This document shows positions 1-64,000 of a DNA stretch of 64,000 nt, piece by piece. Source of the stretch: an uncultured Dehalococcoidales bacterium (GTDB lineage: Bacteria > Chloroflexota > Dehalococcoidia > Dehalococcoidales > E44-bin46); NCBI GenBank assembly GCA_964627215.1, contig CAZVIZ010000001.1, forward strand, positions 6,635 through 70,634, read 5' to 3'. Made by a program: the position numbers and the translations under genes. The notes under the pieces are model-generated. The model had not been told where the DNA came from, did not search any database, and worked only from the letters and a program-made list of their open reading frames with translations. Each line of letters starts with the position of its first letter. Position 1 is the stretch's first letter.

Positions 1-733
1 GGGGGACGAAGTTCATCACCCTTATCTGGTGAGCCCCCATGCGATGCATCTCCTCTATGGAGCAGGCTATGTCTTCCAGGGTTTCGCCCACCCCGGATAG
101 TATGCCTTCCTCTATCAGCACGCCCAACTGGGCGACCTTGTACTTCCGATTGAGTCTCTCATCGTAGCGCTGGTTCAGGCGGAGCTGATGGTAGAGCTTG
201 CGGTTGTGCGTCTCCTGGTAGCAGGCATACCACTCAACCCCGGTCTCAAAAAGCTCCTTGAGCACTGCGTCCGGCATTACGCCGGCGGATATCATCATGG
301 GCAGCGCTATATCCCGCCTGACCTGCTTCACCAGCTCCAGCAGGGGGGCGAAGCCGTCCTCCTTGCGGTAGAAGTAGGGGTCTTCGCCCATGGTCAGGTC
401 TAGGAGGTGGACGCCGGATTGGGCCAGCTCCTGGGCCGCGGCCATCACCTGCTCGGGCGTCTTGCGGTAACGCTCGCACAAGCGGTTTGAGCGGCGGTAG
501 GAGCAGAAGGCACAGTCGTTGCGACACCAGGTGGAGAAATACAGGAACCCATACAGGAACACGGCATCGCCGAAATGACGATGCCTTATGCTCCTCGCCG
601 TTTCAAAGAGGCGCTCTATATCTTCGCGACTCTCAAGGCTGAGTAAATGAAGTATCTCCTCCCGGCTCAATCGCTCTTCGGCATATGCTTTATCCAGTAT
701 CTCCTCTAAGCGAGAACGGGAGCTTTGACTCAT
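1..733 (-). CDS. pylB: Methylornithine synthase PylB (radical SAM), 3' end outside the window
   Basis: Manual translation from ATG 733, open to the window edge: FLYGFLYFSTWCRNDCAFCSYR (CxxxCxxC), GVHLLDLTMGED, WYACYQETHN, LIEEGILSGVGE, QIRVMNFVP, all PylB-like; pylS lies two genes upstream. Confidence 0.93.
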   Translation of the reverse strand, partial: MSQSSRSRLEEILDKAYAEERLSREEILHLLSLESREDIERLFETARSIRHRHFGDAVFLYGFLYFSTWCRNDCAFCSYRRSNRLCERYRKTPEQVMAAAQELAQSGVHLLDLTMGEDPYFYRKEDGFAPLLELVKQVRRDIALPMMISAGVMPDAVLKELFETGVEWYACYQETHNRKLYHQLRLNQRYDERLNRKYKVAQLGVLIEEGILSGVGETLEDIACSIEEMHRMGAHQIRVMNFVP

Positions 734-756
734 CACGGTATTCTTTTCTGCTCTGG

Positions 757-1398
757 TTATGACGTCAGTTCTTTTATCTTGTTTACGCCGTCCACTGCGC
801 TCTCGGCGTATGCGCTGGCACCTATGCGGTCGGCCCAGGGCTGGCTTACCGGTGCTCCACCGACGATGGTCTTGACGTCCATCCCGGCCTCGTTGAGCAT
901 ATCGATAAGTACCTTCTGGTTCTCCATAGTGGTGGTCAGCAGCGCGCTGGCTCCGACAACGTCGGCGTTAACTTCCTTGACCTTGTCTATGAATTTCTGC
1001 ATGGGCACGTCCCTGCCTATGTCATGAACCTCAAAGCCGTTGGCCATTAAGAACGATACTACAATGGATTTGCCGATGTCATGGACGTCGCCTTCTACGG
1101 TGCCGATGACGACGACCTTCTTCTTGGCCTCGCTCTCGCCCTTGGGCAGTGCGGCCTGACAGGCGGAGGAGCCGGCCTTCATAGCCTCGGCGGCCAGCAT
1201 GAGCTCGGGGAGGAATATCCTGCCCTTGTCGAACATATCGCCGACCTCGGTGATGCCGATGACGAAACCTTCATTAATTAGCAGAGCGGGGTCAACGCCG
1301 GCGTCGATCCCTTCCTTGGCTATGGCCTCTGCTGCGGCCTTGTCATAGTCAATGATAGCCTTCTTCGCCTTCTCTAAAATCGCTTTCTGGTCTGCCAT
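757..1398 (-). CDS. Methyltransferase cognate corrinoid protein (MtmC/MtbC/MttC family)
   Basis: B12 cap domain (FLPELMLAAEAM) plus DxHxxG motif GTVEGDVHDIGK, SALLTTTM and GGAP; AGGAGG RBS. Confidence 0.92.
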   Translation of the reverse strand: MADQKAILEKAKKAIIDYDKAAAEAIAKEGIDAGVDPALLINEGFVIGITEVGDMFDKGRIFLPELMLAAEAMKAGSSACQAALPKGESEAKKKVVVIGTVEGDVHDIGKSIVVSFLMANGFEVHDIGRDVPMQKFIDKVKEVNADVVGASALLTTTMENQKVLIDMLNEAGMDVKTIVGGAPVSQPWADRIGASAYAESAVDGVNKIKELTS

Positions 1399-1521
1399 TT
1401 AGTATAAACCCTCCTTTGCTGTTTTTGTATTCCACCACCACTCCCAGCACTAGCTTATCAGTAAACCGACCTTGGTGCTGTTTTTATGCCATAAGGTTTT
1501 CCCTCCTTAGAACCTTAAAGG

Positions 1522-2361
1522 TTATATGTTCAACCTGACTCCATCTAGGTATATGAGGCTTCTCGCCGTGCGCTGAATATTCTTATAGCCCTGCTTTATC
1601 ATCGCCAGTCTCTCCAACCCCATGCCTATGCCTACCCAGGGGTCGAATATACTCCAAGCATCATCCAGTGGATGAGGTCCCATCGCGGCCGAGCACAGCT
1701 CCGTGCCGGATTGGGATAAGACGTCCGTTGTCTCCCCGTATACGTCGCAATGGTCACTCACCACGCGGTAGTTATCTATGCCCACTGTATTCATCACTAT
1801 GCCGATAAGCTCCGTTAGCCGTTCCTTCCGGGACTCCAGAGGCAGGCCCATCTCCACCAGGTTCAGCATGGTGAACTCATTCAGGTGCTCACTGCCCTGG
1901 GTGTCCTTGCGGAAGCAGGGGCCCGCTTCGAAGATGCGTATAGGCTTGGGCCATAGGCGCCCCAGCCGCCTCATCATCTGGTATAGGTTAGGGGCCAGCA
2001 TGGGCCTTAAGCACTTGTTCTTTCCCTGCCAGAAGACCTGAGAGGTCAGAGGGCAGGAATCGGTGATGGTCATTTTCTCCAGGGAGTCCTTGGATATAAT
2101 GATGGGGGTGGAAACCTGTACAAAGCCCTCCTCCACAAGCCTGTCGGCGAGGGCACGCTCTATCTGGTACACGGAAGGACGGCGGTGGCTCAGGCGTAGG
2201 TCATTAGCGCGTTGCCTCTCCTCCTCCACCAGTTCCTTCTCCATCGCCTTGAAGCTCTCATCCCTCTCTTGGGCATCCTGGAATACCTTTTCCGCCCAAG
2301 TGATGTCAGCGTCCAACTCCCGCAGGCGTTGCTTCTGCGTCTCTGTTAAGCTAATGGACAT
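1522..2361 (-). CDS. pylS: Pyrrolysyl-tRNA synthetase catalytic subunit PylSc
   Basis: QRLREL N-terminus, SQVFW, LRPMLAPNLY, GPCFRK, HLNEFTMLNLVE, GLERL, YLDGVRLNI. Start moved to ATG 2361 because the longer track ORF runs through the promoter. Confidence 0.96.
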   Translation of the reverse strand: MSISLTETQKQRLRELDADITWAEKVFQDAQERDESFKAMEKELVEEERQRANDLRLSHRRPSVYQIERALADRLVEEGFVQVSTPIIISKDSLEKMTITDSCPLTSQVFWQGKNKCLRPMLAPNLYQMMRRLGRLWPKPIRIFEAGPCFRKDTQGSEHLNEFTMLNLVEMGLPLESRKERLTELIGIVMNTVGIDNYRVVSDHCDVYGETTDVLSQSGTELCSAAMGPHPLDDAWSIFDPWVGIGMGLERLAMIKQGYKNIQRTARSLIYLDGVRLNI

Positions 2362-2452
2362 AGCGATAAAACTCTTGTTATGGTTAGAGCCGAATCCCGA
2401 CCGGTGATTCCAAAAAAAGCAACACTTCCCCTTCCCGACAACATCCGCAGCA

Positions 2453-2481
2453 AGTATACCCCACCCCCTGTTAGCTGTCAA
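2453..2481 (-). promoter_or_regulatory. Sigma70-type promoter of the pyl operon
   Basis: TTGACA-N17-TATACT on the minus strand. Confidence 0.8.
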
Positions 2482-2530
2482 GATAACCCACCGGTGCAGC
2501 ATATGGGGCTGTGACGGCCTTGAAAAGACA

Positions 2531-2605
2531 TGGAGCGGAAGACGAGATTCGAACTCGCGACCTCCTCCTTGGCAAGGAGGCGTTCTACCGCTGAACTACT
2601 TCCGC
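2531..2605 (-). tRNA. tRNA-Gly(GCC)
   Basis: GCGGAAGTAGTTCAG...CTTGCCAAG...GTTCGAATC...CTTCCGCTCCA cloverleaf. Confidence 0.97.
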
Positions 2606-2619
2606 TCTTCTTAATCCTA

Positions 2620-2707
2620 TGGTGCCGGAGGGGAGATTTGAACTCCCACGCCCTTACGGGCACTAGCCCCTCAAGCTAGCGCGTCTACCAGCTTCCGCCA
2701 CCCCGGC
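2620..2707 (-). tRNA. tRNA-Leu(GAG)
   Basis: GCCGGGGTGGCGGAA...CTAGCTTGAGGGGCTAG, long variable arm, CCA end. Confidence 0.96.
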
Positions 2708-2712
2708 ATGAC

Positions 2713-2788
2713 TGGCAGGAGTGGGAGGACTCGAACCCCCGGCCTGCGGTTTTGGAGACCGCTGCTCTTCCAGCTGAGCTACACTCCT
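2713..2788 (-). tRNA. tRNA-Trp(CCA)
   Basis: AGGAGTGTAGCTCAG...GCGGTCTCCAAAACCGC...CCTGCCA. Confidence 0.97.
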
Positions 2789-2893
2789 ACCTGGATAATC
2801 ATTCTACCACAATTCGGGGGCAAAAATCAGGGGAGTTGCTGCGGCTCTATATCAACGGGTTTATGGCGTAATACTTTTGGTGTGTGGCGGGTT

Positions 2894-3802
2894 TTAGGAC
2901 ATTATAGACTTGGCATTAGCCCCTAGTATGTTTGCCTTGTCCTTTGGATGTATGTCCAGGCCCTCTATGGCGGCCACAGATGCTGCTATGTCGGGGTTGC
3001 CGGGGTAGTCGCTGCCCCACAGCACATGCTCCGCCCCCACCATATCCAGGGTGCACATAAGGGCATGGGGGGAGGTGGCGCCGCTGGTGTCCACGTATAT
3101 CTGCTTCAGGTACTGGCTGGGTAGGCCTTGGAGGTCCTCGGTGAAGTTCCGCCCTCTGAGCATCTTATATACGCTGTCAAACCTCTCTTTGATGAAGGGC
3201 ATCACCCCGCCGAAGTGAGCGAAGACGAATTTCAAGCCGGGGTGTTTCCTGAACACGCCGCCGGTAATAAGCCTGCCGATGCACATTGTGGTATCGAAGA
3301 CGAACTCTATCACCGGCGTTAGCAGGGGGTGATCCACCCTCTCCAGGCCGATGGGGCCGATGGTCTGGGGGTGGACGAAGATGGGTATGTCTTCCCTCTC
3401 CGCCCTCTGGTATAGGGATTCGAACAGGTCGTCGTCCAGGTAGATCCCCTCGAAGCTGGTGGCCAGGGATATAGCCTTGAAGCCCAGGGCCTCGGTGGCG
3501 CGCTGGAACTCCTCCGCCATGCTTTGAGGGTCGTCCAGAGGCAGTATGGCGGCGCCGACGAACCTGCCGGGGTATCGGGTCACCACGTCGGCTATGGCAT
3601 CGTTATAGACTTGCGCCACCTCTTTGGAGCCGCCCATCTGGCGGTAGGCGTCGCTGGTGGGGTAGAGCAGCAGGGCTTTATCTATGTTAAAGCGGTCCAT
3701 AAGCCCCAACTGTCCTTCTATATCTCCCCAGGCGGGGGAGAAGAAGTGCGCCTTGTCTATAATATCCTTGGGTAGCCAGTGGCTGTGTGCGTCGAACATC
3801 AC
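2894..3802 (-). CDS. Amidohydrolase_2 family protein (ACMSD/aromatic acid decarboxylase-like)
   Basis: DAHSH, FVHP, AHFGG and WGSDYP metal-binding motifs; last gene of the PKS operon. Confidence 0.85.
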   Translation of the reverse strand: MMFDAHSHWLPKDIIDKAHFFSPAWGDIEGQLGLMDRFNIDKALLLYPTSDAYRQMGGSKEVAQVYNDAIADVVTRYPGRFVGAAILPLDDPQSMAEEFQRATEALGFKAISLATSFEGIYLDDDLFESLYQRAEREDIPIFVHPQTIGPIGLERVDHPLLTPVIEFVFDTTMCIGRLITGGVFRKHPGLKFVFAHFGGVMPFIKERFDSVYKMLRGRNFTEDLQGLPSQYLKQIYVDTSGATSPHALMCTLDMVGAEHVLWGSDYPGNPDIAASVAAIEGLDIHPKDKANILGANAKSIMS

Positions 3803-4572
3803 TTCTCCGGGTGGGCTTGCTTGTAGGGGATTATGGGCTTGGTCCAGGGGGTGCGCTGGTTGATGACCGATATCTCCAGGGGGCAGACGTTGGCCGGCAC
3901 GGTGAGGGCGAACTTGACCGCATCGGCTATGGTGGTGCCCTTCATGAGGCGCTCCTTGTCCACCGATATCGCCTCAAGTCCTCCGGTGAGGGCGGTGTCA
4001 GTGACGCCGGGCATTATGGAGGTAACCTTGACGCCCGTGTCGCGTATCTCCCAGAAGAGCCCCTTGCCGAAGGACCTTAGTGCCCGCTTTAAGGAGGAAT
4101 ATACTATGAAGCCGCGGGGTGGAGGGTCAACTATTGTGGAGCCGGAGGTGATGTTTACCACCGTCCCCGCCTTGTTCTCAATGAAGTGGTTTATGATAAG
4201 CCTGGTGAGCATAACCGGGCCCAGGTAGTTGGTGGCCATCAGCTTGGGGATGTCCTGGGGGGGCTGCTCGTTGAAGGGGTGCTGGGAGCTTACTCCAGCG
4301 CTGTTTATGAGGGCGTCTATCCTGCCGAAGTGCTCTATGGCCTTGTTTACTAGATCCTCCAGGTCCTCCTGCTTGGTTACGTCGCAGGGGACGGGGAGTA
4401 TATCCACCTTGTGCTTATCTGCCAGGGAGTGCGCTACCTCGTTCAGTTTGTATGTCCCCCGCGCCGCCAGTGCCAGGTTCATTCCCTCCGCCGCAAGCGC
4501 TGTGGCTATGGCGTTGCCAATGCCCCTGGAGGCGCCGGTTACTATGGCGGTCTTGCCCTTTAGTTCGCTCAT
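3799..4572 (-). CDS. SDR oxidoreductase, putative polyketide ketoreductase
   Basis: TGASRGIG, NSAG and YSSLK (YxxxK); ketoreductase role inferred from context. Confidence 0.85.
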   Translation of the reverse strand: MSELKGKTAIVTGASRGIGNAIATALAAEGMNLALAARGTYKLNEVAHSLADKHKVDILPVPCDVTKQEDLEDLVNKAIEHFGRIDALINSAGVSSQHPFNEQPPQDIPKLMATNYLGPVMLTRLIINHFIENKAGTVVNITSGSTIVDPPPRGFIVYSSLKRALRSFGKGLFWEIRDTGVKVTSIMPGVTDTALTGGLEAISVDKERLMKGTTIADAVKFALTVPANVCPLEISVINQRTPWTKPIIPYKQAHPEK

Positions 4573-4576
4573 GGCC

Positions 4577-5020
4577 TTACCCCTTCTGGGCCTCTTTCTC
4601 TATAACCTCTTTAAATATCTTCATATTTTCCACGGAGTGCTTATTTATAAGCTCGGTGGCCTTGGCGTCATCAACCTTGGCGCCCTCGGCCATGGTGAAG
4701 AACTGTATCCAGGTCATTATCACACCTTCGGGGGTGGGGGTATAGAGCCAGATTAGCTTCATATACTGGAAGGGGAAGGTGGGCTCCATCTTCTGGGCAT
4801 AGGCGAAGTTGTAGTCCTTGAACAGCAGGCGGTATGACTGCCAGGAGGCGCCCTCGTTGTTGGTCAGCTGGAAGGTTAGCTTGTTGCCTTTCTTCTTCAC
4901 CACCTTGGCCTCGGTGTACTCGTCGCCGAAGAGCTCCGTCCAGCGCTCTATGTCGTTGGAGATGTCGAACACCAGGTCGTAGGGTGCGTTAATCACTATA
5001 GAATTTACTGTCTGCGCCAT
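4577..5020 (-). CDS. SRPBCC polyketide aromatase/cyclase (TcmN/WhiE-VI-like, monodomain)
   Basis: NSIVINAPYDLVFDISND..WTELF..EY, WQSYR, PFQYMKLIWLY, MTWIQFF. Confidence 0.88.
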   Translation of the reverse strand: MAQTVNSIVINAPYDLVFDISNDIERWTELFGDEYTEAKVVKKKGNKLTFQLTNNEGASWQSYRLLFKDYNFAYAQKMEPTFPFQYMKLIWLYTPTPEGVIMTWIQFFTMAEGAKVDDAKATELINKHSVENMKIFKEVIEKEAQKG

Positions 5021-5033
5021 TATTCCTCCTTGC

Positions 5034-5840
5034 TTAATCCAGAATAGCTACCACCCGCGCCCAGGCGGCGCCGGCGTTTTTTATCTTAACCGGGAAACAG
5101 GCTATCTTGAAGCCGTGGGGTTTAGGTATCTTATCCAGGTTGGCCAGTCTCTCCATATGGCAGTACTCCTTCTTCCTGCCATAGAAGTGCGCCGGCCACA
5201 GGTGGCCGGAGTCCCTGTCCTTCAGGTAGTCCTTCACCATGGCGGGTAGGGGGCGATCCAGGCTGAAGGTGTCTATGCCGATTACCCTGACCCCCTGTTC
5301 GGTTAGATATGCCACCGCTTCCGGGCTCATGGCGGGGAAGCGGACGTAGTACTCGCGCTTACCCCAAAGTTTATCGGTGCCGGTATATATGAGGACGATA
5401 TCGGCGGGCTTTATGGTGTAGTTGATTTTCTCCAGGGCCTTTTTTATGTCTGCGTTGGTGATGGCCTGGCCGGGCTTTTTATGGGATAGGTCCAGCACCA
5501 CGCCGTCTGCGTAGCACCAATCCAGGGGCACGTCCTCTATCTTCATGGCCGCCTTGCCCTCGCACGAGGGGCCGTAGTGGTAGGGGGCGTCCATATGGGT
5601 GCCGCTGTGGACGGTGGCCGTTACCCACTCCAGGGAGAGGAACAGGCCGTCCTTGAAGCTGTCCTTGTCTATTCGCTCCTTGCCTAAAGCGCGCTTTATA
5701 ATGCCCTTTATGCCCTGAGACTTAGCCCAAAGCCTGCCCAGCTTGTCGCCGCCACTGCGGTGCTCCCAGCGCGTTATTTTTATGGGGTGGGTCTCCGGGG
5801 CGGCGTCGTCCAGGGGCAGGCTGAGGTCTATGATGTTCAC
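5034..5840 (-). CDS. Cyclase family protein (DpsY/OxyN-like, kynurenine formamidase fold)
   Basis: IIDLS N-terminus, HSGTHMDAPYH, GIDTFSLD, ERLANL and WARVVA. Confidence 0.88.
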   Translation of the reverse strand: MNIIDLSLPLDDAAPETHPIKITRWEHRSGGDKLGRLWAKSQGIKGIIKRALGKERIDKDSFKDGLFLSLEWVTATVHSGTHMDAPYHYGPSCEGKAAMKIEDVPLDWCYADGVVLDLSHKKPGQAITNADIKKALEKINYTIKPADIVLIYTGTDKLWGKREYYVRFPAMSPEAVAYLTEQGVRVIGIDTFSLDRPLPAMVKDYLKDRDSGHLWPAHFYGRKKEYCHMERLANLDKIPKPHGFKIACFPVKIKNAGAAWARVVAILD

Positions 5841-6076
5841 TTTGCCAGCCTGTCTTCCACTACCTTGAGCACATCGCCAATGCTGCCCCCTGTGGAGATA
5901 GTGCCGTCGCCTATCTTGATGTTGAACTCCTTTTCCAGAGCTATAACCAGCTCCACCACCTCCAGGGAGTCCATCTCCAGGTCTTTCTTAAGGTTGGCCT
6001 GGGGGGTTATTTCCCCCGGCTTCATGTCGAAGGCCTCCACCAGAATCGCCTTTATCTTTTCCTCAACATTAGCCAC
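5837..6076 (-). CDS. Acyl carrier protein
   Basis: 79 aa, acidic, with the DLEMDSLEVVEL phosphopantetheine attachment motif. Confidence 0.93.
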   Translation of the reverse strand: MANVEEKIKAILVEAFDMKPGEITPQANLKKDLEMDSLEVVELVIALEKEFNIKIGDGTISTGGSIGDVLKVVEDRLAK

Positions 6077-6081
6077 GGCTT

Positions 6082-7290
6082 CTAGCTCCTTTCTACAGCC
6101 AAAACAGCGTTTATGCCCCCGCGTCCGCGGGAGATTATAATTGCCTTGCGTATATCAGCTTCACGAGCCTCGTTGGGCACACAGTCCAGGTCGCATTCGG
6201 GGTCATCTGTTTTGTGGTTTATGGTGGGGGGAATGATGCCGTTGCGCATCGCCAGCAGGGTGGTGATGACGTCCACCGCTCCCGATGCCCCCAGCATGTG
6301 TCCGAACATGGACTTGGGGGCGCTCACGGGTATGTTGCGCTTGCTGCCGAAGACCTCCTTTATGGCCCTGGCCTCGCTCAAGTCTCCTATGCGGGTGGCT
6401 ATGCCGTCGGCGCAGACGTAGTCTATATCCTCTGGCTTATAGCCGGCCATTTTAAGGGCGGCTCTTATTGTATCGGCCAGCTCTTTGCCTGTGGGGTTGG
6501 GGGTGATGCGGTGCGCCCCGTCGCAGGTGGAGCTGTAGCCGGTGATGAAGCCGTATATATCCGTGCCTCTCTTGAGCGCGTTCTCCTCGCTCTCCAGCGT
6601 GATAAGCCCCGCCCCCTCGCTGACCACGAAGCCGTCCCTGTCTTTATCAAAGGGGCGGTAGGGCCCGTGAGAGATGGAGCCCTCAGTGGAGCAGCACAGT
6701 AGTGCATAGGGGCTTATGGGCGCCTCCGTGCCGCCGGCCAGAGCGATGCTTATCTTCTTCTGGTCCACCACGTTTGCGGCGTATCCTATGGCCATCAACG
6801 CGCTGGCCTTATCGGATATCATCGTCTTGCTGTATCCCTTTATGCCGTATAGTATGGATATCTGTCCCTGGGGAGCGGCGGGGAACCAGGCGCTGGCCAT
6901 ATAGGGGCTTACTCCCTGCCTGCCTTCCACGTACAGGTCTCTGAGTTCGGTCTCGGCATACAGCCAACCACCCAGGGCGTTGCCCAGGAAGACGCCCACG
7001 TTGTAGGGGTCCTCTTTATCCAGGTCTATGGCGGCGTCCTTTATGGCGTGGTCGGTGGCGATGAGGCTGAATACGGAGAAGCTGTCCATCTTCTTCAAAA
7101 GGCGGAAGGACAGGCTGCCGGTGTCCAGGTCCTCCACCTGACCGGCTATCTGCGAGGGGTAGAGAGAGGCGTCGAAGCGGGTGATGGGAGAGACGAAGGA
7201 CTTGCCCTGCTTGACACCATTCCAGAAGGCCTCTTTACCCACTCCCGGTGGGGCGACTATGCCTAATCCGCTTATAGCTACTCTGTTCAC
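6082..7290 (-). CDS. Type II PKS chain-length factor (KS-beta)
   Basis: KS fold without the catalytic Cys (ISDKASA); SPYMASAWFPAAPQGQISI, YRPFD and CADG are CLF-like. GTG 7290 overlaps the KS stop (GTGA) and has a GGAG RBS. Ends in TAG. Confidence 0.88.
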   Translation of the reverse strand: MNRVAISGLGIVAPPGVGKEAFWNGVKQGKSFVSPITRFDASLYPSQIAGQVEDLDTGSLSFRLLKKMDSFSVFSLIATDHAIKDAAIDLDKEDPYNVGVFLGNALGGWLYAETELRDLYVEGRQGVSPYMASAWFPAAPQGQISILYGIKGYSKTMISDKASALMAIGYAANVVDQKKISIALAGGTEAPISPYALLCCSTEGSISHGPYRPFDKDRDGFVVSEGAGLITLESEENALKRGTDIYGFITGYSSTCDGAHRITPNPTGKELADTIRAALKMAGYKPEDIDYVCADGIATRIGDLSEARAIKEVFGSKRNIPVSAPKSMFGHMLGASGAVDVITTLLAMRNGIIPPTINHKTDDPECDLDCVPNEAREADIRKAIIISRGRGGINAVLAVERS

Positions 7291-8549
7291 TGTGGGCTCC
7301 ACCTGCTGAGCGTCATAGAGGAGTGGATGCCGGAAAAGCCGCTGCTGGTCTTTATCATATGGTCCACGTGTTTCTCCCTAGCCTTGTTAGGTATGTAGTC
7401 CAGGTCGCATTGGGGGTCGGGGACCTCCTGGTTTATGGTGGGGGGTAGGACGTCGTTTTCAAATATCAGGGCGTCGGCCACTAGCTCTATGCTGTTTGCG
7501 GCAGCCAGGGGGTGGCCTATCATGGATTTCAGTGAGCTTACGGGGACATCATATGCCCTCTTGCCGAGGACCTTCTTGTACCCGTTGGTCTCAAACACGT
7601 CGTTCTGCCTGGTTGAGCTGCCGTGGGCGTTTACGTAGTCTATCAGGTCGGGGTTCATATCGGCGTCCTTCAGCGCCAGCCTCATGGATACGGCCATCTC
7701 CTCGCCCTCGGAGGGCAGATCGGTCATATGGAAGGCGTTGTTGCAGGTGCCGAAGCCGGTTATCTCACAGTAGATATGGGCGCCGCGCTTAAGGGCGTGG
7801 GTTAGCTCCTCCACCACCAGTATGCCGCATCCCTCGGAGAGGACGAAGCCGTCTCTGGCTCCATCGAAGGGGCGAGATGCCTTTTCCGGCTCGTCGTTCC
7901 TCGTGGAGAGGACGTTTATCACGTCGAAGGCGGCAAAGGTTATGGGGCACAGCGGTGCCTCGGAGGCGCCGGTTATCATCACGTCTGCCTCTCCGTGCTG
8001 TATAAGCTCAAAGGAGTAGCCCACGGCGTCAGTGCCCGCGGTGCACCCTGTAGAGACGGTGGTGCATATGCCCTTGAAGCCCTGCTTGGCGGCTATCTCG
8101 CTGGAGGGGGTGTTGAACATAGAGGCGTCATAGAGGTGAGGTCTGGCCTTGCGGGGGTCTATGGGTTCCGTTCCGCCGTTGGTCACGCGCAGGAACTCCT
8201 CCTCCATATAGCGGGTGCCGCAGATGGCGTTGGCCAGGGAGACGCCGACGCGGCTGCGATCCACGCCGTTCAGGTGGAGCTTGGAGTCCTCCATGGCCTC
8301 ATGGGACGCGGCCACGGCGAATTGAACATAGCGGTCCATCCTCTCGGCATCCTCAGCGGTGAGGCCGTGAGACGCGGGGTCGAAGTCCGTTACCTGGGCT
8401 GCTATCTGAGAGTGGAACTGGGATACGTCAAAATCCTCAACCCTCTTAACGCCGGACCTGCCGCTGGACATGCCCTCCCAGAAGGCATCCTTGCCTATTC
8501 CATTGGGGGATATAACCCCCAGACCGGTTACGACCACTCTATTTTTCAT
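7287..8549 (-). CDS. Type II PKS ketosynthase (KS-alpha)
   Basis: Catalytic Cys in VSTGCTAGTDA, NAHGSST, KSMIGHP, DLDYIPN; immediately followed by CLF and ACP. Confidence 0.92.
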   Translation of the reverse strand: MKNRVVVTGLGVISPNGIGKDAFWEGMSSGRSGVKRVEDFDVSQFHSQIAAQVTDFDPASHGLTAEDAERMDRYVQFAVAASHEAMEDSKLHLNGVDRSRVGVSLANAICGTRYMEEEFLRVTNGGTEPIDPRKARPHLYDASMFNTPSSEIAAKQGFKGICTTVSTGCTAGTDAVGYSFELIQHGEADVMITGASEAPLCPITFAAFDVINVLSTRNDEPEKASRPFDGARDGFVLSEGCGILVVEELTHALKRGAHIYCEITGFGTCNNAFHMTDLPSEGEEMAVSMRLALKDADMNPDLIDYVNAHGSSTRQNDVFETNGYKKVLGKRAYDVPVSSLKSMIGHPLAAANSIELVADALIFENDVLPPTINQEVPDPQCDLDYIPNKAREKHVDHMIKTSSGFSGIHSSMTLSRWSPQ

Positions 8550-9156
8550 TTTCCTCCACCCTTCTTGCCGAGAATCTTATCTTAGCCCCGTCGGGGCAGG
8601 TGATGCGGTCGTTGCTGATACCGTCCTTGGAGAAGGGGAAGACGGCCCCGAAGTTCAGGGCGAACAGCACCGGGAAGATGGCGTTGTAGGCCGCCCCGCA
8701 GAAGCCGCCGGGCAGCTTCAAGCCCGTGAAGGTGAATTTATCCCCCGGTTTGTAGCCGAAGACGCAGTGGCCGATAACCTCCTCCACGCCTATCTCCAGT
8801 TTCTTAGGGCTGGGCTTGTAGTCCTTGGGTTTGGGTTTGAACTCCACCTCCCCCGATGGTGTCAGCACCTCGGTGAGGAACTCCACCCCGCCAGCGTCGG
8901 GGCAGAAGGTGCGCATGGAGCGGGTATTTTCGTTGAAGGGGAACTCCGCCCCGAAGGAGAGCGCGTATAAGACTGGGAAAAGCACCGTGCTAGCCCCCTG
9001 ACAGAAGTTCTCAGGGACGTGGGTGAAGTCCTTTAGTATGAACTGGTCACCCTCTTTGTAGCCCCGATAGCACCTCCCCGCCAACTTGGCCACGGTTACC
9101 CTCAAGGGTACATCGTGGCTGTCGTTGCTCATTGTCTTTTCGGAATCCTTTGCCAT
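8539..9156 (-). CDS. Tandem TIGR04076-like domain protein
   Basis: Two internal repeats of the form G.C..GYK.GD.F...P..FC..A...FP.L.AL.FG..FPF...CPD. Confidence 0.75.
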   Translation of the reverse strand: MAKDSEKTMSNDSHDVPLRVTVAKLAGRCYRGYKEGDQFILKDFTHVPENFCQGASTVLFPVLYALSFGAEFPFNENTRSMRTFCPDAGGVEFLTEVLTPSGEVEFKPKPKDYKPSPKKLEIGVEEVIGHCVFGYKPGDKFTFTGLKLPGGFCGAAYNAIFPVLFALNFGAVFPFSKDGISNDRITCPDGAKIRFSARRVEENEK

Positions 9157-9159
9157 TGG

Positions 9160-10158
9160 TTAACCCCCAACCTCGCTTATAATCTCTTGTGGGGAGAGAA
9201 ATCCCCCTCCCTGCTCCACCTTGTGCACCATCTCCACCAGCCTGCGGTTCAATGGCGCCGGTGTGCCTATCTCATCACCTAAACGGACTACCTCCCCGTT
9301 GAAGTAGTCTATCTCCGATGGTTTGCCTCGCTTTATACTCTGCAGTATGGAGCCGTATAGCGGCTCTCGGCTTAAATTAGTCATCATTTGGGAGAATATA
9401 CGGCTCGCTTCCTCTAGGGGCATCTCCGTAAGCCCCTTAATCCTCTCCTTTGGAAAATCGGGCAAAGACGTTAATTTTATACCTGCTTGGCCTACAACTG
9501 TCAATGCCTCTCCCAGAAGTCTTATGCTTATGCGGCACAGATCCACGCTTGCGAAGGTCTCCTGCATGCTGAGTCCTGTAAGAGCCGGCAGGCAGTTATT
9601 CATGTTGAGGAACAACTTCAGCCATTTCATTCCCATTATGTTGGGGGTGGGGTGGACGGTGAAAGCCGTGCTCAGCACGGCGGCGGCGGATTTAAGCCCA
9701 TCGTCCTCGGGGGCGAAGGCCCTGCCCAGCGCCCAGCCGCCCTCGAAGTTGTGCACCACGCAGCCCGGTTCTAAGTAAGTGGAGCCGAACAGCACCACGC
9801 TTGATATTATTCTGCCCCGGTCTATGATCCCCGCCAGCATCTCCTCCGCTCGTACCCCGTTTTGCACAGTGAGCACGTAGGGGTCCTTAAGCGCTGGCAG
9901 GTTTAGCTCCACGGCGGGGGTGATGTCCTGCGTCTTCACCGAGAGCACCACCAGGTCTGCGCCCGGCTCAAGTTTTTCCACAGCGTTTACCTTAACCGTT
10001 TTCTCGCCCCGCACCCCGCTTATTTTGAGGCCGTTCGCCTTTATGGCGGCGATGTCCTTCTCCCTTGCCGCCAGCGCCACGTCCACGCCCTTATCGGCAA
10101 GGTATGCGGCCACCAGGCCGCCTATGGCCCCTGCTCCTATAACTGCTACGCGGTTTAT
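9160..10158 (-). CDS. Ketopantoate reductase (ApbA/PanE) family protein with probable ATA start
   Basis: VKTQD, QNGV, KWLKLFLN, SILQSI and SEIDYFNGEVV motifs. The Rossmann motif RVAVIGAGAIGG lies upstream of the track's GTG 10113, in frame with ATA 10158. Confidence 0.85.
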   Translation of the reverse strand: MNRVAVIGAGAIGGLVAAYLADKGVDVALAAREKDIAAIKANGLKISGVRGEKTVKVNAVEKLEPGADLVVLSVKTQDITPAVELNLPALKDPYVLTVQNGVRAEEMLAGIIDRGRIISSVVLFGSTYLEPGCVVHNFEGGWALGRAFAPEDDGLKSAAAVLSTAFTVHPTPNIMGMKWLKLFLNMNNCLPALTGLSMQETFASVDLCRISIRLLGEALTVVGQAGIKLTSLPDFPKERIKGLTEMPLEEASRIFSQMMTNLSREPLYGSILQSIKRGKPSEIDYFNGEVVRLGDEIGTPAPLNRRLVEMVHKVEQGGGFLSPQEIISEVGG

Positions 10159-12026
10159 TTGGTCAACCCCAGGCTGGCGATAGTCTCGTCGGTCGGCCTG
10201 CCCTGGCTGTCCCAGCCATGTAAATCGTAATATTCGTCCAGCATGCCCTCAAAGCTGTCTCGGTCCAGCATTGTCCTGGCTTGGTCGGGCTTGAGCCCTT
10301 CCTTCCACACAAAAGGCTCGAAGTAGCGCTGTGGAGGCAGGTCGTCCTTGCGGGTGATGCCCTCCCTGGTCAGGAACATTCGTTCCAGGGTTGTTATCCT
10401 CCGCCCCACGTCAAACACCTCGTCGGGGGTTATCTCTATTCCGGTGGTAGAGGCTATTAGCTTGGAGAAAAAGGCGTAATCGAATACCCCCGGCTGGCAG
10501 GCCAGGGCTATTTGCTTGCATGTACCCAGTGCGTCGAACAGGGAGAGGTATATCTCGCGCCACCAGATCACCCTGCCCTTGCCCGTGTAGCTCTTGGGGT
10601 CGGAGGCGACCCTCCCGCCGTATAGAGCGGTCAGCTCTTCCTCGGGGAGGTTGAATGCCTCCCAGGTGGGTCTGGCGCGGAGGTGGTCCGAACCCCTGGA
10701 GGCTACGGCGTTGCCCAGGGCATAGGCGGGGAAGTAGCGCAGGTCCACCGGGTCCGACTGGGGGAGGTATTTGGTCCACATCATGCGCTTGGCCGTCTCC
10801 TGTCCCAGCGTTTCCACCGCCTCTTTGGCGCCGTCGGCCAGAATGCTGCCGAAGCCGTGGCGGTGGGCGATGTGGTGTATAAGCTCTATTACGGTTTCCC
10901 CATCCCCCCACTTAAGCTCCAGGCCGCCGGTTGTGTCGCGGTTTATTACGCCGTCCTGATACAGTTCTATAGCCCAGGCGATGATGTTGGCCGTAGAGCT
11001 GGCGTCTAATCCGTAGCGGTTCAATAGCTCGTTCATCTTTAATACGGGAGCCAGCTTGCCTATGCCCAGCATGGGCCCGAAGCTGGCGAAGGTGGTGTAT
11101 TCCGGCCCCTCGCTCTCTATTTTGTCCACCTTGTAACGGTGCTGGCAGCCTACGGGGCAGGAGAAGCAGCCTTCCCGTCCCTGATAGTACTTGTCCTTGA
11201 GTATCTGGGGAGAGACGTCCTCATTTTTGTTGAAGGCGGCGGAGAGGCCGTTATAGGCCCGTCCCATCTTTATGCGGCGGTTCACCAGCAGGTATAGGTA
11301 GGGGGATCCCAGGTCCTTGAGCATCTTTACCAAGCGTTCCTCGTTAAGCTTGGCCTGAAGACCCTTTATGAGGGCGCTGAAGGCCTTGGGGTCGTGGGGC
11401 TTTATGTCGGCGTCCCCCTCCACCACCACCGCCTTGAGCCGTTTGGAGCCCATAAGGCAGCCTAGGCCGGTGCGGGCGGCGGCGTTCTTCTTGCGGTTTA
11501 TTATGCAGGCGAATCTCACCAGGTTCTCGCCCGCCTGGCCTATTGATATCGCCTGGCTTTGTGGGCCGTGGCGCTCGTCCAGGGTGGCGTTGGTGTCCGT
11601 GGTTGAACCGCCCCACAGGTCGCTGGCGTCCTCTATGCTTATGCCGTCAGGGGTAACGTGTAGATAGACCGGTGTCTCAGCCTGGCCGGTTACTACCAGG
11701 TAGTCTATGCCGGTTCGCTTCATATGCGCCCCGAAATAGCCGCCGATGTTGGCGTCTCCCAGCAGCCCTGTCTCAGGAGATTTGGCCGAGATGTTGGCAC
11801 GCGCGGCGCTTATGCCCTTTAATCCGGTTAAAAGCCCGGGCCCGATGATGAGGGGATTAGCGGGGGATAGGGGGGTGGTTTGGGGGGTTACGTGGCGATA
11901 GAGGAGATACATATTCACGCCCCGACCGCCCAGGAGCTTTCTGGTTACCTCGTCGGGGACATTTTGAATGTCCGCCTGCCTTGTGGTCAGGTCTAGTCTA
12001 GCAACCCTTTGAGGGAGCATCGTCAT
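10155..12026 (-). CDS. Aldehyde:ferredoxin oxidoreductase (W/Mo-pterin WOR family)
   Basis: LGGRG, KSPETG, AARTGLGCLMGSKRLKA, CFSCPVGC and DALGTC 4Fe-4S ligands, RGSDH, YYDLHGWD..GRP. Confidence 0.93.
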   Translation of the reverse strand: MTMLPQRVARLDLTTRQADIQNVPDEVTRKLLGGRGVNMYLLYRHVTPQTTPLSPANPLIIGPGLLTGLKGISAARANISAKSPETGLLGDANIGGYFGAHMKRTGIDYLVVTGQAETPVYLHVTPDGISIEDASDLWGGSTTDTNATLDERHGPQSQAISIGQAGENLVRFACIINRKKNAAARTGLGCLMGSKRLKAVVVEGDADIKPHDPKAFSALIKGLQAKLNEERLVKMLKDLGSPYLYLLVNRRIKMGRAYNGLSAAFNKNEDVSPQILKDKYYQGREGCFSCPVGCQHRYKVDKIESEGPEYTTFASFGPMLGIGKLAPVLKMNELLNRYGLDASSTANIIAWAIELYQDGVINRDTTGGLELKWGDGETVIELIHHIAHRHGFGSILADGAKEAVETLGQETAKRMMWTKYLPQSDPVDLRYFPAYALGNAVASRGSDHLRARPTWEAFNLPEEELTALYGGRVASDPKSYTGKGRVIWWREIYLSLFDALGTCKQIALACQPGVFDYAFFSKLIASTTGIEITPDEVFDVGRRITTLERMFLTREGITRKDDLPPQRYFEPFVWKEGLKPDQARTMLDRDSFEGMLDEYYDLHGWDSQGRPTDETIASLGLTK

Positions 12027-12042
12027 CTCTATAGACCGTGGA

Positions 12043-12226
12043 TATCCCTAATCCGTGCCAGTGGATGGAGGATAGCCTTTTAAACCTGGGACGATTCAAT
12101 CACAGCACAATACCCTATGCCGAAATCCGGGAAACTAGAGAGCAGGCTTGTTGCAACCCATATAACCTGCGCTCCGAATATCGCGACTTCGGTCAACCAT
12201 TGGTCTTACCGAAAGTAAATCCCAGG
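12043..12226 (-). ncRNA. Candidate structured cis-regulatory leader of the AOR/PKS operon
   Basis: Closing stem 12220-12226/12085-12091 encloses four hairpins, and a further hairpin lies at 12043-12074; family not recognised. Confidence 0.5.
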
Positions 12227-12234
12227 GTGGTTGG

Positions 12235-12263
12235 AGTATAACCGCCGTGGTGGTTTTTGTCAA
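12235..12263 (-). promoter_or_regulatory. Sigma70-type promoter of the AOR/PKS operon
   Basis: TTGACA-N17-TATACT on the minus strand. Confidence 0.8.
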
Positions 12264-12280
12264 CCTGTGGGTCAGATGTA

Positions 12281-12913
12281 TTACAAGTCGCCGAAGACGT
12301 TGGGGGCCAGCCTTGCCATGATGCGGCGTATCTCCTCGGCCAGGGCCCTTATCTCAGGCAGCGCCCGCCTGCCTGCGCGCAGCTTGATGAAGTGCCTTAT
12401 CTCCCGGAAGTTCATCGTCATCACCACCTGCGTCTCGCAGGAGCCAGGCAGCACGTAGCGGGCTATCTCCGCCTTTACGCCCATATCTAAAAGCTTCTTG
12501 TAGGCCTCCCAGGCGTCATCCATGGCCTTGCGATAAGCCTTTAGGCCGTCTTGGCCCGCCCTCTCCTCCACCTCCGGCGGCAGGATATACCTTGGTTCCG
12601 TCTCCTTGCAGTAGCGCTGACTGCGCTGGCTGTAGCTGGCCAGGCGGTGGCGCACCAGCTCGTGGGTCAGCACGCGGCTGGCCCTGATGTAGAAGCTGGC
12701 TGAGGCGTGCTCTATGATGGACTCGTGGCCCACTTCTATCCACTCGGCTATGCGGTGCGGTATGGTGCCCATCTTGTCTGTGGAGTCCCAGCACAGCCTG
12801 CCGGCGTATTCTATCAGCTGTTCGGAGGGGGCGGTCTGGGGGGCGCCGCCCAGCTCCTGGGGGAGGCCGGTTACGGCCAGCAGCTTGACCTCTATATCGT
12901 AGCCTTCACTCAT
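12281..12913 (-). CDS. thyX: FAD-dependent thymidylate synthase
   Basis: GHESIIEH, HELVRHRLASYSQRSQRY and ARYVLP motifs. Confidence 0.96.
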   Translation of the reverse strand: MSEGYDIEVKLLAVTGLPQELGGAPQTAPSEQLIEYAGRLCWDSTDKMGTIPHRIAEWIEVGHESIIEHASASFYIRASRVLTHELVRHRLASYSQRSQRYCKETEPRYILPPEVEERAGQDGLKAYRKAMDDAWEAYKKLLDMGVKAEIARYVLPGSCETQVVMTMNFREIRHFIKLRAGRRALPEIRALAEEIRRIMARLAPNVFGDL

Positions 12914-12945
12914 GTCCTCGGTTCCCCTCGCGCTGTTACATAAAG

Positions 12946-13019
12946 TACCCCTGGCGCGACTCGAACGCGCGACACGCGGTTTAGGAAACCGCTGCTCTAT
13001 CCAACTGAGCTACAGGGGC
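12946..13019 (-). tRNA. tRNA-Arg(CCT), CCA not encoded
   Basis: GCCCCTGTAGCTCAGTTGGATAGAGC..GCGGTTTCCTAAACCGC..GTTCGAGTC. Confidence 0.95.
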
Positions 13020-13031
13020 CCTCAAGCGGTT

Positions 13032-13107
13032 TGGTGGAGATAGGGGGATTCGAACCCCCGACCTCTGCGATGCGAACGCAGCGCTCTCCCAGCTGAGCTA
13101 TATCCCC
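13032..13107 (-). tRNA. tRNA-Ala(CGC)
   Basis: GGGGATATAGCTCAG..CTGCGTTCGCATCGCAG..CTCCACCA with the G3-U70 pair. Confidence 0.96.
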
Positions 13108-13231
13108 ACCCTAACAGGGGAGATTATAGCATATCCTACACCTTTTATTAAGCAATCCACACCTGGACAAGCTGGGCGAATTTGGGGTAATATGAGGCGA
13201 CTAATATAAATCTCGCAGGAGATATTTTAAA

Positions 13232-14566
13232 GTGGCTAAAACGGATCAGGCCAAAGAGAACGTCCTTAAGGCAGTAAGGGACAATGATGTAAAATTGATA
13301 AGCCTGTGGTTCACCGACATCTTGGGCTTCCTTAAGAGCCTTGCCATAACCCCCAGGGAGTTGGAGGGTGCTCTTAATCACGGGGCGGGTTTCGACGGCT
13401 CCTCCGTAGAGGGCTTCGCCCGCATAGATGAGAGCGATATGTTGGCTCTTCCCGACCCTGCCACCTTTCGCATTCTCCCCTGGAGCGAGGCCCACTGCCC
13501 GGTGGCGCGGATGTTTTGCGACATTATAAAGCCCGGCGGCCAGCCCTTTGAGGGCGACCCCCGCTACGTGCTCAAGCGCAACCTGGAGAGGGCTGCCAAG
13601 ATGGGCTATATGTGCAATATAGGCCCGGAGCTGGAATACTTCTACCTGGCCGGCCCCAACGACACCGAGGTGCTCGACGAGGGCGGCTATTTTGACCTCA
13701 CCCCGCCAGATATGGGCAGTGCCATGAGGATGGAGACGGTGCTCAATCTGGACGAGATGGGCATAGATGTCCAATACGTCCACCACGAGGTAGCCACGAG
13801 CCAGCACGAGCTGGACCTGTGCTACTGCGACGCTCTGACCATGGCGGACAACGTTATGACCTGTCGGCTGGTGGTTAAGGAGGTGGCGCTTAAAGAGGGC
13901 GTCTACGCTACGTTTATGCCCAAGCCCATATTCAATGTCAACGGCTCCGGCATGCATGTCCACCAGTCCCTGTTCAAGGGGGGTAGGAACGCCTTCTATG
14001 ATGCCAAGGACCCCTACTACCTCTCCAAGCTGGCGCGGCACTATACCGCTGGTCTCCTGGAGCACTCACCGGAGATAACGGCTGTTGTGTGTCAATGGGT
14101 TAATTCTTACAAGCGTATGGTCCCGGGCTACGAGGCGCCGGTGTACCTCTCCTGGGCGCGGAGGAATCGGTCCGATATGATACGAATCCCCGAGTATCAG
14201 GTGGGCAGAGAGAATGCTACCAGGGTGGAGTTCCGCGTGCCCGACCCGGCCTGCAACCCATACCTGGCCTTCAGCGTTATGCTGGCGGCGGGTCTGGACG
14301 GCATAGAGAACAAGACCAAGCTTTGTGCGCCTATTGAGGAGAACATCTTTGAGATGAGCGCCGAGGAGAGGGAAAAGAGGGATATCAAGCACCTCCCCAT
14401 GAATTTGTTTGAGGCCATAAGCGTGACGGAGAACAGCCCCCTGGTTAAGAAGGCCCTCGGCGACCACGTCTTCGAGAGCTTTATCCGCAATAAGAAGATA
14501 GAGTGGGAGCAGTATCGCATACAGGTTACCGAGTACGAGATAGACAAGTTCCTGCCTATCCTCTGA
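13232..14566 (+). CDS. glnA: Glutamine synthetase type I
   Basis: FDGSS, HHEVA, TFMPKP, NGSGMH, NSYKR, PGYEAP, EFRVPD. Confidence 0.97.
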   Translation: MAKTDQAKENVLKAVRDNDVKLISLWFTDILGFLKSLAITPRELEGALNHGAGFDGSSVEGFARIDESDMLALPDPATFRILPWSEAHCPVARMFCDIIKPGGQPFEGDPRYVLKRNLERAAKMGYMCNIGPELEYFYLAGPNDTEVLDEGGYFDLTPPDMGSAMRMETVLNLDEMGIDVQYVHHEVATSQHELDLCYCDALTMADNVMTCRLVVKEVALKEGVYATFMPKPIFNVNGSGMHVHQSLFKGGRNAFYDAKDPYYLSKLARHYTAGLLEHSPEITAVVCQWVNSYKRMVPGYEAPVYLSWARRNRSDMIRIPEYQVGRENATRVEFRVPDPACNPYLAFSVMLAAGLDGIENKTKLCAPIEENIFEMSAEEREKRDIKHLPMNLFEAISVTENSPLVKKALGDHVFESFIRNKKIEWEQYRIQVTEYEIDKFLPIL

Positions 14567-14593
14567 TATCCTGCTTGCAGGGTGCCGTAAACG

Positions 14594-16054
14594 GTGGATT
14601 TAGAAACTATCATCGGTTTAGAGGTTCATGCCCAACTGCTGACCAAGAGCAAGATGTTCTGTCGGTGCAGTGCCGCCTACGCCGATGACGACCCCAACAC
14701 CCATGTTTGCCCGGTGTGCCTGGGCATGCCAGGGGTGCTGCCGGTAATAAACCGGCGTGCCGTGGAGTTCACCATGATGACCGCCCTGGCGCTCCACAGC
14801 ACCATATCGGAGCACACCAAGTTTGACCGCAAGAATTACCCCTACCCTGACCTGATGAAGGGCTATCAGATATCGCAGTACGACAACCCCATCGGGCTGG
14901 GCGGATGGCTGGATATAGAGGTGGACGGCGAGAGGAGAAAGGCGGGCATCACCCGCGTACACCTGGAGGAGGACGTGGCCAAGCTGGTGCACTGCGGCGC
15001 TGGGGACGGCGGCAACTACAGCCTCGTGGACGTCAACCGCGCCGGCATGCCGCTTATGGAGGTGGTGGGAGAGCCGGACCTGCGCTCCCCGGAGGAGGCG
15101 CGTCAGTACCTCATAACCCTGCGCAGCATACTGCGCTATCTGGGGGTGTCCACCTGCAATATGGAGGAGGGCAGCTTTCGCTGCGATGCCAACATCAGTA
15201 TCAGGCCCAAGGGCGGCCCCACCTCGGACACCAAGGTAGAGGTGAAGAACATGAACAGCTTCAAGGCTGTCTACCGCGCCTTGGCCTATGAGGATAAACG
15301 GCAGCGTAAGCTTATGGCCGAGGGTGGCAGGCTGGTCCAGGAGACCAGGGGTTGGGTGGAGGCCGATGGCAAAACGGTTTCCCAGCGTAGCAAGGAATAT
15401 GCTCACGACTACCGCTACTTCCCCGAGCCTGATCTGCCCCCGCTTCATATCGGACGGGAATGGGTGGAGGAGGTGAGGGAGCGGCTTCCCGAGCTTCCCG
15501 ACGCCAAGCGCGACCGCTTCGTGGCGGAGTACGGCCTGTCCCTTTATGATGCCAATTTACTGGTCGGTTCCAAGGCCATGGCTGATTACTTTGAGTCCTG
15601 CGTGGCTACAAATATACCGCAGGATCAGCCGCAGCCTAAGCGGGCCAAGGCAGTGAGCAACTGGCTGTTGGGCGAGTTCAGCAGGTTGCTTAAGACTGCG
15701 GACATAGATATAGATGGCGCCAAGCTGAAGCCGGCCCAGCTCTGCGGCCTCATCGCTTTGGTGGAGGGTGGCGATTTAAGCGGCCCTAGCTCCAAGGAGG
15801 TGTTTGAGGAGATGTTCCGTACGGGCGCCGCCGCCGAGGATATTATAGAAAAGCGGGGGCTTAAGCAGATAAGCGACTCCGGAGCGTTGGAGGAGGAGGT
15901 GGAAAGGGTGCTGGGCGAGAACGCCGGGGCGGTGGCCGATTATAAGGCTGGCAAGGACACGGCGCTTAAGTTCCTCGTGGGTCAGGTCATGAGAGCCACC
16001 AAGGGACGAGCTAACCCCCAGGTGGTCACGGACATGCTAAAGAAAAAGCTTTAA
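14594..16054 (+). CDS. gatB: Asp/Glu-tRNA amidotransferase subunit B
   Basis: IGLEVH, FDRKNYPYPD, HLEED, EVKNMNS, YRYFPEPDL. Confidence 0.97.
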   Translation: MDLETIIGLEVHAQLLTKSKMFCRCSAAYADDDPNTHVCPVCLGMPGVLPVINRRAVEFTMMTALALHSTISEHTKFDRKNYPYPDLMKGYQISQYDNPIGLGGWLDIEVDGERRKAGITRVHLEEDVAKLVHCGAGDGGNYSLVDVNRAGMPLMEVVGEPDLRSPEEARQYLITLRSILRYLGVSTCNMEEGSFRCDANISIRPKGGPTSDTKVEVKNMNSFKAVYRALAYEDKRQRKLMAEGGRLVQETRGWVEADGKTVSQRSKEYAHDYRYFPEPDLPPLHIGREWVEEVRERLPELPDAKRDRFVAEYGLSLYDANLLVGSKAMADYFESCVATNIPQDQPQPKRAKAVSNWLLGEFSRLLKTADIDIDGAKLKPAQLCGLIALVEGGDLSGPSSKEVFEEMFRTGAAAEDIIEKRGLKQISDSGALEEEVERVLGENAGAVADYKAGKDTALKFLVGQVMRATKGRANPQVVTDMLKKKL

Positions 16055-16065
16055 GGAAATATAAT

Positions 16066-16287
16066 ATGCAGACCTATCTTAGCATCGCGCAGATCATTAT
16101 CTCAGCCTCTCTTATAATCCTCGTTCTGTTTCAGGTAAAGGGTGGGGGCTTGGGTGGCATATTCGGCCAGCAGAGCACGGTGTATCGCACCAGGCGGGGT
16201 ATGGAGAAGATACTGTTCAACCTTACCGTTGCCTTAGTGTGCGTGTTTCTGGTCATATCGGTGCTTTCGCTCAGAATCAGCCTGTAA
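16066..16287 (+). CDS. secG: Preprotein translocase SecG
   Basis: Two transmembrane segments flanking QVKGGGLGGIFG...RRGMEK. Confidence 0.9.
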   Translation: MQTYLSIAQIIISASLIILVLFQVKGGGLGGIFGQQSTVYRTRRGMEKILFNLTVALVCVFLVISVLSLRISL

Positions 16288-16322
16288 GTGGTGGGGGGTG
16301 GGGTGCCCCCCGTGGCCCGAGG

Positions 16323-16352
16323 TTGATTTTATACGCTTGTTTGTGCTATAGT
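16323..16352 (+). promoter_or_regulatory. Promoter of the nusA-infB operon
   Basis: TTGATT-N18-TATAGT with TGn extended -10. Confidence 0.55.
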
Positions 16353-16379
16353 GCAAAAAAGGGGAAGACATGTGCTGTG

Positions 16380-16404
16380 AAGTGGGTTTGAAACCCGCTT
16401 TTTT
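16380..16404 (+). terminator. rimP-leader-type attenuator hairpin
   Basis: AAGTGGGTTTGAAACCCGCTTTTTT upstream of nusA, resembling the GGG..CCC terminator leader known from rimP-nusA-infB operons. Confidence 0.7.
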
Positions 16405-16438
16405 GTTGTAAGAAGTAAGTCGGAGGTGTGGGATTAGG

Positions 16439-18037
16439 GTGAAGAGCGACTTTTTGCTGGCGATAACGCAGCTCTCGGCGGAGAAGAACCTCTCACGGGA
16501 GGTGGTGCTGGGCGCGGTGGAGGCCGCCCTGTCTTCGGCCTATCGCAAGGACAGCTTCGGCCCGGAGCAGGAGGTAACGGTCAAGATAGACCCCACTACA
16601 GGCAAAGTGAGGGTTTGGGTTAAGAAGACCGTGGTGAAGGGGAAGGCGGTGGACGTACACCAGGAGATATCCCAGGCCGATGCCAAGAAAATAAACCCCG
16701 ACGTTCAGGTGAATGACCTCATAGATGTGGAGGATACACCCCACGATGCCGGCCGCATAGCGGCCCAGACGGCCAAGCAGGTTATATTACAGCGACTTCA
16801 CGAGGCTGAGCACAGCGCCATACTGGGAGCGTATGCTGGCAAGGAGGGGGATATCATTCCCGGCTTGGTGCGGCGCATAGAGCCAAAGCAGATATTCATA
16901 GACCTGGGCAGGACGGAGGCCATACTGCCCGTGTCGGAACAGGTTCCCACGGAGAAATATCGGGTGGGGCAGAGGCTTCGAGTATACCTTCTGGAGGTAG
17001 CCAGGACCATAAAGGGTTCCAGGGTAGTTGTGTCTCGCTCCCACCCTGACATGTTGCGCCGATTGTTTGAGTTAGAGGTCCCCGAGGTCGCCAGCGGTAT
17101 AGTGGTTGTGAAGGCGGTGGCCCGCGAGGCTGGTTTCCGCAGCAAGGTGGCGGTGGCGGCTGCTCAGGAGGGCGTGGATCCGGTGGGCTGTTGCGTGGGC
17201 CTGCGCGGCATAAGGATACAGAACATCGTCGGTGAGCTTAACGGCGAGAAGATAGACGTAGTTGCTTGGAGCCCGGATCCGGTGGTGTTTATCACCAACA
17301 GCCTGAGCCCGGCCCAGGTGATGAGGGTGAAGTTGAGCGGTGACGAGGCCGTGGTGGTGGTGCCTGATAGGCAGCTCTCCCTGGCCATCGGCAAGGAGGG
17401 CCAGAACGTCCGCCTGGCGGCTAAACTGGCCGGGGTGCGTATAGATATAAAGAGCGCCTCCGCTGCCGCAGAAGAGATGCCAGTTGAGGAGGAACCCGAG
17501 GCCGTGGTGGAGGAGGCTGTTGTGGAGCCGACGCCGGAGGCGCCTGAGGCGCCTGTGGAGGGGGAGGCCCCGCCCATTCCGCCTGTGCCCGTAGAGGAGG
17601 GGGCAGAGGAGCCACAGGTCGTGGTGGAGGAAGAGCCGAAGCTTACACCTGTGCCGGTTACCCTGGAGGAGGATGCGAACAAGGGCAAGCCCGCGCTCCG
17701 CTTCGCCGAGGATATAATGGTTCCCTCCGCGCCCAAGGTCGCCCCCAAGGCCAAGAAGAAGAAGAAGAAGGCGGGACGAGTCAAGGCGCGCGCCGAGGAT
17801 GGTATCAGGATTAGGAAGGTACGCAGGGAGTCCAAGTCTGTTGACATAGACGAGGAACTAGGCGATGACATAGTCGAGGATGTGGGGGTTGGTGTGGGTG
17901 CCGAGGACGCCGAGGACGCCGAGGTCGCCGTGGACGCTGAGGTCACCGAGGATGCTGAGGTCGCCGAGGACGCTAAGGTTGCCGAGGACGCTGAGGTCGC
18001 CGAGGATGCTGAGGTTGCCGAGGAGGATGATGAGTAA
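16439..18037 (+). CDS. nusA: Transcription termination factor NusA with long acidic C-terminal extension
   Basis: GRIAAQTAKQ, S1 and KH domains, LSLAIGKEGQNVRLAAKL. Confidence 0.97.
   Translation: MKSDFLLAITQLSAEKNLSREVVLGAVEAALSSAYRKDSFGPEQEVTVKIDPTTGKVRVWVKKTVVKGKAVDVHQEISQADAKKINPDVQVNDLIDVEDTPHDAGRIAAQTAKQVILQRLHEAEHSAILGAYAGKEGDIIPGLVRRIEPKQIFIDLGRTEAILPVSEQVPTEKYRVGQRLRVYLLEVARTIKGSRVVVSRSHPDMLRRLFELEVPEVASGIVVVKAVAREAGFRSKVAVAAAQEGVDPVGCCVGLRGIRIQNIVGELNGEKIDVVAWSPDPVVFITNSLSPAQVMRVKLSGDEAVVVVPDRQLSLAIGKEGQNVRLAAKLAGVRIDIKSASAAAEEMPVEEEPEAVVEEAVVEPTPEAPEAPVEGEAPPIPPVPVEEGAEEPQVVVEEEPKLTPVPVTLEEDANKGKPALRFAEDIMVPSAPKVAPKAKKKKKKAGRVKARAEDGIRIRKVRRESKSVDIDEELGDDIVEDVGVGVGAEDAEDAEVAVDAEVTEDAEVAEDAKVAEDAEVAEDAEVAEEDDE
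17900..18026 (+). repeat. Degenerate 9/18-bp tandem repeat encoding (AEDAEV)n in the nusA tail
   Basis: About seven GCCGAGGAYGCYGAGGTY-like units. Confidence 0.85.
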
Positions 18038-18338
18038 CAGCCACCATATCCCTATGAGGACCTGTGTGGCATGCCGCGCCGTGGGTCCCAAGCGGGATAT
18101 GGTGCGTTTTATAAGGAACGCTGTGGGGGGTGTGGAGGCCGATGCCGAGGGATGTGGTGAGGGGCGCGGTGCTTACTTGTGCCGCAGTGCGGATTGCTGG
18201 CGGTTGGGTCTGAAGGGGGGGCGTCTGGCCCACTCGCTCAAGACCGAGATTACGGCTGATGACCGGCGGAGGCTTTGGAAATACGCAGAGATAATTCTAG
18301 GGGAGTTGATAGTTGGCAGAGGCAAAGAGGACCGTTAA
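18030..18338 (+). CDS. ylxR: YlxR (RnpM) family protein
   Basis: PMRTCVACR and GRGAYLC motifs; canonical position between nusA and infB. Confidence 0.9.
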
Positions 18339-20103
18339 CGGGGCCAAGGCACAATCACACGGCGAGGACGCCGTAGAGATAGAATCCAGGCTTTCGGTGA
18401 GACAGTTCGCCGAGGTTATGGGGGTGGAGCCCGTAAACGTCATCAAGCAGTTGATGCGGCGCGGCATCATGGCCAACATCAACCAGATTATAGACTTCGA
18501 GGTGGCCACTGCCCTGGCCGATGAGATGGGCTGTAAGGTGGTTTTGAAACGCCGCGCTGGCAAGAAGGCGGAGGCCAAGAAGCAGGCCGCAGCCAAGGGG
18601 GAGGGGGGTGGCAAGTCTCTGCCCCGACCGCCCGTGGTGACCATTATGGGTCATGTGAACCACGGCAAGACCAAGCTCCTTGACGCCATCAGGGAGGCCA
18701 ACGTGGTGGATACCGAGGCGGGAGGCATTACCCAGCATATAGGTGCCTACCAGGTGGAGGTGAGCGGGAAGAAGATAACCTTTCTGGATACGCCCGGGCA
18801 CGAGGCCTTTACAGCCATGCGGGCCAGGGGGGCGCAGGTGACCGATATCGTGATACTGGTGGTGGCCGCTGATGATGGCGTTATGCCTCAGACCAGGGAG
18901 GCCATAGACCATGCCCGCGCCGCCGGCGTGCCCATTATGGTGGCTATAAACAAGATAGATAAACCCGGGGTCAACCCGGATGTGGTTAAGCAGCAACTAG
19001 CTGATGCGGGGCTCATGGTGGAGGAGTGGGGCGGCGATGTGATAACAGCCGCCGTATCGGCCAAGGAGAGGATGGGCATATCGGAGCTGTTGGAGAGCCT
19101 TCTCCTGGTGGCGGAAATGGAGGAGCTTACGGGCGACCCTACCCAAAGCGCGACCGGGGTGGTTATAGAGGCTGAGCTGGATAAAACAAAGGGGCCTCTG
19201 GCCACTTTTCTTATGCAGGCTGGAACGCTTAAGGTGGGCGATATCGTAGTTGTAGGCACCACCTGGGGGCGGATTAAAGCAATGTTCAACGATAAGGGCA
19301 AGCGGGTGAGGAAGTCCGAGCTGGCGGCGCCTGTGAAGATATTAGGCCTGGCCGCAGTGCCCCAGGTGGGCGATGTGCTGTCCGTCGCGGCCAGCGAGCG
19401 CCATGCCCAGGCCCTCAGCGAGCAGCGTAGCCAGGAGAAGCGGCAGGAGTCCCAGGCGGTGAGCCTGGGCAACCTCTACGACCAGATAAGCGCCGGCAAG
19501 GTGAAGGAACTTAACTTGGTGTTGAAGACCGATGTTCAGGGCAGCCTGGAGCCGATAAAGACGTCCCTGGAGCAACTGGGGGACGGCGAGGTGAAGGTGA
19601 GGGTGGTACACAGCGACACCGGCAACGTCACCAAGAGCGACGTGATGCTGGCCGCCGCCTCCAAGGGCATCGTAATCAGCTTCGGCACCGGCAGTGAGCC
19701 GGGCGCTCAGCGCCTGGCCGAGGTGGAGGGGGTGAGCATCCGCTCCTATAAGGTGATATACGAGTTGGTGGATGACGTGGAGAAGGCGCTCAAAGGACTA
19801 CTGGAGCCCGTATTCGTGGAGGTGGTGGAGGGTCGCGCCGAGGTCAGGGCGGTGTTCTCCGCCGGCAAGAAGGTCAAGGTGGCCGGCGCCTTTATAGCCG
19901 AGGGCAAGGCGAGGGCAGGCTCTCAGATTAGGGTGTGGCGGGGCAAGGAGTGCGTATGCGAGTCCGTGGTCGGAAGCCTCCGGCGCTTCAAGGACAACGT
20001 AAGGGAGGTGGCCTCCGGCTACGAGTGCGGTGTGGGGGTGGAAGGATTCAACAACTTTGAGGTTGGCGATATACTGGAGTTCTTCAAGCAGGAACAGAAG
20101 TAA
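18313..20103 (+). CDS. infB: Translation initiation factor IF-2
   Basis: [38 protein letters not shown]. Confidence 0.98.
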
Positions 20104-20132
20104 CATATGCGCCTCCGTCAGGGGGTACGATT

Positions 20133-20495
20133 ATGACTCATCGCATCGAGCAGGTTAACAAGCTACTGCGTCGTGAGATAAGCGAGCTTATCAGACGCGA
20201 GGCCAAGGACCCACGTTTGAATGACTTTGTTGCCATCACTGATGTGGATACCTCCGGTGACCTAAGGCATGCCAAGGTCTTCGTGAGCTATATAGGCGCC
20301 AGCAAAGATAAGGCTGATATACTCCAGGCGCTCGGCGGCGCCTCGGGATTCCTGCGCAAAGAGCTTTCAAATCGCCTTAAGCTGAGGCGTATTCCCCAGT
20401 TGAGCTTTCTCTGGGACGACTCCATAGAGAGAGGCACTCATTTATTGGAGCTTATAGACAAGGTTAGCAGAGGAGGTGATTCCAATTGCGAATAG
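20133..20495 (+). CDS. rbfA: Ribosome-binding factor A
   Basis: KDPRL, DLRHAKVFVS, RRIPQLSF..D.SIERG. Confidence 0.95.
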   Translation: MTHRIEQVNKLLRREISELIRREAKDPRLNDFVAITDVDTSGDLRHAKVFVSYIGASKDKADILQALGGASGFLRKELSNRLKLRRIPQLSFLWDDSIERGTHLLELIDKVSRGGDSNCE

Positions 20496-21682
20496 AGGGT
20501 ACTAGGAATATAGAGCGCATCGGCTCGGTGACGATAAGAGACGTGCAGAGGGTGCTGGAGCTTGACTCCGGCAAGGCCAAGCGGCTCTTACCAGGTGACA
20601 CGAGCGCGGTTCAGCAGATAAGCCAGGATGCCATCAAGGCCCTGGAGAGGAAGATGGCAATCGTAATCCCTACCAAGGACGAGAAGTTCAAGCTGTTCGA
20701 CGGGGTTATGAGCGGCGTTCCCCACGAGTGCTTGATAGTCGTCGTCTCAAACAGCCGCCGTCGGCGGGTGGACCATTTTAGGATGGAGCGGGACACCCTG
20801 GAACAGTTCTGCCGTTCTACCCAGCGCTGTGCCTTTATGATTCACCAGAAGGATCCGGTGCTGGCCCGGGCGTTGGTGGCCGCCGGCTATCCTGACCTTT
20901 TGGATGAGAACGGCCTCGTGCGGGACGGTAAGGCCGAGGGCATGGTGGTTTCTATGATTATAGCCATGATGCTTAAAAAGCAGTACGTGGGCTTTATAGA
21001 TGCGGACAACTACTTCCCAGGGGCGGTGTGGGAATACGTCAAGTGTTACGCCAGCGGCTTTGCTATGTCCAACTCTCCCTATGCTATGGTGCGGGTGCAG
21101 TGGCGCTACAAGCCCAAGATGACGCGGGGGATATACTTCAAGAAGTGGGGACGCGTGTCCCAGATAACCAATAAGTGCATGAACACCCTCATATCCAACC
21201 GCACCAGGTTCGAGAGCGAGATTATAAAGACGGGCAACGCCGGCGAGCATGCCATGACGTTGAAGCTGGCTCGGGCACTGCCCTATGCCTCCGGCTATGC
21301 CGTGGAGCCCCAGGAGCTGGTATCAATCCTGGAGATGTACGGCGACCTGCTGCCCGCAGCCAGGTCCAAAGAGGCCAAGCGGGGTGTGGAGGTGCTGCAG
21401 ATAGAGACCAGGAATCCCCACCTCCACGAGGACAAGGGGAGCCAGCACCTGAAGGGGATGCTGGCCTCTGGCCTGGGCTCTCTGTATTACTCCGATATAT
21501 GCGGCAAGGTAACCAAGGAGGTTATCCTGGAAGAACTCCTTAAGCAGGAGGCTATCGAGGAGGGCGAGAAGCCGCCTCGGCCCCGCATCTACCCTCCGCT
21601 TAAAAAGCTGGATCTGGGCCGCTTCACCGAGGTTATTCAGGAGAACGTGGGGCAGTTCTACCTCCCCGAGGAGAAGAAGTAA
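20486..21682 (+). CDS. mpgS: Mannosyl-3-phosphoglycerate synthase
   Basis: VQRVLELDSG, VRDGKAEGM, GFIDADNYFPG, W.YKPK, TGNAGEHAM, NPHLHE. Confidence 0.93.
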   Translation: MRIEGTRNIERIGSVTIRDVQRVLELDSGKAKRLLPGDTSAVQQISQDAIKALERKMAIVIPTKDEKFKLFDGVMSGVPHECLIVVVSNSRRRRVDHFRMERDTLEQFCRSTQRCAFMIHQKDPVLARALVAAGYPDLLDENGLVRDGKAEGMVVSMIIAMMLKKQYVGFIDADNYFPGAVWEYVKCYASGFAMSNSPYAMVRVQWRYKPKMTRGIYFKKWGRVSQITNKCMNTLISNRTRFESEIIKTGNAGEHAMTLKLARALPYASGYAVEPQELVSILEMYGDLLPAARSKEAKRGVEVLQIETRNPHLHEDKGSQHLKGMLASGLGSLYYSDICGKVTKEVILEELLKQEAIEEGEKPPRPRIYPPLKKLDLGRFTEVIQENVGQFYLPEEKK

Positions 21683-21706
21683 CCGCCCCTTCCCCTTTAT
21701 TTAGCT

Positions 21707-22528
21707 ATGAGCCAACCTACTGCCAAACTGGTGGTCTTTACCGACCTGGACGGTACCATGTTGGACCCCGTCACCTATGCCTACGATGAGGTCTTGCCTG
21801 CTCTCAATGCCCTTGCGGCAGGCGGAGTGCCGGTGGTGTTCTGCTCCCATAAGACCAGAGCCGAGCAGGAGGTATACCGCCTTAAACTGGGTGTTAGGGA
21901 CCCTTTTATCGTTGAGAACGGTGGCGCGGTGTTCGTCCCTTGCGGGTATTTCCCAGTGGATTTCGATTATGACAGGCAGGAGGGTGGATACCGGGTTATA
22001 GAGTTGGGAATACCCTACGCCGATATCCGCCGAGCCTTGGAGAAGATAAGGAGCGAGACGGGGGTGGACCTTTGTGGGTTCGGTGATATGACCGCCGCGG
22101 AGGTGGCTGCCGACGCTGGCCTCAGCGTTGAGGCGGCGGGGCTTGCCAAGCAGAGGGAGTATGACGAGACGGTTATACCGCTTGCCGACGAGGCGGATAT
22201 GAAGGCGGTGCTGGCGGCTATCAAGCGCGTTGGTTTGAACTATACCCACGGTGGACGTTACTATGGAGTGATGGGGGATAACGATAAGGGCAGGGCTGTG
22301 GGCATACTCACCGGCCTCTTCCGCTGTGGGGTGGAGGAGTTAGAGACGGTGGGCATCGGTGACAGTCAGAACGACGCTCCTATGCTTAAGGCTGTGGATC
22401 GGCCCTTCCTGGTGCAGAGGCCCGGCGGGCGCTGGGAGGATATAGATGTACCGAACTTGAAGCGGGTTGAGGGTGTAGGGCCGCTGGGGTGGGTGAAGGT
22501 TATCGAGGGGCTTTTGGGTGGGGGATAA
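21707..22528 (+). CDS. mpgP: Mannosyl-3-phosphoglycerate phosphatase (HAD IIB)
   Basis: FTDLDGT, PFIVENG, REYDE, GGRY, DKGRAV, GDSQND, GPLGW. Confidence 0.92.
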   Translation: MSQPTAKLVVFTDLDGTMLDPVTYAYDEVLPALNALAAGGVPVVFCSHKTRAEQEVYRLKLGVRDPFIVENGGAVFVPCGYFPVDFDYDRQEGGYRVIELGIPYADIRRALEKIRSETGVDLCGFGDMTAAEVAADAGLSVEAAGLAKQREYDETVIPLADEADMKAVLAAIKRVGLNYTHGGRYYGVMGDNDKGRAVGILTGLFRCGVEELETVGIGDSQNDAPMLKAVDRPFLVQRPGGRWEDIDVPNLKRVEGVGPLGWVKVIEGLLGGG

Positions 22529-22534
22529 GCGGAT

Positions 22535-23413
22535 ATGAACGGCATATTCAATATAGATAAGCCCGTGGGTATGACCTCGTTCGCAGTGGTGGCTAGGGTG
22601 AGGCGATTGAGCGGCGAGCGACGTGTGGGACATGGCGGTACCCTGGACCCACGCGCCGGTGGCGTGCTGCCGGTATTGCTGGGCGATGGCACTAGGCTTA
22701 CCGAGTTCCTTGCCGAGGCCGATAAGACCTATCTTGCCCTTGTTGAGCTGGGGGTCTCCACCGATACCTACGACGGCGAGGGCCGAGTCACCGCAAGTTG
22801 TGACCCCTCCGGGATAGAAAAGAAGCATCTGGAACAGGCGCTCAAGGAGTTCAGCGGCGAGATACTTCAGGAGCCGCCCATGTATAGCGCCGTTAAGCAT
22901 AAGGGCAAGCGTCTCTACGAGCTGGCCCGCGCTGGTGTGGAAGTGGAGCGGAAACCCCGCCCTGTAACAGTCCGCAGTATAGCCATAAAGGGGTGGCAGT
23001 CCCCCCTGCTCACCATGGAGGTGGTGTGTGGCAAGGGCACCTATATTCGTTCCCTGGCACACGACCTGGGCGCATCTCTGGGCTGCGGCGCTTACCTGAA
23101 GGAGCTTACTAGAACGGTATATGGCCCCTTTGATATAAAAGATGCCGTGGCGCTTGGTGACCTGGAGGCGGCCTTCGCTGACGGCACCTGGGAGCGCTAC
23201 CTTAAGCCCATAGATACGGTGCTGGGGGGTTGGGGGCGGGTGGAGGTAGATGGCGAAGCGGAGAGGGTTATACGGGACGGCGGTTACCTGAAGCTTTCCC
23301 AGGCCGACCCCGCCGCTGGGTGCCTGGCAGCCTACGGTGGCGGTGCCCTGCTGGCGCTACTTAGCTACGACGAGGAGAAGGGGAAGTGGCATCCGGATAA
23401 GGTGTTTCTCTGA
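22535..23413 (+). CDS. truB: tRNA pseudouridine55 synthase
   Basis: DKPVGMTS, GHGGTLDP, PPMYSA, GTYIRSLA. Confidence 0.97.
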   Translation: MNGIFNIDKPVGMTSFAVVARVRRLSGERRVGHGGTLDPRAGGVLPVLLGDGTRLTEFLAEADKTYLALVELGVSTDTYDGEGRVTASCDPSGIEKKHLEQALKEFSGEILQEPPMYSAVKHKGKRLYELARAGVEVERKPRPVTVRSIAIKGWQSPLLTMEVVCGKGTYIRSLAHDLGASLGCGAYLKELTRTVYGPFDIKDAVALGDLEAAFADGTWERYLKPIDTVLGGWGRVEVDGEAERVIRDGGYLKLSQADPAAGCLAAYGGGALLALLSYDEEKGKWHPDKVFL

Positions 23414-23553
23414 CCTTGAGTGCGAGCGACCTTGACAGCATACATATAATATAGGGGTGGGTGGGAATGTGGTAGTGGTATAATGATTTAGACATTTTTG
23501 CTGAGGCGTTTCTTTAAGAGTTAATAAGGACGCTTTTTCTAGGAAGGAAGGAG

Positions 23554-24651
23554 TTGGCTTTGGGTAAGGTAAACGTAGCCATAATAGGGGTGGGCAACTG
23601 CGCTTCCTCTTTGGTGCAGGGGGTTCACTTCTACAAGAAGGCGAAGGATACGGAGTTCGTCCCCGGTCTTATGCATGTGAACCTGGGGGGGTATCATATA
23701 AGTGATATCAACTTCGTGGCTGCCTTTGATATTGATAAGAACAAGGTGGGTAAAGACCTGGCCCAGGCCGTCTTTACCTCGCCCAACAATACTTACAAGT
23801 TCACCGACGTGCCTCCCTCGGGGGTGAAGGTCAGCCGCGGCATGACCCACGACGGTTTGGGCAAATACCTGTCTCAGGTTATTCAGAAGGCCCCCGGCTC
23901 CACGGAGGACATCGTCAAGATACTGAAGGATACCAAGACCGACGTGGTGCTTAACTATCTGCCTGTGGGCAGCGAGGAGGCCACTAAGTGGTATATAGAG
24001 CAGGTGCTCGCCGCCGGCTGCGGCCTCATCAACTGCATACCCGTATTCATCGCCCGCGAGAAGTATTGGCAGAAGCGCTTTGAGGAGAAGGGGCTTCCTG
24101 TCATAGGCGACGACATCAAGTCCCAGGTGGGTGCTACCATAGTCCATCGCGTGCTCACCAGGCTGTTCGGCGACCGCGGCGTGAAGATGGAGCGCACCTA
24201 CCAGCTCAACTTTGGCGGCAATACGGACTTTTTGAACATGCTGGAGAGGGAGCGGCTGGAGTCCAAGAAGATATCCAAGACCAGCGCTGTGACCTCACAG
24301 ATAGACTACAAGCTTCCCGCCGAGGATGTACACGTGGGCCCTAGCGACTACGTGCCATGGCTCAATGACCGCAAATTCTGCCATATCCGCATGGAGGGGC
24401 GCACCTTCGGCGACGTGCCCCTGAACCTGGAGCTTAAACTTGAGGTTTGGGACAGCCCCAACTCGGCGGGGGTGGTTATAGATGCCATAAGGTGCTGTAA
24501 GCTGGCCCTTGACCGGGGCCTCAAGGGGGCGCTCACTGCCCCGTCGTCCTACTTCATGAAATCGCCGCCGGTGCAATACACCGACGACGACGCCCGCCGC
24601 CGCGTGGATGAGTTTATCGTCTCCACGCCCAAGGTGGAAGGTGGGGGGTGA
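23554..24651 (+). CDS. ino1: myo-inositol-1-phosphate synthase
   Basis: [37 protein letters not shown]. Confidence 0.96.
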
Positions 24652-24682
24652 CTGACGCATAAAAAAGGATTAAAATTAAGGT

Positions 24683-25891
24683 ATGAAGATAGCGCTGGTT
24701 TGTCCGTATGACTTCTCCCACCCCGGGGGCGTGGCCAATCACATCACCTCGCTGGAGCGCCAGTTGACCCGTATGGGTCAGGAGGTCAAGATTATCTCGC
24801 CCGCCTCCGAGGAGGTAACCGCTTTCGGGAACAGGTTCATAAGCCTGGGCAAGCCTCTTCCCATACCCTCCAGCGGCTCCATCGCCCGGGTGTCGGTATC
24901 GCCCTGTCTCCGCCCCCGCCTGGATGACTTGCTGGAGGAGGAGAAGTTCGACGTAGTGCACCTGCACGAGCCGCTTATGCCCACGGTGTGTACAAGCGTC
25001 TTGAAGCTATCCAACACGGCCAATATAGGCACCTTCCATGCCTACGACGGCAACCCCGGCTACAGGCTCTTCTGGCCCCTTGGACCCTACCTGCTCAGGG
25101 TGCTGATTAAGCGCCTGGATGGCAGGGTAGCCGTGTCCGAGCCGGCACGCAGCTTCGCCGCCGAGCACTTCCCGGGCAAATATGACATCATACCCAACGG
25201 CGTGGACACCGGCCAATTCTCGCCGGACGTAGAACCCATAGAGGAACTCTGCGACGGCAGGCTTAACATACTCTTCGTGGGCCGCCAGGAGCGGCGCAAG
25301 GGCGCTGACTACCTGCTCAAAGCCTATAAGTGGATTAAGCGCGAGGTGCCCCATTCCAGGCTCATCTTCGTGGGGCCGGGCACCAGACTAAAAAATAAAT
25401 ACGGGGGTTGGATAAGGCAGAACGGGCTGGACCAGGATATTGTCTTCGCGGGGCTTGTGAAGCAGAGCGACCTGCCCCGTTATTATAGGAGCGCCCACGT
25501 GTTTTGTGCTCCGGCCACCGGCTGCGAGAGCTTCGGCATCGTTCTCTTGGAGGCCATGGCCTGCGGCGTGCCGGTGGTGGCCTCACAGATAGACGGCTAC
25601 TCCAGGGTGATGACGGATAACGTAGAGGGTTTGCTGGTGCCCCCCAAGAGCGAGGACACGCTGGCCCGAGTCGTGGTTAAGCTGCTCCGCGACGAGCCGC
25701 TAAGACAGCACCTGGGGATGGGTGGCGTGGCCAAGGCGGCCAAGTATGACTGGAAGATAATTGCCCATCGTTTGCGTAACTATTACATCCAGGCGCGCAG
25801 AAGGGTTCAGGAGAAGGAGGAGTGCACCTTCGGCTTCCTGGCCAAGGATGCGTTCAATAAAGCCTTGTCTCAGAGAACCAGGCTTTCATGA
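24683..25891 (+). CDS. GT4 glycosyltransferase, PimA-like phosphatidylinositol mannosyltransferase
   Basis: VCPYD..PGGV, HLHEP, GTFH, ESFGIVLLEAMA; located between ino1 and pgsA. Confidence 0.8.
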   Translation: MKIALVCPYDFSHPGGVANHITSLERQLTRMGQEVKIISPASEEVTAFGNRFISLGKPLPIPSSGSIARVSVSPCLRPRLDDLLEEEKFDVVHLHEPLMPTVCTSVLKLSNTANIGTFHAYDGNPGYRLFWPLGPYLLRVLIKRLDGRVAVSEPARSFAAEHFPGKYDIIPNGVDTGQFSPDVEPIEELCDGRLNILFVGRQERRKGADYLLKAYKWIKREVPHSRLIFVGPGTRLKNKYGGWIRQNGLDQDIVFAGLVKQSDLPRYYRSAHVFCAPATGCESFGIVLLEAMACGVPVVASQIDGYSRVMTDNVEGLLVPPKSEDTLARVVVKLLRDEPLRQHLGMGGVAKAAKYDWKIIAHRLRNYYIQARRRVQEKEECTFGFLAKDAFNKALSQRTRLS

Positions 25892-26496
25892 CGGAACTAC
25901 CCCAGCTTCGCAGCCGAGCCTCCAAGCGTATCACCGCGTCGGCTGTTAGATCTCTGGCCCGGGCGCATTTCACCCCTGATGGACTCACCTGGCTGGGCTT
26001 CGGACTCGGACTTGCTGCGGCTGGACTCATTGCCGGTGGTCATCCCTTTATCGCTGGCTTCGTGATCGTTGGCGCCGGCTTCTGCGATATGCTGGACGGA
26101 GCGCTGGCTCGCTATACGGGAGCCGTCACTAAGATGGGCGCCATTTTAGATTCCACAATAGACCGTGCCCAGGAATCGGCTCTTATGGTGGGCATCGTCA
26201 TCTACTATATGCTTTTTGCTGGTATGCCCTTCGTGGGCATACTTCTGGCCTCCCTGGCCTTGGTGTCCTCGCTTATGGTGAGTTATATGAGGGCGCGGGG
26301 GGAGGCGATGGGGCTTGAGTGCAAGGTGGGTATATTCACCCGCCCCGAGAGGGTTATAACCCTTGCAGTGGGCCTTTTGGCCCTGCCGTTCATGGCCTCC
26401 TCGCTCACGATCGCCCTGGGCGTTATTGTCGGGTTCAGCTTCGCCACCGTGGGGCAGAGATTCGCTCACTTAAGGCGCCAGCTTAAGGGGGGCTGA
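25888..26496 (+). CDS. pgsA: CDP-alcohol phosphatidyltransferase (phosphatidylinositol phosphate synthase-like)
   Basis: DMLDGALAR..G..LDSTIDR, VSYMRARGE, RPER. Confidence 0.85.
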   Translation: MTELPQLRSRASKRITASAVRSLARAHFTPDGLTWLGFGLGLAAAGLIAGGHPFIAGFVIVGAGFCDMLDGALARYTGAVTKMGAILDSTIDRAQESALMVGIVIYYMLFAGMPFVGILLASLALVSSLMVSYMRARGEAMGLECKVGIFTRPERVITLAVGLLALPFMASSLTIALGVIVGFSFATVGQRFAHLRRQLKGG

Positions 26497-26552
26497 TATT
26501 TTCGCTTTTATAAATCCGGCGGATATGGTATAAGATTGGGGGTTGATAGTCA

Positions 26553-27836
26553 ATGCCAGTTATTGCGATAATCGGTGCTCAATGGGGTGACGAGGGTAAG
26601 GGCAAGATAGTAGACCTCGTCGCCGAGAAGGCGGGGATGGTGGTGCGGTTCTCCGGCGGTGATAACGCTGGTCATACCGTCATAAATCCTTACGGCGAGT
26701 TCAAGTTGCACCTCATACCCTCCGGCCTGTTCTATCCCAAGGTGCTGGCCGTTATCGGCAATGGGGTGGTGGTGAACCCCAGCGTGCTCCTGGAGGAGAT
26801 AGATGACCTGAACCGCCGCGGCGTGGACACGTCGCGTCTCTTCTTGAGCGACCGCGCCCATCTTATAATGCCGTATCACCTCCTCCTGGACGAGCTAGAG
26901 GAGAAATGCCGTGGTGGGGGGGCCATAGGCACCACTCGCAAGGGCATTGGCCCTGCGTATTCAGATAAGACCTCCCGCGTGGGCATAAGGGTGGGAGACT
27001 TGCTGGAAGGCGAGGTGTTCCGGGAGAGGCTGCAACTGGCTTTGGATGCCAAGAACCTGCTCTTGAGTAAGGTATACGGGGCGCCGCCCCTGTCCCTTGA
27101 GGAGATATACGAACAGTACAGCCGCTACGGTGAGCGTCTGGCCCCATATATCCGTGAGACGACCCAAATGGTCCATAGTACCCTGGAGAGGAAGGAACTG
27201 GTGATACTAGAGGGGGCGCAGGGGGCGCTGCTGGACCTGGACTTTGGCACCTATCCCTACACCACCTCCTCCTCGCCGCTTTCGGGTGGGGGGTGCGTGG
27301 GTGCCGGCGTGGGCCCGACCCGTGTGGATGCCGTCCTGGGCGTTTTCAAGGCTTACACAACCAGGGTAGGGGAGGGGCCTATGCCCACCGAGCTTAAGGA
27401 CGAGGTGGGGGAGTCTATCCGCACCCGTGCCCACGAGTTTGGCACCACAACCGGCAGGGCGAGGCGCTGTGGGTGGTTTGACGGGGTGGCCGCCCGCTTC
27501 AGCAACCAGATAAATGGCTTCACTGGCGTGGCGCTGACGCGCTTGGACGTCCTGGACGAATTTTCCGCCATGAAGGTCTGCGTGGGCTACAAGCTCAAGG
27601 GCGGCACGGTGGACCATTTCCCCGCCCATATTTCCGCCCTGGCGAGGTGTGAGCCTGTATACGAGGAGCTTCCCGGCTGGATGGCGCCGACGTCTGATAT
27701 CCGTAGCTATGACGAACTTCCCCAGAACGCGCGGTGCTATATAGAGAGGCTGGAGGAGATTATAGCCTGCCCTATAAAGCTGGTCTCAGTGGGACCCTCC
27801 AGGGAGCAGACCATAGAGCGCGCCCCCTTTATCTAA
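26553..27836 (+). CDS. purA: Adenylosuccinate synthetase
   Basis: QWGDEGKGK, NAGHT, EGAQG, GTTTGRARRCGWFD. Confidence 0.98.
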   Translation: MPVIAIIGAQWGDEGKGKIVDLVAEKAGMVVRFSGGDNAGHTVINPYGEFKLHLIPSGLFYPKVLAVIGNGVVVNPSVLLEEIDDLNRRGVDTSRLFLSDRAHLIMPYHLLLDELEEKCRGGGAIGTTRKGIGPAYSDKTSRVGIRVGDLLEGEVFRERLQLALDAKNLLLSKVYGAPPLSLEEIYEQYSRYGERLAPYIRETTQMVHSTLERKELVILEGAQGALLDLDFGTYPYTTSSSPLSGGGCVGAGVGPTRVDAVLGVFKAYTTRVGEGPMPTELKDEVGESIRTRAHEFGTTTGRARRCGWFDGVAARFSNQINGFTGVALTRLDVLDEFSAMKVCVGYKLKGGTVDHFPAHISALARCEPVYEELPGWMAPTSDIRSYDELPQNARCYIERLEEIIACPIKLVSVGPSREQTIERAPFI

Positions 27837-27852
27837 AAAAGGGGGGATGGCT

Positions 27853-28746
27853 TCAGCCTACTTTGAGGTCTATCTGACAGTTCTTGATGGCTTCCTTGAT
27901 TATGGCGGCTGATTTTTCATCCGGTGCTACCAGGGGCAGCCTTGTCCCGCCTACATTGAAGCCCAGCTGGTTTAAGGCGTATTTCACCGGCGTGGGGTTT
28001 GCGACGACGAACATGGCGTCCCCCAGAGCGAGCAGTCGGCAGTGTATATCGGCAGCAGCAGCCGTATTGCCTTTCACACAGGCGTCCAGCATGGCCTTTA
28101 CCTGCCCTCCCACCAGGTGCGAGATGACGCTTATCACGCCGTAGCCGCCCAGGTTCATTATGTGAAAGGTGTCGCTGTCATTTCCGCTCCAGATGTGGAA
28201 GTCCGCCGGGGTGCCGCTTATCATCTTGGCTATTGCTTCCAGGTCGCCGCTGGCTTCCTTTACGCCGATGATGTTTTCTATGCGGCTTAAGCGGATTACG
28301 GTCTCCGGCTGGAGGCTGGTCACGGTGCGGGAAGGGACGTTATACAGGATACAGGGGAGCTTGGTGCTCTCAGCGATGGTCTTGAAGTGCTGGTAGAGTC
28401 CCTCCTGGGAAGGCTTGTTGTAGTAAGGTACTACCAGAAGACAGCCGTCCACGCCAGCCTTCTCCGCCTCCTGGGTTGCCTTGACAGCCTCAGCGGTGTT
28501 GTTGCTTCCTGTTCCCGCCACAACCGCACCCCGGTCGCCCACCGCCTGTTTTATCTCGGCGAAGAGGCACTGCTCCTCCTTTTTGGTAAGCGTGGGGGAC
28601 TCGCCCGTAGTGCCCACGACGACAAGGCCGTCGCTGCCGCTTTCCAGGAGTGCTTGGGCTAGTTTCTTGGCCTGGGAGTAATCAACCTCCCCCTTTGAAT
28701 TGAAGGGGGTCACCATCGCGGTTAACAGTCGCCCTATTTGCTTCAT
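27853..28746 (-). CDS. dapA: 4-hydroxy-tetrahydrodipicolinate synthase
   Basis: GTTGESPTL, PYYNKP, YNVPSRT, GVKEASG. Confidence 0.97.
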   Translation of the reverse strand: MKQIGRLLTAMVTPFNSKGEVDYSQAKKLAQALLESGSDGLVVVGTTGESPTLTKKEEQCLFAEIKQAVGDRGAVVAGTGSNNTAEAVKATQEAEKAGVDGCLLVVPYYNKPSQEGLYQHFKTIAESTKLPCILYNVPSRTVTSLQPETVIRLSRIENIIGVKEASGDLEAIAKMISGTPADFHIWSGNDSDTFHIMNLGGYGVISVISHLVGGQVKAMLDACVKGNTAAAADIHCRLLALGDAMFVVANPTPVKYALNQLGFNVGGTRLPLVAPDEKSAAIIKEAIKNCQIDLKVG

Positions 28747-29779
28747 TTTCTATCTCCATGGGACGTAGCCAGTCCTGTTTAATCGCCTCTTCGGCGATCT
28801 GGACGGTGTTCAGTGCCGCCCCCTTGCGCAGGTTATCGGCAACTATCCACATCACCAATCCGTGGGGGTTGGAGGCATCCACCCGTATGCGCCCTACGAA
28901 GACGTCGTCCGTGCCGGCAGACGCCCGGGGCTGTGGGTATAGGCTTACCACGGGTTCATCTACCACCCTCACCCCTGGGGCCTGGGCCAGTATGCGGCGT
29001 GCCTCATCGGGGTCCATGGGCTTGGCGGACTCTATGGTTACCGCCATGCTGTGTCCGGTGAACACCGGCACGCGGGCGCAGGTAGTGGATATGGCGATTT
29101 CATCGGCGTGCATTATCTTCCTGGTTTCCTCCACCATCTTCCACTCTTCCTTGGTATAGCCGTTATCCAGGAAAACGTCTATCTCGGGCAGCACGTTGAA
29201 CGCTATCTGGTGGGGGTAGACGTGGGGTATAGTGCTATGGCCATCCAGCACCTGCTTAGTCTGGGTGGACAGTTCGTCCACCGCCGCCAGCCCTGTGCCT
29301 GATACGGCCTGATAGGTGGAGGCGACGATGCGCTTAATGGGGTTGGCTTGGTGTAAGGGGTATAGCGCCACCACCATCTGTATTGTGGAGCAGTTGGGGT
29401 TGGCTATAATGCCTTTGTGTTTCTGTATGTCCTGGGGGTTTATCTCCGGCACCACCAGAGGGACGTCGTCCTCCATGCGGAAGGCGGAGCTATTGTCTAT
29501 AACCAACGCCCCAGCGGCGGCGGCCATGGGTGAGAAGTATCGGCTGACCTCGGAGCCGGCCGAGAACAGGGCGATATCCACCCCCTTGAAGGAGTCGTGG
29601 TTGGTTTCCTTAACCACCTCTTCCTTGCCCCTAACCAGCACCTTCCTGCCCGCAGAGCGGTCGGAGGCGAACAGGCTTATGGAGCTTGAGGGGAAGTTGC
29701 GCTGCTCCAGTATCTTGATGAACTCCTTGCCCACCATGCCGGTGGCGCCGACAATAGCGACCTTGTATCCGTTGTTCAT
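28682..29779 (-). CDS. asd: Aspartate-semialdehyde dehydrogenase
   Basis: GATGMVG, NPNCSTIQ, DNLRKGAALN; ATG 29779 overlaps the dapB stop (TAATG). Confidence 0.96.
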   Translation of the reverse strand: MNNGYKVAIVGATGMVGKEFIKILEQRNFPSSSISLFASDRSAGRKVLVRGKEEVVKETNHDSFKGVDIALFSAGSEVSRYFSPMAAAAGALVIDNSSAFRMEDDVPLVVPEINPQDIQKHKGIIANPNCSTIQMVVALYPLHQANPIKRIVASTYQAVSGTGLAAVDELSTQTKQVLDGHSTIPHVYPHQIAFNVLPEIDVFLDNGYTKEEWKMVEETRKIMHADEIAISTTCARVPVFTGHSMAVTIESAKPMDPDEARRILAQAPGVRVVDEPVVSLYPQPRASAGTDDVFVGRIRVDASNPHGLVMWIVADNLRKGAALNTVQIAEEAIKQDWLRPMEIENEANRATVNRDGDPLQFKGGG

Positions 29780-30573
29780 TACCCCCCCTTTAGACCGAGC
29801 AGGACGTCCAGCCCATAGGTAAGCCCCTTGTGCTGGGCCGCCTCTTTTATAGCCAGCAGGACACCTGGCATATAACATTCACGGTTGATTGTGTCGTGCC
29901 TTATTCTGAGTGTCTGCCCTGCCGCCCCCAGGATAACTTCCTGGTGCGCCATAAGACCTGGCAGACGCACACTATGGATGCTGATGCCGTCTACCTTCTC
30001 CCCGCGGGAGGTCAGGTTTTCTTTTTGCGAGGGTGTGGTGAAGGCCCCACCCTTGGACTTGGCCATAGCCTTGGCGGTGGAAAGCGCCGTTCCGGAGGGC
30101 GCGTCGACCTTCATATGGTGGTGCATCTCTATAATCTCGGCATAGTCGAAGTGCTTGGCTGCCACCTGGGCTAGGTGCATCATCATCACCGCCCCCAGGG
30201 CGAAGTTGGGTGCTATTATCACACCAATGTCGCTGGCCTGGCTGAGCTTATCTATCTCTTTTACGTTGTCGGGCTTAAGCCCCGTGGTTCCGATGACCAG
30301 GTTCACCCTCTGGCTGGCGGCAGCGCGCGCCGCTGGCATAACTGCCCTGGCGATGGTGAAATCCACCATTACGTCGGGGCGGCAGGATTTCAGCATGGGG
30401 GCTACTTCTTTGGTCAGGGGAACCTCGGCGGAGCCGTCGGCGAGGGTTAGGTTGGCCGCATCCGCCTTCATGTCCGCCGCCCCGACCAGCTCCGTGTCGG
30501 GGTCCTGGCAAACGGCGGCTAGCACCTGTTGGCCCATCCTGCCCAGCGCGCCATGAACGGCTACCCTTATCAT
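29779..30573 (-). CDS. dapB: 4-hydroxy-tetrahydrodipicolinate reductase
   Basis: GALGRMG, GTTG, EMHHHMKVDAPSGTA. Confidence 0.97.
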   Translation of the reverse strand: MIRVAVHGALGRMGQQVLAAVCQDPDTELVGAADMKADAANLTLADGSAEVPLTKEVAPMLKSCRPDVMVDFTIARAVMPAARAAASQRVNLVIGTTGLKPDNVKEIDKLSQASDIGVIIAPNFALGAVMMMHLAQVAAKHFDYAEIIEMHHHMKVDAPSGTALSTAKAMAKSKGGAFTTPSQKENLTSRGEKVDGISIHSVRLPGLMAHQEVILGAAGQTLRIRHDTINRECYMPGVLLAIKEAAQHKGLTYGLDVLLGLKGG

Positions 30574-30579
30574 ATACGT

Positions 30580-32784
30580 TTAACCTCTCTTATGGTAAGG
30601 GCGCTTGTGGGGAGGCCTGCCGTGGCCTTGGGACGAGTCGTGCCTTGGTCGAGGGGGGCGCTTGGCTGCCTGTTCTCTCTGTCTAGCCGCAGCCTTTTCG
30701 GGGTCATCCTCAAACACTGCTCGTCGGGACAGGTTCACTCTTCCCATATCGTCTATCCCGATGGCCTTGACCGTAACCTCGTCGCCCAGATTAACCTCGT
30801 CGGTGACGTTGGCCACCCGGTAGTCGGCCAGCTCGCTTATGTGCACCAGGCCTTCTTTGCCCGGCAGTACTTCCACCATAGCGCCAAAGTTCAAGATACG
30901 GCTAACCTTGCCCGTGTATATACAGCCCACCTCTACATCCTTGGTCAGGTCCTCCACCATCTTTATGGCCCTGCGGGCGCTCTCCTCATCAGGAGAGCCG
31001 ATTAACACCGTGCCGTCGTTATCCACGTCTACGGTGGCTGTGGTCTCCTCGGTTATGCCTCGTATGTTCTTGCCGCCGGGGCCTATCAGGGCGCCTATCT
31101 TATCGGGGGCTATGGTCAGCCTGTATATCCTGGGCGCATAGGGGCTCATCTCGGTTCGGCTGGAGGGTATTACCTGATTCATCTTCTCCAGTATCTCAAG
31201 ACGGGCCTCACGGGCCTGCTTAAGGGCGGCCTCTATAATCTCCAGGCTCAAGCCCTTTATCTTTATATCAAATTGCATGGAGGTTATGCCCTCGGTGGTG
31301 CCAGCCACCTTGAAGTCCATATCGCCGTGGGCGTCCTCTATGCCCTCCAGGTCGGTTAGGACGACGAACTTGCCTGTTTCGTCCGTAACCAGTCCCATGG
31401 CTATGCCGGCCACGGCACGGCTCAGGGGGACGCCGGCGTCCATCAGCGATAGGCTGGAGGCGCAGACGCTAGCCATAGAGGTGCTGCCGTTGGAGCTCAA
31501 GACTTCCGAGACAAGGCGGATGGTGTAGGGGAACTTCTCCTCGTCGGGGAGCGTTGGGACCAACGCTCGTCCCGCCAGTGCCCCGTGCCCTATCTCGCGT
31601 CGGCCGGGTGAGCCTACACGCCTTACCTCGCCTACTGAGAAGGGTGGGAAGTTATAGTGGTGAATGAAACGCTTGGTTTCTTCTATGCCAAGGCCGTCCA
31701 ACTGCTGCCTCTTCCTGGTTGGGCCCAGGGTGGTTATGGCCAGCACCTGGGTCTGCCCCCTGTTGAACAGGCCGGAGCCGTGGGTGCGGGGCAGAATCCC
31801 CACCTCACAGCTTATATCACGTATATCGGTGACACCACGCCCGCCCACGCGTATGCCTTTATCCAGAACGGCGGATCTTAGTTCGGTGCGGAGGGCCTTA
31901 TTGAAGGCGGCCTTTATATCTGCCTCCGGGAAGGTTTCCATGAGTTTGTCCAGGCATTCCTGCTTTAGCGCTCCGGTCTCCTCGTCGCGCTTGAGCTTAT
32001 CGGCATGTCCCAGTGCCTGGGCCAGCCTGCCCTCTAATATAGGCGCTATCGCCTGGGCAAGCTCTGCGTGCACCTCGTCTATGGAGGCTTCCACCTTGGG
32101 TTTGCCGCAGTCTTGGCGGATCTGATCCTGGAGCTTGATGACGGCCTGATTGGCTTCGTGGCCCATCTTGATGGCCTCTATTATCATGGCTTCGGGTAGC
32201 TCGTTCGCCTCACCCTCCACCATTACCAAGGCGTCCTTGCTGCTTATCACTATTAGGTCTAGTGTGCTCTCCTCCATCTGGACCATGGTGGGGTTCAGCA
32301 CCAGCTTGCCATCTATACGGCCTATACTTATTGCGCTCACGGGGCCGTCAAAGGGGACCTCGGACGCATTTAGGACTGCGGAGCCGCCGATGACCGCCAA
32401 TAGGTTGGGGTCGTTCTCCTGGTCGGCGGAAAGCACCGTGGCTATCACCTGAATATCGTTGCGCCACGCCTTGGGGAGCAGGGGGCGTAAGGGGCGGTCG
32501 GTGAGGCGGCTGGTTAGAGTAGCTTCCTCGCTGGGGCGCCCTTCCCGCCTTATGAAGCCGCCGGGTATCTTGCCCGCGGCGTATAATCTCTCCTCGTAGT
32601 CTATGGTGAGGGGAAGGAAGTCCACCCCCTCGCGTTGCTGGTTACTCACACATACTGTGACCAGCACCACCGTGTCGCCATAGCGCACGGTTACGGCCGC
32701 GTCGGCCTGGACGGCGAGCTTCTGGGTCTCTAGTCTTAAAGTCCTCTCGCCAACCTTCTCTTGGTAAACCAGTGATTCTTTCAA
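30580..32784 (-). CDS. pnp: Polyribonucleotide nucleotidyltransferase
   Basis: RREGRP, HYNFPPFSVGE, SNGSTSMAS, GDMDFKVAGT, KH and S1 domains. Confidence 0.98.
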   Translation of the reverse strand: MKESLVYQEKVGERTLRLETQKLAVQADAAVTVRYGDTVVLVTVCVSNQQREGVDFLPLTIDYEERLYAAGKIPGGFIRREGRPSEEATLTSRLTDRPLRPLLPKAWRNDIQVIATVLSADQENDPNLLAVIGGSAVLNASEVPFDGPVSAISIGRIDGKLVLNPTMVQMEESTLDLIVISSKDALVMVEGEANELPEAMIIEAIKMGHEANQAVIKLQDQIRQDCGKPKVEASIDEVHAELAQAIAPILEGRLAQALGHADKLKRDEETGALKQECLDKLMETFPEADIKAAFNKALRTELRSAVLDKGIRVGGRGVTDIRDISCEVGILPRTHGSGLFNRGQTQVLAITTLGPTRKRQQLDGLGIEETKRFIHHYNFPPFSVGEVRRVGSPGRREIGHGALAGRALVPTLPDEEKFPYTIRLVSEVLSSNGSTSMASVCASSLSLMDAGVPLSRAVAGIAMGLVTDETGKFVVLTDLEGIEDAHGDMDFKVAGTTEGITSMQFDIKIKGLSLEIIEAALKQAREARLEILEKMNQVIPSSRTEMSPYAPRIYRLTIAPDKIGALIGPGGKNIRGITEETTATVDVDNDGTVLIGSPDEESARRAIKMVEDLTKDVEVGCIYTGKVSRILNFGAMVEVLPGKEGLVHISELADYRVANVTDEVNLGDEVTVKAIGIDDMGRVNLSRRAVFEDDPEKAAARQREQAAKRPPRPRHDSSQGHGRPPHKRPYHKRG

Positions 32785-32794
32785 TAACTTCCGT

Positions 32795-33073
32795 CTACTT
32801 TCTTAATTTCAGCGCTGATATAAGCTGCTGATATCTCTCTACGTCTTTGTTGTTCAGGTAGCTTAAGAGCCGCCTGCGTTGCCCCACCAGCTTTAGCAGG
32901 CCGCGCTGGGTGTGATAGTCGTGCTGGTTTTGGGCCATGTGCCCTGTAAGCTGGTTTATCCTCTCCGTAAGCAGCGCCACCTGAACCTCGGTGGAGCCGG
33001 TATCTCCATCCTTAGCTTTGAACTTATCTATTATCGCCTGTTTTCTCTCCCTATCCACTTTCTCACTCCTCAC
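32795..33073 (-). CDS. rpsO: 30S ribosomal protein S15
   Basis: [27 protein letters not shown]; TAG stop. Confidence 0.97.
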
Positions 33074-33096
33074 CTAGTTACTAGCTAAACGTAGTG

Positions 33097-33125
33097 ATTA
33101 TACCATATTCACCCTAGACTGTAAA
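33097..33125 (-). promoter_or_regulatory. rpsO promoter
   Basis: TTTACA-N17-TATAAT on the minus strand. Confidence 0.7.
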
Positions 33126-33158
33126 TTGTGTTAGCCTCAATTTACAGCCTAACCCGCC

Positions 33159-33187
33159 TTGACTTGGTGGGGGCAGCAATCTATAGT
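33159..33187 (+). promoter_or_regulatory. Promoter of the DUF503-helicase-lgt operon
   Basis: TTGACT-N17-TATAGT. Confidence 0.7.
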
Positions 33188-33229
33188 TAACCGTAGACCT
33201 GCCCATATTCCCCCAGGCTTTAAGTTTAG

Positions 33230-33523
33230 ATGAACGTCGGTATATTGAAGATCCGTTTGCGTCTTCCCGGCAACCGCTCGCTTAAGGGCAAGAGGCAGGT
33301 GTTGCGGTCCATCACCACCCGCCTGAGGAGCCAGTTCAACATCTCAGTGGCCGAGGTGGATGACCATGATCTATGGCAGATGGCCTCGCTGGGCGTCTGT
33401 TGCGTCAGCAACGACAGGCGCTACACCAACGAGGTGTTGTCCAAGGTGGTGGCCTTCGTCTGCGGTGGCCGCTTTGAAGTGGAGATGGTTAAGCACGATA
33501 TAGAGATAATATCCCTCTCCTAA
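33230..33523 (+). CDS. DUF503 (YlxP) family protein
   Basis: SLKGKR and FNISVAEVD..DLWQ motifs. Confidence 0.88.
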   Translation: MNVGILKIRLRLPGNRSLKGKRQVLRSITTRLRSQFNISVAEVDDHDLWQMASLGVCCVSNDRRYTNEVLSKVVAFVCGGRFEVEMVKHDIEIISLS

Positions 33524-33535
33524 AGTTCACAAGCT

Positions 33536-35824
33536 ATGGATACCCAGGCTTTTATCGATTATCTCACCGCTCGCACTGGCTACGCCGGTCAGGTGGTGCA
33601 TGTGGAACACCTGCCCGCCCGCGAGGCACACTATGGCGCTTTAGAACACCACCTGCCCCGCGAGCTTAGACAGCGCTTGGAGGTGGAGGGGCTGTTGCCG
33701 CTCTATAGCCACCAGGCCGATGCGGTGAGCCATGCTGTGGGGGGTGAGAACGTGATGGTTTCCACCTCAAGCGCCAGCGGCAAGACGCTTTGCTACAACA
33801 TACCTGTCCTGGTGGCGCTGGGAGAGAAGGCGAGGGCGCGCGCTCTGTATCTATTTCCCACCAAGGCCCTGGCGCAGGACCAGCTTCAGACTCTACGGGA
33901 ACTGGCCGAGCCTCAACTTTTGGGCAAGGGTGATATCGATACCTTTGACGGCGATACCCCAAGGGGGCACCGCGCTGAGATAAGGGGCCGGGCCAGGGTG
34001 ATATTGACCAACCCCGATATGCTACACCTGGGCATACTGCCCAACCATCAGGCCTGGGCGCGTTTTTTGCGCAACCTGCGCTACGTGGTGGTGGACGAGG
34101 GCCATGTTTATAGGGGCGTATTCGGCTCCCACGTGGCCTGCGTGCTGAGGCGCCTTAGGCGCCTATGCCGCCTCTACGGATCCAATCCGCAGTTCATCTG
34201 CTGCTCGGCTACCATAGCCAACCCCGCCGAGCACGTGGAGAAGCTGGTCGGGCTGCCCTTCCACGTGGTTGAGGGGGACGGTTCTCCACATCAGGGCAGG
34301 GACTTTGCCTTCTGGAACCCGCCGCTGCTGGACGAGACCAAGAGCACAAGGCGTAGCGCCAACAGCGAGGCCACCGACCTGTTCACCGAGCTGGTGAAGC
34401 AAGACATCCGTACCCTGGCATTCGCCCGCACCCGTCGTCTTACCGAGCTAATCTATATCTACTCTAGGGATAGGCTGGCCAAGTACAGCCCGGCCTGGGC
34501 GGACAGAATAATGGCCTACCGCGCCGGCTACCTTCCCGAGGAGCGCCGCCGCATAGAGGGGGAGCTATTCTCCGGAGCGCTAACGGGGGTGGTGGCCACA
34601 AATGCCCTGGAGCTGGGTATAGACATCGGCGATCTGGAAGCCACCGTGCTCACCGGCTACCCTGGCAGCATCGCCAGCACCTGGCAGCAGGCGGGGAGGA
34701 GTGGCAGGGGTGGGGGGCGGGCGCTGAGTATACTCGTGGGGCTGGATAATCCCCTGGACCAGTACTTTATGAACAACCCGACCGAATTTTTTGGCAAGGG
34801 CTTTGAAAACGCTCTGGTAAACCCCGCCAACACCTATATCTTGAAGTCCCACCTGCTCTGCGCTGCCTGGGAGATGCCCCTGGGCAGTGCCGATAAGGAC
34901 TTCTTTGGCGACACCTTCCTCACGGAGATCATGGAGCTTGAGGGGCAGGGCCTGCTGCGGAAGCGGCGTGGTGGGTGGTATCCGTCGCCGTCTATTTCCT
35001 GCCCTGCACATGGCATCGGCATCCGCTCCACCTCCGCCGAGACCTATGCCGTGGTGGAGACCGTCACGGGGGCGCTTTTAGAGACGGTGGAGGCCGGCGT
35101 GGCCTTCATGCAGGTCCATCCCGGCGCCATCTACCTCCACCAGGGGGATTCCTACCTGGTCACCGACCTGGACATAGCCGCTCGCACCGCCCATGTGCGC
35201 CTGGCCGACGTAAATTACTATACCCAGTCTAAGGATCTCACCGATCTCACGGTCTTTCGCGTTACCCGCCGCAGGGACTGCGGTGGGGTGGGGGTGAGCT
35301 TGGGCGACGTGGAGGTGTCCACCACCGTGGTTGGCTTCAAACGCAAGACGCGGTTCACCGAGGAGGTGATAGGGGAGGAGGTGCTGGACCTGCCGCCGTA
35401 CTGCTTCGATACCGTGGCGCTGTGGTTTGATATCCCGCCCCGGGTTATAGAGGAGGTGGAGGCGGCTCACCTGGACATGGCGGGGGGGCTTCACGCTTTG
35501 GAGCATGCCGCCATCGGCATACTGCCCCTGTTCGCCCTATGTGACCGCAACGACATCGGCGGCGTCTCCACAACCCTCCACCCCGATACGGGACGTCCTC
35601 AGGTGTTCATCTACGATGCCTATCCCGGCGGCATTGGCATTTCGGAACGGGGGTTTGATATAGTAGAGGAGCTGTGGCGGGCGACGCTCAAGGTAATCGC
35701 CGAGTGTCCCTGCCTGGAGGGTTGCCCCAGCTGTATACAGTCGCCCAAGTGCGGCAACAACAATAAGCCGCTGGACAAGGTGGCGGCTCAAGTGTTGCTT
35801 AGGGGGCTTATCGGAGAGAGATGA
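33536..35824 (+). CDS. DEAD/DEAH-box helicase with DUF1998 Zn domain (MrfA/YprA/Hrq1-like)
   Basis: ASGKT, PTKALAQDQ, DEGH, SAT, QQAGRSGR, C-terminal CPC..GCPSC. Confidence 0.92.
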   Translation: MDTQAFIDYLTARTGYAGQVVHVEHLPAREAHYGALEHHLPRELRQRLEVEGLLPLYSHQADAVSHAVGGENVMVSTSSASGKTLCYNIPVLVALGEKARARALYLFPTKALAQDQLQTLRELAEPQLLGKGDIDTFDGDTPRGHRAEIRGRARVILTNPDMLHLGILPNHQAWARFLRNLRYVVVDEGHVYRGVFGSHVACVLRRLRRLCRLYGSNPQFICCSATIANPAEHVEKLVGLPFHVVEGDGSPHQGRDFAFWNPPLLDETKSTRRSANSEATDLFTELVKQDIRTLAFARTRRLTELIYIYSRDRLAKYSPAWADRIMAYRAGYLPEERRRIEGELFSGALTGVVATNALELGIDIGDLEATVLTGYPGSIASTWQQAGRSGRGGGRALSILVGLDNPLDQYFMNNPTEFFGKGFENALVNPANTYILKSHLLCAAWEMPLGSADKDFFGDTFLTEIMELEGQGLLRKRRGGWYPSPSISCPAHGIGIRSTSAETYAVVETVTGALLETVEAGVAFMQVHPGAIYLHQGDSYLVTDLDIAARTAHVRLADVNYYTQSKDLTDLTVFRVTRRRDCGGVGVSLGDVEVSTTVVGFKRKTRFTEEVIGEEVLDLPPYCFDTVALWFDIPPRVIEEVEAAHLDMAGGLHALEHAAIGILPLFALCDRNDIGGVSTTLHPDTGRPQVFIYDAYPGGIGISERGFDIVEELWRATLKVIAECPCLEGCPSCIQSPKCGNNNKPLDKVAAQVLLRGLIGER

Positions 35825-36609
35825 TAACAATAAGCATAGATCCGGTAGCGTTTCACCTGGGCTCGTTTGAAGTGCGCTGGTACGGCATTTTCGTGGCCAT
35901 AGCCGTGGTGGCGCTTACGCTGTGGATGTACCGTCAGATAACCACGCATAAGGACAGGATACCCCGCCCCGACCCCATAGTTGCCGTCATCGCCATCGCC
36001 TGCGGCCTCGGCATGGCCAAGCTTTTTCACGTGGTGGACCTGTGGGGCTACTACAGCCAGAACCTGGGGGAGATATTCAGCACGGGGGGCTTGGGCGTCT
36101 TCGGTGCCATAGTGGGCGCCAGCCTCTTCTTCTGGATATACAGCCGCAAGCACGACTACCCCTTCTGGTTCATCTCCGACCTGGCGGCGCCGGGGGTTAT
36201 CCTGGCGCAGGCCATAGGTCGTATAGGCTGTCTGGTGAATGGCTGCTGCTACGGCAAACTCTGCCAGGCGGGGCCGGATTCCCTCCCCTGGGGGGTGATA
36301 TATACCCACCCCAATAGCTACGCTCCGTTGGGGGTGGAGCTTATACCCACCCAGCTTTATGAGATAATCTTCAACTTCACCTTCTTCGGGGTGCTTTTTA
36401 AGCTCCGTGGCAGGCTAAAGCCAGACGGCTCGCTGTTCTTATTGTATCTGGCGGGTTATGCCGCGTGGCGCATTGGCATAAGCTTTCTTAGGCAGGGGAC
36501 GCCCTTCTTCTTCGGCCTTCAGGAGGCCCAGATCATATCCATAGCCATACTGGCGGTGGTGCTGCCGGCCCTGGTTATAAGGATGCGCCGGGCGGCTCGG
36601 CAGTCTTAA
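35821..36609 (+). CDS. lgt: Prolipoprotein diacylglyceryl transferase
   Basis: VRWYG, QAIGRIGCLVNGCCYG, PTQLYE. Confidence 0.93.
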   Translation: MITISIDPVAFHLGSFEVRWYGIFVAIAVVALTLWMYRQITTHKDRIPRPDPIVAVIAIACGLGMAKLFHVVDLWGYYSQNLGEIFSTGGLGVFGAIVGASLFFWIYSRKHDYPFWFISDLAAPGVILAQAIGRIGCLVNGCCYGKLCQAGPDSLPWGVIYTHPNSYAPLGVELIPTQLYEIIFNFTFFGVLFKLRGRLKPDGSLFLLYLAGYAAWRIGISFLRQGTPFFFGLQEAQIISIAILAVVLPALVIRMRRAARQS

Positions 36610-38275
36610 GATCTATAAGCTTTAGCCTGAGCCTATCCGCACCGCGCCAGGTATCCATCTCCAGGTGATAGACGATATCAAGCGCGGGCCCCAGCTCTTC
36701 CAGTCTGTCCCCCATTCTGAACCCCACCCCATCCCAGGTGGTACCGTCCTGCTTGAGCTTCATCCTAAGGTGCTCTCCGTTGCCGCCCATGGTCTTAAGG
36801 TCGCATACGTCCACGCCTCGGCTTAAGAAGATGGGGGTGGGGTTGTCGCAGCCGAAGGGGGCCAGGCGCTTTATGGAGGAGTAGGTGTCCTTCCCCATCT
36901 GGGGCAGTGTAACCTCCGCGTCTACGTTAACCTGGGGTATTAGTTTCATGTCCTTGAGCTCCGCAGTCGCCATTTCAAGGAGGCGTGTTGTCAGGATTGG
37001 GAGGTTTGCGGTGGGCAAGGTGAAGCCCGCTGCCTGGGCGTGGCCGCCGTAGTATGTCATCAGGTCGGCGCAATGGGTAAGCGCCTGCATGATGTTAAAC
37101 TCGGCTATGCTGCGGCAGCTGCCGCAGCTGGTATCGTCCTCCGTCCGCACCACCATGGATGGGCGGTAGAACTCCTCGGCGATCCTGCCCGCTACCAGCC
37201 CGGCGATGCCCACGGGGTATTCCTCTCCGCAGATGGCGATAAGGGGCGCTACGCCCTCTGCCAGTACCTGCTCTCGGGCACGGCTCAAGCAGCTTGTGGT
37301 CATATTTTGCCGCTCAACGTTCCTCTCTTCCAGCTCGATGCTCAGGTCCCGTGCCTCCTGGGAGGACTGGGTTACTAGCAGTTTGTAGCTTTGAGAAGCA
37401 TGTGCCACCCTGCCGGCGGCGTTCAGGCGGGGGGCCAGCTTCCAGGATATCGTGCGGGAATCTATCTTCCCCCGTTCCAGCCCTACCTGATTCATAAGCG
37501 CCTCTATGCCGGGGCGGGGGTGTGAGTTTATCACCCTCAAGCCTTGCTTAACCATCTGGCGGTTTTCGCCGAGGAGCGGGGACATATCAGCTATCGTCCC
37601 TAGGGCCGCCAGGTCCATATACCCCTCTATGTCCTCGCCCTTGCCCGTCCCCTTGAGTAGCGCCTGTAGCAGCTTGAGGGCTACCCCTGCCCCGCTCAAG
37701 TCAACGCAGGGGTATCGTGATTCGGGCAGCTTGGGGTCTATCACCGCCGCAGCCGGGGGTATCTCGGGGAGGGGGGTGTGATGGTCGGTGATGATGACAT
37801 CAAGTCCCATTTCCTGTGCCTGGGCTGTCTCTGCCACGGCAGTTATGCCGCAGTCCACTGATATCACAAGTTCCGCGCCCTGCTTCTTTAGCTTCTCCAG
37901 TGCGGGCATTTTCAGCCCGTAGCCCTCAGTGAGGCGATGCGGTATGTATGGCAAGGCATTGCCTCCCAGCCCCTCTATTCCCTGGACGAGTATTGCGGTG
38001 GCGGTTATGCCGTCCACGTCAAAGTCGCCGTAGACGGCGATCTTCTCTCCCCGTAAGATGGCGCGGTATATCCTGGTGGTGGCCTTATCCATATCCGGCA
38101 TCAGGAACGGATCTGGAGACGGCTGGACGTTGTCGGAGAGGAAGGAATCTATATGGGTGGGGTTGGTGATGCCGCGGTTATATAGGAGCTGTATAAGGAG
38201 AGGAGGTATGCCGTCGGCCTTTTTGATGAATTGGGGTGGGGCCGGGGGCATAAGGTTCCAACGGTGGTTGTTCAA
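36575..38275 (-). CDS. recJ: ssDNA exonuclease RecJ
   Basis: GDFDVDG, DCG, TDHH, PRLNAAGR, GGHAQAAG, LAPFG..NP. Confidence 0.96.
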   Translation of the reverse strand: MNNHRWNLMPPAPPQFIKKADGIPPLLIQLLYNRGITNPTHIDSFLSDNVQPSPDPFLMPDMDKATTRIYRAILRGEKIAVYGDFDVDGITATAILVQGIEGLGGNALPYIPHRLTEGYGLKMPALEKLKKQGAELVISVDCGITAVAETAQAQEMGLDVIITDHHTPLPEIPPAAAVIDPKLPESRYPCVDLSGAGVALKLLQALLKGTGKGEDIEGYMDLAALGTIADMSPLLGENRQMVKQGLRVINSHPRPGIEALMNQVGLERGKIDSRTISWKLAPRLNAAGRVAHASQSYKLLVTQSSQEARDLSIELEERNVERQNMTTSCLSRAREQVLAEGVAPLIAICGEEYPVGIAGLVAGRIAEEFYRPSMVVRTEDDTSCGSCRSIAEFNIMQALTHCADLMTYYGGHAQAAGFTLPTANLPILTTRLLEMATAELKDMKLIPQVNVDAEVTLPQMGKDTYSSIKRLAPFGCDNPTPIFLSRGVDVCDLKTMGGNGEHLRMKLKQDGTTWDGVGFRMGDRLEELGPALDIVYHLEMDTWRGADRLRLKLIDLKTAEPPGASL

Positions 38276-38353
38276 GGCTTCGCCTTTCTACTGGGGGTGG
38301 TTTGACCCTTTAAGGGTATGAAAATTATAATCTCTATGTAACAGGATGGTCAA

Positions 38354-39610
38354 TTGAACATTAGGCGAAGAGCGACAACGGTTTTCTTAGACAGCCTTGG
38401 TTGTAAGCTCAACCAAGCGGAGATGGAGGTGTTGGGTTGGGAGCTTGAGGAATTAGGCTACGCCCCCGCCGCCTCTCCCTATGATGCCGATGTATATATC
38501 CTGAATACGTGCACGGTAACCGGCACCGCCGACGCCAAGTCGCGCCGTCGTCTTAAAAGGGTGAAGCGTTTGAACCCCTGCGCCCTGGTGGTGGCCGTGG
38601 GCTGCTATGCCCACCGTGTGCCCGGTTTGCTCCGTGGCGTGGTGGATATTGTTGTGGACAATGTGGCCAAGTCTGACCTGGCGGCTCTTATTAAGGAGGC
38701 TGGTTTTACACCGTCGGCGCCGGTGGGTTGGGGTGGGGTGAGACGCCGCACGCGGTCCATGGTGAAAGTGCAGGATGGCTGCGACAACCGCTGCGCCTAC
38801 TGCATAGTACCCCTGGTGCGGGGTGGGAGCAGGAGCATCTCCCCCGACGAAGTGCTGGATCAGGTCAGCCGCCGCGTGGAGAGCGGCTATATGGAGGTAG
38901 TTCTCACCGGCGTGGAAGTGGGCTCGTACAGCTGGGGTGAAGTGGGGTTGTCGGGGCTTATAGAGCGCATATTGGCCGAGACGGGTGTAGCCAGACTGCG
39001 CCTCTCCTCTCTCCAGCCCTCTGCCATAACCCCTGGCCTGATTGATTTGTGGCGGGACTCACGCTTGTGCCCTCACTTCCACCTTGCCCTTCAGAGTGGC
39101 AGCGATGCGGTGTTGGGGCGCATGGGACGCCGCTATAACGTTGCAGAGTACGAGGCTGCGTTGCGGCTGATTAAAGATGGCGTTCCCGATGCCGCTGTAA
39201 CCACAGATGTTATGGTGGGCTTCCCCGGGGAGAGCGATGGCGAGTTCCGTGATAGCCTGAGCCTCTGTCGCCGTATGGGATTTGCCCGCATGCACGTCTT
39301 CGCCTACTCGCCGCGGCCGGGTACCCGCGCTGCTTCTATGCCTGATAAGGTGGAAGATAAGGTTAAAAAGGCTCGCAGTAAGGAGATGCTGGCGCTCGCC
39401 GCCGATGGCGCTAGCGTCTTCCGTGAAGGCTTCCTTGGCGGCCAGATGACGGTGCTGTTTGAGGAAGGGCGCGGTGGCGTATGGTCAGGGCTAGCCGGCA
39501 ACTATATACGGGTCTATGTCCCTTCGGCAGAGGATCTTACAAACAAGCTTCTCCTGGTGAGGCTTAAAAGGGTTCATGGGGACGGGGTGTGGGGCGAGAT
39601 AGAGCCTTGA
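38354..39610 (+). CDS. mtaB: tRNA t6A37 methylthiotransferase (radical SAM)
   Basis: LGCKLNQAE, NTCTVT, GCDNRCAYC, HVFAYSPRPGT. This is not the methanol methyltransferase of the same symbol. Confidence 0.9.
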   Translation: MNIRRRATTVFLDSLGCKLNQAEMEVLGWELEELGYAPAASPYDADVYILNTCTVTGTADAKSRRRLKRVKRLNPCALVVAVGCYAHRVPGLLRGVVDIVVDNVAKSDLAALIKEAGFTPSAPVGWGGVRRRTRSMVKVQDGCDNRCAYCIVPLVRGGSRSISPDEVLDQVSRRVESGYMEVVLTGVEVGSYSWGEVGLSGLIERILAETGVARLRLSSLQPSAITPGLIDLWRDSRLCPHFHLALQSGSDAVLGRMGRRYNVAEYEAALRLIKDGVPDAAVTTDVMVGFPGESDGEFRDSLSLCRRMGFARMHVFAYSPRPGTRAASMPDKVEDKVKKARSKEMLALAADGASVFREGFLGGQMTVLFEEGRGGVWSGLAGNYIRVYVPSAEDLTNKLLLVRLKRVHGDGVWGEIEP

Positions 39611-39704
39611 TGAGTTTCTCTGCGTTGGCCTTTATGCCCCCTTTCTTGATATAATAGACGTAATTTTTGGAATCGGGGCTTCGCGCCTCGGCTGGGAGTG
39701 GAAG

Positions 39705-41639
39705 ATGAAAGAAGTCAATTATAGGAACTGGGCGGAGATGGATTTGGAGAAGGCCTATGGCCTGCTTGAAGCTAGGCTGAGCAGCGAGGGTTATAAGAAG
39801 ATCAGGGGTTTGGATAACCCCCATATGCACCGCTTCGTGGCGGCATATATAGAGCTCTGTGACCCCGGCAAGGTATTCGTGTCCGCCGATTTGCCGGAGG
39901 ATATCCAGTACATCAGAGATGCTGCGGTGGCAAATCACGAGGAGGCGAGGCTTGCCTTAGAGGGGCATACGGTTCACTTTGACGGCTACCGCGACCAGGC
40001 CAGAGATAAGAAGGCTACCAAGTTTCTACTGCCCAAAGGCGTGGACCTGGGGCCGGAGATAAACGCCATAGATAGGGACGAGGGCCTTGAGGAGGTACAC
40101 GCCATACTGAAGGGGATAATGAAGGGCCGCGAGGCGTTCGTGCTCTTCTTCTGCCTGGGGCCTACCGATTCTGAGTTCTCCATACCTGTGGTGCAGATTA
40201 CCGATTCCGCCTATGTGGCCCACAGCGAGTCTTTGCTATATAGGCCGGGCTATGCCGAGTTCGGTAAATTGGGCCGGGGCAAGGACTTCTTCAAGCTGAT
40301 GCACTCCCAGGGCGAGTTGGAGGCGGTGGGGCTGGGGCTGGGGGTGAGCAAGAACGTGGATAAGCGTCGGGTTTATATAGACCTCCCCTCGGAGACGCAG
40401 TACAGCACTAACACACAGTATGGCGGCAACACCATAGGGCTTAAGAAGCTTTCTATGCGCTTGGCTATAAACCGTGCCTCCAAGGAGGGTTGGCTCACTG
40501 AGCATATGATGGTTATGGGGGTTCACGGGCCGGGGGGCAGGACTAGTTACTTCCTCGGCGCTTTTCCCTCTATGTGCGGCAAGACCGCTACCTCCATGGT
40601 GAGTGGCGAGGTCATTGTGGGGGACGATATCGCCTACCTGCGCAATAAAGGGGGCCACGTCCGCGCGGTTAATGCGGAGAAGGGCATCTTTGGCATAATA
40701 CAGGACGTGAATTCCAAGGACGACCCTGTGATATGGAATGCGTTGCATACGAAGGCCGAGATTATATTCTCCAACGTGCTCGTCTCCGAGGACAAAATCC
40801 CTTACTGGATGGGCAAGGATGGGGAGATGCTGCAAAAGGGCGTCAACCACTCAGGCGACTGGACACCGGGGAAGCGAGATGCCGACGGCAATGAGATAAC
40901 GCCTTCGCACAAGAATGCCCGCTATACCCTGGATATGGATATACTGGATAACCTGGACCCCAACCTCAACAACCCCCAGGGGGTAGAGGTGAGTGGCATA
41001 ATCTACGGCGGGCGAGATTCGGATACCTGGGTGCCGGTGGAGGAGTCCTTCGACTGGCCCCACGGCATCATCACCAAGGGGGCATCGCTGGAGTCTGAGA
41101 CCACTGCCGCCACCCTGGGCAAGGAGGGGGTTAGGGTGTTCAACCCCATGTCCAACATGGACTTTCTCTCCATACCCATCGGCCGCTATATTGATATAAA
41201 TCTAGCCTTTGGCCAGGGTCTTAAGCACCCGCCTAAGGTGTTCTCGGTTAACTACTTCCTCAGGGACTCAAATGGCGGCTTCATGAATAGCAAGCAAGAC
41301 AAAAGGGTGTGGCTCAAGTGGATGGAGCTCAGGGCCGCCGGAGACGCTGCGGCTATAAAGACGCCCACCGGCTATATCCCCCATTACGAGGACTTAAAAC
41401 GGCTGTTCCGGGAGGTGCTGGATAGGGAGTACACCCTGGACGAGTATAACCAGCAGTTCACTATAAGGGTGCCGCAGTGCCTGTCCAAGATAGCCCGCAT
41501 AATGGAGATATATAAGACCCGCGTTAACGATACGCCCGCGGTGGTATTTGACGTTTTGGAGGAGCAAAAGGCGCGGCTCGAAAAGGCCGCTAAGAAGCTA
41601 GGGGACTTCATAAAGCCCGCTGCGCTTGCTGGCGAATAA
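39705..41639 (+). CDS. pckG: Phosphoenolpyruvate carboxykinase (GTP)
   Basis: TDSAYV, GWLTEHM, AFPSMCGKT, GDDIA, NPMS. Confidence 0.93.
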   Translation: MKEVNYRNWAEMDLEKAYGLLEARLSSEGYKKIRGLDNPHMHRFVAAYIELCDPGKVFVSADLPEDIQYIRDAAVANHEEARLALEGHTVHFDGYRDQARDKKATKFLLPKGVDLGPEINAIDRDEGLEEVHAILKGIMKGREAFVLFFCLGPTDSEFSIPVVQITDSAYVAHSESLLYRPGYAEFGKLGRGKDFFKLMHSQGELEAVGLGLGVSKNVDKRRVYIDLPSETQYSTNTQYGGNTIGLKKLSMRLAINRASKEGWLTEHMMVMGVHGPGGRTSYFLGAFPSMCGKTATSMVSGEVIVGDDIAYLRNKGGHVRAVNAEKGIFGIIQDVNSKDDPVIWNALHTKAEIIFSNVLVSEDKIPYWMGKDGEMLQKGVNHSGDWTPGKRDADGNEITPSHKNARYTLDMDILDNLDPNLNNPQGVEVSGIIYGGRDSDTWVPVEESFDWPHGIITKGASLESETTAATLGKEGVRVFNPMSNMDFLSIPIGRYIDINLAFGQGLKHPPKVFSVNYFLRDSNGGFMNSKQDKRVWLKWMELRAAGDAAAIKTPTGYIPHYEDLKRLFREVLDREYTLDEYNQQFTIRVPQCLSKIARIMEIYKTRVNDTPAVVFDVLEEQKARLEKAAKKLGDFIKPAALAGE

Positions 41640-41689
41640 GCTTATAGCAAATGGCACCTTAAAGGCGCTTTGGGTTACCATGGTGTGAT

Positions 41690-43405
41690 ATGAGGACCGT
41701 CGACGAGCTGAAGAGAACCTTAAGGCGCATAGACGGTCGGGGCTATAAAGCCTATAGGGACATAGAGGGAGACTATGACTTCCGCAACTATGTCCTCTAT
41801 GTGGACCGCGTTCAGGCCGACCCCTTCGCCGCCCCCAGCCGGGTGAGGGCGCGTCTGCCCCAGAAGCTGGCGCGCTTCCCCGCGGACTGCTTTAGCTCAC
41901 ACAGCCGCCGGGTGGCACTGCAAGACCTGCTCACCCGCCGCTTCTCCACCGCCGCGGGGAGGTTTTGTGGGGGGGTGCGGGGGACGGGAAAGAGCGGCCT
42001 CATATCCATAGACTCCCCTGGCCAGGAGATGCTGGAGCGCACCTCTGTTGTGGTGGGGAAGGACTTTGTTGAGGCCCGCTTCGTCATGGGGCTTCCCGCT
42101 CGCGGAAGGAGCGTCATGGCGCGCTCCGCCGAGGTCATGTTTTTTGACGAGCTGCCGCGTATCATACGCGCCTCGTTGCTATTTGAATCCCTTGATGCTG
42201 CCGCCATTCGCCGCCACGTGGAGACGGCCGAGGACGCCGACTACCTGCGGGGAAGGCTCCCCCAGATGGGCCTGGTGGCCTTCGTGGCCGATGGCGCCGT
42301 GCTGCCCAGGGCTAGCGGTATAGACCCCCGCCCCTTGAAGGGTGAGGAGGTGGTGGCGTTCCAGTCTCCTGCCTCGCTGAAGGTTGAAGTTGCGCTGCCC
42401 AATAGGGGCGTCATAAGCGGCATGGGCATACCCAGGGGAGTGACCCTGGTGGTGGGTGGGGGATATCACGGCAAGTCCACCCTGCTGCGTGTCCTGGAGT
42501 TGGGGGTATACAACCATATACCTGGGGACGGCAGGGAATTTGTTGTCACAGACCCGCAGGCGGTTAAGATACGGGCGGAGGACGGAAGGCGCATAGAGAA
42601 GGTGGACATATCGCCCTTCATCTCCAACCTGCCCTTGGGCAAGGACACCACCGCCTTCTCCAGCGAGGACGCAAGCGGTTCCACCTCCCAGGCGGCCAAC
42701 ATCATAGAGGCCCTGGAGGTAGGCACCCGCGTATTGCTTATAGACGAGGACACCTCGGCGACCAATTTTATGATACGGGACCACCGTATGCAGGAGCTGG
42801 TGGCCAAGGAGAGGGAGCCTATAACCCCCTTCATAGATAAGGTTAAACACCTCTATAAAGACCTGGGTGTTTCCACCGTGCTGGTCATAGGTGGGTCGGG
42901 GGACTACTTTGACGTCGCCGACCACGTGATATGTATGGTGGACTACATCCCCCAGGACGTCACCGCCGCCGCCCGCGACATCGCGACTAAATACCGCGCC
43001 GAGCGCCGTCCTGAGGGGGGAGAGGGCTTCGGCTCCATAGTGGAGCGCGTGCCCCTGGCCAGGAGCTTTGACGCCAGCCGGGGTAGGCGGGAGGTCAAGA
43101 TATCATCTAAGGGGCTTCAGTCGATAGCATTCGGCACTCATATGATAGATCTGGGGTCGGTGGAGCAGCTGGTGAGCGTGAGCCAGACCAGGGCCATCGG
43201 CGATGCCATATATTACGCCACCAAGCATATGGACGGCCATAGAACGCTTAAACAGATAGTGGAAATGGTGCTTAGTGCCATAGAGGACAAGGGGCTGGAT
43301 GTTTTAAGCCCGCGCCTTGTGGGGGACTATGCCCGCTTCCGTGGCCTGGAGTTGGCCGCTGCCATAAACAGGTTGCGCACCCTGGTGGTGGAGAAGAGGG
43401 CTTAA
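41690..43405 (+). CDS. ABC_ATPase domain protein (uncharacterised P-loop ATPase family)
   Basis: IDGRGYKAY, QADPFAAPSR, GGGYHGKST, RAEDGR, ASGSTSQAA, LIDEDTSATNFMIRD. Confidence 0.85.
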   Translation: MRTVDELKRTLRRIDGRGYKAYRDIEGDYDFRNYVLYVDRVQADPFAAPSRVRARLPQKLARFPADCFSSHSRRVALQDLLTRRFSTAAGRFCGGVRGTGKSGLISIDSPGQEMLERTSVVVGKDFVEARFVMGLPARGRSVMARSAEVMFFDELPRIIRASLLFESLDAAAIRRHVETAEDADYLRGRLPQMGLVAFVADGAVLPRASGIDPRPLKGEEVVAFQSPASLKVEVALPNRGVISGMGIPRGVTLVVGGGYHGKSTLLRVLELGVYNHIPGDGREFVVTDPQAVKIRAEDGRRIEKVDISPFISNLPLGKDTTAFSSEDASGSTSQAANIIEALEVGTRVLLIDEDTSATNFMIRDHRMQELVAKEREPITPFIDKVKHLYKDLGVSTVLVIGGSGDYFDVADHVICMVDYIPQDVTAAARDIATKYRAERRPEGGEGFGSIVERVPLARSFDASRGRREVKISSKGLQSIAFGTHMIDLGSVEQLVSVSQTRAIGDAIYYATKHMDGHRTLKQIVEMVLSAIEDKGLDVLSPRLVGDYARFRGLELAAAINRLRTLVVEKRA

Positions 43406-43461
43406 GGCGTTGGTGGTGGAATGTATTCGGCATAGCGCTCTTTTCTTAAAGGAGGCGTCCG

Positions 43462-45195
43462 TTGCTTGTGGAGCTTAGGGTAAGGGACATCGGCATCATC
43501 AGCCGGGTGGACTGGGGGTTGGGGAGGGGGCTTAACGTCATCACCGGCGAGACCGGGGCGGGCAAGTCCCTGGTGGTCGGCTCTGTGGAGGCCCTGCTCT
43601 CCGGCAAGGTGGGAGGCGAGCTAATCCGCCACGGTGCCTCCGAGGCCTACATAGAAGGGGTATTCTCCATACCCTCCGGCGACGACTTCGCCCACTTACG
43701 CGAGATCCTGGCGGAGAACGGCCTGGAGCCCGAAGACGACAGCCTGGTGATAAGCTTCACCCCTCGGCGCCAGGGGCGCAGTGTGGTGCGGGTGAACGGG
43801 CGCGCCATGCCGCGTGGGGTGGTGGGTAATATCGGCCGCTTTATGATAGATATACACGGTCAGAGCGAGCACCTCTCGCTGCGTCGTAAGGAGACTCACC
43901 TGGACCTTCTAGACTCATATGCGGATACCTGGGATATGAGGAGGGGGTTTGCCGCCAGGGCGGCGGAGCTTGCGGAAGTGGAGGCGGAGATGGCAAGGCT
44001 CGCCGCCGCGGAGGAGGAGCTAGCCCGCCGCGAGGAGCTCATGCGCTTTCAGCATGACGAAATAGCCCGAGCCGAGCTGAAGGAAGGGGAGGAGGAGGAG
44101 CTTATACGGCAGCGCGATATCCTTGCCTCCGCCGAGGCCCTTAAAGCCCAGGCCCATGAGGCTTATTTGGCGCTCTCCGGCGACGATTCTCTGCCCGCCG
44201 TGGATAGAGTGGGAGAGGCAGCTAAGGCCTTAAAGAAGATGGCGCATTCTGACCCTTCTCTGGCCAAGCAGCTTGCCTTCCTGGAGGACACGGTATACGG
44301 CCTGGAGGAGGCGGCCAGGGATATCCGCGCCTATGGCGAGGCTTTGGAATACGATCCCGCGCGTCTGGAGGAGTTTCAGAACCGGCTGGAGATGATAAAT
44401 GGTCTTAAGCGTAAATACGGCGGTAGTATCACCGCGGTGCTCGAGTGCCTGGATAGGTTGGAGAAAGACCTGGGCGGCCTGACCCACTCCTCGGAGAGGC
44501 GCGCCGAGCTTGAGACGCGGCGCAGCGCCATTAAGGAAGAGATGGGGGCGGCGGCGGCGTCCCTATCCTTGAAGCGTAAGCAGGCCGCTGTGCGCCTGGA
44601 GTCCCAGGTGGAGGCGGAGCTTAAGGAGCTTAACATGGCTGGGGTGCGTTTTGAGGTGGCATTGCAACGGGAGGAGGACCCGGAGGGTATCCCCCTCCCC
44701 GAGGACGGCACCTGCGTCTTTACCTCTAGCGGGGTGGACATAGTTGAATTCGTTGCCTCCACCAACCCTGGGGAGCCGTTGAAGCCCCTGGTTAAGATAG
44801 CCTCCACCGGCGAGATATCGCGCTTCACCCTGGCTTTAAAGGGGGCGCTCTCGGGTGCTGACCCCGTGCCGGTGCTGATCTTCGACGAGGTGGATATAGG
44901 GGTGGGGGGGCGTAGCGGCGAGGTCATAGGCAGAAAGCTGTGGTCATTGGCCAGGGATCGCCAGGTCATCTGCGTTACGCATCTACCTCAGATAGCCGCC
45001 TTCGCCGACGCACACTACGGCATACATAAGGAGGTGGTGGGGGAGCGCACGATGAGCATGCTGGAGCCGCTTGATGGGGATGCCAGGGTAAAGGAGCTTG
45101 CGGCCATGATAGGAGGGCGCACCTACGGCGAGAACACAGCGGATAGCGCCCGTGAGCTTATGCGTAAGGCCGAGGGCTGGAAGCAGACGCAGTAA
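43462..45195 (+). CDS. recN: DNA repair protein RecN
   Basis: GETGAGKS, IHGQ, coiled coil, ASTGEISR, FDEVD, VTHLPQ. Confidence 0.96.
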   Translation: MLVELRVRDIGIISRVDWGLGRGLNVITGETGAGKSLVVGSVEALLSGKVGGELIRHGASEAYIEGVFSIPSGDDFAHLREILAENGLEPEDDSLVISFTPRRQGRSVVRVNGRAMPRGVVGNIGRFMIDIHGQSEHLSLRRKETHLDLLDSYADTWDMRRGFAARAAELAEVEAEMARLAAAEEELARREELMRFQHDEIARAELKEGEEEELIRQRDILASAEALKAQAHEAYLALSGDDSLPAVDRVGEAAKALKKMAHSDPSLAKQLAFLEDTVYGLEEAARDIRAYGEALEYDPARLEEFQNRLEMINGLKRKYGGSITAVLECLDRLEKDLGGLTHSSERRAELETRRSAIKEEMGAAAASLSLKRKQAAVRLESQVEAELKELNMAGVRFEVALQREEDPEGIPLPEDGTCVFTSSGVDIVEFVASTNPGEPLKPLVKIASTGEISRFTLALKGALSGADPVPVLIFDEVDIGVGGRSGEVIGRKLWSLARDRQVICVTHLPQIAAFADAHYGIHKEVVGERTMSMLEPLDGDARVKELAAMIGGRTYGENTADSARELMRKAEGWKQTQ

Positions 45196-45220
45196 CGCAT
45201 CTTCATCTAGCTTGTCATAT

Positions 45221-45258
45221 AAAAGCCCCCGAGTTAAATATTAAATCGGGGGCTTTTT
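45221..45258. terminator. Bidirectional intrinsic terminator between recN and wtpA
   Basis: AAAAGCCCCCGA...TCGGGGGCTTTTT inverted repeat flanked by A and T tracts. Confidence 0.8.
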
Positions 45259-45286
45259 CAGACCTGGTTAGTAACGTGCGGGGGGG

Positions 45287-46258
45287 CTAGCGTATGTATT
45301 GGTGGAGCAGCTCCGGCATCTTAGTAAGGTCGTTGGTCAGTGCTGGCACCACCGGGGGCTGGCCGTTAGCCAGCATAACGGCGTTGCCCTCCTCGCTGAG
45401 CAGGTATTCTATCCAGGCTGCGCCCAGATCGTGTTCGGAGGAGCCGGTGGGTATGGTCACGCCGTAGACTATCGCCTTGCCCCTCTTCTCTATGGTGGTG
45501 CCAGGCTCGGCGCCGGCTATTTCCACCACGGCGGTGGAGTAGAAGTCATTGTAGGTTTCGTCGGCCAGATTTATCTGGGGCGGCAGCGCCACGTAGTTCA
45601 GGTTGTGTTGTGATGCCACCGAGGTATACTCAAAGGCGTAGTCCAGGTCTCCGGACTCCAGCAGCGCAATGAGGTCCACTTCCTTGGGGCGCATCACGTC
45701 GCCCTCGGTCTGGTACAAGCTGTCGTATAGCCCGGGCGCGTCGTAGTGCTCCTCGGCTAGCTGCCACACTATCAGGGTGCGGTAGCCGCAGGGGTCCTGG
45801 TCGGGGTCGCTGCGGCCGTAGTTGATGCCCTCCCTTTGAAGTATCTCGTACCAGTTGTCGCTGGTTATCTCGTCACCGAACTGGGAGGAATCGTTGTAGG
45901 CTATACACATCTGGTTGGTGGCGAAGATGGCGTACCAGTCGGCGTAGTCGGGGAACATTAGCTGTGGGATAAGTGTGTAGTCCGCCGATCCGATGACCCC
46001 GCATTTCCTGTCTAACTCGGTGAACTTGCGGATGGTGGTTGCGCTGCCGGCGCCTTCGGTCAGCACCTCCACGTTGGGATAAAGCTCGTTGAAGCCCGTG
46101 GTTACCTCCTCAAAGGGTATGGTCAGGCTTCCGGCGTGAAATATATGAAGCGTGCCCGAAAGCTCGTCCTCCGGGACCGGATTGGAGGCGCAACCCACCG
46201 TTAGGCCCAATACCAGGCCTACCGTGAGGCAGATACCTATAACTGAAGTTCTTTTCAT
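45287..46258 (-). CDS. wtpA: Tungstate ABC transporter substrate-binding lipoprotein
   Basis: Lipobox LTVGC, IFHAGSL, SADY, DPCGYR, RPKE, YAFEY, IVYGVTIP. Confidence 0.9.
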   Translation of the reverse strand: MKRTSVIGICLTVGLVLGLTVGCASNPVPEDELSGTLHIFHAGSLTIPFEEVTTGFNELYPNVEVLTEGAGSATTIRKFTELDRKCGVIGSADYTLIPQLMFPDYADWYAIFATNQMCIAYNDSSQFGDEITSDNWYEILQREGINYGRSDPDQDPCGYRTLIVWQLAEEHYDAPGLYDSLYQTEGDVMRPKEVDLIALLESGDLDYAFEYTSVASQHNLNYVALPPQINLADETYNDFYSTAVVEIAGAEPGTTIEKRGKAIVYGVTIPTGSSEHDLGAAWIEYLLSEEGNAVMLANGQPPVVPALTNDLTKMPELLHQYIR

Positions 46259-46322
46259 ACTGAATAACCTCTAAAATGTCTATTTGGTGTCATTTATATG
46301 CCCAGGGGGGTTTTTCAGGAGC

Positions 46323-47387
46323 TCATAGCGCACCTCCTGACTGGAATATATGGACGGCGGACGCCTTGAAGGTCATGTAGATGTCACTGCCGATCGATAG
46401 CCCCATGGCGTCGAAGGAATTTCGGGTAACCATGCACACAAAGTCGGGCGGGGCATCCACTGTTAAGAGCAGTGTGGAGCCTTTATCTATGATGGAGCTG
46501 ATTACCCCGTGGAAGGAGTTGCGGGCGCTTGAGGGAAAGGGGGCGTGGGAGACGATGATGTCCTCCGGGCGCAGGGAGGCATGGCATTCCCCGCGGTGCT
46601 TGGTTACTACGTAAAGGCTCACTCCGTCCAGGTTTAAGAGCGCCTCTCCTTTGTCGCCTCTTACCACCTCCCCGCGGAAGATGTTCCGCGCCATGGCGAA
46701 GCGGGCCACGAACTCGGAACTGGGGCGGCGAAATACCTCCTCCGGGGTGCCTATCTGCTGTATGCGTCCGTTCCCGATTACGGCTATGCGGTCCGCCAGG
46801 GCTATGGCCTCCTCAAAGTCGTGGGTTACATGGACAGTGGTGACCTTATACTGCTGGTGTATGTTGCCCATCTCCCGCTGCAGGACCTCGCGGCTGTGGG
46901 GGTCCAGTGCGCTCAATGGCTCGTCCAGGAGCAAAAGCTTGGGCTTGACGCTGAATGCCCTGGCTAAGGCCACCTTCTGTTTCTCTCCACCGCTTAAGGT
47001 GTCCGGCTTGCGGCTAAGCAGGTGCTCTATGCCCAGAAGACCCGTGAGCCAGCCCAGGGTTTTTTCTATCTCTTGGGGCGGCGTCTTGCGTATCCTCAGG
47101 CCGAAGCTAATGTTGTCCTTTATTGACAGGTGAGGGAACAGCATCTGGTCCTGATAGACGATGCTGATTCCGCGTTTCTCCGTCTCTAGTCTGGTTACCT
47201 CCTCGCCGTTCAGCCAGATGCGGCCTTGGTTTATGGGGTAGAGGCCGGCGATGGATTCCAAAAGAACGGTCTTGCCTGCCCCGGTGGGCCCGAGTATTAC
47301 GAAGTATTCCCCGGCGAATATATCCAGGTTGGCATCCTTCAGCACGAAGTCGCCCAGGTCTACCCACAGGTCTCTTACCTTAATCAC
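46323..47387 (-). CDS. wtpC: Tungstate ABC transporter ATP-binding protein with TOBE domain
   Basis: GPTGAGKT, LSGGE, LLDEP, VTHD and C-terminal FKASAV; GTG 47387 overlaps the wtpB stop. Confidence 0.88.
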   Translation of the reverse strand: MIKVRDLWVDLGDFVLKDANLDIFAGEYFVILGPTGAGKTVLLESIAGLYPINQGRIWLNGEEVTRLETEKRGISIVYQDQMLFPHLSIKDNISFGLRIRKTPPQEIEKTLGWLTGLLGIEHLLSRKPDTLSGGEKQKVALARAFSVKPKLLLLDEPLSALDPHSREVLQREMGNIHQQYKVTTVHVTHDFEEAIALADRIAVIGNGRIQQIGTPEEVFRRPSSEFVARFAMARNIFRGEVVRGDKGEALLNLDGVSLYVVTKHRGECHASLRPEDIIVSHAPFPSSARNSFHGVISSIIDKGSTLLLTVDAPPDFVCMVTRNSFDAMGLSIGSDIYMTFKASAVHIFQSGGAL

Positions 47388-48178
47388 CTTTTCTGTCCCC
47401 TCTGCACCAGCGTCCTCAGCACCACGAAGATGGTAAGGCTGATGATTATTAGTAATACCGCCACGGGGCGGGAGTAGGTCAGGCCATACGTCTCGAACCT
47501 CTCGTAGATCAGGGTGGGGGCTATCATGGGGTGGTAGGCGAGGATGATAACCGCCCCGAACTCGCTTATGCCCCGCGCCCACATCATTATGTTGCCGGAG
47601 AGTATGCTCCTCCACGCCAGGGGGAAGGAGACCTTGAAGAAGGTCTGCCAGGGTGAGGCTCCCAGGGTGCGGGCGACTTTCTCTAGCCTCACGTCCACCT
47701 TCTTGAAGCCCTCTTTGGCCGAGTCTATCAGGAAGGGCACGCTGACGAACATCATGGCCACCACGATGCCGGCTGTGGAGTCGATGAACTCGATGCCTAC
47801 TGTGCCGAAGAGTTCGCCCATAAAGTATCTGCGGCCGAAGACAAACAGCAGGGCGATGCCGGCGGCGGTGTGGGGGACCACGATGGGCACGTCTATAAGC
47901 CCCTCCAGCACCCTCTTGCCGCGAAAGTCATGGCGTGCCAGCAGGTAGGCCAGGGGTACCCCGAACAGGAAGCCGATGCCGGTGGAGATGAGCGCTGCCC
48001 AGAGGGTGAGCATTATGGCCCTGGTCACGGTGGGGTCCAGCAGGGTGTCCCTGAGTATGCCGGGGTCGGAGGCGAATACCATGCGCAACAGGGGTACGAC
48101 GATGAACAGGACTATTACGGTCCCCAGCAGCACGAAGGTGAGCGTTAGTTTATTGGACTTTAGCCATTGCTTTACCAA
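47384..48178 (-). CDS. wtpB: Tungstate ABC transporter permease
   Basis: VPHTAAGIALL, LEKVARTLGA, WARGISEFGA, AYHP. Confidence 0.9.
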   Translation of the reverse strand: MVKQWLKSNKLTLTFVLLGTVIVLFIVVPLLRMVFASDPGILRDTLLDPTVTRAIMLTLWAALISTGIGFLFGVPLAYLLARHDFRGKRVLEGLIDVPIVVPHTAAGIALLFVFGRRYFMGELFGTVGIEFIDSTAGIVVAMMFVSVPFLIDSAKEGFKKVDVRLEKVARTLGASPWQTFFKVSFPLAWRSILSGNIMMWARGISEFGAVIILAYHPMIAPTLIYERFETYGLTYSRPVAVLLIIISLTIFVVLRTLVQRGQKR

Positions 48179-48272
48179 GGGCGGCCCCCGCTAGGGTGGC
48201 GGTCCCTGTGTGCCAGGGTTCGCTTTATTTTAGGGCGAATATCAGACGATGGGACTATGCTGAGCAATATCC

Positions 48273-48368
48273 CTCTCCTTTCCAAATACGGGAGGCGCCA
48301 CAGTTTCCCGTGACACCCTGCCGGCCAGCCTCCATGGGTGTTTCCTTTAGGAGGGTTGGCTCGGAGAG
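48273..48368 (-). ncRNA. Moco/Tuco riboswitch aptamer 2 (no P3)
   Basis: CTCCGAGC..CCTAA..ATGG..GGGTGTCACGGGAAAC..GCGCCTCCCGTATTTGGAAAGGAG. Confidence 0.92.
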
Positions 48369-48400
48369 CTTGGGTTTTAGGGCCTGGCTTAATTAAGGCA

Positions 48401-48441
48401 TAAAAAAACAGGAGGCAGCCTAATTAAGCATACCTTCTGTT
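48401..48441 (-). terminator. Intrinsic terminator between the two aptamers
   Basis: ACAGAAGGTA...TGCCTCCTGT followed by a T tract on the minus strand. Confidence 0.7.
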
Positions 48442-48464
48442 ACAAGACGGCACTCACCGCATTA

Positions 48465-48559
48465 CTCTCCTTTCCAAATACGGGAGGCGCCACCGTTTCC
48501 CGTGACACCCTTTCGGCTGTCTGCCATGGGGTTCCCTTTAGGCGAGGACAGCTCGGAGA
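48465..48559 (-). ncRNA. Moco/Tuco riboswitch aptamer 1 (no P3)
   Basis: Same consensus as aptamer 2, with P2 GCTGTC/GACAGC. Confidence 0.92.
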
Positions 48560-48575
48560 CTAAACGTCAATAGAT

Positions 48576-48605
48576 AGGCTATCAAAAAGGGGGAGGTTGT
48601 GTCAA
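48576..48605 (-). promoter_or_regulatory. wtp operon promoter
   Basis: TTGACA-N18-TAGCCT with TGn. Confidence 0.55.
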
Positions 48606-48614
48606 TATAGCCCT

Positions 48615-48824
48615 TTAGTCAACCGCTATCATCACGTTGGACGCCTTTATAACGGCGTAGATGTCCTGGCCCGTGGAGAGCTTCAGCCTTTCGGCGGAAT
48701 CCTTGGTTATGATTGAGGTGATGGTATCCCCGCCGCTAAGCTCTACCGTTATCTCCGCATTCACCACACCGGGCTTGATGCCCTTAACCTCGCCCTTCAG
48801 CAGGTTCCTGGCGCTTATTTCCAT
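48615..48824 (-). CDS. mop: Molybdate/tungstate-binding Mop (TOBE) protein
   Basis: ISARNLLKG, SIIT, AVIKASNVM. Confidence 0.93.
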   Translation of the reverse strand: MEISARNLLKGEVKGIKPGVVNAEITVELSGGDTITSIITKDSAERLKLSTGQDIYAVIKASNVMIAVD

Positions 48825-48915
48825 AATAGTCCTCCGTGCGTGTTTCGGTGGGTGTTAGTGATGATACAGTATTGTCATAGTTAGCCTTGATTAAGCCCGG
48901 TTAGTCCGGGCGGAT

Positions 48916-49902
48916 TTAACGTGAAGGCGGGGCCATGAATTCGGGCTCTATTGGCTGTTTGATTGTCTCCTTGAGTATGGAGGCTATCTCCTTTTTAGCC
49001 TGTTCATCGAGTGACCACCCCATAGTTCCTGCCAACTCATCCAATTGCTCAGGGCGTCGTGCTCCCCATATAGCTATCTGTGTTCCCTGGTCTAATATCC
49101 ATCGCACCGCCAGGTGGATTACATTCTTGCCATAGTTCTGCCGGCTGAATTGGCCCAGCTTATCAACCGCTTTCAGGTAATTCTCATAGTGGGGTGGCTG
49201 GAACTTCGGGTCTATCTTGCGCAGGTCATCGCCGTGAAACTCTGTGTCGGGCTTCATTTTGCCGGAGAGCAAGCCCCGGCAGAGGGCGCCGTATGTAAGT
49301 AGGGATATACCATGCTTCTTACAGTAGGGCATTACGTCGTGTTCAATCCCTCGCTCAAACAGATTGTACGGTGGTTGAGCGAAGTGTAGCGGAACAGCCT
49401 GGCGGAATACACTCATCTGCTCGGGCGTATAGTTGCTCACCGCCACGGCCAATATCTTGCCGTCCTGATGAACCTTGCCCATCGCCTCTGCTGTCTCTTC
49501 AATGGGCACAAGGGGGTCTGGCCAATGCACGTGATAGATGTCGATGTATTCCCGCCCCAGACGCTTCAGGGAATCGTCTATCTCCTTTAAAATCCTCTCC
49601 CTGCTGGAGTTGCGGTATACTGCTTTGCCTTTCCATTCCAAGCCTGCTTTAGTGGAGATATGAACCCTGCCCTTGTCGCCGTATTGCTTTAGGGCCTTGC
49701 CCACGATTTCCTCGGAGCGTCCGAAGCCATAGACAGGCGCGGTGTCAATAAGGTTTATGCCCCTATCTAGGGCGGCATGGATTGTGCGTATAGAATCTCG
49801 TTCATCGGTCCCACCCCACATCCACCCCCCGATAGCCCATGTCCCCAAGGCTATTCGTGACAACCTCAGACCGATGCCGGGTATATTCTTATATTCCATC
49901 AT
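48916..49902 (-). CDS. Aldo/keto reductase (YhdN/GSP69-like)
   Basis: GTWAIGGWMWGG, DTAPVYGFG, HWPD, QPPYNLFER, EFMAPP. Confidence 0.93.
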   Translation of the reverse strand: MMEYKNIPGIGLRLSRIALGTWAIGGWMWGGTDERDSIRTIHAALDRGINLIDTAPVYGFGRSEEIVGKALKQYGDKGRVHISTKAGLEWKGKAVYRNSSRERILKEIDDSLKRLGREYIDIYHVHWPDPLVPIEETAEAMGKVHQDGKILAVAVSNYTPEQMSVFRQAVPLHFAQPPYNLFERGIEHDVMPYCKKHGISLLTYGALCRGLLSGKMKPDTEFHGDDLRKIDPKFQPPHYENYLKAVDKLGQFSRQNYGKNVIHLAVRWILDQGTQIAIWGARRPEQLDELAGTMGWSLDEQAKKEIASILKETIKQPIEPEFMAPPSR

Positions 49903-49932
49903 TGTTTGCTGGCTCTTTGGGGGTTTGAATCA

Positions 49933-50008
49933 TGGCGCGCCTAGAGGGATTCGAACCCCCGACCCTCGGTTCCGAAGACCGATGCTCTATCCGCTGAGCT
50001 ATAGGCGC
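49933..50008 (-). tRNA. tRNA-Arg(TCG)
   Basis: GCGCCTATAGCTCAGCGGATAGAGC..TCGGTCTTCGGAACCGA..GCGCGCCA. Confidence 0.96.
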
Positions 50009-50160
50009 ATCATATCACGTGCAATTATACCCAAAACGTGGCCAAAAGGTAAGCGCAGTGTAGCTTGTGGTTTATCTCAAAAGTGCTCTAATAGAATTAG
50101 AGGTCTACCCCAAATTCCGGGTTTTAGGCATAAAAGACTTTGGGATTTGGAGATGAGCTT

Positions 50161-50323
50161 ATGGTGGAGATATATCTGACCTGTCGCGAGTGCGGGAAGA
50201 GCAAGGGCTTCAACAGCCTGGAGCAGGTGGAGAAGAAGGAGGTGGATTATCCAGCCCCAGGATCAGGGTTGGGATGTAGCCTATTGCCCTAAATGCAAAG
50301 ACAAGGCCAGGGTTTCACGCTGA
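50161..50323 (+). pseudogene. Small zinc-ribbon protein gene split by a +1 frameshift
   Basis: One frame gives MVEIYLTCRECGK.., the +1 frame gives ..WIIQPQDQGWDVAYCPKCK; the 163 nt span equals 54 codons plus 1; GGAG RBS. Confidence 0.55.
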
Positions 50324-50341
50324 TTCTTAAAGGGGCTCAAG

Positions 50342-50419
50342 TGGGGTGAGTGGAGGGATTTGAACCCTCGATCTCCAGGGCCACAACCTGGCGCCTTAGA
50401 CCACTTGGCCACACTCACC
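50342..50419 (-). tRNA. tRNA-His(GTG) with G-1
   Basis: GGTGAGTGTGGCCAAGTGG..CCAGGTTGTGGCCCTGG..CACTCACCCCA. Confidence 0.96.
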
Positions 50420-50459
50420 GTAACATACCGAATTATTATAGCCCAAATGCCCTCGCTGT

Positions 50460-50759
50460 TCAATCGGACGTGCCGATGGGCGTTCTGGGAACCAGAAGTA
50501 CTATGGTAACCCCCTCGCCCCCCTCCCCATACTCGCCGCCGCGGTAAAATTCCACCAGGGAGTGTCTTCCCAACTCTCTACGTATGGCCCGGCGCAGAAT
50601 GCCCGTCCCTTTGCCGTGGACCACCCTCAACTGGCGTAGTCCAGCCATAAAGGAGTCATTTATGAACTTGTCCAGCAGGGGCAATGCGTCCTCTATGGTT
50701 AGACGGCGCAGGTATATTTCCCCGGGGGTTTCCTCTTCGCGTCTATCGTCTGTAGTCAT
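50460..50759 (-). CDS. Stand-alone Smr domain protein
   Basis: VVHGKGTGILR and GEGGEGVT motifs. Confidence 0.9.
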   Translation of the reverse strand: MTTDDRREEETPGEIYLRRLTIEDALPLLDKFINDSFMAGLRQLRVVHGKGTGILRRAIRRELGRHSLVEFYRGGEYGEGGEGVTIVLLVPRTPIGTSD

Positions 50760-50784
50760 GGCTTAATTCCGGCCCGTTAAGGGG

Positions 50785-51624
50785 CTACCTGAGCATGGCC
50801 ACATAGCTATCCAGGGGCACGTCTATGTTCCTGGCCACGGGGGCGCACTTTGCCTTTAAACAGTGGAAAACCCTGCCCGCGGCGGGCAACTCCGAGAGAG
50901 ACTCGTAGTAGCCCATGCCCTTGGCGAAGATGATGTCCGCTGCCTTGAACTCCGCCTTGAAGGCCTCCGATGCCTCGGGGAGGACTATACCCGGTGTGGC
51001 CGTTCCGGTATCTATAATTCTGGGGAATCTATCGACTATGCCCGCCCGCTCTATATCCTCCAGGGTGATGTCGTTCTGGGTGGGGGCGGCCTTTACCACA
51101 TAGGTAACCGCCGTTAGCTTGGACATATAGAGCACCAAGGGCAGGTCCAAAAGTGCCTCCCCGGCGTTATCGGCAAGATATAGGACGCTGTCTGCTTTCT
51201 CAAGCCTCTCTGCAAGGATATCGGAATGGTCTATGGCGAAGCGGATTGGCTTTCTTACCTCTTGCCTCACAATGTCCAAGGGGCGGAAGAAGTCTATGGC
51301 ATTAGCCTTGGCTGCCAGCTCTAGACACTCTCTGAACTCTACAAAGCCCTCTGCGCCCAGCTCGCGATATAGCTCCCAAGATACCTCTATCTCCCTGTTC
51401 TTCATATCGCGATAGGGGTCCGGGTTTCCAGTAAGTTCTCTTATGGCGCGGTGGATTTGGGAGGCGGTTACTATGCTTACCGTATTGGGGGAAAAGCCAT
51501 CATCAAGGGCCTTAAGAGCCACTTCCTCGGCCTTGGCGCGGAGGGAGTCCCCTCCTGCGGCCAGAGCCGCCGTGTTTATCGCCAGTTTTTTAAGGCACTG
51601 GTAGCATTCCGGGGCGCTCTTCAT
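50785..51624 (-). CDS. DUF89/ARMT1-like damage-control phosphatase
   Basis: ECYQC, DPY, NAID, DNAGE, QND, KGMGYYE, KAKC; ATG 51624 preferred as start. Confidence 0.88.
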   Translation of the reverse strand: MKSAPECYQCLKKLAINTAALAAGGDSLRAKAEEVALKALDDGFSPNTVSIVTASQIHRAIRELTGNPDPYRDMKNREIEVSWELYRELGAEGFVEFRECLELAAKANAIDFFRPLDIVRQEVRKPIRFAIDHSDILAERLEKADSVLYLADNAGEALLDLPLVLYMSKLTAVTYVVKAAPTQNDITLEDIERAGIVDRFPRIIDTGTATPGIVLPEASEAFKAEFKAADIIFAKGMGYYESLSELPAAGRVFHCLKAKCAPVARNIDVPLDSYVAMLR

Positions 51625-51756
51625 ATCTAAATCATATTCTACCCTATCAGGGTGCTCTGATGCCAACAGCTGGGCGTCTATGACGCCAACGTAGGGGTGG
51701 CTTTGCCACTAACATTTCTTGCTAATAAAAGCGATTAGGCGTTATTATTGGTGGCG

Positions 51757-52341
51757 ATGTTTGTATATAGGCGGGTCAGAGGTCCCAGCCTGCGCCCCAT
51801 ATGGGTGCTTATAGGGATAAACGTTATATTCTTTATCCTGACTCTGGCATATCCCAGCCTTCTCTACTTCATGGGGTTTCATCCTGCGCTGTTCGCGGCG
51901 CGCCCCTGGACCATCATAAGCAATATGTTCGCCCACTATGGCCTGTGGCACATAATAGCCAACATGTTCACCCTGTACTTCTTCGGCAGGAACGTGCTGT
52001 ACCTGGTGGGGAGGGACAACTTCCTGGCCGTCTACTTCATCGGCGGCATTGTGGGCAACCTGTTCTTTATGGCGCTGTGGCCGCCGGATGCGCTGGGGGT
52101 GGGGGCGTCGGGGGCTATATTCGCGCTGGGTGGAGCGATGGCGGTGATGCGCCCCAAGTTCAAGGTGCTAATCTTCCCCATACCCATTCCAATGTCCTTA
52201 TGGATAGCGATTATAGTGGGCTTCGTGGTGCTCTCCTTCGTGCCGGGGATAGCCTGGCAGGCGCACCTGGGGGGGCTTATCTCTGGTGTTGTGGCGGGGC
52301 TATTCTTCAAAAGGAGGCAGCGCCGACCCGTCTATGTGTAA
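51757..52341 (+). CDS. Rhomboid intramembrane serine protease
   Basis: HIIANM, GASGA, AHLGG. Confidence 0.93.
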   Translation: MFVYRRVRGPSLRPIWVLIGINVIFFILTLAYPSLLYFMGFHPALFAARPWTIISNMFAHYGLWHIIANMFTLYFFGRNVLYLVGRDNFLAVYFIGGIVGNLFFMALWPPDALGVGASGAIFALGGAMAVMRPKFKVLIFPIPIPMSLWIAIIVGFVVLSFVPGIAWQAHLGGLISGVVAGLFFKRRQRRPVYV

Positions 52342-52356
52342 ATACGGAGGAGTATT

Positions 52357-53220
52357 ATGACCGAACTGGGCATTACCAAGTGCGGCGATAGCGAGTTCCG
52401 CTGGGGCGAACGGACCTATGTGATGGGTATACTTAACCTGTCTCCGGACTCCTTCTCCGGTGATGGCCTGGCTGACCTGGGGGTGGCGGCGCAGCAGGCG
52501 CACCGCTTCGTTAGCGAGGGCGCCGATATCATAGATGTGGGTGGCGAGTCTACCCGCCCCGGGGCCTCTCCTATATCGGTGGAGGAGGAGATAGGGCGGG
52601 TTACGGCGGTTATAGAACGCTTGGCCTCAGAGGTGCCCGTGCCCATAAGTGTGGACACCTATAAGTCCCAGGTGGCGGAAAAGGCGCTTCAGGCCGGCGC
52701 TACTATGATTAACGACCAGTGGGGGCTTAAACACGACCCCGATATCGCCCGCCTGGCCGCGGAATGGGATGTGCCCCTAGTGCTGATGAGCAACCAGCGT
52801 GATAAGGGGGGCTACGATGCCGCCGTGGACCGTGATACCTCCTACTACGAGGATCTTATGGAGGAGATAGCATCATCGCTCGCCCGCAGTATGGATACCG
52901 CCCTTAAGGCGGGGCTGGGGCGGGAGAACATAATACTGGATCCAGGTATAGGCTTTGGCAAGAACTGGCGGCAGGATATGGAGATACTGCGCCGCCTGGA
53001 TGAATTACAGTCCCTGGAGCGCCCGATACTCATCGGGCCATCGCGGAAGTCCTTTATCGGCTTGGTGCTGGATCTCCCCGTGGAGGAGCGGGTGGAGGGC
53101 ACCGCCGCCACCGTGGCCATAGGCATAGCCAAGGGCGCGGATATAGTAAGGGTTCATGATGTGGGGTATATATCTCGTGTGTGCCGCATGAGCGACGCCG
53201 TTATACGTCGGTCGCTATAA
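52357..53220 (+). CDS. folP: Dihydropteroate synthase
   Basis: MGILNLSPDSFSGDG, DVGGESTRPG, DPGIGF, SRKSF, RVHDV. Confidence 0.97.
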   Translation: MTELGITKCGDSEFRWGERTYVMGILNLSPDSFSGDGLADLGVAAQQAHRFVSEGADIIDVGGESTRPGASPISVEEEIGRVTAVIERLASEVPVPISVDTYKSQVAEKALQAGATMINDQWGLKHDPDIARLAAEWDVPLVLMSNQRDKGGYDAAVDRDTSYYEDLMEEIASSLARSMDTALKAGLGRENIILDPGIGFGKNWRQDMEILRRLDELQSLERPILIGPSRKSFIGLVLDLPVEERVEGTAATVAIGIAKGADIVRVHDVGYISRVCRMSDAVIRRSL

Positions 53221-54052
53221 GCTCTTCATAGGCGGCTCTGATTCGTTGCGTTACCTTCCCCAGCTCTCTGCCCCCTATTGGCTTCCAGTCCACCTCCGTA
53301 AGTGGCATGACCCCCATGATGGAGTTGGTCAGGAACGCCTCGTCGGCAACCATAAGCTCGTCAAGACCGAAGTCGGCCTCCACAGCCTCTATTCCCATGT
53401 GCGGAGCTATCTCCAGTAGCACCTCCATGGTTATGCCGGGGAGTCTGCCGCTGGCCGCGCCGGGGGTTACCAGCCTGCCATTGGAGACGATGAAGATGTT
53501 GCTCATACTGGCCTCGGCTACCATATCGCGCTCGTTCAGGAAGATGGCCTCGTGTGCCTTCACCTTCCTGGCTTCCCTTCGCGCCAACATGTTGTCCAGG
53601 TAGCTGGTGGTCTTCATCTGGCATATGGGAGAGCTTGAATGGCGGCGTATGGGAGAGATGATGGCCTTGAAACCCTCTCGATACACCTTCTCCGGTGGGG
53701 GGGTTAGCGGCGATGCGGTTATGAGCACGGTGGGCTTTTGGCAGGTGGTGGGGTCTTGGGGAGTGCCCTGGCCGCCGGATATGGTTATGCGTATGCGTGC
53801 GTCCTTCAGCCCGTTGGCCTTGAGGACGTCCATAAGCGGCTTTTTAAGCTTAGCGGTATTTAGCGCTATGCCCATTATGTTGGCCGCAAGCTGTAAGCGG
53901 CGCAGGTGTCTGGTGAGCAGGAAAGGGCGGCCTCCGTAGGCGGGCATGGTCTCAAACAGCCCGAACCCGTAGAGGAAGCCGAAGTCGAAGGCGGAAACCC
54001 CCGCACGGCTGGCTGGCATCAGCGAGCCGTTGAGGTAGACGACCTCATTCAT
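53201..54052 (-). CDS. pabC: Aminodeoxychorismate lyase / class IV aminotransferase
   Basis: GFLYGFGLFET, KTTSYL, EASMSN, LPGIT, AFLTNS; follows pabBA. Confidence 0.8.
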   Translation of the reverse strand: MNEVVYLNGSLMPASRAGVSAFDFGFLYGFGLFETMPAYGGRPFLLTRHLRRLQLAANIMGIALNTAKLKKPLMDVLKANGLKDARIRITISGGQGTPQDPTTCQKPTVLITASPLTPPPEKVYREGFKAIISPIRRHSSSPICQMKTTSYLDNMLARREARKVKAHEAIFLNERDMVAEASMSNIFIVSNGRLVTPGAASGRLPGITMEVLLEIAPHMGIEAVEADFGLDELMVADEAFLTNSIMGVMPLTEVDWKPIGGRELGKVTQRIRAAYEELIATDV

Positions 54053-54644
54053 GCGCCTCGCCCTCCTCCCATCGGGGTCGGGATAGGCTCAAGAAGTTCC
54101 TGAGCACGTCGTGGCCCACCTCGGTCATGATTGACTCGGGGTGGAACTGCACCCCTTCCACAGTGTAGCGGCGGTGGCGCAGCCCCATCACCGTGCCCTC
54201 CTCGTCCCGGGCGGTGACGACAAGCTCCTCCGGCAGTCCCTTCTCCGCCACCACCAGGGAGTGGTAGCGTCCGCCCTGGAAGGGATTGGGCAGGCCCTGG
54301 AATACCCCCTCGCCGTCGTGTTGGACGGGAGAGCTTTTGCCGTGGGTGGGGAGGGGGGCGGAGACGACTTCGCCGCCGTAGGCGTGGCCGATGCACTGGT
54401 GCCCCAGGCAGACGCCGAGTATGGGAATAAACCCCTCGAAGCGCCTTATGGCGTCATTGGATATGCCGGCCTCCAGTGGTGTGCAAGGCCCTGGCGATAT
54501 TATGATGTGTGATGGACTCAAGCTCTCTATATCCTCCAGCGTTATGCGGTTGTTGCGGCGCACCATCGGCTCCCAGCCCAGTTCCCCCAGATATTGAGCC
54601 AGATTATAGACGAAGGAGTCATAATTATCAATAATCAGCACCAT
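54045..54644 (-). CDS. pabA: Aminodeoxychorismate synthase glutamine amidotransferase subunit
   Basis: IDNYDSF, SPGP, GVCLGHQ, RYHSL, QFHPES. Confidence 0.88.
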   Translation of the reverse strand: MVLIIDNYDSFVYNLAQYLGELGWEPMVRRNNRITLEDIESLSPSHIIISPGPCTPLEAGISNDAIRRFEGFIPILGVCLGHQCIGHAYGGEVVSAPLPTHGKSSPVQHDGEGVFQGLPNPFQGGRYHSLVVAEKGLPEELVVTARDEEGTVMGLRHRRYTVEGVQFHPESIMTEVGHDVLRNFLSLSRPRWEEGEAHE

Positions 54645-54649
54645 TTTCC

Positions 54650-56083
54650 TTAAGAGACCTTCTCCACTTTTTGAAGCCCCAGGGCGGCGGCTAGCGCCCT
54701 GGCCTTGTCCAGCGTTTCCTGGTATTCGGACTCCGGGTCGGAGTCGTATGTAACCGCCCCTCCTGCCTGGTAGTAGGCCTTTCCTCCCTTAATGATGAAG
54801 GTGCGGATGACGATATTCAGGTCTATGTCGCCGTTGAAGCCCAGATAGCCGATGCCGCCAGTGTATACGCTTCGTCTGGTCGGCTCAAGTTCGTCTATGA
54901 TCGCCATGGCGCGCACCTTGGGGGCGCCGGTTATGGAGCCGCCGGGGAAGGTTGCCCTGAGCAGAGATACAATGTCCTCGCCTGCTTTAAGGTTTCCCTC
55001 CACGGTGGAGGTGAGGTGAAAAACGGAGGGGAAGGTCTCCAGTATAGCCAGCTCAGTCACCTTGACGCTGCCATAACGGCACACACGCCCCAGGTCGTTC
55101 CTCTCCAGGTCCACTATCATTATATTCTCGGCGTGATCCTTTACGCTGGCTTTAAGCTCCTCGGCTAGTGCCCTATCTTCCTCCGCAGTAGCGCCGCGGC
55201 GGCGCGTGCCCTTTATGGGGCGTGTTTCCACCCAGTCCCCCCTCACCCTTAAAAAACGCTCCGGCGAGGCGCTCACAATCGTGGCTTCGTCAAACCCCAG
55301 GTATGCGGCGAAGGGGGCCGGGTTTATGCGCCTGAGCCTGCTCGCAAGCTCGTGGGGGGGTATGGATAGCTCAGCACAGAAGCGTTGCGATAGGTTTACC
55401 TCAAAGATGTCTCCGGCGGTGATATAATCCCTAGCCTTCTTTACGGCCTCCACATAGCCCTGGTGGGTGAAGTTGCCCTTGATGGGTTGTGGTGTGAGGG
55501 TGGGGGGCTCCGTCGTGGTTGGGGGTGGGGGTTTTTTTAGGGTTGCTTTAAGAGCCTCCAGTCGTTCCCTGGCCCTCTCCAGGCGGAGACGCTCCTTTAA
55601 CTCGGGGAAGCCGCTGGAGACTATGTAGGCCTTGCCCAGCAGGTTGTCATACGCCAGCACGGTATCGTAGAAGCCCAGGCAACATTCTGGGAGTTCAAGG
55701 TCGTCCACGGCGGTCCGGGGCAGGCTTTCCATAAAGTGGCATAGGTCGTAGCTTAGATATCCCACTGCCCCGCCTACCAGGGGCACCGGGGAGGCGCAAC
55801 GCTCCAGACGGTAGACCTCCAGGTAGTGCCCCAGCACGTCTAATGGGTCGCCCTTAAGAGCGGTTTCCACGCCGTTCTGGGTAACGGTTATGTCGGTGCC
55901 GCGGCTCTTTAGGAACAGAAAGGGGTCTGCGCCTATAAAGGAGTACCGTCCCAGATTCTTGGGGTCCATGCTGCTATCCAGGAAGAACGATAGACGGCCT
56001 TTTCCCACTAGCTCAAAGGCCTGGGGGGGTGGTGGGGTGGGGCCCAGCTCCTCTATTAGCGGGCGGCGAGATGCTCTCTCCAT
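54650..56083 (-). CDS. pabB: Aminodeoxychorismate synthase component I
   Basis: NPAPFA, SPERF, PIKGT, DLERNDLG, FPGGSITGAPK. Confidence 0.92.
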   Translation of the reverse strand: MERASRRPLIEELGPTPPPPQAFELVGKGRLSFFLDSSMDPKNLGRYSFIGADPFLFLKSRGTDITVTQNGVETALKGDPLDVLGHYLEVYRLERCASPVPLVGGAVGYLSYDLCHFMESLPRTAVDDLELPECCLGFYDTVLAYDNLLGKAYIVSSGFPELKERLRLERARERLEALKATLKKPPPPTTTEPPTLTPQPIKGNFTHQGYVEAVKKARDYITAGDIFEVNLSQRFCAELSIPPHELASRLRRINPAPFAAYLGFDEATIVSASPERFLRVRGDWVETRPIKGTRRRGATAEEDRALAEELKASVKDHAENIMIVDLERNDLGRVCRYGSVKVTELAILETFPSVFHLTSTVEGNLKAGEDIVSLLRATFPGGSITGAPKVRAMAIIDELEPTRRSVYTGGIGYLGFNGDIDLNIVIRTFIIKGGKAYYQAGGAVTYDSDPESEYQETLDKARALAAALGLQKVEKVS

Positions 56084-56182
56084 GAAACTCCGCTCGTGTA
56101 TGAATTCAACTTTAGGCAGTGGCTTCCCAAATCATACAATAGGGGGTTAGGGTCGTCAATTCGGGGTGGTGTTTACATAATG

Positions 56183-57562
56183 TTATTGTTCGACTCTTCT
56201 GGCACGGCGTACTGCGGATGTGGCGATGGCGGCGCCGCAGATGGCGGCGAAGACGATGAAGGCCACCCTGGTGCTGAAGAGGAACATGGGGTATTGGGAC
56301 GGTGTTATCTCCACCCTGCCGATATACAGGGCGAACAATATCATAATGATGCCCAGGCCAAAGGTCATGCCCAGCTGCCTCATGGTTGCCAGGGTGGCTG
56401 AGGCCACCCCGTAGAGGTTCGGTTTGACGGATGCCATTATGGCATTGGTGTTGGGGGATACGATCAGGGCGCGCCCGAAGCCGATAAGCACCAGGTTTAC
56501 GATTATCTCCACGGTTGGGGTTGATGGGTTTAGGAAGCTGAAGCGCGCCAGGCCGACGGCGGCCAGCCCCAGGCCTATGGAGACCAGGGTTTGGGGCGCT
56601 ATGCGGTCCGAGAGCCTGCCGGCGGCCATGGAGAAGCCGGACTGCACACCCACCATGGCCAGTAGAACCAGGCCAGCGCCCTGGGGGTCCAGCCCCTTTA
56701 TGTACTGGAGGTACAGGCTTATGAGGAAGGCGATGGGGAAGGTCGCCAGGTAGCTCAGGAAGTGCGTAATGTTGGAGAGGACGAACCCTTTGTTCCTGCT
56801 CAGGGTGGCCACGTCTAAGAGGGGGCTTTTAGTCCTCCTCTCGTGTCTTACGAAGCCGATCATACCACCCGCGCCAGCGCATATCAGGGCTATGCCCAGC
56901 GTGCCTGGCAGGCTGGAGAATCCGTAGATTATTCCCACCAGAGAGAGTGCGTAGATTGTGGCGCCTATTCTATCAAAGGGCTCTCCCCGCGCCTCTGCCC
57001 ACTCCCCTTTAAGCTTCAGCCAGACAAAGGGTATAACCACGGCGCTCATGGGTATGGCGGTGAAGAATATGCTTCTCCAGCCGAAGTTCTGGGTGAGTAT
57101 GCCCCCTAACACGGGGCCTAAGGACAGCCCCAGGTAGGTGGTAGCTACGCTTATGCCCAGCGCCCTGCCCCGCTCGCCGGCGGGGAATGCGGAGGTTATT
57201 ATGGCCACGCTACTTGCGGCCATCATGGCGCTGCTTATGCCCTGGGCCACCCTGAGGCCGATGAAGACGTCGGCGGATTTAACGAACAGTATTAGTATGG
57301 CGGCGATGGTGAAAACTATGATGCCACGGGATAGTATCCATTTGCGGCCTTTTATATCAGCCAGGCGGCCGAAGGGGAGGAGGGTGGAAGCCGTGGCCAG
57401 GAGGTATGCCGTGGGGATCCAGCTAACCACCACGGCGTCTATTGCCATCTCGCTGCTGATGGTGGGCAGCGCCACCGTGACCGAGGATCCCATAAAGGTA
57501 ACCAGGAAGGTGCTCAGGGCGGCTACTATCAGAACCGTCCTTTTGTTGTTGCCCGTTTTCAT
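56183..57562 (-). CDS. MFS transporter (DHA2/EmrB-like)
   Basis: GRLADIKGRK, ERGRALG, GPVLGG; many hydrophobic segments. Confidence 0.92.
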   Translation of the reverse strand: MKTGNNKRTVLIVAALSTFLVTFMGSSVTVALPTISSEMAIDAVVVSWIPTAYLLATASTLLPFGRLADIKGRKWILSRGIIVFTIAAILILFVKSADVFIGLRVAQGISSAMMAASSVAIITSAFPAGERGRALGISVATTYLGLSLGPVLGGILTQNFGWRSIFFTAIPMSAVVIPFVWLKLKGEWAEARGEPFDRIGATIYALSLVGIIYGFSSLPGTLGIALICAGAGGMIGFVRHERRTKSPLLDVATLSRNKGFVLSNITHFLSYLATFPIAFLISLYLQYIKGLDPQGAGLVLLAMVGVQSGFSMAAGRLSDRIAPQTLVSIGLGLAAVGLARFSFLNPSTPTVEIIVNLVLIGFGRALIVSPNTNAIMASVKPNLYGVASATLATMRQLGMTFGLGIIMILFALYIGRVEITPSQYPMFLFSTRVAFIVFAAICGAAIATSAVRRARRVEQ

Positions 57563-57611
57563 CAGTGTGTTACAATACTCGGCGGATATATTCCCTTAAA
57601 GGGGGTGGGGT

Positions 57612-57845
57612 GTGGTAACGTGCCCTAACTGCGGCGGCTCGGGCAGGATAACCGGCCCCGTTTGGCTTGATGAGGCCGATCGGGTAACTAAGCCGTGTCC
57701 TACCTGCAGGGGTTCGGCGGGCAAAGTTCAGAGCAAGTATACCATAGGGGGTATCTGTGCCGTTTGTAAGGGCTGGGGCCGTGAAGTGGAGGGGGGTGGG
57801 GTCTGCCCCTTATGCCGCGGCCGTGGCATGCGGTTGCCGGAATGA
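57612..57845 (+). CDS. Small DnaJ-type zinc-finger protein
   Basis: Four CxxCxGxG-like motifs in 77 aa. Confidence 0.7.
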   Translation: MVTCPNCGGSGRITGPVWLDEADRVTKPCPTCRGSAGKVQSKYTIGGICAVCKGWGREVEGGGVCPLCRGRGMRLPE

Positions 57846-57854
57846 AAGGTAGGG

Positions 57855-59150
57855 TTACCTGCTGGGGGGGAAGGCGGCTTCGGTTATCCTATCCAGGTAG
57901 GGTTTAAGAGCGGCTTCCTCGTTCTTTACCGAACCGTCGCCCGTCTGGTTAATAAGATCGTCGAGAGCGCCGCGCAGGTAGCGGAACTCTTCCGCCTTGC
58001 GGAAGGCTTGCCTCATGTGGGCGCAAAGGGCTTCTGTGGAGAAGGCCTTCTCCACCTCGGTGCGGATGTCATCTGCCTGGCATATGTCGCCCTCACCCAG
58101 GCGCACGGCGAGCCGTGTAGCCTCCTGGGATAGGCCGCGGAACAGCCCGTCCATCTTCTCCAGGTATTTATACGCCGTTGGGCGCAGCCTCTCTATCTTG
58201 TCCTTGAAGTCCAGCATCTCAAGCGCCGCTCCCATGGAGTCCAGGTTAGCTTGCATCTCGTCCAGCGCCGCGCCGTAATCCTGGGGGTCGGATTTGGACT
58301 GAAGCCGTGCCTTAAGGTCGCGGTGGGCCTGGCAGCGAAACAGCCCCGGCGCTTTGAGTGCCCTTTCTTCCGCCTGGGCATCGCTCTGGCAGAGCTGCCT
58401 TATATCCTCCTCCTCGCGCCTGGAGATAAACTCCAGGGCCAGGGATTCCATGCATGTGGCCAAAAGACGTTTGCGGTAGAAGCTCACCTTGGAAAGCGTC
58501 TTCTCCTTATCCTCGTCCTTAAGGTCTGCGGCGAGGGGTTTTACCTCCTCCAGCTGGTTTAGGGCCTGGCTCAACTCCTCCAGCTTGTCCTCCCCACGCA
58601 GCCCGCCCTTAAGGCTCTCCCTTACGGAATTCAGGCGTTCTCCTATATTGTCCCAGGTATCCTGGTTCAAGAGGCGGTATAGGCTGGAGGGGTTTAGCTC
58701 CAGCGGATGGGCGAAGTCCACCTTGCCGCCCTCGGCGACTATCCTGAAGGTGACCTTGTCCCCCTCTTTAAGATCAGCGCCCCTTATGATGACCACCCGC
58801 CCCCCGGAGGTCTTGGCCATGGGGTCGCCTCGGCTTCCCAGGCCGAATATCTCGCCCTCCATCACTTTTTGCCTTTTAAGCTCGGAGTCTATGCGATGCC
58901 ACTGGGAAAGCTCAGTCTTGCAACGGGAGATGAAGGCCTGTTGAAACCTGTGGTAGTCTTCGTCGCGGTTCTCGCGGGGTAAGGCATCTATCTTCTGTCT
59001 CACCTCGCGGCGCGCTTCTTCCAGGAGGGCTGCAACTTGATTGTAGGCTGTGAAAACGGTTTCGTAATCGGACTGTTCTACAGCGGTGGCTAGAGACTTA
59101 TACTCTTCGCTGGAAGCTATTTTTTTCAGAGTTTTGCTGGTCTGGCTCAT
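57855..59150 (-). CDS. Hypothetical helical protein with an internal TRAM-like domain
   Basis: 431-aa ORF; the segment GEIFGLGSRGDPMAK..VVII.GA..EGDKVTFRI..GKVDFA resembles TRAM. Confidence 0.6.
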   Translation of the reverse strand: MSQTSKTLKKIASSEEYKSLATAVEQSDYETVFTAYNQVAALLEEARREVRQKIDALPRENRDEDYHRFQQAFISRCKTELSQWHRIDSELKRQKVMEGEIFGLGSRGDPMAKTSGGRVVIIRGADLKEGDKVTFRIVAEGGKVDFAHPLELNPSSLYRLLNQDTWDNIGERLNSVRESLKGGLRGEDKLEELSQALNQLEEVKPLAADLKDEDKEKTLSKVSFYRKRLLATCMESLALEFISRREEEDIRQLCQSDAQAEERALKAPGLFRCQAHRDLKARLQSKSDPQDYGAALDEMQANLDSMGAALEMLDFKDKIERLRPTAYKYLEKMDGLFRGLSQEATRLAVRLGEGDICQADDIRTEVEKAFSTEALCAHMRQAFRKAEEFRYLRGALDDLINQTGDGSVKNEEAALKPYLDRITEAAFPPSR

Positions 59151-59300
59151 ATGTTGGCTGTTTTTGTAAAGTATTCAGAGTTCCATATTATAGCACTAAT
59201 TGCGGTGCGTTATAAAGCCCTCCTGGAAGGTGGGGTTTTTGACATACCTGGGGACGGGGGGATAATATGAGGCCTATATACGGATTGTAGGAGGCGGCGA

Positions 59301-59537
59301 ATGGATACAGAAATAGTGGTCTATTCCACTCCCACATGCCCCCATTGCGTTGTGGCCAAGCAGTACCTAAAAGAGAAGGGAATCTCCTTCGTGGAGCACA
59401 ACGTGGCCCAGGACAAGAAGGCGGCTATGGAGATGATGCGCAAGACGAACCAGATGAGCGTTCCCGTAATTGTCGTCGGCGACGAGGTGGTGATTGGCTT
59501 TAACCGTCCCCTGCTGGACGAGTTGCTTAAGGACTGA
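59301..59537 (+). CDS. Glutaredoxin-like protein (NrdH/YruB)
   Basis: YSTPTCPHC, SVPVI, IGFN; AGGAGG RBS. Confidence 0.92.
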   Translation: MDTEIVVYSTPTCPHCVVAKQYLKEKGISFVEHNVAQDKKAAMEMMRKTNQMSVPVIVVGDEVVIGFNRPLLDELLKD

Positions 59538-59540
59538 TCA

Positions 59541-61796
59541 TCAGGCGGGCCTTAAAACTTCAAACCGCTTCAGACGCAGTGAGTTGGATACCACGGTGAT
59601 GGAGCTGGCCGCCATGGCCCCTGCCGCCAGCATGGGGTTTAAAAAGCCGTATTCTCCCAATACGAAGCCCAGGCTGGGGGGTGTCCCCGCCTCCCCGAAT
59701 ACCAGGTACAGCGCACCGGCGGCTACGGGTATCAGGGCGCTGTTGTAGGCGAAAGCCCAGAACAGATTCTGCTTTATGGTTCTCATGGTGCGCTTGCTTA
59801 AATTTATGGCGGCGGCGATGCCCTGAAGCTCTCCCTTGATGAGGGTGATGTCTGCCGCCTCCATAGCGATGTCCGTGCCGCTGCCTATGGCTATGCCCAC
59901 GTCGGCCTGGGCCAGCGCCGGGGCGTCGTTTATACCGTCGCCTACCATGGCTACCACCCTGCCCCCGGCTTGCAGCCGTTTAACCTCGGCGGCCTTGTTC
60001 CCTGGCAATACCTCTGCCAGGACGCGGTCTATGCCTGCCTCTGCGGCGATGGCTTTGGCGGTGCGCTGGTTATCCCCTGTGATCATCATCACCTCTATGC
60101 CCATGTTGTGCAGCCCTGCCACTACTTGGCGGGCGTGGGGTTTTATGGTATCGGCCAGGGCTATCAGGCCCTTCGCAGAGCCGTCCTTGGCGAGGAACAT
60201 GACGGTCTTGCCCTCTTTGTTAAGCCCTTCCGCCTTCCCTTCCAGGCCGTTCAGGGCGATAGTATGTTTAAGCATCAATTTGAGGTTTCCCAGAAGCACC
60301 GCTTTACCGTCTATTACGGCTTCCACCCCCAGCCCTGGTAGGGCGCGGAAGCCCCTGGCTGAGCCTGGTTTTATGTCAGCCTCATCGGCCTCTCTCAAGA
60401 TGGCCTCGCCCAGGGGATGCTCCGAGCCGCGCTCAGCCGAGGCTGCCAGGGCTAGCACCTCCTGCCGTGAAGACCCGGCGGCGGCGATAACTTCGGTTAC
60501 CCTGGGCTCCCCCATAGTCAGTGTCCCCGTCTTATCCAGCAGGACAGCCGCTATTTTATGCGCCCGTTCAAGTGAGGCGGCGCTGCGGATTAAGATGCCG
60601 TTCTCGGCGCCCTTCCCCGTGCCCACGGTGATGGCGGTGGGGGTGGCCAGCCCCAGAGCGCAGGGGCAGGATATAACCAGCACGGCAACGAAGTTCAGCA
60701 GAGCCAGGGTGAGTGCTGGCTGCGGCCCGATGTTGAGCCAAACGGCGAAGGTCGTTGCGGCGATTCCTATAACTATGGGCACGAAGTAGCTGGAGATAAG
60801 GTCGGCCAGGCGTTGTATGGGCGCCTTGCTGCTCTGTGCCTCCTCCACCAGACGGATAATCTGGGCAAGCGCCGTATCTCCTCCCACCCTGGTGGTCCGA
60901 AAGCGTAGCCCTCCTGTCTTGTTGATGGTGGCGCCTATCACCTGGTCGCCGGCCTGCTTCTCCACTGGCATGCTCTCGCCGGTTATCATGGACTCGTCTA
61001 TGCTGGAGTGCCCCTTGGTGACGACGCCGTCCACTGGCACCCGCTCGCCGGGGCGCACCACCACGGTGTCGCCTACCATGACGTCTTCCACTGCTATCTC
61101 CACCTCCCCGCCGTCGCGGACCACGAGCGCCATGCGGGGGCGCATGCCGATAAGCTTCCTAATGGCCTCCGACGTCCTGCCGCGCGCCCTGGCTTCCAGG
61201 AAGCGTCCTAGCAGTATTAGGGCGATTATCATCGCCGATGTATCAAAGTGCAGGTGTGGTGTCATCCCTCTTATGGTGAACAGACCCGGTGATGCAGCGG
61301 CGATTGCGCTGTAGAAGTAGGCGGCGGATGTGCCTACGGCGATGAGGGTATCCATATCGGCGCGGCGCTGCTTGAATGCCCCCCACGCCCCGCGGTAGAA
61401 CCTGAGTCCGGCCCAGAACTGCACCGGTGTGGCCAACGCCCAGACTAAGTAGGCCTTGCCGGGAAAGGCGTCGGTCAGCATCATAAGCCCCATTATGGCG
61501 CCGGCGGTTACAGCGGCGAAGATGAAGCGGCGCTTAAGCCCGGCTATCTCCTGCTTGGCGGCTTTCCCTGGCTCTGTTTCCTCCGCCTCTGGCGCTACCT
61601 TGTAGCCGGCGACCTCCACGGCGCGCTTAACCTTGGCCAGGGACGTTTGCTCGGTGTACTCCACCGCGGCCTTCTCGGTGGCCAGGTTCACGGTGGCCGA
61701 GACTACCCCCGGCACGGCTTTAAGCGCCTTCTCCACGCGGGAGACGCATGCGGCACAGTGCATGCCCTCTACGGGGAATACGGCCTTATTATTCAT
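59541..61796 (-). CDS. copA: Cu(I)-translocating P1B-type ATPase
   Basis: GMHCAAC, TGES, CPC, DKTGT, HP, GDGIND, YN and MAASS motifs. Confidence 0.95.
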
Positions 61797-61800
61797 ATGC

Positions 61801-62304
61801 TTAGCTCGACGGTGGTGTGGTTCCCCTCTTCCCCATCTCGCTGTCCAGTTTGGCCAGCGCGTCCTCGTCCCCGCCGATGCGCTTCAGCTTCTTAAGCACA
61901 TCGCTTGCCGATTCCTCCTCCTCCACCTGCTCATCCACGAACCACTGGAGCATGTCGTCAGCGTCCTGGTAGTCCTCCTCGGCGACCAGGGCTACCAGCT
62001 TATCTATCAGCCCGGTCACCTTCTGTTCGTGTGCGTATACGTGCTCGAAGACCTCAAGCGGGGAGTCCCACGTCCGCGGTGGCTCCTCTACGGCGGCGAG
62101 CTCCACCCTGCCGTCGTTTGCCGTCAGGTAGCGGTAGAGCTTCATGGCGTGGGTCCGCTCCTCCCCTGCCTGGGCCACCATCCAGACGGCGAAGCCCACG
62201 AGTTTTACGGACTCAAGATAAGCCGCCATGGACAGGTATAGGTAGGCGGAATAAAGCTCTCGGTTGAGCTGGTAGTTGAATGCGTCCTGGACCTTTTTGT
62301 TCAT
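61801..62304 (-). CDS. ftnA: Non-heme ferritin
   Basis: [28 protein letters not shown]. Confidence 0.93.
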
Positions 62305-62319
62305 AATGCTGCCTCCTTT

Positions 62320-62439
62320 CTACTCATTTTCCCGCCAGAAGCGGCTGTCCTCCAGGTCGGCGGTGTTGGAATAACCTCGGCTCTCCCAGTAGCCGCGGTA
62401 GGCGGTATCGTCGGATAGCTCAATCTCCGTTATCCACTC
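62320..62439 (-). pseudogene. C-terminal remnant of a molybdopterin oxidoreductase (sulfite oxidase/MsrP-like)
   Basis: Translates to EWITEIELSDDTAYRGYWESRGYSNTAD..., matching the family C-terminal KW.....GYWE.RGY motif; no in-frame start codon. Confidence 0.7.
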
Positions 62440-62454
62440 GCCCCTCCATGGGGT

Positions 62455-63096
62455 TTAAGGGGTTAGGACGCCGTATCCTGAGATTGCGTGCTTGGCCGCC
62501 AGGCTGTCACTTTCGCTGTAGGACCATATTATGGGGATCTCTATACCGGGCTCCAGGTCGTGGTCAAACTCGTCGTCGGTGATAAGCGCCCTCTTGAACT
62601 CTATTGTGGTGTAGCCCCCCTCCTCGGCTCCGCCGAACTCCGCTACGTCGTTGGTGCCCAGCAGCTCCGTATCCGGTATGTGCGGCCCCATGGGGCCGGT
62701 GCTGAGCTGGTCGGAGATTTTGGCCTGGCCATCCTTAATTAGGCCGAATATCATGTCGGCGTCGTTCATGGCCGATGACGGCGGGCTGTCGATGGGCTTG
62801 AACCCCACCGCTACCCAGCCCCTGGTGGGTGCCCGCATGCCGATGTATATGTAGTCACCGCCCGAGGCCCATTGTATCTCGTAGTCCTGGTATACGGCGG
62901 TATGGTCGTATTCACCGTAGTCTAAAACACCGTCGGCGGCCCATACACTTATGGTGGCGCTTATGGTGGCATCGACCTCGGGTGGAGGCTCCGTTGATCC
63001 CTCCGCTAAGCCGAGACAGCCGGGGAGGACAACAGCGACGAGGCCGATAAGGCTGAGCAGCAATGCCGGATGGGGTCTATTTCTCTTCCCTGGCAT
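62455..63096 (-). CDS. DOMON-domain lipoprotein
   Basis: Lipobox VLPGC, GWVAVGF, M.DADM, TTIEFKR, C-terminal KH. Confidence 0.8.
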   Translation of the reverse strand: MPGKRNRPHPALLLSLIGLVAVVLPGCLGLAEGSTEPPPEVDATISATISVWAADGVLDYGEYDHTAVYQDYEIQWASGGDYIYIGMRAPTRGWVAVGFKPIDSPPSSAMNDADMIFGLIKDGQAKISDQLSTGPMGPHIPDTELLGTNDVAEFGGAEEGGYTTIEFKRALITDDEFDHDLEPGIEIPIIWSYSESDSLAAKHAISGYGVLTP

Positions 63097-63571
63097 GGGG
63101 TTTCCCTTTGGCTTTTACTGATACCTTGGTGGCCTTAATCTTCTGGGTCTTGGGCAGGGTAATCTCCAGTATGCCGTCGTCATAGACGGCCTCCACATCC
63201 TTGGTGTCTACATTGGGAGGCAGGGGTATTGGACGCACGAATGTGCCATAGGGACGCTCGCAGCAGTAGTAGTCCTCTTGCTTGGCGTCCTTGGGAAGCT
63301 CGCGCTTCCCCTTTATAGTCAGGGTGTCGTCGGTTATGGAGACGTCTATGTCCTGCCCCCTCATGCCGGGTATCTCGGCCTTGATGATGAACTTGTTTCC
63401 CTTTTCGTAAGCCTCTATGGGTGGGGGCCACTCTATCTCCTTCAGGATGGGTTGCCATGCCTTGGGCATGAACTGCCGCCCCAGCACGTCTTCCAGGTAT
63501 CTCTGAAGCTCGTCTAGCTCACGGAGCGGCCTCCAAGGGGTTAGTCCCCGGTGCGGCTTCCATCTCTCCAT
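63077..63571 (-). CDS. Hsp20/alpha-crystallin small heat shock protein
   Basis: AEIPGM, LTIKG, ERPYG.F.R..LP, Y.DGILEITLPK; AGGAGG RBS before ATG 63571. Confidence 0.95.
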   Translation of the reverse strand: MERWKPHRGLTPWRPLRELDELQRYLEDVLGRQFMPKAWQPILKEIEWPPPIEAYEKGNKFIIKAEIPGMRGQDIDVSITDDTLTIKGKRELPKDAKQEDYYCCERPYGTFVRPIPLPPNVDTKDVEAVYDDGILEITLPKTQKIKATKVSVKAKGKPHAREEK

Positions 63572-63600
63572 AGCCACCCTCCTTGTAATAATGATAACTG

Positions 63601-63629
63601 ATATTAGATAACCCTGCGGTATTAGTCAA
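63601..63629 (-). promoter_or_regulatory. hsp20 promoter
   Basis: TTGACT-N17-TAATAT on the minus strand. Confidence 0.55.
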
Positions 63630-63643
63630 GAGGGGGGGCGCTG

Positions 63644-63859
63644 TCAATCGGCCATCTTCTTTTTGCCCTTCCAGGATCGAAAGCGATGTATCTCTTCCTT
63701 TAGCTCCTCCGCTATCTGACAGCCGTGCGAGGCGGCCAGGAGGCGATACATCTCTATCGTCGGCTCTGCCAGCCTGTCCTGAGCGCGTATGATGAATACT
63801 GGTTCGTCATCTGCGATGGGGGGGATATTCAGCCTGCCGTATTTTCCCGATATGGCCAT
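63644..63859 (-). CDS. Small hypothetical protein
   Basis: AGGAGG RBS, 71 aa, DEPVFIIRAQD segment. Confidence 0.75.
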   Translation of the reverse strand: MAISGKYGRLNIPPIADDEPVFIIRAQDRLAEPTIEMYRLLAASHGCQIAEELKEEIHRFRSWKGKKKMAD

Positions 63860-64000
63860 AGCGCGCCTCCTAATTTAGTGCGGTGCTTTTGGTTGTGCAA
63901 GTAAATTATACCACTTATACCACCAGGCATCTGGGGGATAAAATTTGTTATAATGGGTCAACGCGCCAAAAATAGGCCAATTTGTCTAGGAGGGTTGATT

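Follow-up and report, generated by a model that had tools for sequence, protein, structure and literature searches.

The window, that is the whole stretch of 64,000 nucleotides that was analysed, lies on the largest contig (C1, 251 kb) of a metagenome-assembled genome from an uncultured marine member of the Dehalococcoidales. This assembly has a size of 929 kb, a completeness of 88%, and an estimated contamination of 0.05%, and the true genome size is about 1 Mb. At its left edge the window contains a promoter-like site, pylSc, a corrinoid protein gene, and the 5' part of pylB, all on the minus strand, and the remaining genes for pyrrolysine are found in the 6.6 kb of C1 to the left of it. The features are as follows.

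2..736, minus strand: pylB, methylornithine synthase (radical SAM), first 245 codons (TIGR03910, 347 bits, fragment)
757..1398, minus strand: methylamine-type corrinoid protein, 213 amino acids (TIGR02370, B12-binding domains)
1522..2361, minus strand: pylSc, catalytic subunit of a split pyrrolysyl-tRNA synthetase, 279 amino acids (TIGR02367)
2453..2481, minus strand: sigma-70-like promoter match upstream of pylSc, TTGACA-17-TATACT
2531..2788, minus strand: array of tRNA-Trp(cca), tRNA-Leu(gag), and tRNA-Gly(gcc), adjoining the pyl cluster on its upstream side
2894..9156, minus strand: neighbouring non-Pyl cluster, assigned by family matches

A previous sequence-only reading of this DNA had named a promoter, a catalytic-domain pylSc, an MtxC-type corrinoid protein, and a pylB running off the left edge, and all four assignments were upheld. 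The putative promoter at 2481..2453 agrees with the consensus in 11 of 12 positions; four promoter-like sites were observed in 3 kb as compared to 1.6 ± 1.4 in shuffled sequences. PylSc scores 342.5 bits on the PylS_Cterm model TIGR02367 (cut-off 178) and aligns with the Desulfitobacterium PylSc structures 3dsq and 2zni (E 4e-92) over residues 5–279 of the 279 amino acid form. The reading frame is open over 1522–2502, and translation probably starts from the ATG at 2361, judging from the position of the promoter-like site inside the longer frame and from the 3dsq alignment, which sets in at residue 5. The corrinoid protein reaches 231.9 bits on the pyl_corrinoid model TIGR02370 (cut-off 215.3), is matched by both Pfam PF02607 (B12-binding_2) and PF02310 (B12-binding), and carries the DxHxxG motif as DVHDIG. 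Its best specific model is MtbC (NF041607) with 233.3 bits, under the equivalog cut-off of 350. The complete pylB gene occupies G000:C1:6255-7370 and yields 492 bits on TIGR03910 (cut-off 348).

The genes that the same reading had advised to look for in the adjacent DNA, pylC, pylD, pylT, and pylSn, were all found directly left of the window, pylT with a CUA anticodon. PylC scores 372.6 bits on TIGR03909 (cut-off 248), PylD 231.4 bits on TIGR03911 (cut-off 150), and PylSn, the separate N-terminal tRNA-binding subunit at L002:3791-4141 on the minus strand, 126.3 bits on TIGR03912 (cut-off 51). The tRNA-Pyl was located by ARAGORN at L002:4171-4242 on the minus strand and folds into a cloverleaf with a long anticodon stem, a D loop of 5 nucleotides, and a single base separating acceptor stem and D stem, the latter two features being hallmarks of tRNA-Pyl. 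A scan of the 9.2-kb cluster with Rfam (E<=1) had no tRNA-model match at pylT and revealed no riboswitch, not even one of the cobalamin type in front of the corrinoid gene. Next to pylSn there follow a putative methyltetrahydrofolate:corrinoid methyltransferase (NF005719, 243.5 bits, cut-off 259; Pfam Pterin_bind, 87.6 bits, cut-off 25.5), a protein of 252 amino acids resembling the activation domain of MetH (methionine synthase entry 1j6r, E 3.5e-8), and a corrinoid activase with all of the Pfam domains Fer2, RACo_linker, Raco_middle, and RACo_C_ter. A corrinoid activase is thus present in the cluster, as had been looked for under the name ramA, but it is not RamA itself: with 119 bits on RamA TIGR04270 (cut-off 500) and 483 bits on AcsV NF040756 (cut-off 800) it is, by these domain and model matches, a RACo-type activase outside both equivalogs. 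As the MtbC, RamA/AcsV, and methyltransferase models do not reach their cut-offs, substrate and partner assignments rest on gene neighbourhood.

On the minus strand of C1 the order is therefore promoter-like site, pylSc, corrinoid gene, pylB, pylC, pylD, pylT, pylSn, putative methyltetrahydrofolate methyltransferase, MetH-activation-like gene, and RACo, with gaps of -4 to 123 nucleotides between the genes. No terminator-like site was seen on this strand in positions 1–3000 of the window, and the cluster genes are presumably co-transcribed.

Three methyltransferase genes containing an amber codon, mtmB, mtbB, and mttB, had been named by the sequence-only reading among the genes to look for, and the genome holds all three, each with exactly one in-frame TAG inside the family match. 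They are located on the small binned contigs C14 (17.5 kb) and C17 (11 kb) and not on C1; in G005, a relative of the same family, mtbB, mtmB, and mttB share a 75.5-kb contig with the pyl genes. O203 of MtmB aligns with residue 202 of 1tv2 and O352 of MttB with residue 334 of 7xcm, and Pyl202 and Pyl334 are the pyrrolysine positions of these two structures according to PMC9842639. For MtbB the family match spans the TAG (O356), structural alignments having been made for MtmB and MttB. In all three proteins the sequence past the TAG matches the family to its end. TAG also ends 151 of 847 crude reading frames (17.8%, from a greedy call that is not a gene prediction); as it serves as an ordinary stop too, read-through must be tolerated or regulated. 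Fifteen other long candidates for TAG read-through were compared to Pfam, none of which had a family match across the TAG, and TAG-ending frames with long in-frame extensions comprised only same-frame neighbour genes or unassignable frames. Pyrrolysine is presumably inserted at the three UAG codons, and the full pyl gene set together with the three methyltransferases supports, at the level of sequence, the proposal that this host may use a 22 amino acid code for methylamine demethylation.

From these genes a pathway can be proposed. PylBCD would convert two lysines to pyrrolysine, which PylSc and PylSn together would charge onto tRNA(CUA), and the charged tRNA would read the single in-frame UAG in MtmB, MtbB, and MttB. 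These three would methylate Co(I) corrinoid proteins from mono-, di-, and trimethylamine, respectively, the pterin-binding methyltransferase would pass the methyl group on to tetrahydrofolate, and oxidised corrinoid would be re-reduced by RACo. Methyltetrahydrofolate could then enter the Wood-Ljungdahl pathway, which is complete in this genome, to be oxidised to CO2 or condensed to acetyl-CoA; genes for Fdh, MetF, AcsE, AcsC, AcsB, CODH, AcsD, FolD, Fhs, and a second RACo occur on contig C2. The methyl-acceptor gene inside the operon might couple the supply of pyrrolysine with the methyl-transfer hardware. Which substrates are used and where the methyl group finally goes are predictions of this scheme. 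That the window holds the front end of a complete pyrrolysine operon of the split-PylS type from an uncultured marine member of the Dehalococcoidales, the pathway included, is considered highly probable.

The host had been called Dehalococcoidia-like, which proved right: the seven closest relatives of its PylB (62–69% identity) are all metagenome-assembled genomes, five of them titled Dehalococcoidales and G005 among them. It is from the titles of relatives that the lineage name was taken. Neither a 16S rRNA gene in the 88% complete assembly nor a reductive dehalogenase above cut-off in the genome was found, the best match to the latter having 58.6 bits as compared to 160. The cluster sequence is present in DNA metagenomes from seawater and marine sites in four studies, the best of which may be the source sample; the data sets listed with this sequence include no RNA.

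The textbook order of bacterial split pyl genes, as in Desulfitobacterium hafniense and other Bacillota or Desulfobacterota, is pylT-pylSc-pylB-pylC-pylD-pylSn. Among the 53 loci for which gene order around pylB was compared, this order is complete in only five (L025, L027, L030, L047, and L065), so that it is one of many. The order pylSc-corrinoid-pylB-pylC-pylD-pylT-pylSn is found in at least nine Dehalococcoidales genomes of the clade and in three assemblies titled Thermodesulfobacteriota, with identical gene order at L016, L018, L019, L020, L021/L105, L022, L104, and L007. The layout is thus typical of the lineage and not peculiar to this genome. Of the corrinoid gene inserted between pylS and pylB, as described in the earlier reading, the presence stands while its being a private insertion does not, since it is standard in the Dehalococcoidales Pyl clade and occurs in some Thermodesulfobacteriota assemblies. 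In the PylB tree this clade comprises ten rows, all from Dehalococcoidales-titled or untitled assemblies, with an SH-aLRT of 100, and spans three GTDB families; Bacillota and Thermodesulfobacteriota are its wider neighbours. PylSc has a patchy distribution: 10 of the order's 363 species genomes encode it, as do 5 of 10 genomes in the family and 1 of 5 in the genus g3.

This patchiness is one of several observations that would fit the cluster being a genomic island recently acquired at tRNA-Gly, as opposed to a long-resident one. The locus was correctly placed just past the 3' end of a tRNA-Gly: tRNA-Gly(gcc) occupies 2531–2605, tRNA-Leu(gag) and tRNA-Trp(cca) come next and extend the array to 2788, and all three are on the strand of pylSc. 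A tRNA array borders the cluster at either end: upstream it is Trp-Leu-Gly, and downstream Leu(cag)-Arg-Val, which was deduced from C1:1-53 being the reverse complement of C4:1-53, in a manner matching L016. Its tRNA-Leu(cag) is predicted to lie 58 nucleotides after RACo. In family members lacking Pyl, tRNA-Gly is followed by tRNA-Cys within 4–16 nucleotides, and in three of four metagenome runs contigs were found that pass straight from the 5' end of tRNA-Leu(cag) to the 3' end of tRNA-Gly and lack the roughly 9.1 kb in between. The shorter side of these contigs, however, is only 22 letters long and was matched at 90% likeness, and they may stem from other organisms with conserved tRNAs. The flanking amidohydrolase could not serve as a marker of the empty site, as no close orthologue occurs in the five Pyl-lacking family members (best identity 30%). 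Against a recent arrival stand the GC content of the cluster, 0.581 as compared to 0.574 ± 0.021 for 9-kb windows of the genome (60th percentile), the insertion site and flanking genes, which are common to relatives with 62–77% protein identity, and the single PylB clade from three GTDB families. The tRNA array abuts pylSc in L016 and L018 as in the host, and of the genes at 2894..9156 (amidohydrolase, SDR, SRPBCC cyclase-like protein, cyclase, ACP, two ketosynthases, and one unassigned reading frame) the block from amidohydrolase to ACP is syntenic in these two Pyl-bearing relatives. With ordinary GC and a site common to relatives so divergent, any insertion must be old. Of the acquired island suggested earlier, the tRNA borders and the tRNA-Cys following tRNA-Gly in Pyl-lacking kin hold good, while GC content and the site shared with distant relatives speak against it, and a recent acquisition appears unlikely. 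The shared site, the divergent proteins, and the single PylB clade speak for an early event with subsequent losses.

A tentative reading, for which the chances are somewhat better though still well short of even, is that the 9.1-kb string forms a self-contained, transferable cassette for code expansion and methyl transfer between two tRNA genes, the presence of which varies among co-occurring marine Dehalococcoidales populations. The contigs that skip the cluster, the patchy distribution in the family and in g3, and the occurrence of this layout in Thermodesulfobacteriota-titled assemblies were counted in its favour. If this were true, the 22 amino acid code would be an accessory trait gained and lost in genomes of about 1 Mb, which to our knowledge would be among the smallest to encode pyrrolysine.

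Concerning the partner of the corrinoid protein in the operon, the neighbourhood in two relatives suggests that it is probably MtbC, the methyl acceptor of the dimethylamine methyltransferase: in G005 its orthologue (74% identical) precedes mtbB by 39 nucleotides, and G138 has mtbB immediately beside the pyl cluster. It might instead accept methyl groups from glycine betaine or some other quaternary amine, from methanol, or from a different donor, or be shared by several methyltransferases, which would agree with the score below the MtbC cut-off, with the 184 bits obtained on the MtgC model, and with there being only two corrinoid genes in the assembly for three Pyl methyltransferases. In three relatives (G005:C3, G004:C12, and G001:C17), however, mttB is followed about 90 nucleotides downstream by a corrinoid gene of its own, and as C17 of the host ends 104 nucleotides after mttB, the third corrinoid gene was probably lost in an assembly gap. 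The assembly has a single MttB-family gene, which bears the TAG; an MttB of the non-Pyl kind was not seen as a possible partner. A role apart from methylamines, or one as a shared acceptor, is accordingly regarded as rather improbable. The idea of one corrinoid protein serving both MtbB and MttB had also been entertained and was dropped in view of the corrinoid genes after mttB in relatives and the end of C17.

The system as a whole could also be a decaying relic in which UAG is read only as a stop and the methyltransferases are truncated. The frequent use of TAG as a stop and the loss of Pyl in many relatives would be in line with this, but all eleven cluster genes including pylT are intact, the three methyltransferase genes are uninterrupted but for their single TAG, which in MtmB and MttB stands at the catalytic position with the family match continuing to the end in all three, and orthologues are conserved in several relatives; decay is therefore very improbable. 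That the pyl contig comes from a Bacillota or Thermodesulfobacteriota organism by faulty binning or assembly, as the nature of the genome and the wider PylB neighbours might allow, is hardly conceivable given the size of C1, the low estimated contamination, a 3.7-kb contig spanning from pylC into tRNA-Gly in run X1 (which may be the source sample), and a tRNA junction that, together with five genes beyond it, is syntenic in other Dehalococcoidales-titled assemblies, so that the chimerism at this point against which the earlier reading had cautioned does not apply.

The pyrrolysine system is thus real, has a published precedent in this bacterial group, and is probably functional as far as its genes allow to judge. 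A complete pyrrolysine-dependent route from methylamine to methyltetrahydrofolate is traced here gene by gene in a streamlined marine Dehalococcoidales genome, which suggests that methylamines set free when osmolytes are broken down are a substrate of an abundant uncultured group that would compete with methylotrophic methanogens. Within this clade, the gene for the methyl acceptor is carried along as part of the operon for code expansion. The understanding of how pyrrolysine works is unchanged.

Like the cluster of the D. hafniense type, the one described here has separate pylSc and pylSn genes, pylBCD, and a CUA tRNA, its PylSc aligns end to end, and the methyl group would go to tetrahydrofolate and not to coenzyme M via a pterin-binding methyltransferase. 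In contrast to that type, pylT comes after pylD and before pylSn, not ahead of pylSc, a corrinoid gene stands between pylSc and pylB, and the putative methyltetrahydrofolate methyltransferase, the MetH-activation-like protein, and RACo continue the same string. A second Pyl type in the same GTDB order, found in family f29 (G037 and G084), is likewise a complete split system with pylT, but has the order pylT-pylSn-pylSc ... pylC-pylD with pylB adjoining mtmB. Its PylSc is only 48–49% identical to that of the present clade and its PylB sits on a separate branch (SH-aLRT 100), which suggests a separate origin. Novelty of pyrrolysine in this group, assumed at first, has to be rated lower, as Chloroflexi-type pylSc and pylSn and a Pyl-bearing 'Dehalococcoides' lineage are already in print (Mukai et al. 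2017, mBio, PMC5424206), the only relevant one among the matches listed in a literature search on pyrrolysine and methylamine genes in Dehalococcoidia and Chloroflexi; matching passages in PMC10654671 and PMC11237511 did not bear on the question. That lineage shares phylum, class, and a split PylRS with the present host and differs in SepRS, which was looked for on account of that paper and not found in the 88% complete genome (best match 24 bits, cut-off 381). With the methylamine system of Methanosarcina (MtmBC, MtbBC, MttBC, RamA, and MtbA) the locus has in common the three Pyl methyltransferases with UAG at the same residue and cognate corrinoid proteins in TIGR02370, whereas the acceptor here would be tetrahydrofolate and not coenzyme M, the activase is of the RACo type and not RamA, and PylS is split.

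The pyrrolysine system of the uncultured Dehalococcoidales genome G000 (929 kb, 20 contigs, estimated 87.8% complete with 0.05% contamination) is genuine and complete and, judged from its sequence, probably functional. A promoter site, pylSc, a corrinoid protein gene and a pylB gene running off the edge had been recognised in a sequence-only reading of the window, which covers G000:C1:6635-70634, and all were borne out by open reading frames, family scores and a promoter scan.

2713-2788, minus, tRNA-Trp(cca) (tRNA search of window 1-2800)
2620-2707, minus, tRNA-Leu(gag) (same search)
2531-2605, minus, tRNA-Gly(gcc) (same search)
1522-2502, minus, longest pylSc reading frame (ORF listing; TIGR02367, 342.5 bits, cut-off 178)
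757-1398, minus, methylamine-cognate corrinoid protein reading frame (TIGR02370, 231.9 bits, cut-off 215.3)
2-736, minus, N-terminal 245 residues of pylB, running off the edge (ORF listing, family match)

The promoter-like site (TTGACA-17-TATACT, 11 of 12 consensus positions) at 2481-2453 is on the strand of pylSc and within its longest reading frame. As the alignment to Desulfitobacterium PylSc structures starts with the ATG at 2361, the gene is most likely 1522-2361 (279 amino acids) with a predicted 91-nt leader. The cluster carries on along the same strand in the adjoining 6.6 kb left of the window (L002), where pylC, pylD, pylSn and pylT, which the same reading proposed to look for on this side, were all found, with gaps of -4 to 123 nt between cluster genes. 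Family searches identified these genes unless stated otherwise (L002 coordinates):

6255-7370, minus, pylB
5107-6258, minus, pylC
4267-5094, minus, pylD
4171-4242, minus, tRNA-Pyl, CUA anticodon (tRNA search)
3791-4141, minus, pylSn
2872-3675, minus, pterin-binding methyl-THF:corrinoid methyltransferase
2085-2843, minus, 252-amino-acid protein (match to 1j6r)
114-2060, minus, RACo-type corrinoid activase (all four RACo Pfam domains)

In its cloverleaf fold this tRNA has just one base separating the acceptor stem from the D stem, a D loop of 5 nt and a long anticodon stem, features that we take to be hallmarks of tRNA-Pyl. The 252-amino-acid protein, encoded between the methyl-THF methyltransferase and RACo, matched 1j6r, a stand-alone methionine-synthase-like protein (E 3.5e-8), and weakly the MetH activation domain; with RACo, this likeness suggests that the cluster encodes an ATP-dependent activase plus a MetH-reactivation-like module. 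Its orthologues are 55-64% identical and keep their place beside the methyltransferase and RACo genes at two loci (L016, L017), and have different neighbours at two others (L022, L109). Positions 1-53 of contig C1 are the exact reverse complement of C4:1-53, within tRNA-Leu(cag), so that the two contigs can be joined and tRNA-Leu(cag)-Arg(gcg)-Val(tac) follows RACo after 58 nt, as in the relative L016.

Whole-genome family searches yielded a single gene each for MtmB, MtbB and MttB, thus all three proposed targets, with exactly one TAG within each match. Reading TAG as pyrrolysine (O) gives full-length MtmB O203, MtbB O356 and MttB O352; O203 aligned to residue 202 of 1tv2 and O352 to residue 334 of 7xcm, named Pyl202 and Pyl334 in PMC9842639. 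On C14 a corrinoid gene of its own lies ahead of mtmB, and a urease alpha subunit gene (G000:C14:15161-16870, L086) lies 2.6 kb from this pair. On C17 mtbB and mttB are adjacent and the contig ends 104 nt past mttB; since three relatives have a corrinoid gene about 90 nt after mttB, a third such gene probably fell in the assembly gap. The top specific model for the operon's corrinoid protein was MtbC (233 bits, under the 350 cut-off), and it is read as MtbC because its G005 orthologue (74% identity) lies 39 nt upstream of mtbB and mtbB adjoins the pyl cluster in G138. Three Pyl-bearing relatives (G004, G006, G138) have up to five corrinoid protein genes and also MttB-superfamily genes without TAG (e.g., G138:C1:60276-61622, G006:C89:156-1538), which suggests quaternary-amine methyltransferases beside the Pyl enzymes; in the G000 assembly the TAG-containing mttB is the only gene of this superfamily.

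TAG is not avoided as a stop codon: in a crude greedy set of 847 open reading frames covering 90% of the genome, TAA ended 386, TGA 310 and TAG 151 (17.8%). Of the TAG-ending frames, 19 could be extended in frame by 89 codons or more, three being the methyltransferases. The other 16, tested against Pfam as 15 read-through translations, gave no family match across the TAG; ten proved to be same-frame neighbouring genes or carried just one domain, located before the TAG, and five had no match. At G000:C5:22697-25432 (L092) a TAG closes secY, adk continues in the same frame and also stops at a TAG, and map comes next in frame; if tRNA-Pyl read these codons, essential proteins would be joined together, so suppression must be tolerated or limited.

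A full set of Wood-Ljungdahl genes lies on contig C2: AcsE, AcsC, AcsB, CODH, AcsD, FolD, Fhs, two MetF, NuoEF-like and FdhA genes, a second RACo and HdrA/MvhD-like genes. Searches of the G000 assembly found no reductive dehalogenase above cut-off and no SepRS. From this gene content, methyl groups would likely pass from methylamines via Co-methyl corrinoid and methyl-THF to acetyl-CoA or CO2.

A chimeric join between tRNA-Gly and pylSc can be rejected, as the junction keeps its synteny at L016 and L018, together with the next five genes (amidohydrolase, SDR, SRPBCC, cyclase, ACP), at 61-77% identity. The acquired island of the sequence-only reading survives in part. Pyl-lacking kin carry Ala-Arg-Trp-Leu-Gly-Cys tRNAs in a single array. 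In G000 this array has two interruptions, a 10-kb block that separates Arg(cct) from Trp and the pyl cluster that follows Gly, and tRNA-Cys is 209 kb away; insertion of the cluster into the array is therefore plausible. Contigs from three metagenome runs (X1, X3, X4) join the tRNA-Leu(cag) 5' end to the tRNA-Gly 3' end with 6-32 letters between, skipping about 9.1 kb; they may stem from other organisms because the shorter side is only 22 letters. Any such insertion is old and shared and no recent island, given the shared site and an ordinary GC of 0.581 (genome mean 0.574 +/- 0.021). The 10-kb block (window 2894-12913), whose flanking tRNAs are adjacent in Pyl-lacking G009, holds a type II polyketide-synthase-like set (3799-8549, minus) beside the pyl cluster and, apart from this set, the amidohydrolase, an AOR-family oxidoreductase and ThyX. 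Such genes are unusual where the genome measures only about 1 Mb:

12281-12913, ThyX
10155-12026, AOR-family oxidoreductase
7287-8549, minus, ketosynthase
6082-7302, minus, ketosynthase
5837-6076, minus, ACP
5034-5840, minus, cyclase
4577-5020, minus, SRPBCC polyketide-cyclase-like protein
3799-4572, minus, SDR

The seven closest PylB relatives in species-representative genomes (62-69% identity; next best 54%) are all from metagenome-assembled genomes, five of them titled Dehalococcoidales; one of the seven is G005, of the window's own family f1. The guess of a Dehalococcoidia-like host was therefore right, and the interpretation as a pyrrolysine system was also correct. Among the 363 genomes of the order, G000 being one, 10 have PylSc above cut-off (6 of 131 high-quality genomes): five of ten in f1, two of three in f29, one of four in f27, two in f49, and one of five in genus g3. 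Pyl is thus rare and patchy across the order and common in f1. Pyl genes were previously reported for this lineage in PMC5424206; a literature search with most subscription journals outside its reach found nothing more.

A quick tree of PylB by maximum likelihood, with 52 rows once those that had stops or fewer than 280 aligned residues were removed, groups the window with Dehalococcoidales-titled or untitled rows in a ten-row clade spanning f1, f27 and f49 (SH-aLRT 100); the f29 pair is separate (SH-aLRT 100), and the tree supports no one group as sister to the window's clade. The system is another case in a lineage with Pyl genes already reported, and its gene order is typical of its clade. 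The string pylSc-corrinoid-pylB(-pylC-pylD-pylT-pylSn) is found in G000, G001, G004, G006, G138, G350, L019 and L022, cut by a contig end at L020, and also in three Thermodesulfobacteriota-titled genomes (L026, L028, L064). In contrast, G005 has the order pylSc-pylB-pylC ... mtbC-mtbB, f29 carries a different, more distant Pyl type with PylSc 48-49% identical, and the textbook bacterial order pylT-pylSc-pylB-pylC-pylD-pylSn is complete in only 5 of 53 PylB loci.

Follow-up and report, generated by a model that had tools for sequence, protein, structure and literature searches.

A predicted aromatic type II polyketide synthase cassette headed by a dedicated aldehyde:ferredoxin oxidoreductase in a small marine Dehalococcoidales genome

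In the 64,000-nt stretch of a marine Dehalococcoidales genome analysed here (the window), ten co-directional genes on the minus strand (12026..2894) form one tightly packed unit headed by a dedicated aldehyde:ferredoxin oxidoreductase (AOR), and comparison with solved structures and a ketosynthase (KS) tree show that its predicted products make up an intact, basal-type aromatic type II polyketide synthase (PKS) cassette and not a FabF pair. The PKS core is not unique, as it is a member of a widespread family with no product known for any member; the AOR-PKS link looks new but is limited to one branch. Nearly all known aromatic type II polyketides come from aerobes, where oxygenases tailor them. 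The complete aromatic-type cassette described here is retained in this genome (about 0.93 Mb), in roughly a quarter of the sampled Omnitrophota and in Ca. Desulfofervidus. The PKS-specific AOR subfamily offers a tangible way into the question of how strict anaerobes supply or complete aromatic polyketides, and with moderate confidence we propose that the AOR is a supply-side accessory step of the pathway, turning an aldehyde into an acid.

Results

Organisation of the operon

Calculated from the ORF coordinates (Table 1), neighbouring genes of the operon overlap by 4-16 nt or are separated by 3-13 nt, in agreement with the ten-gene operon which a sequence-only reading had described. Families were assigned by Pfam and NCBIfam, with PDB searches in addition, and they agree with that reading's assignments, the TcmN-like aromatase being clear only in the PDB search. 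The reading's claim of one promoter is borne out in that an 11/12 site lies in the operon's sole sizeable gap (254 nt, from thyX at 12281..12913 to the AOR start); by itself, however, the site is weak evidence, because the scan returned 7 sites against 3.8 +/- 1.9 in shuffled sequence. The leader matched no Rfam family at threshold, the best being snoRNA-like (18.8 bits, gathering 40).

Pfam and NCBIfam place no oxygenase, transporter, regulator, phosphopantetheinyl transferase or acyltransferase among the ten genes, as had been noted before, and neither a dehydratase nor an enoyl reductase in the PKS core; likewise, no acid-activating ligase and no radical SAM gene is present in the operon. 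Downstream B12-binding and radical SAM genes were considered as cluster members and ruled out, being pyrrolysine genes. The host genome contains three KS genes, one of them an unlinked FabF, a single FabD and a single AcpS elsewhere, and a single AMP-binding enzyme that is 29-31% identical to the cluster-linked ligases.

Table 1. Features of the operon and its upstream region (window coordinates, all on the minus strand)
Feature	Position	Family and diagnostic matches
Sigma-70-like promoter	12235..12263 (-)	TTGACA-17-TATACT; 11/12 consensus matches
Leader, ~208 nt	12027..12234 (-)	between promoter-like site and AOR
AOR, aldehyde:ferredoxin oxidoreductase, 623 aa	10155..12026 (-)	AFOR_N + AFOR_C; 1aor 1.8e-89
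PanE/ApbA-like NAD(P)H reductase	9160..10158 (-)	ApbA + ApbA_C; start probably ATA 10158
Tandem TIGR04076 protein, 205 aa	8539..9156 (-)	three conserved Cys per repeat
KS-alpha	7287..8549 (-)	ketoacyl-synt; Cys-His-His complete
KS-beta / CLF-like partner	6082..7302 (-)	ketoacyl-synt; active-site Cys -> Lys, first His -> Asp
ACP	5837..6076 (-)	PP-binding; DSL motif
PF04199 cyclase-family protein (OxyN/DpsY type)	5034..5840 (-)	motif HSGTHMDAPYH
Monodomain TcmN/WhiE-type aromatase/cyclase (SRPBCC)	4577..5020 (-)	TcmN match in PDB search
Classical SDR	3799..4572 (-)	adh_short; motifs TGASRGIG, YSSLK
Amidohydrolase_2, LigW/ACMSD decarboxylase type	2894..3802 (-)	Amidohydro_2; 4inf 1e-31

The minimal PKS

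The best solved match of KS-alpha is actinorhodin KS1 (1tqy_A, 402.5 bits, 1.7e-119), followed by AntD (6smo_B, 398.2 bits), while the best FabF reaches 344.2 bits and Iga11 (6kxd_A) 210.1 bits; an Iga11-type highly reducing or ladderane-type type II system was rejected in part on the latter score. Compared with Streptomyces KS-alpha, the KS-alpha of the window has an identity of about 50%. In a KS tree of 16 loci chosen from those fetched, which included no aryl-polyene or ladderane KS, the KS-alpha of the family share a 21-row clade (support 100/99) with an Azospirillum KS and three Streptomyces KS-alpha, with four FabFs outside it, and a second split (100/100) separates FabF plus KS-alpha from all CLF-like sequences, KS-beta falling on the CLF side. 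The earlier assignment to aromatic type II PKS rather than FabF was therefore upheld by both the PDB scores and the tree.

The KS-alpha motifs VSTGCTAGT, NAHGSST and GHPL align to the E. coli FabF triad, which is kept in 17/17 rows of the family. In KS-beta the Cys position is occupied by Lys in the window and in related locus L002 and by Arg in the 15 others of a 17-row alignment; the first His is replaced by Asp in every row, as it is in three Streptomyces CLFs. The active-site Gln of CLFs, which in classical type II systems serves decarboxylative priming, occurs in 0/17 family rows, whereas two of the three Streptomyces CLFs used for comparison carry Gln at this position, the third Glu, and that of Azospirillum Arg. 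Since KS-beta has Lys or Arg instead of Gln, priming may differ from textbook systems. The best solved matches of KS-beta are FabFs, and the two operon KS score 462.8 and 375.8 bits on FabF models of NCBIfam, against a cut-off of 493.75. The ACP matches PP-binding at 2.1e-11 and has the phosphopantetheine site EMDSLEV.

Tailoring and accessory proteins

No ATG, GTG or TTG precedes the Rossmann motif in the PanE-like frame, and a start at the canonical GTG (10113) would remove GAGAIG. No stop interrupts the frame upstream as far as ATA 10158, which overlaps the TAA stop of the AOR (ATAA) and where five homologues start with M, and the gene probably begins there. Of the NCBIfam models, only the subfamily model TIGR00745 is passed (147.8, cut-off 141.35); a true ketopantoate reductase PanE was rejected because equivalog models fail (e.g., 133 against a cut-off of 371), and so the protein is called PanE-like only.

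The TIGR04076 model is matched at 94.9 bits (cut-off 33) in two stretches, i.e., in tandem. The predicted structure of this protein has a pLDDT of 88.9 with an alignment and 40.2 from the single sequence. Foldseek found nothing for the model in the PDB at E <= 0.001, the best VIA-align matches were XdhC/CoxI-like N-domains (Z 6.6 and 6.5, where the usual chance level is 7-8), and a protein-atlas search gave no more than TIGR04076 and Omnitrophota clusters without a name.

The SRPBCC protein is borderline for Polyketide_cyc2 in Pfam (27.0 bits, cut-off 27.4), and its best match in the PDB is TcmN ARO/CYC (2RER/2REZ), at 4.6e-27 over residues 2-146 for 2rez. Residues aligned to Y35, W65, S67 and R69 of TcmN, positions with functional roles in that enzyme, are kept. 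The best solved relative of the SDR is clavaldehyde dehydrogenase (2jah, 2.3e-31), distant at 112 bits, and none of its 42 matches at E <= 1e-20 is a chain named polyketide ketoreductase, so that it is not demonstrably a C-9 reductase of the actKR type. Non-oxidative decarboxylases are the closest solved relatives of the amidohydrolase_2 protein (4inf at 1e-31, ACMSD at about 6e-28); the metal motifs HxH and Asp are present (DAHSHW, GSDYP), and it is a predicted decarboxylase of the LigW/ACMSD type.

Distribution of the cassette

Matches specific for the PKS family were found in 403 species genomes, mostly Omnitrophota, and from the 403 confirmed stretches 80 loci were kept for counts of gene content. 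Many of these loci end at contig ends, which affects the counts: PanE-like genes are present in 77, the cyclase in 60, SRPBCC in 55, SDR in 46 and amidohydrolase_2 in 38, while an MFS transporter gene lies inside 33. About 70 of the 301 sampled Omnitrophota genomes (roughly a quarter) have a KS-alpha orthologue among the matches listed, and these are 60-71% identical to that of the window; an orthologue was here defined by an identity of at least 60%, as E <= 1e-100 was too loose (289/301, including FabFs at 44-48%). Three of nine family relatives have an orthologue, and 0/400 other genomes sampled in the class. It can be seen that the cassette is patchily spread among uncultured anaerobes, namely many Omnitrophota, a few Dehalococcoidia, Syntrophaceae and Ca. 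Desulfofervidus.

Of the loci whose upstream sequence extends over 6.5 kb or more (56 in all), an aldehyde dehydrogenase (ALDH) is found in 46, an AOR in 3, neither in 7 and both in none. The genome of Ca. Velamenicoccus archaeovorus has the PKS and no AFOR_N match. In Omnitrophota the core is adjoined by genes for PNP_UDP_1, an MtnA-like protein and a class II aldolase, and this order of phosphorylase, isomerase and aldolase, followed in most loci by an aldehyde-oxidising enzyme upstream, resembles the DHAP shunt, which salvages 5'-deoxyadenosine and methylthioadenosine; we know of no link between this shunt and any PKS. PNP_UDP_1 also adjoins the Dehalococcoidia loci L004, L007 and L008, with an IF-2B/MtnA-like gene at L004. 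Unlike the Omnitrophota blocks, the MtnA-like and aldolase genes of the window's genome are unlinked to the operon. B12-radical SAM genes accompany many related loci.

The AOR and its linkage to the PKS

In Pfam the AOR matches AFOR_N at 235.1 and AFOR_C at 327.3 bits. It scores 304.3 bits against P. furiosus AOR (1aor) and 192.3 bits (1.4e-55) against BamB (4z3w), and ring reduction of the BamB kind (class II benzoyl-CoA reductase) was rejected on this comparison. The two-domain architecture of 1AOR is shared, and CFSCPVGC, EGPEY, GSDH and GTC are retained in the alignment, so that CxxCxxxC with a later Cys, Glu and His are kept; we take these to be the Fe-S cysteines and the active-site Glu and His, as in the P. 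furiosus enzyme. Unlike 1AOR, the AOR of the window belongs to a distinct PKS-adjacent subfamily. It is the genome's sole AFOR_N match (relatives have up to 17), and the pterin cofactor genes MoaC and MoeA were found in the genome.

An AOR lies directly upstream of the cassette in L002, L004, L005, L007 and L008, and is truncated by the contig end in L001; the flanks of L004, L005 and L007/L008 differ from each other. A search starting from the AOR gave five metagenome orthologues (62-65% identity), and the cassette follows in 4/4 of those with downstream DNA. When 41 related genomes were compared, just the four that have the PKS gave AOR matches of 66-100% identity; the other matches, among those listed, do not exceed 42% identity (39% when full-length), and in the 37 genomes without the PKS only such paralogues, at 42% or less, are among the matches listed. 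In Ca. Desulfofervidus auxilii the AOR, PanE-like protein and KS-alpha are AMM41154, AMM41155 and AMM41157, the AOR being 64% identical to that of the window. As this organism, a partner in methane-oxidising consortia, is kept in enrichment culture, the AOR-PKS question is testable. The close relative L003 has no AOR C-terminus upstream of PanE, only a 31-residue stretch resembling the AOR N-terminus (E 0.003), so the core can apparently exist without AOR within the Dehalococcoidia/Syntrophaceae/Desulfofervidus branch.

These comparisons show a predicted AOR subfamily found solely beside this PKS family. Judged by gene neighbourhood, the link between AOR and PKS is conserved and specific in the Dehalococcoidia/Syntrophaceae/Desulfofervidus branch, the only one in which the AOR appears faithfully tied to the PKS, but it does not extend to the family at large, where ALDH takes 46 of the 56 upstream positions and AOR three.

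Discussion

Relation to known systems

The PKS itself is not new and has already been recorded. In 2019 the Ca. Desulfofervidus auxilii member was selected as a type II PKS gene cluster for expression in E. coli; in the available part of that paper three KS-CLF pairs are reported as soluble, and the D. auxilii pair is not one of them (PMC6638757). A non-actinobacterial KS-CLF clade with members from Omnitrophica, Chloroflexi and 'Methanoperedenaceae' was catalogued in 2023 (PMC10132072). Both belong to the gene family of the window's PKS; the KS-alpha of D. auxilii falls into one 90% cluster with P0024, whose identity to the KS-alpha of the window is 76%. The available parts of both papers deal with KS and CLF only and mention neither AOR nor product. 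A literature search pairing type II PKS with AOR found no paper, consistent with the earlier statement that no such pair had been described.

The den (dendrubin), clr (clostrubin) and Photorhabdus ant (anthraquinone) clusters represent 'ancestral' aromatic type II PKS from outside the Actinobacteria, some of them in anaerobes, and like the window they combine KS, CLF and ACP with TcmN-type and OxyN-type (PF04199) cyclases and an oxidoreductase. In contrast to them, the aromatase/cyclase of the window has a single domain and is encoded after the PF04199 cyclase, Lys/Arg replaces the Cys of the CLF, and PanE-like, tandem TIGR04076, LigW-like and AOR genes are added, with no regulator or exporter in the window. 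Actinorhodin minimal PKS (1TQY), the best solved match of KS-alpha, differs in that the CLF of the window lacks Gln.

Possible role of the AOR

In the explanation which we favour, malonyl transfer and ACP activation would be carried out in trans by the genome's FabD and AcpS, and the AOR would fill the role held upstream of the same core in Omnitrophota by an NAD(P)-dependent aldehyde dehydrogenase. Since the AOR stands in the place of ALDH, its most likely reaction is the oxidation of an aldehyde to the acid, with electrons passed to ferredoxin. This step would belong to the supply side of the pathway, with the acid, for example, later serving as a starter; alternatively, the substrate may be an aldehyde that the DHAP shunt sets free in salvaging the by-products of radical SAM enzymes. 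We infer from gene content and neighbourhood that the AOR is an accessory aldehyde/acid step and no stand-in for oxygenases. A small, unreduced polyphenol, cyclised, then decarboxylated and reduced, and made without O2, is the probable product.

Several points count against the supply-side explanation. The ALDH of Omnitrophota may belong to the adjacent salvage block alone and not to the PKS, and synteny inside one phylum can reflect mere inheritance. Because the operon has no ligase and the genome's AMP-binding enzyme is distant, there is no obvious way in which the acid would become a starter. The unlinked MtnA-like and aldolase genes of the window's genome, the apparent lack of AOR at L003 and the Lys or Arg of KS-beta count against the explanation as well. 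That the family as a whole is an O2-independent aromatic polyketide route with ferredoxin-linked aldehyde/acid supply or tailoring is a tentative suggestion, which we regard as rather unlikely. If the supply version is true, AOR, or ALDH in Omnitrophota, would convert a DHAP-shunt aldehyde to an acid with which a KS/CLF lacking Gln is primed, and streamlined anaerobes, syntrophs and predatory ultramicrobacteria would couple the assembly of a polyketide to the salvage of SAM waste.

AORs work reversibly, and the enzyme could instead be a ferredoxin-driven carboxylate reductase which converts the released aromatic polyketide acid to an aldehyde, taken on to an alcohol by the SDR and/or the PanE-like protein, i.e., tailoring by a tungsten enzyme; if true, no AOR would have been described in PKS tailoring before. 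The AOR is first in the operon, it and the cassette are inherited together, the core has two NAD(P)H reductases, and clavaldehyde dehydrogenase, the closest solved relative of the SDR, reduces an aldehyde. We nevertheless consider this role doubtful, as Omnitrophota keep the SDR and the PanE-like protein yet have ALDH, which normally does not reduce acids, Ca. Velamenicoccus has no AOR, the LigW-like enzyme would take off the same carboxylate, and a match of 112 bits is too remote to set the SDR's substrate.

It seems improbable that the AOR, as a general enzyme of aldehyde detoxification or fermentation, shares only the promoter and takes no part in the pathway. One could conceive of a housekeeping role for the sole AOR of so small a genome when relatives have up to 17, most of the PKS family operates without AOR, and the enzyme is closest to the broad-substrate AOR of P. 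furiosus. On the other hand, orthologues of 62-70% identity were found next to this PKS and nowhere else; they come from Chloroflexota, Thermodesulfobacteriota and metagenome contigs whose flanks differ, and the related PKS-less genomes have, among the matches listed, the distant paralogues only.

The sequence-only reading had proposed that the AOR replaces oxygenase tailoring and that the product, for want of an exporter, is an intracellular cofactor or redox carrier. We find this very unlikely. The ten genes do include neither oxygenase nor exporter, a 9-kb cassette is retained in a very small genome, and the KS-alpha identity kept across the sampled Omnitrophota is compatible with such a function. 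However, the AOR is missing from most of the family and from Ca. Velamenicoccus altogether, which does not support a need for it in the core chemistry, and MFS genes inside 33/80 loci weaken the argument from export; in addition, so patchy a presence (about 70/301, 3/9 and 0/400) is unlike that of an essential cofactor.

A non-aromatic product (lipid, polyene or ladderane-like) made by a FAS-like KS pair is hardly credible, since in spite of the high FabF-model scores of both KS, the FabF matches of KS-beta, the B12-radical SAM genes near many loci and ladderane-type cluster calls reported in Omnitrophota (PMC9902471), KS-alpha groups with aromatic KS-alpha in the tree of FabF, aromatic KS-alpha and CLF sequences, a TcmN-type ARO/CYC is present, the genome has a separate FabF, an Omnitrophota radical SAM protein reaches only 100.4 on the ladderane-type model TIGR04072 (cut-off 360), and the core is without dehydratase or enoyl reductase.

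The sequencing runs in which the locus was found, with no RNA run among those listed, are seawater or marine metagenomes from four studies.

Results

The ten-gene operon and the gene families named by the sequence-only reading are confirmed by ORF calling and by Pfam and NCBIfam searches (see table), with neighbouring genes overlapping by 4-16 nt or separated by 3-13 nt according to the ORF coordinates. The only sizeable upstream gap contains a TTGACA-17-TATACT site, and since the promoter-site scan returned 7 sites against 3.8 +/- 1.9 in shuffled sequence, this candidate promoter is backed by its position and not by the match alone; the same scan found no terminator-like site on the minus strand. 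A second site, with identical hexamers, lies just within the 5' end of the next gene downstream, a long pylS-like ORF, the true start of which is probably 3' of the site, because alignments to its homologues begin only at residue 37-47. Ahead of its GAGAIG Rossmann motif the PanE-like frame (start region 10113-10158) holds no ATG, GTG or TTG; it stays open as far upstream as an ATA at 10158, which shares bases with the AOR TAA stop (ATAA) and stands where five homologues have a methionine start. The gene would either use a non-canonical start or re-initiation, or else encode an N-terminally crippled protein.

Positions and domain evidence for features of the window and of related loci (L numbers)
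Feature	Position	Strand	Evidence or remark
Operon	window 12026-2894	minus	ten consecutive ORFs
AOR, gene 1		minus	Pfam AFOR_N 235.1 bits, AFOR_C 327.3 bits
PanE/ApbA-like reductase, gene 2		minus	Pfam/NCBIfam
Tandem TIGR04076		minus	NCBIfam 94.9 bits (cut-off 33), two stretches
KS-alpha and KS-beta (beta-ketoacyl synthases)		minus	Pfam/NCBIfam
ACP		minus	Pfam/NCBIfam
PF04199 "Cyclase"		minus	Pfam
SRPBCC protein		minus	Pfam/NCBIfam
SDR		minus	Pfam/NCBIfam
Amidohydrolase_2, last gene		minus	Pfam
Upstream gap	window 12027-12280		
TTGACA-17-TATACT, operon	window 12263..12235		inside the gap
TTGACA-17-TATACT, second	window 2481..2453	minus	
Pyrrolysine system	window 2..2502	minus	directly downstream of operon
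Pyrrolysine system	L002 16187-20953		
AOR-N-terminus-like stretch	L003 209-301		31 residues, E 0.003
FabF-like KS (408 aa) and 289-aa gene	L007 4293-6438		directly upstream of AOR
FabF-like KS (408 aa) and 289-aa gene	L008 3394-5541		directly upstream of AOR
FabF-like KS (408 aa) and 289-aa gene	L092 7777-9923		directly upstream of AOR
DegV-family gene	L004 9-785		upstream of AOR, cut by contig start

KS-alpha retains Cys-His-His; in KS-beta, Lys replaces the Cys and Asp the first His. Among solved structures, KS-alpha matches actinorhodin KS1 (402.5 bits) and Photorhabdus AntD (398.2) best, and the best FabF (344.2) and the highly reducing Iga11 (210.1 bits) more weakly; the top solved matches of KS-beta are FabFs (296.8 bits), with actinorhodin CLF at 251. 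A maximum-likelihood KS/CLF tree of 46 rows combined the window and 16 related loci hand-picked for spread with KS/CLF pairs from three Streptomyces plasmids and one Azospirillum plasmid, and with FabF rows from E. coli, the window's own genome and two FabF-like genes of related loci; aryl-polyene and ladderane KS rows were not part of it. In this tree the KS-alpha family groups with Azospirillum and Streptomyces KS-alpha (21 rows, support 100/99), and FabF plus KS-alpha are split from all CLF-like rows (100/100). The aromatic type II PKS proposed earlier is thus supported by both the structure scores and the phylogeny. The CLF Gln position holds Gln in 0/17 rows and Lys or Arg instead.

The SRPBCC protein is a clear monodomain TcmN/WhiE-type ARO/CYC (4.6e-27), the amidohydrolase is closest to LigW, ACMSD and gamma-resorcylate decarboxylases, and the SDR, with both TGxxxGxG and YxxxK, is closest to clavaldehyde dehydrogenase. 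The His-rich metal motif of the PF04199 protein and the DSL motif of the ACP are present. Each TIGR04076 repeat has three conserved Cys; its predicted structure model is confident and gave no convincing fold match in structure comparison. Of two papers that mention the family, one lists it next to a glycyl-radical locus.

KS-alpha relatives 68-83% identical are recorded under the names Dehalococcoidales, Syntrophaceae, Omnitrophota and "Methanoperedenaceae". With one genome scanned per species, 403 confirmed stretches were obtained. In the best 80 of these, tblastn (matches of at least half of the query) combined with ORF clustering shows a recurring order, PanE-(TIGR04076)-KS-alpha-KS-beta-ACP-cyclase-SRPBCC-SDR-amidohydrolase_2 (PanE 77/80, cyclase 60/80, SRPBCC 55/80, SDR 46/80, amidohydrolase 38/80, TIGR04076 29/80, many loci stopping at contig edges). 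Distribution is patchy: the cassette is present in 3/9 genomes of the same family, 0/31 others of the order and 0/400 other sampled genomes of the class. In the phylum that includes Ca. Velamenicoccus, about 70 of the 301 genomes sampled carry it, with 69 matches that are full and at least 60% identical and one that is partial; identity was used for this count because the 289 matches at E <= 1e-100 include FabFs. Three loci (L071, L072, L080; e.g., CP070837.1) have PanE, TIGR04076 and KS-alpha with no KS-beta, ACP or cyclase found downstream. In two of them (L072, L080) no more than about 60 nt remain beyond the KS-alpha match, probably owing to contig ends. L071, which continues for about 10 kb downstream and has a KS-alpha match over 1385 nt (vs. 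about 1250), may have a split or decayed cluster.

In loci L001-L008 (KS-alpha 73-81% identical), the AOR stands directly upstream of the cassette in L002, L004, L005, L007 and L008, is cut at the contig end in L001, and L006 has no upstream DNA. L003, from a close Dehalococcoidales relative, has no AOR C-terminus upstream of PanE; the AOR-N-terminus-like stretch found just where it is expected (see table) may be the remnant of an AOR deletion. Flanks resemble the window's only in L001 and L002 and differ among the others. Searching from the AOR side gave 5 metagenome orthologues (62-65% identity), followed by the cassette in 4/4 with downstream DNA, and the next-best matches (30-37%) are not followed by it. 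Across 41 related genomes, only the 4 that carry the PKS have AOR matches of 66-100% (one cut by its contig), and the rest of the matches listed, outside which the 19 weakest fall, reach at most 42% identity (full-length at most 39%). Ca. Desulfofervidus auxilii likewise has AOR (AMM41154), PanE-like (AMM41155) and KS-alpha (AMM41157). The partnership put forward from the sequence is real and specific, and the AOR is an accessory of one branch. The 289-aa gene upstream of some AORs (see table) is shown to be of the DegV family in L007, and L004 has only a DegV-family gene there.

The AOR is closest to P. furiosus AOR (304.3 bits; BamB, rejected as its identity, 192.3) and retains in that alignment the positions that we take to serve the Fe-S cluster and active site. 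It is the only AFOR_N match in the window's genome (929,422 bases, 20 contigs, 87.8% complete), which also encodes one AcpS, one FabD, MoaC, MoeA, one AMP-binding enzyme and, as its one additional KS, an unlinked FabF; related Dehalococcoidales have up to 17 AOR-family matches. The runs that contain the window sequence are seawater or marine metagenomes from four studies, none on record as RNA.

Discussion

In most Omnitrophota loci, within L009-L079, a conserved same-strand block lies about 2-10 kb upstream of KS-alpha and encodes an AMP-binding ligase, a phosphorylase (PNP_UDP_1), an MtnA-like isomerase (TIGR00524, 196.6 vs. 185.85), a fusion of class II aldolase and SCP2, an aldehyde dehydrogenase (ALDH) and a B12-binding radical SAM enzyme; an MFS transporter is often within the PKS core. 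Where at least 6.5 kb of upstream DNA is available, ALDH is present in 46/56 loci, AOR in 3/56, neither in 7/56 and both in 0/56, and no AFOR_N match exists in the genome of Ca. Velamenicoccus archaeovorus. Together, the phosphorylase, the isomerase and the aldolase resemble the DHAP shunt for 5'-deoxyadenosine and methylthioadenosine, which ends in an aldehyde, and the block looks like such a salvage module fused to a PKS cluster. Parts of it accompany the AOR elsewhere: PNP_UDP_1 lies just downstream of three AOR-type Dehalococcoidia loci, L004 has an additional IF-2B/MtnA-like gene, L005 and L091 have B12-radical SAM genes ahead of the AOR, and L091 also has two ligases about 40% identical to that of Omnitrophota.

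The operon encodes an intact minimal PKS of the aromatic type, along with two cyclases, a pair of NAD(P)H reductases, one decarboxylase and a co-oriented, PKS-specific AOR; FabD and AcpS would be supplied in trans. We suspect that the AOR takes the role of ALDH and, with ferredoxin accepting the electrons, converts an aldehyde into an acid on the pathway's supply side; the earlier suggestion that it substitutes for oxygenase tailoring is not favoured. Lys or Arg for the CLF Gln hints at non-classical priming, which would fit an acid starter, but the window has no ligase orthologue for acid activation. It is also possible that the AOR works in the opposite direction, reducing a polyketide acid to an aldehyde that the SDR then reduces. 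In the tree, AOR-bearing rows do not form one clade, and L005 branches as the sister of the group with Omnitrophota (98/99 among the KS-alpha rows). This pattern would fit early possession of the AOR and its replacement afterwards, but the base of the tree is a polytomy.

The literature search gave no paper on aldehyde ferredoxin oxidoreductase together with a type II polyketide synthase, and as far as our searches reach the partnership is undescribed. The PKS family itself is already catalogued and uncharacterised: excerpts of PMC10132072 include a non-actinobacterial clade, undescribed so far, with KS-CLFs of Omnitrophica, Chloroflexi and three "Methanoperedenaceae" records, and those of PMC9902471 give ladderane-type BGC calls in Omnitrophota. 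According to the excerpted text of PMC6638757, the Ca. D. auxilii type II PKS was picked for E. coli expression and is absent from the three pairs reported there as soluble. Literature on polyketides in Omnitrophota/Omnitrophica, Dehalococcoidia, Methanoperedens, Velamenicoccus and Desulfofervidus yielded no product for this family. The KS, AOR and PanE-like records of "Candidatus Methanoperedenaceae archaeon GB50/GB37" (P0024, P0261, P0267) share 90% clusters with Ca. D. auxilii proteins and lie on a contig of 2,539,117 bases (vs. 2,540,211 for D. auxilii), so the "archaeal type II PKS" records in the excerpts of PMC10132072 may rest on mislabelled bacterial sequence.

Downstream of the operon, the pyrrolysine system is made up of a protein with the PylS C-terminal domain (TIGR02367, 342.5 bits vs. 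178.15), an MtbC-like corrinoid protein of the methylamine type and a radical SAM ORF truncated at the start of the window. In L002 the orthologue of this ORF (68% identical) is PylB, and PylC and PylD follow it there. In-frame TAG may therefore be read as pyrrolysine in this Dehalococcoidales.
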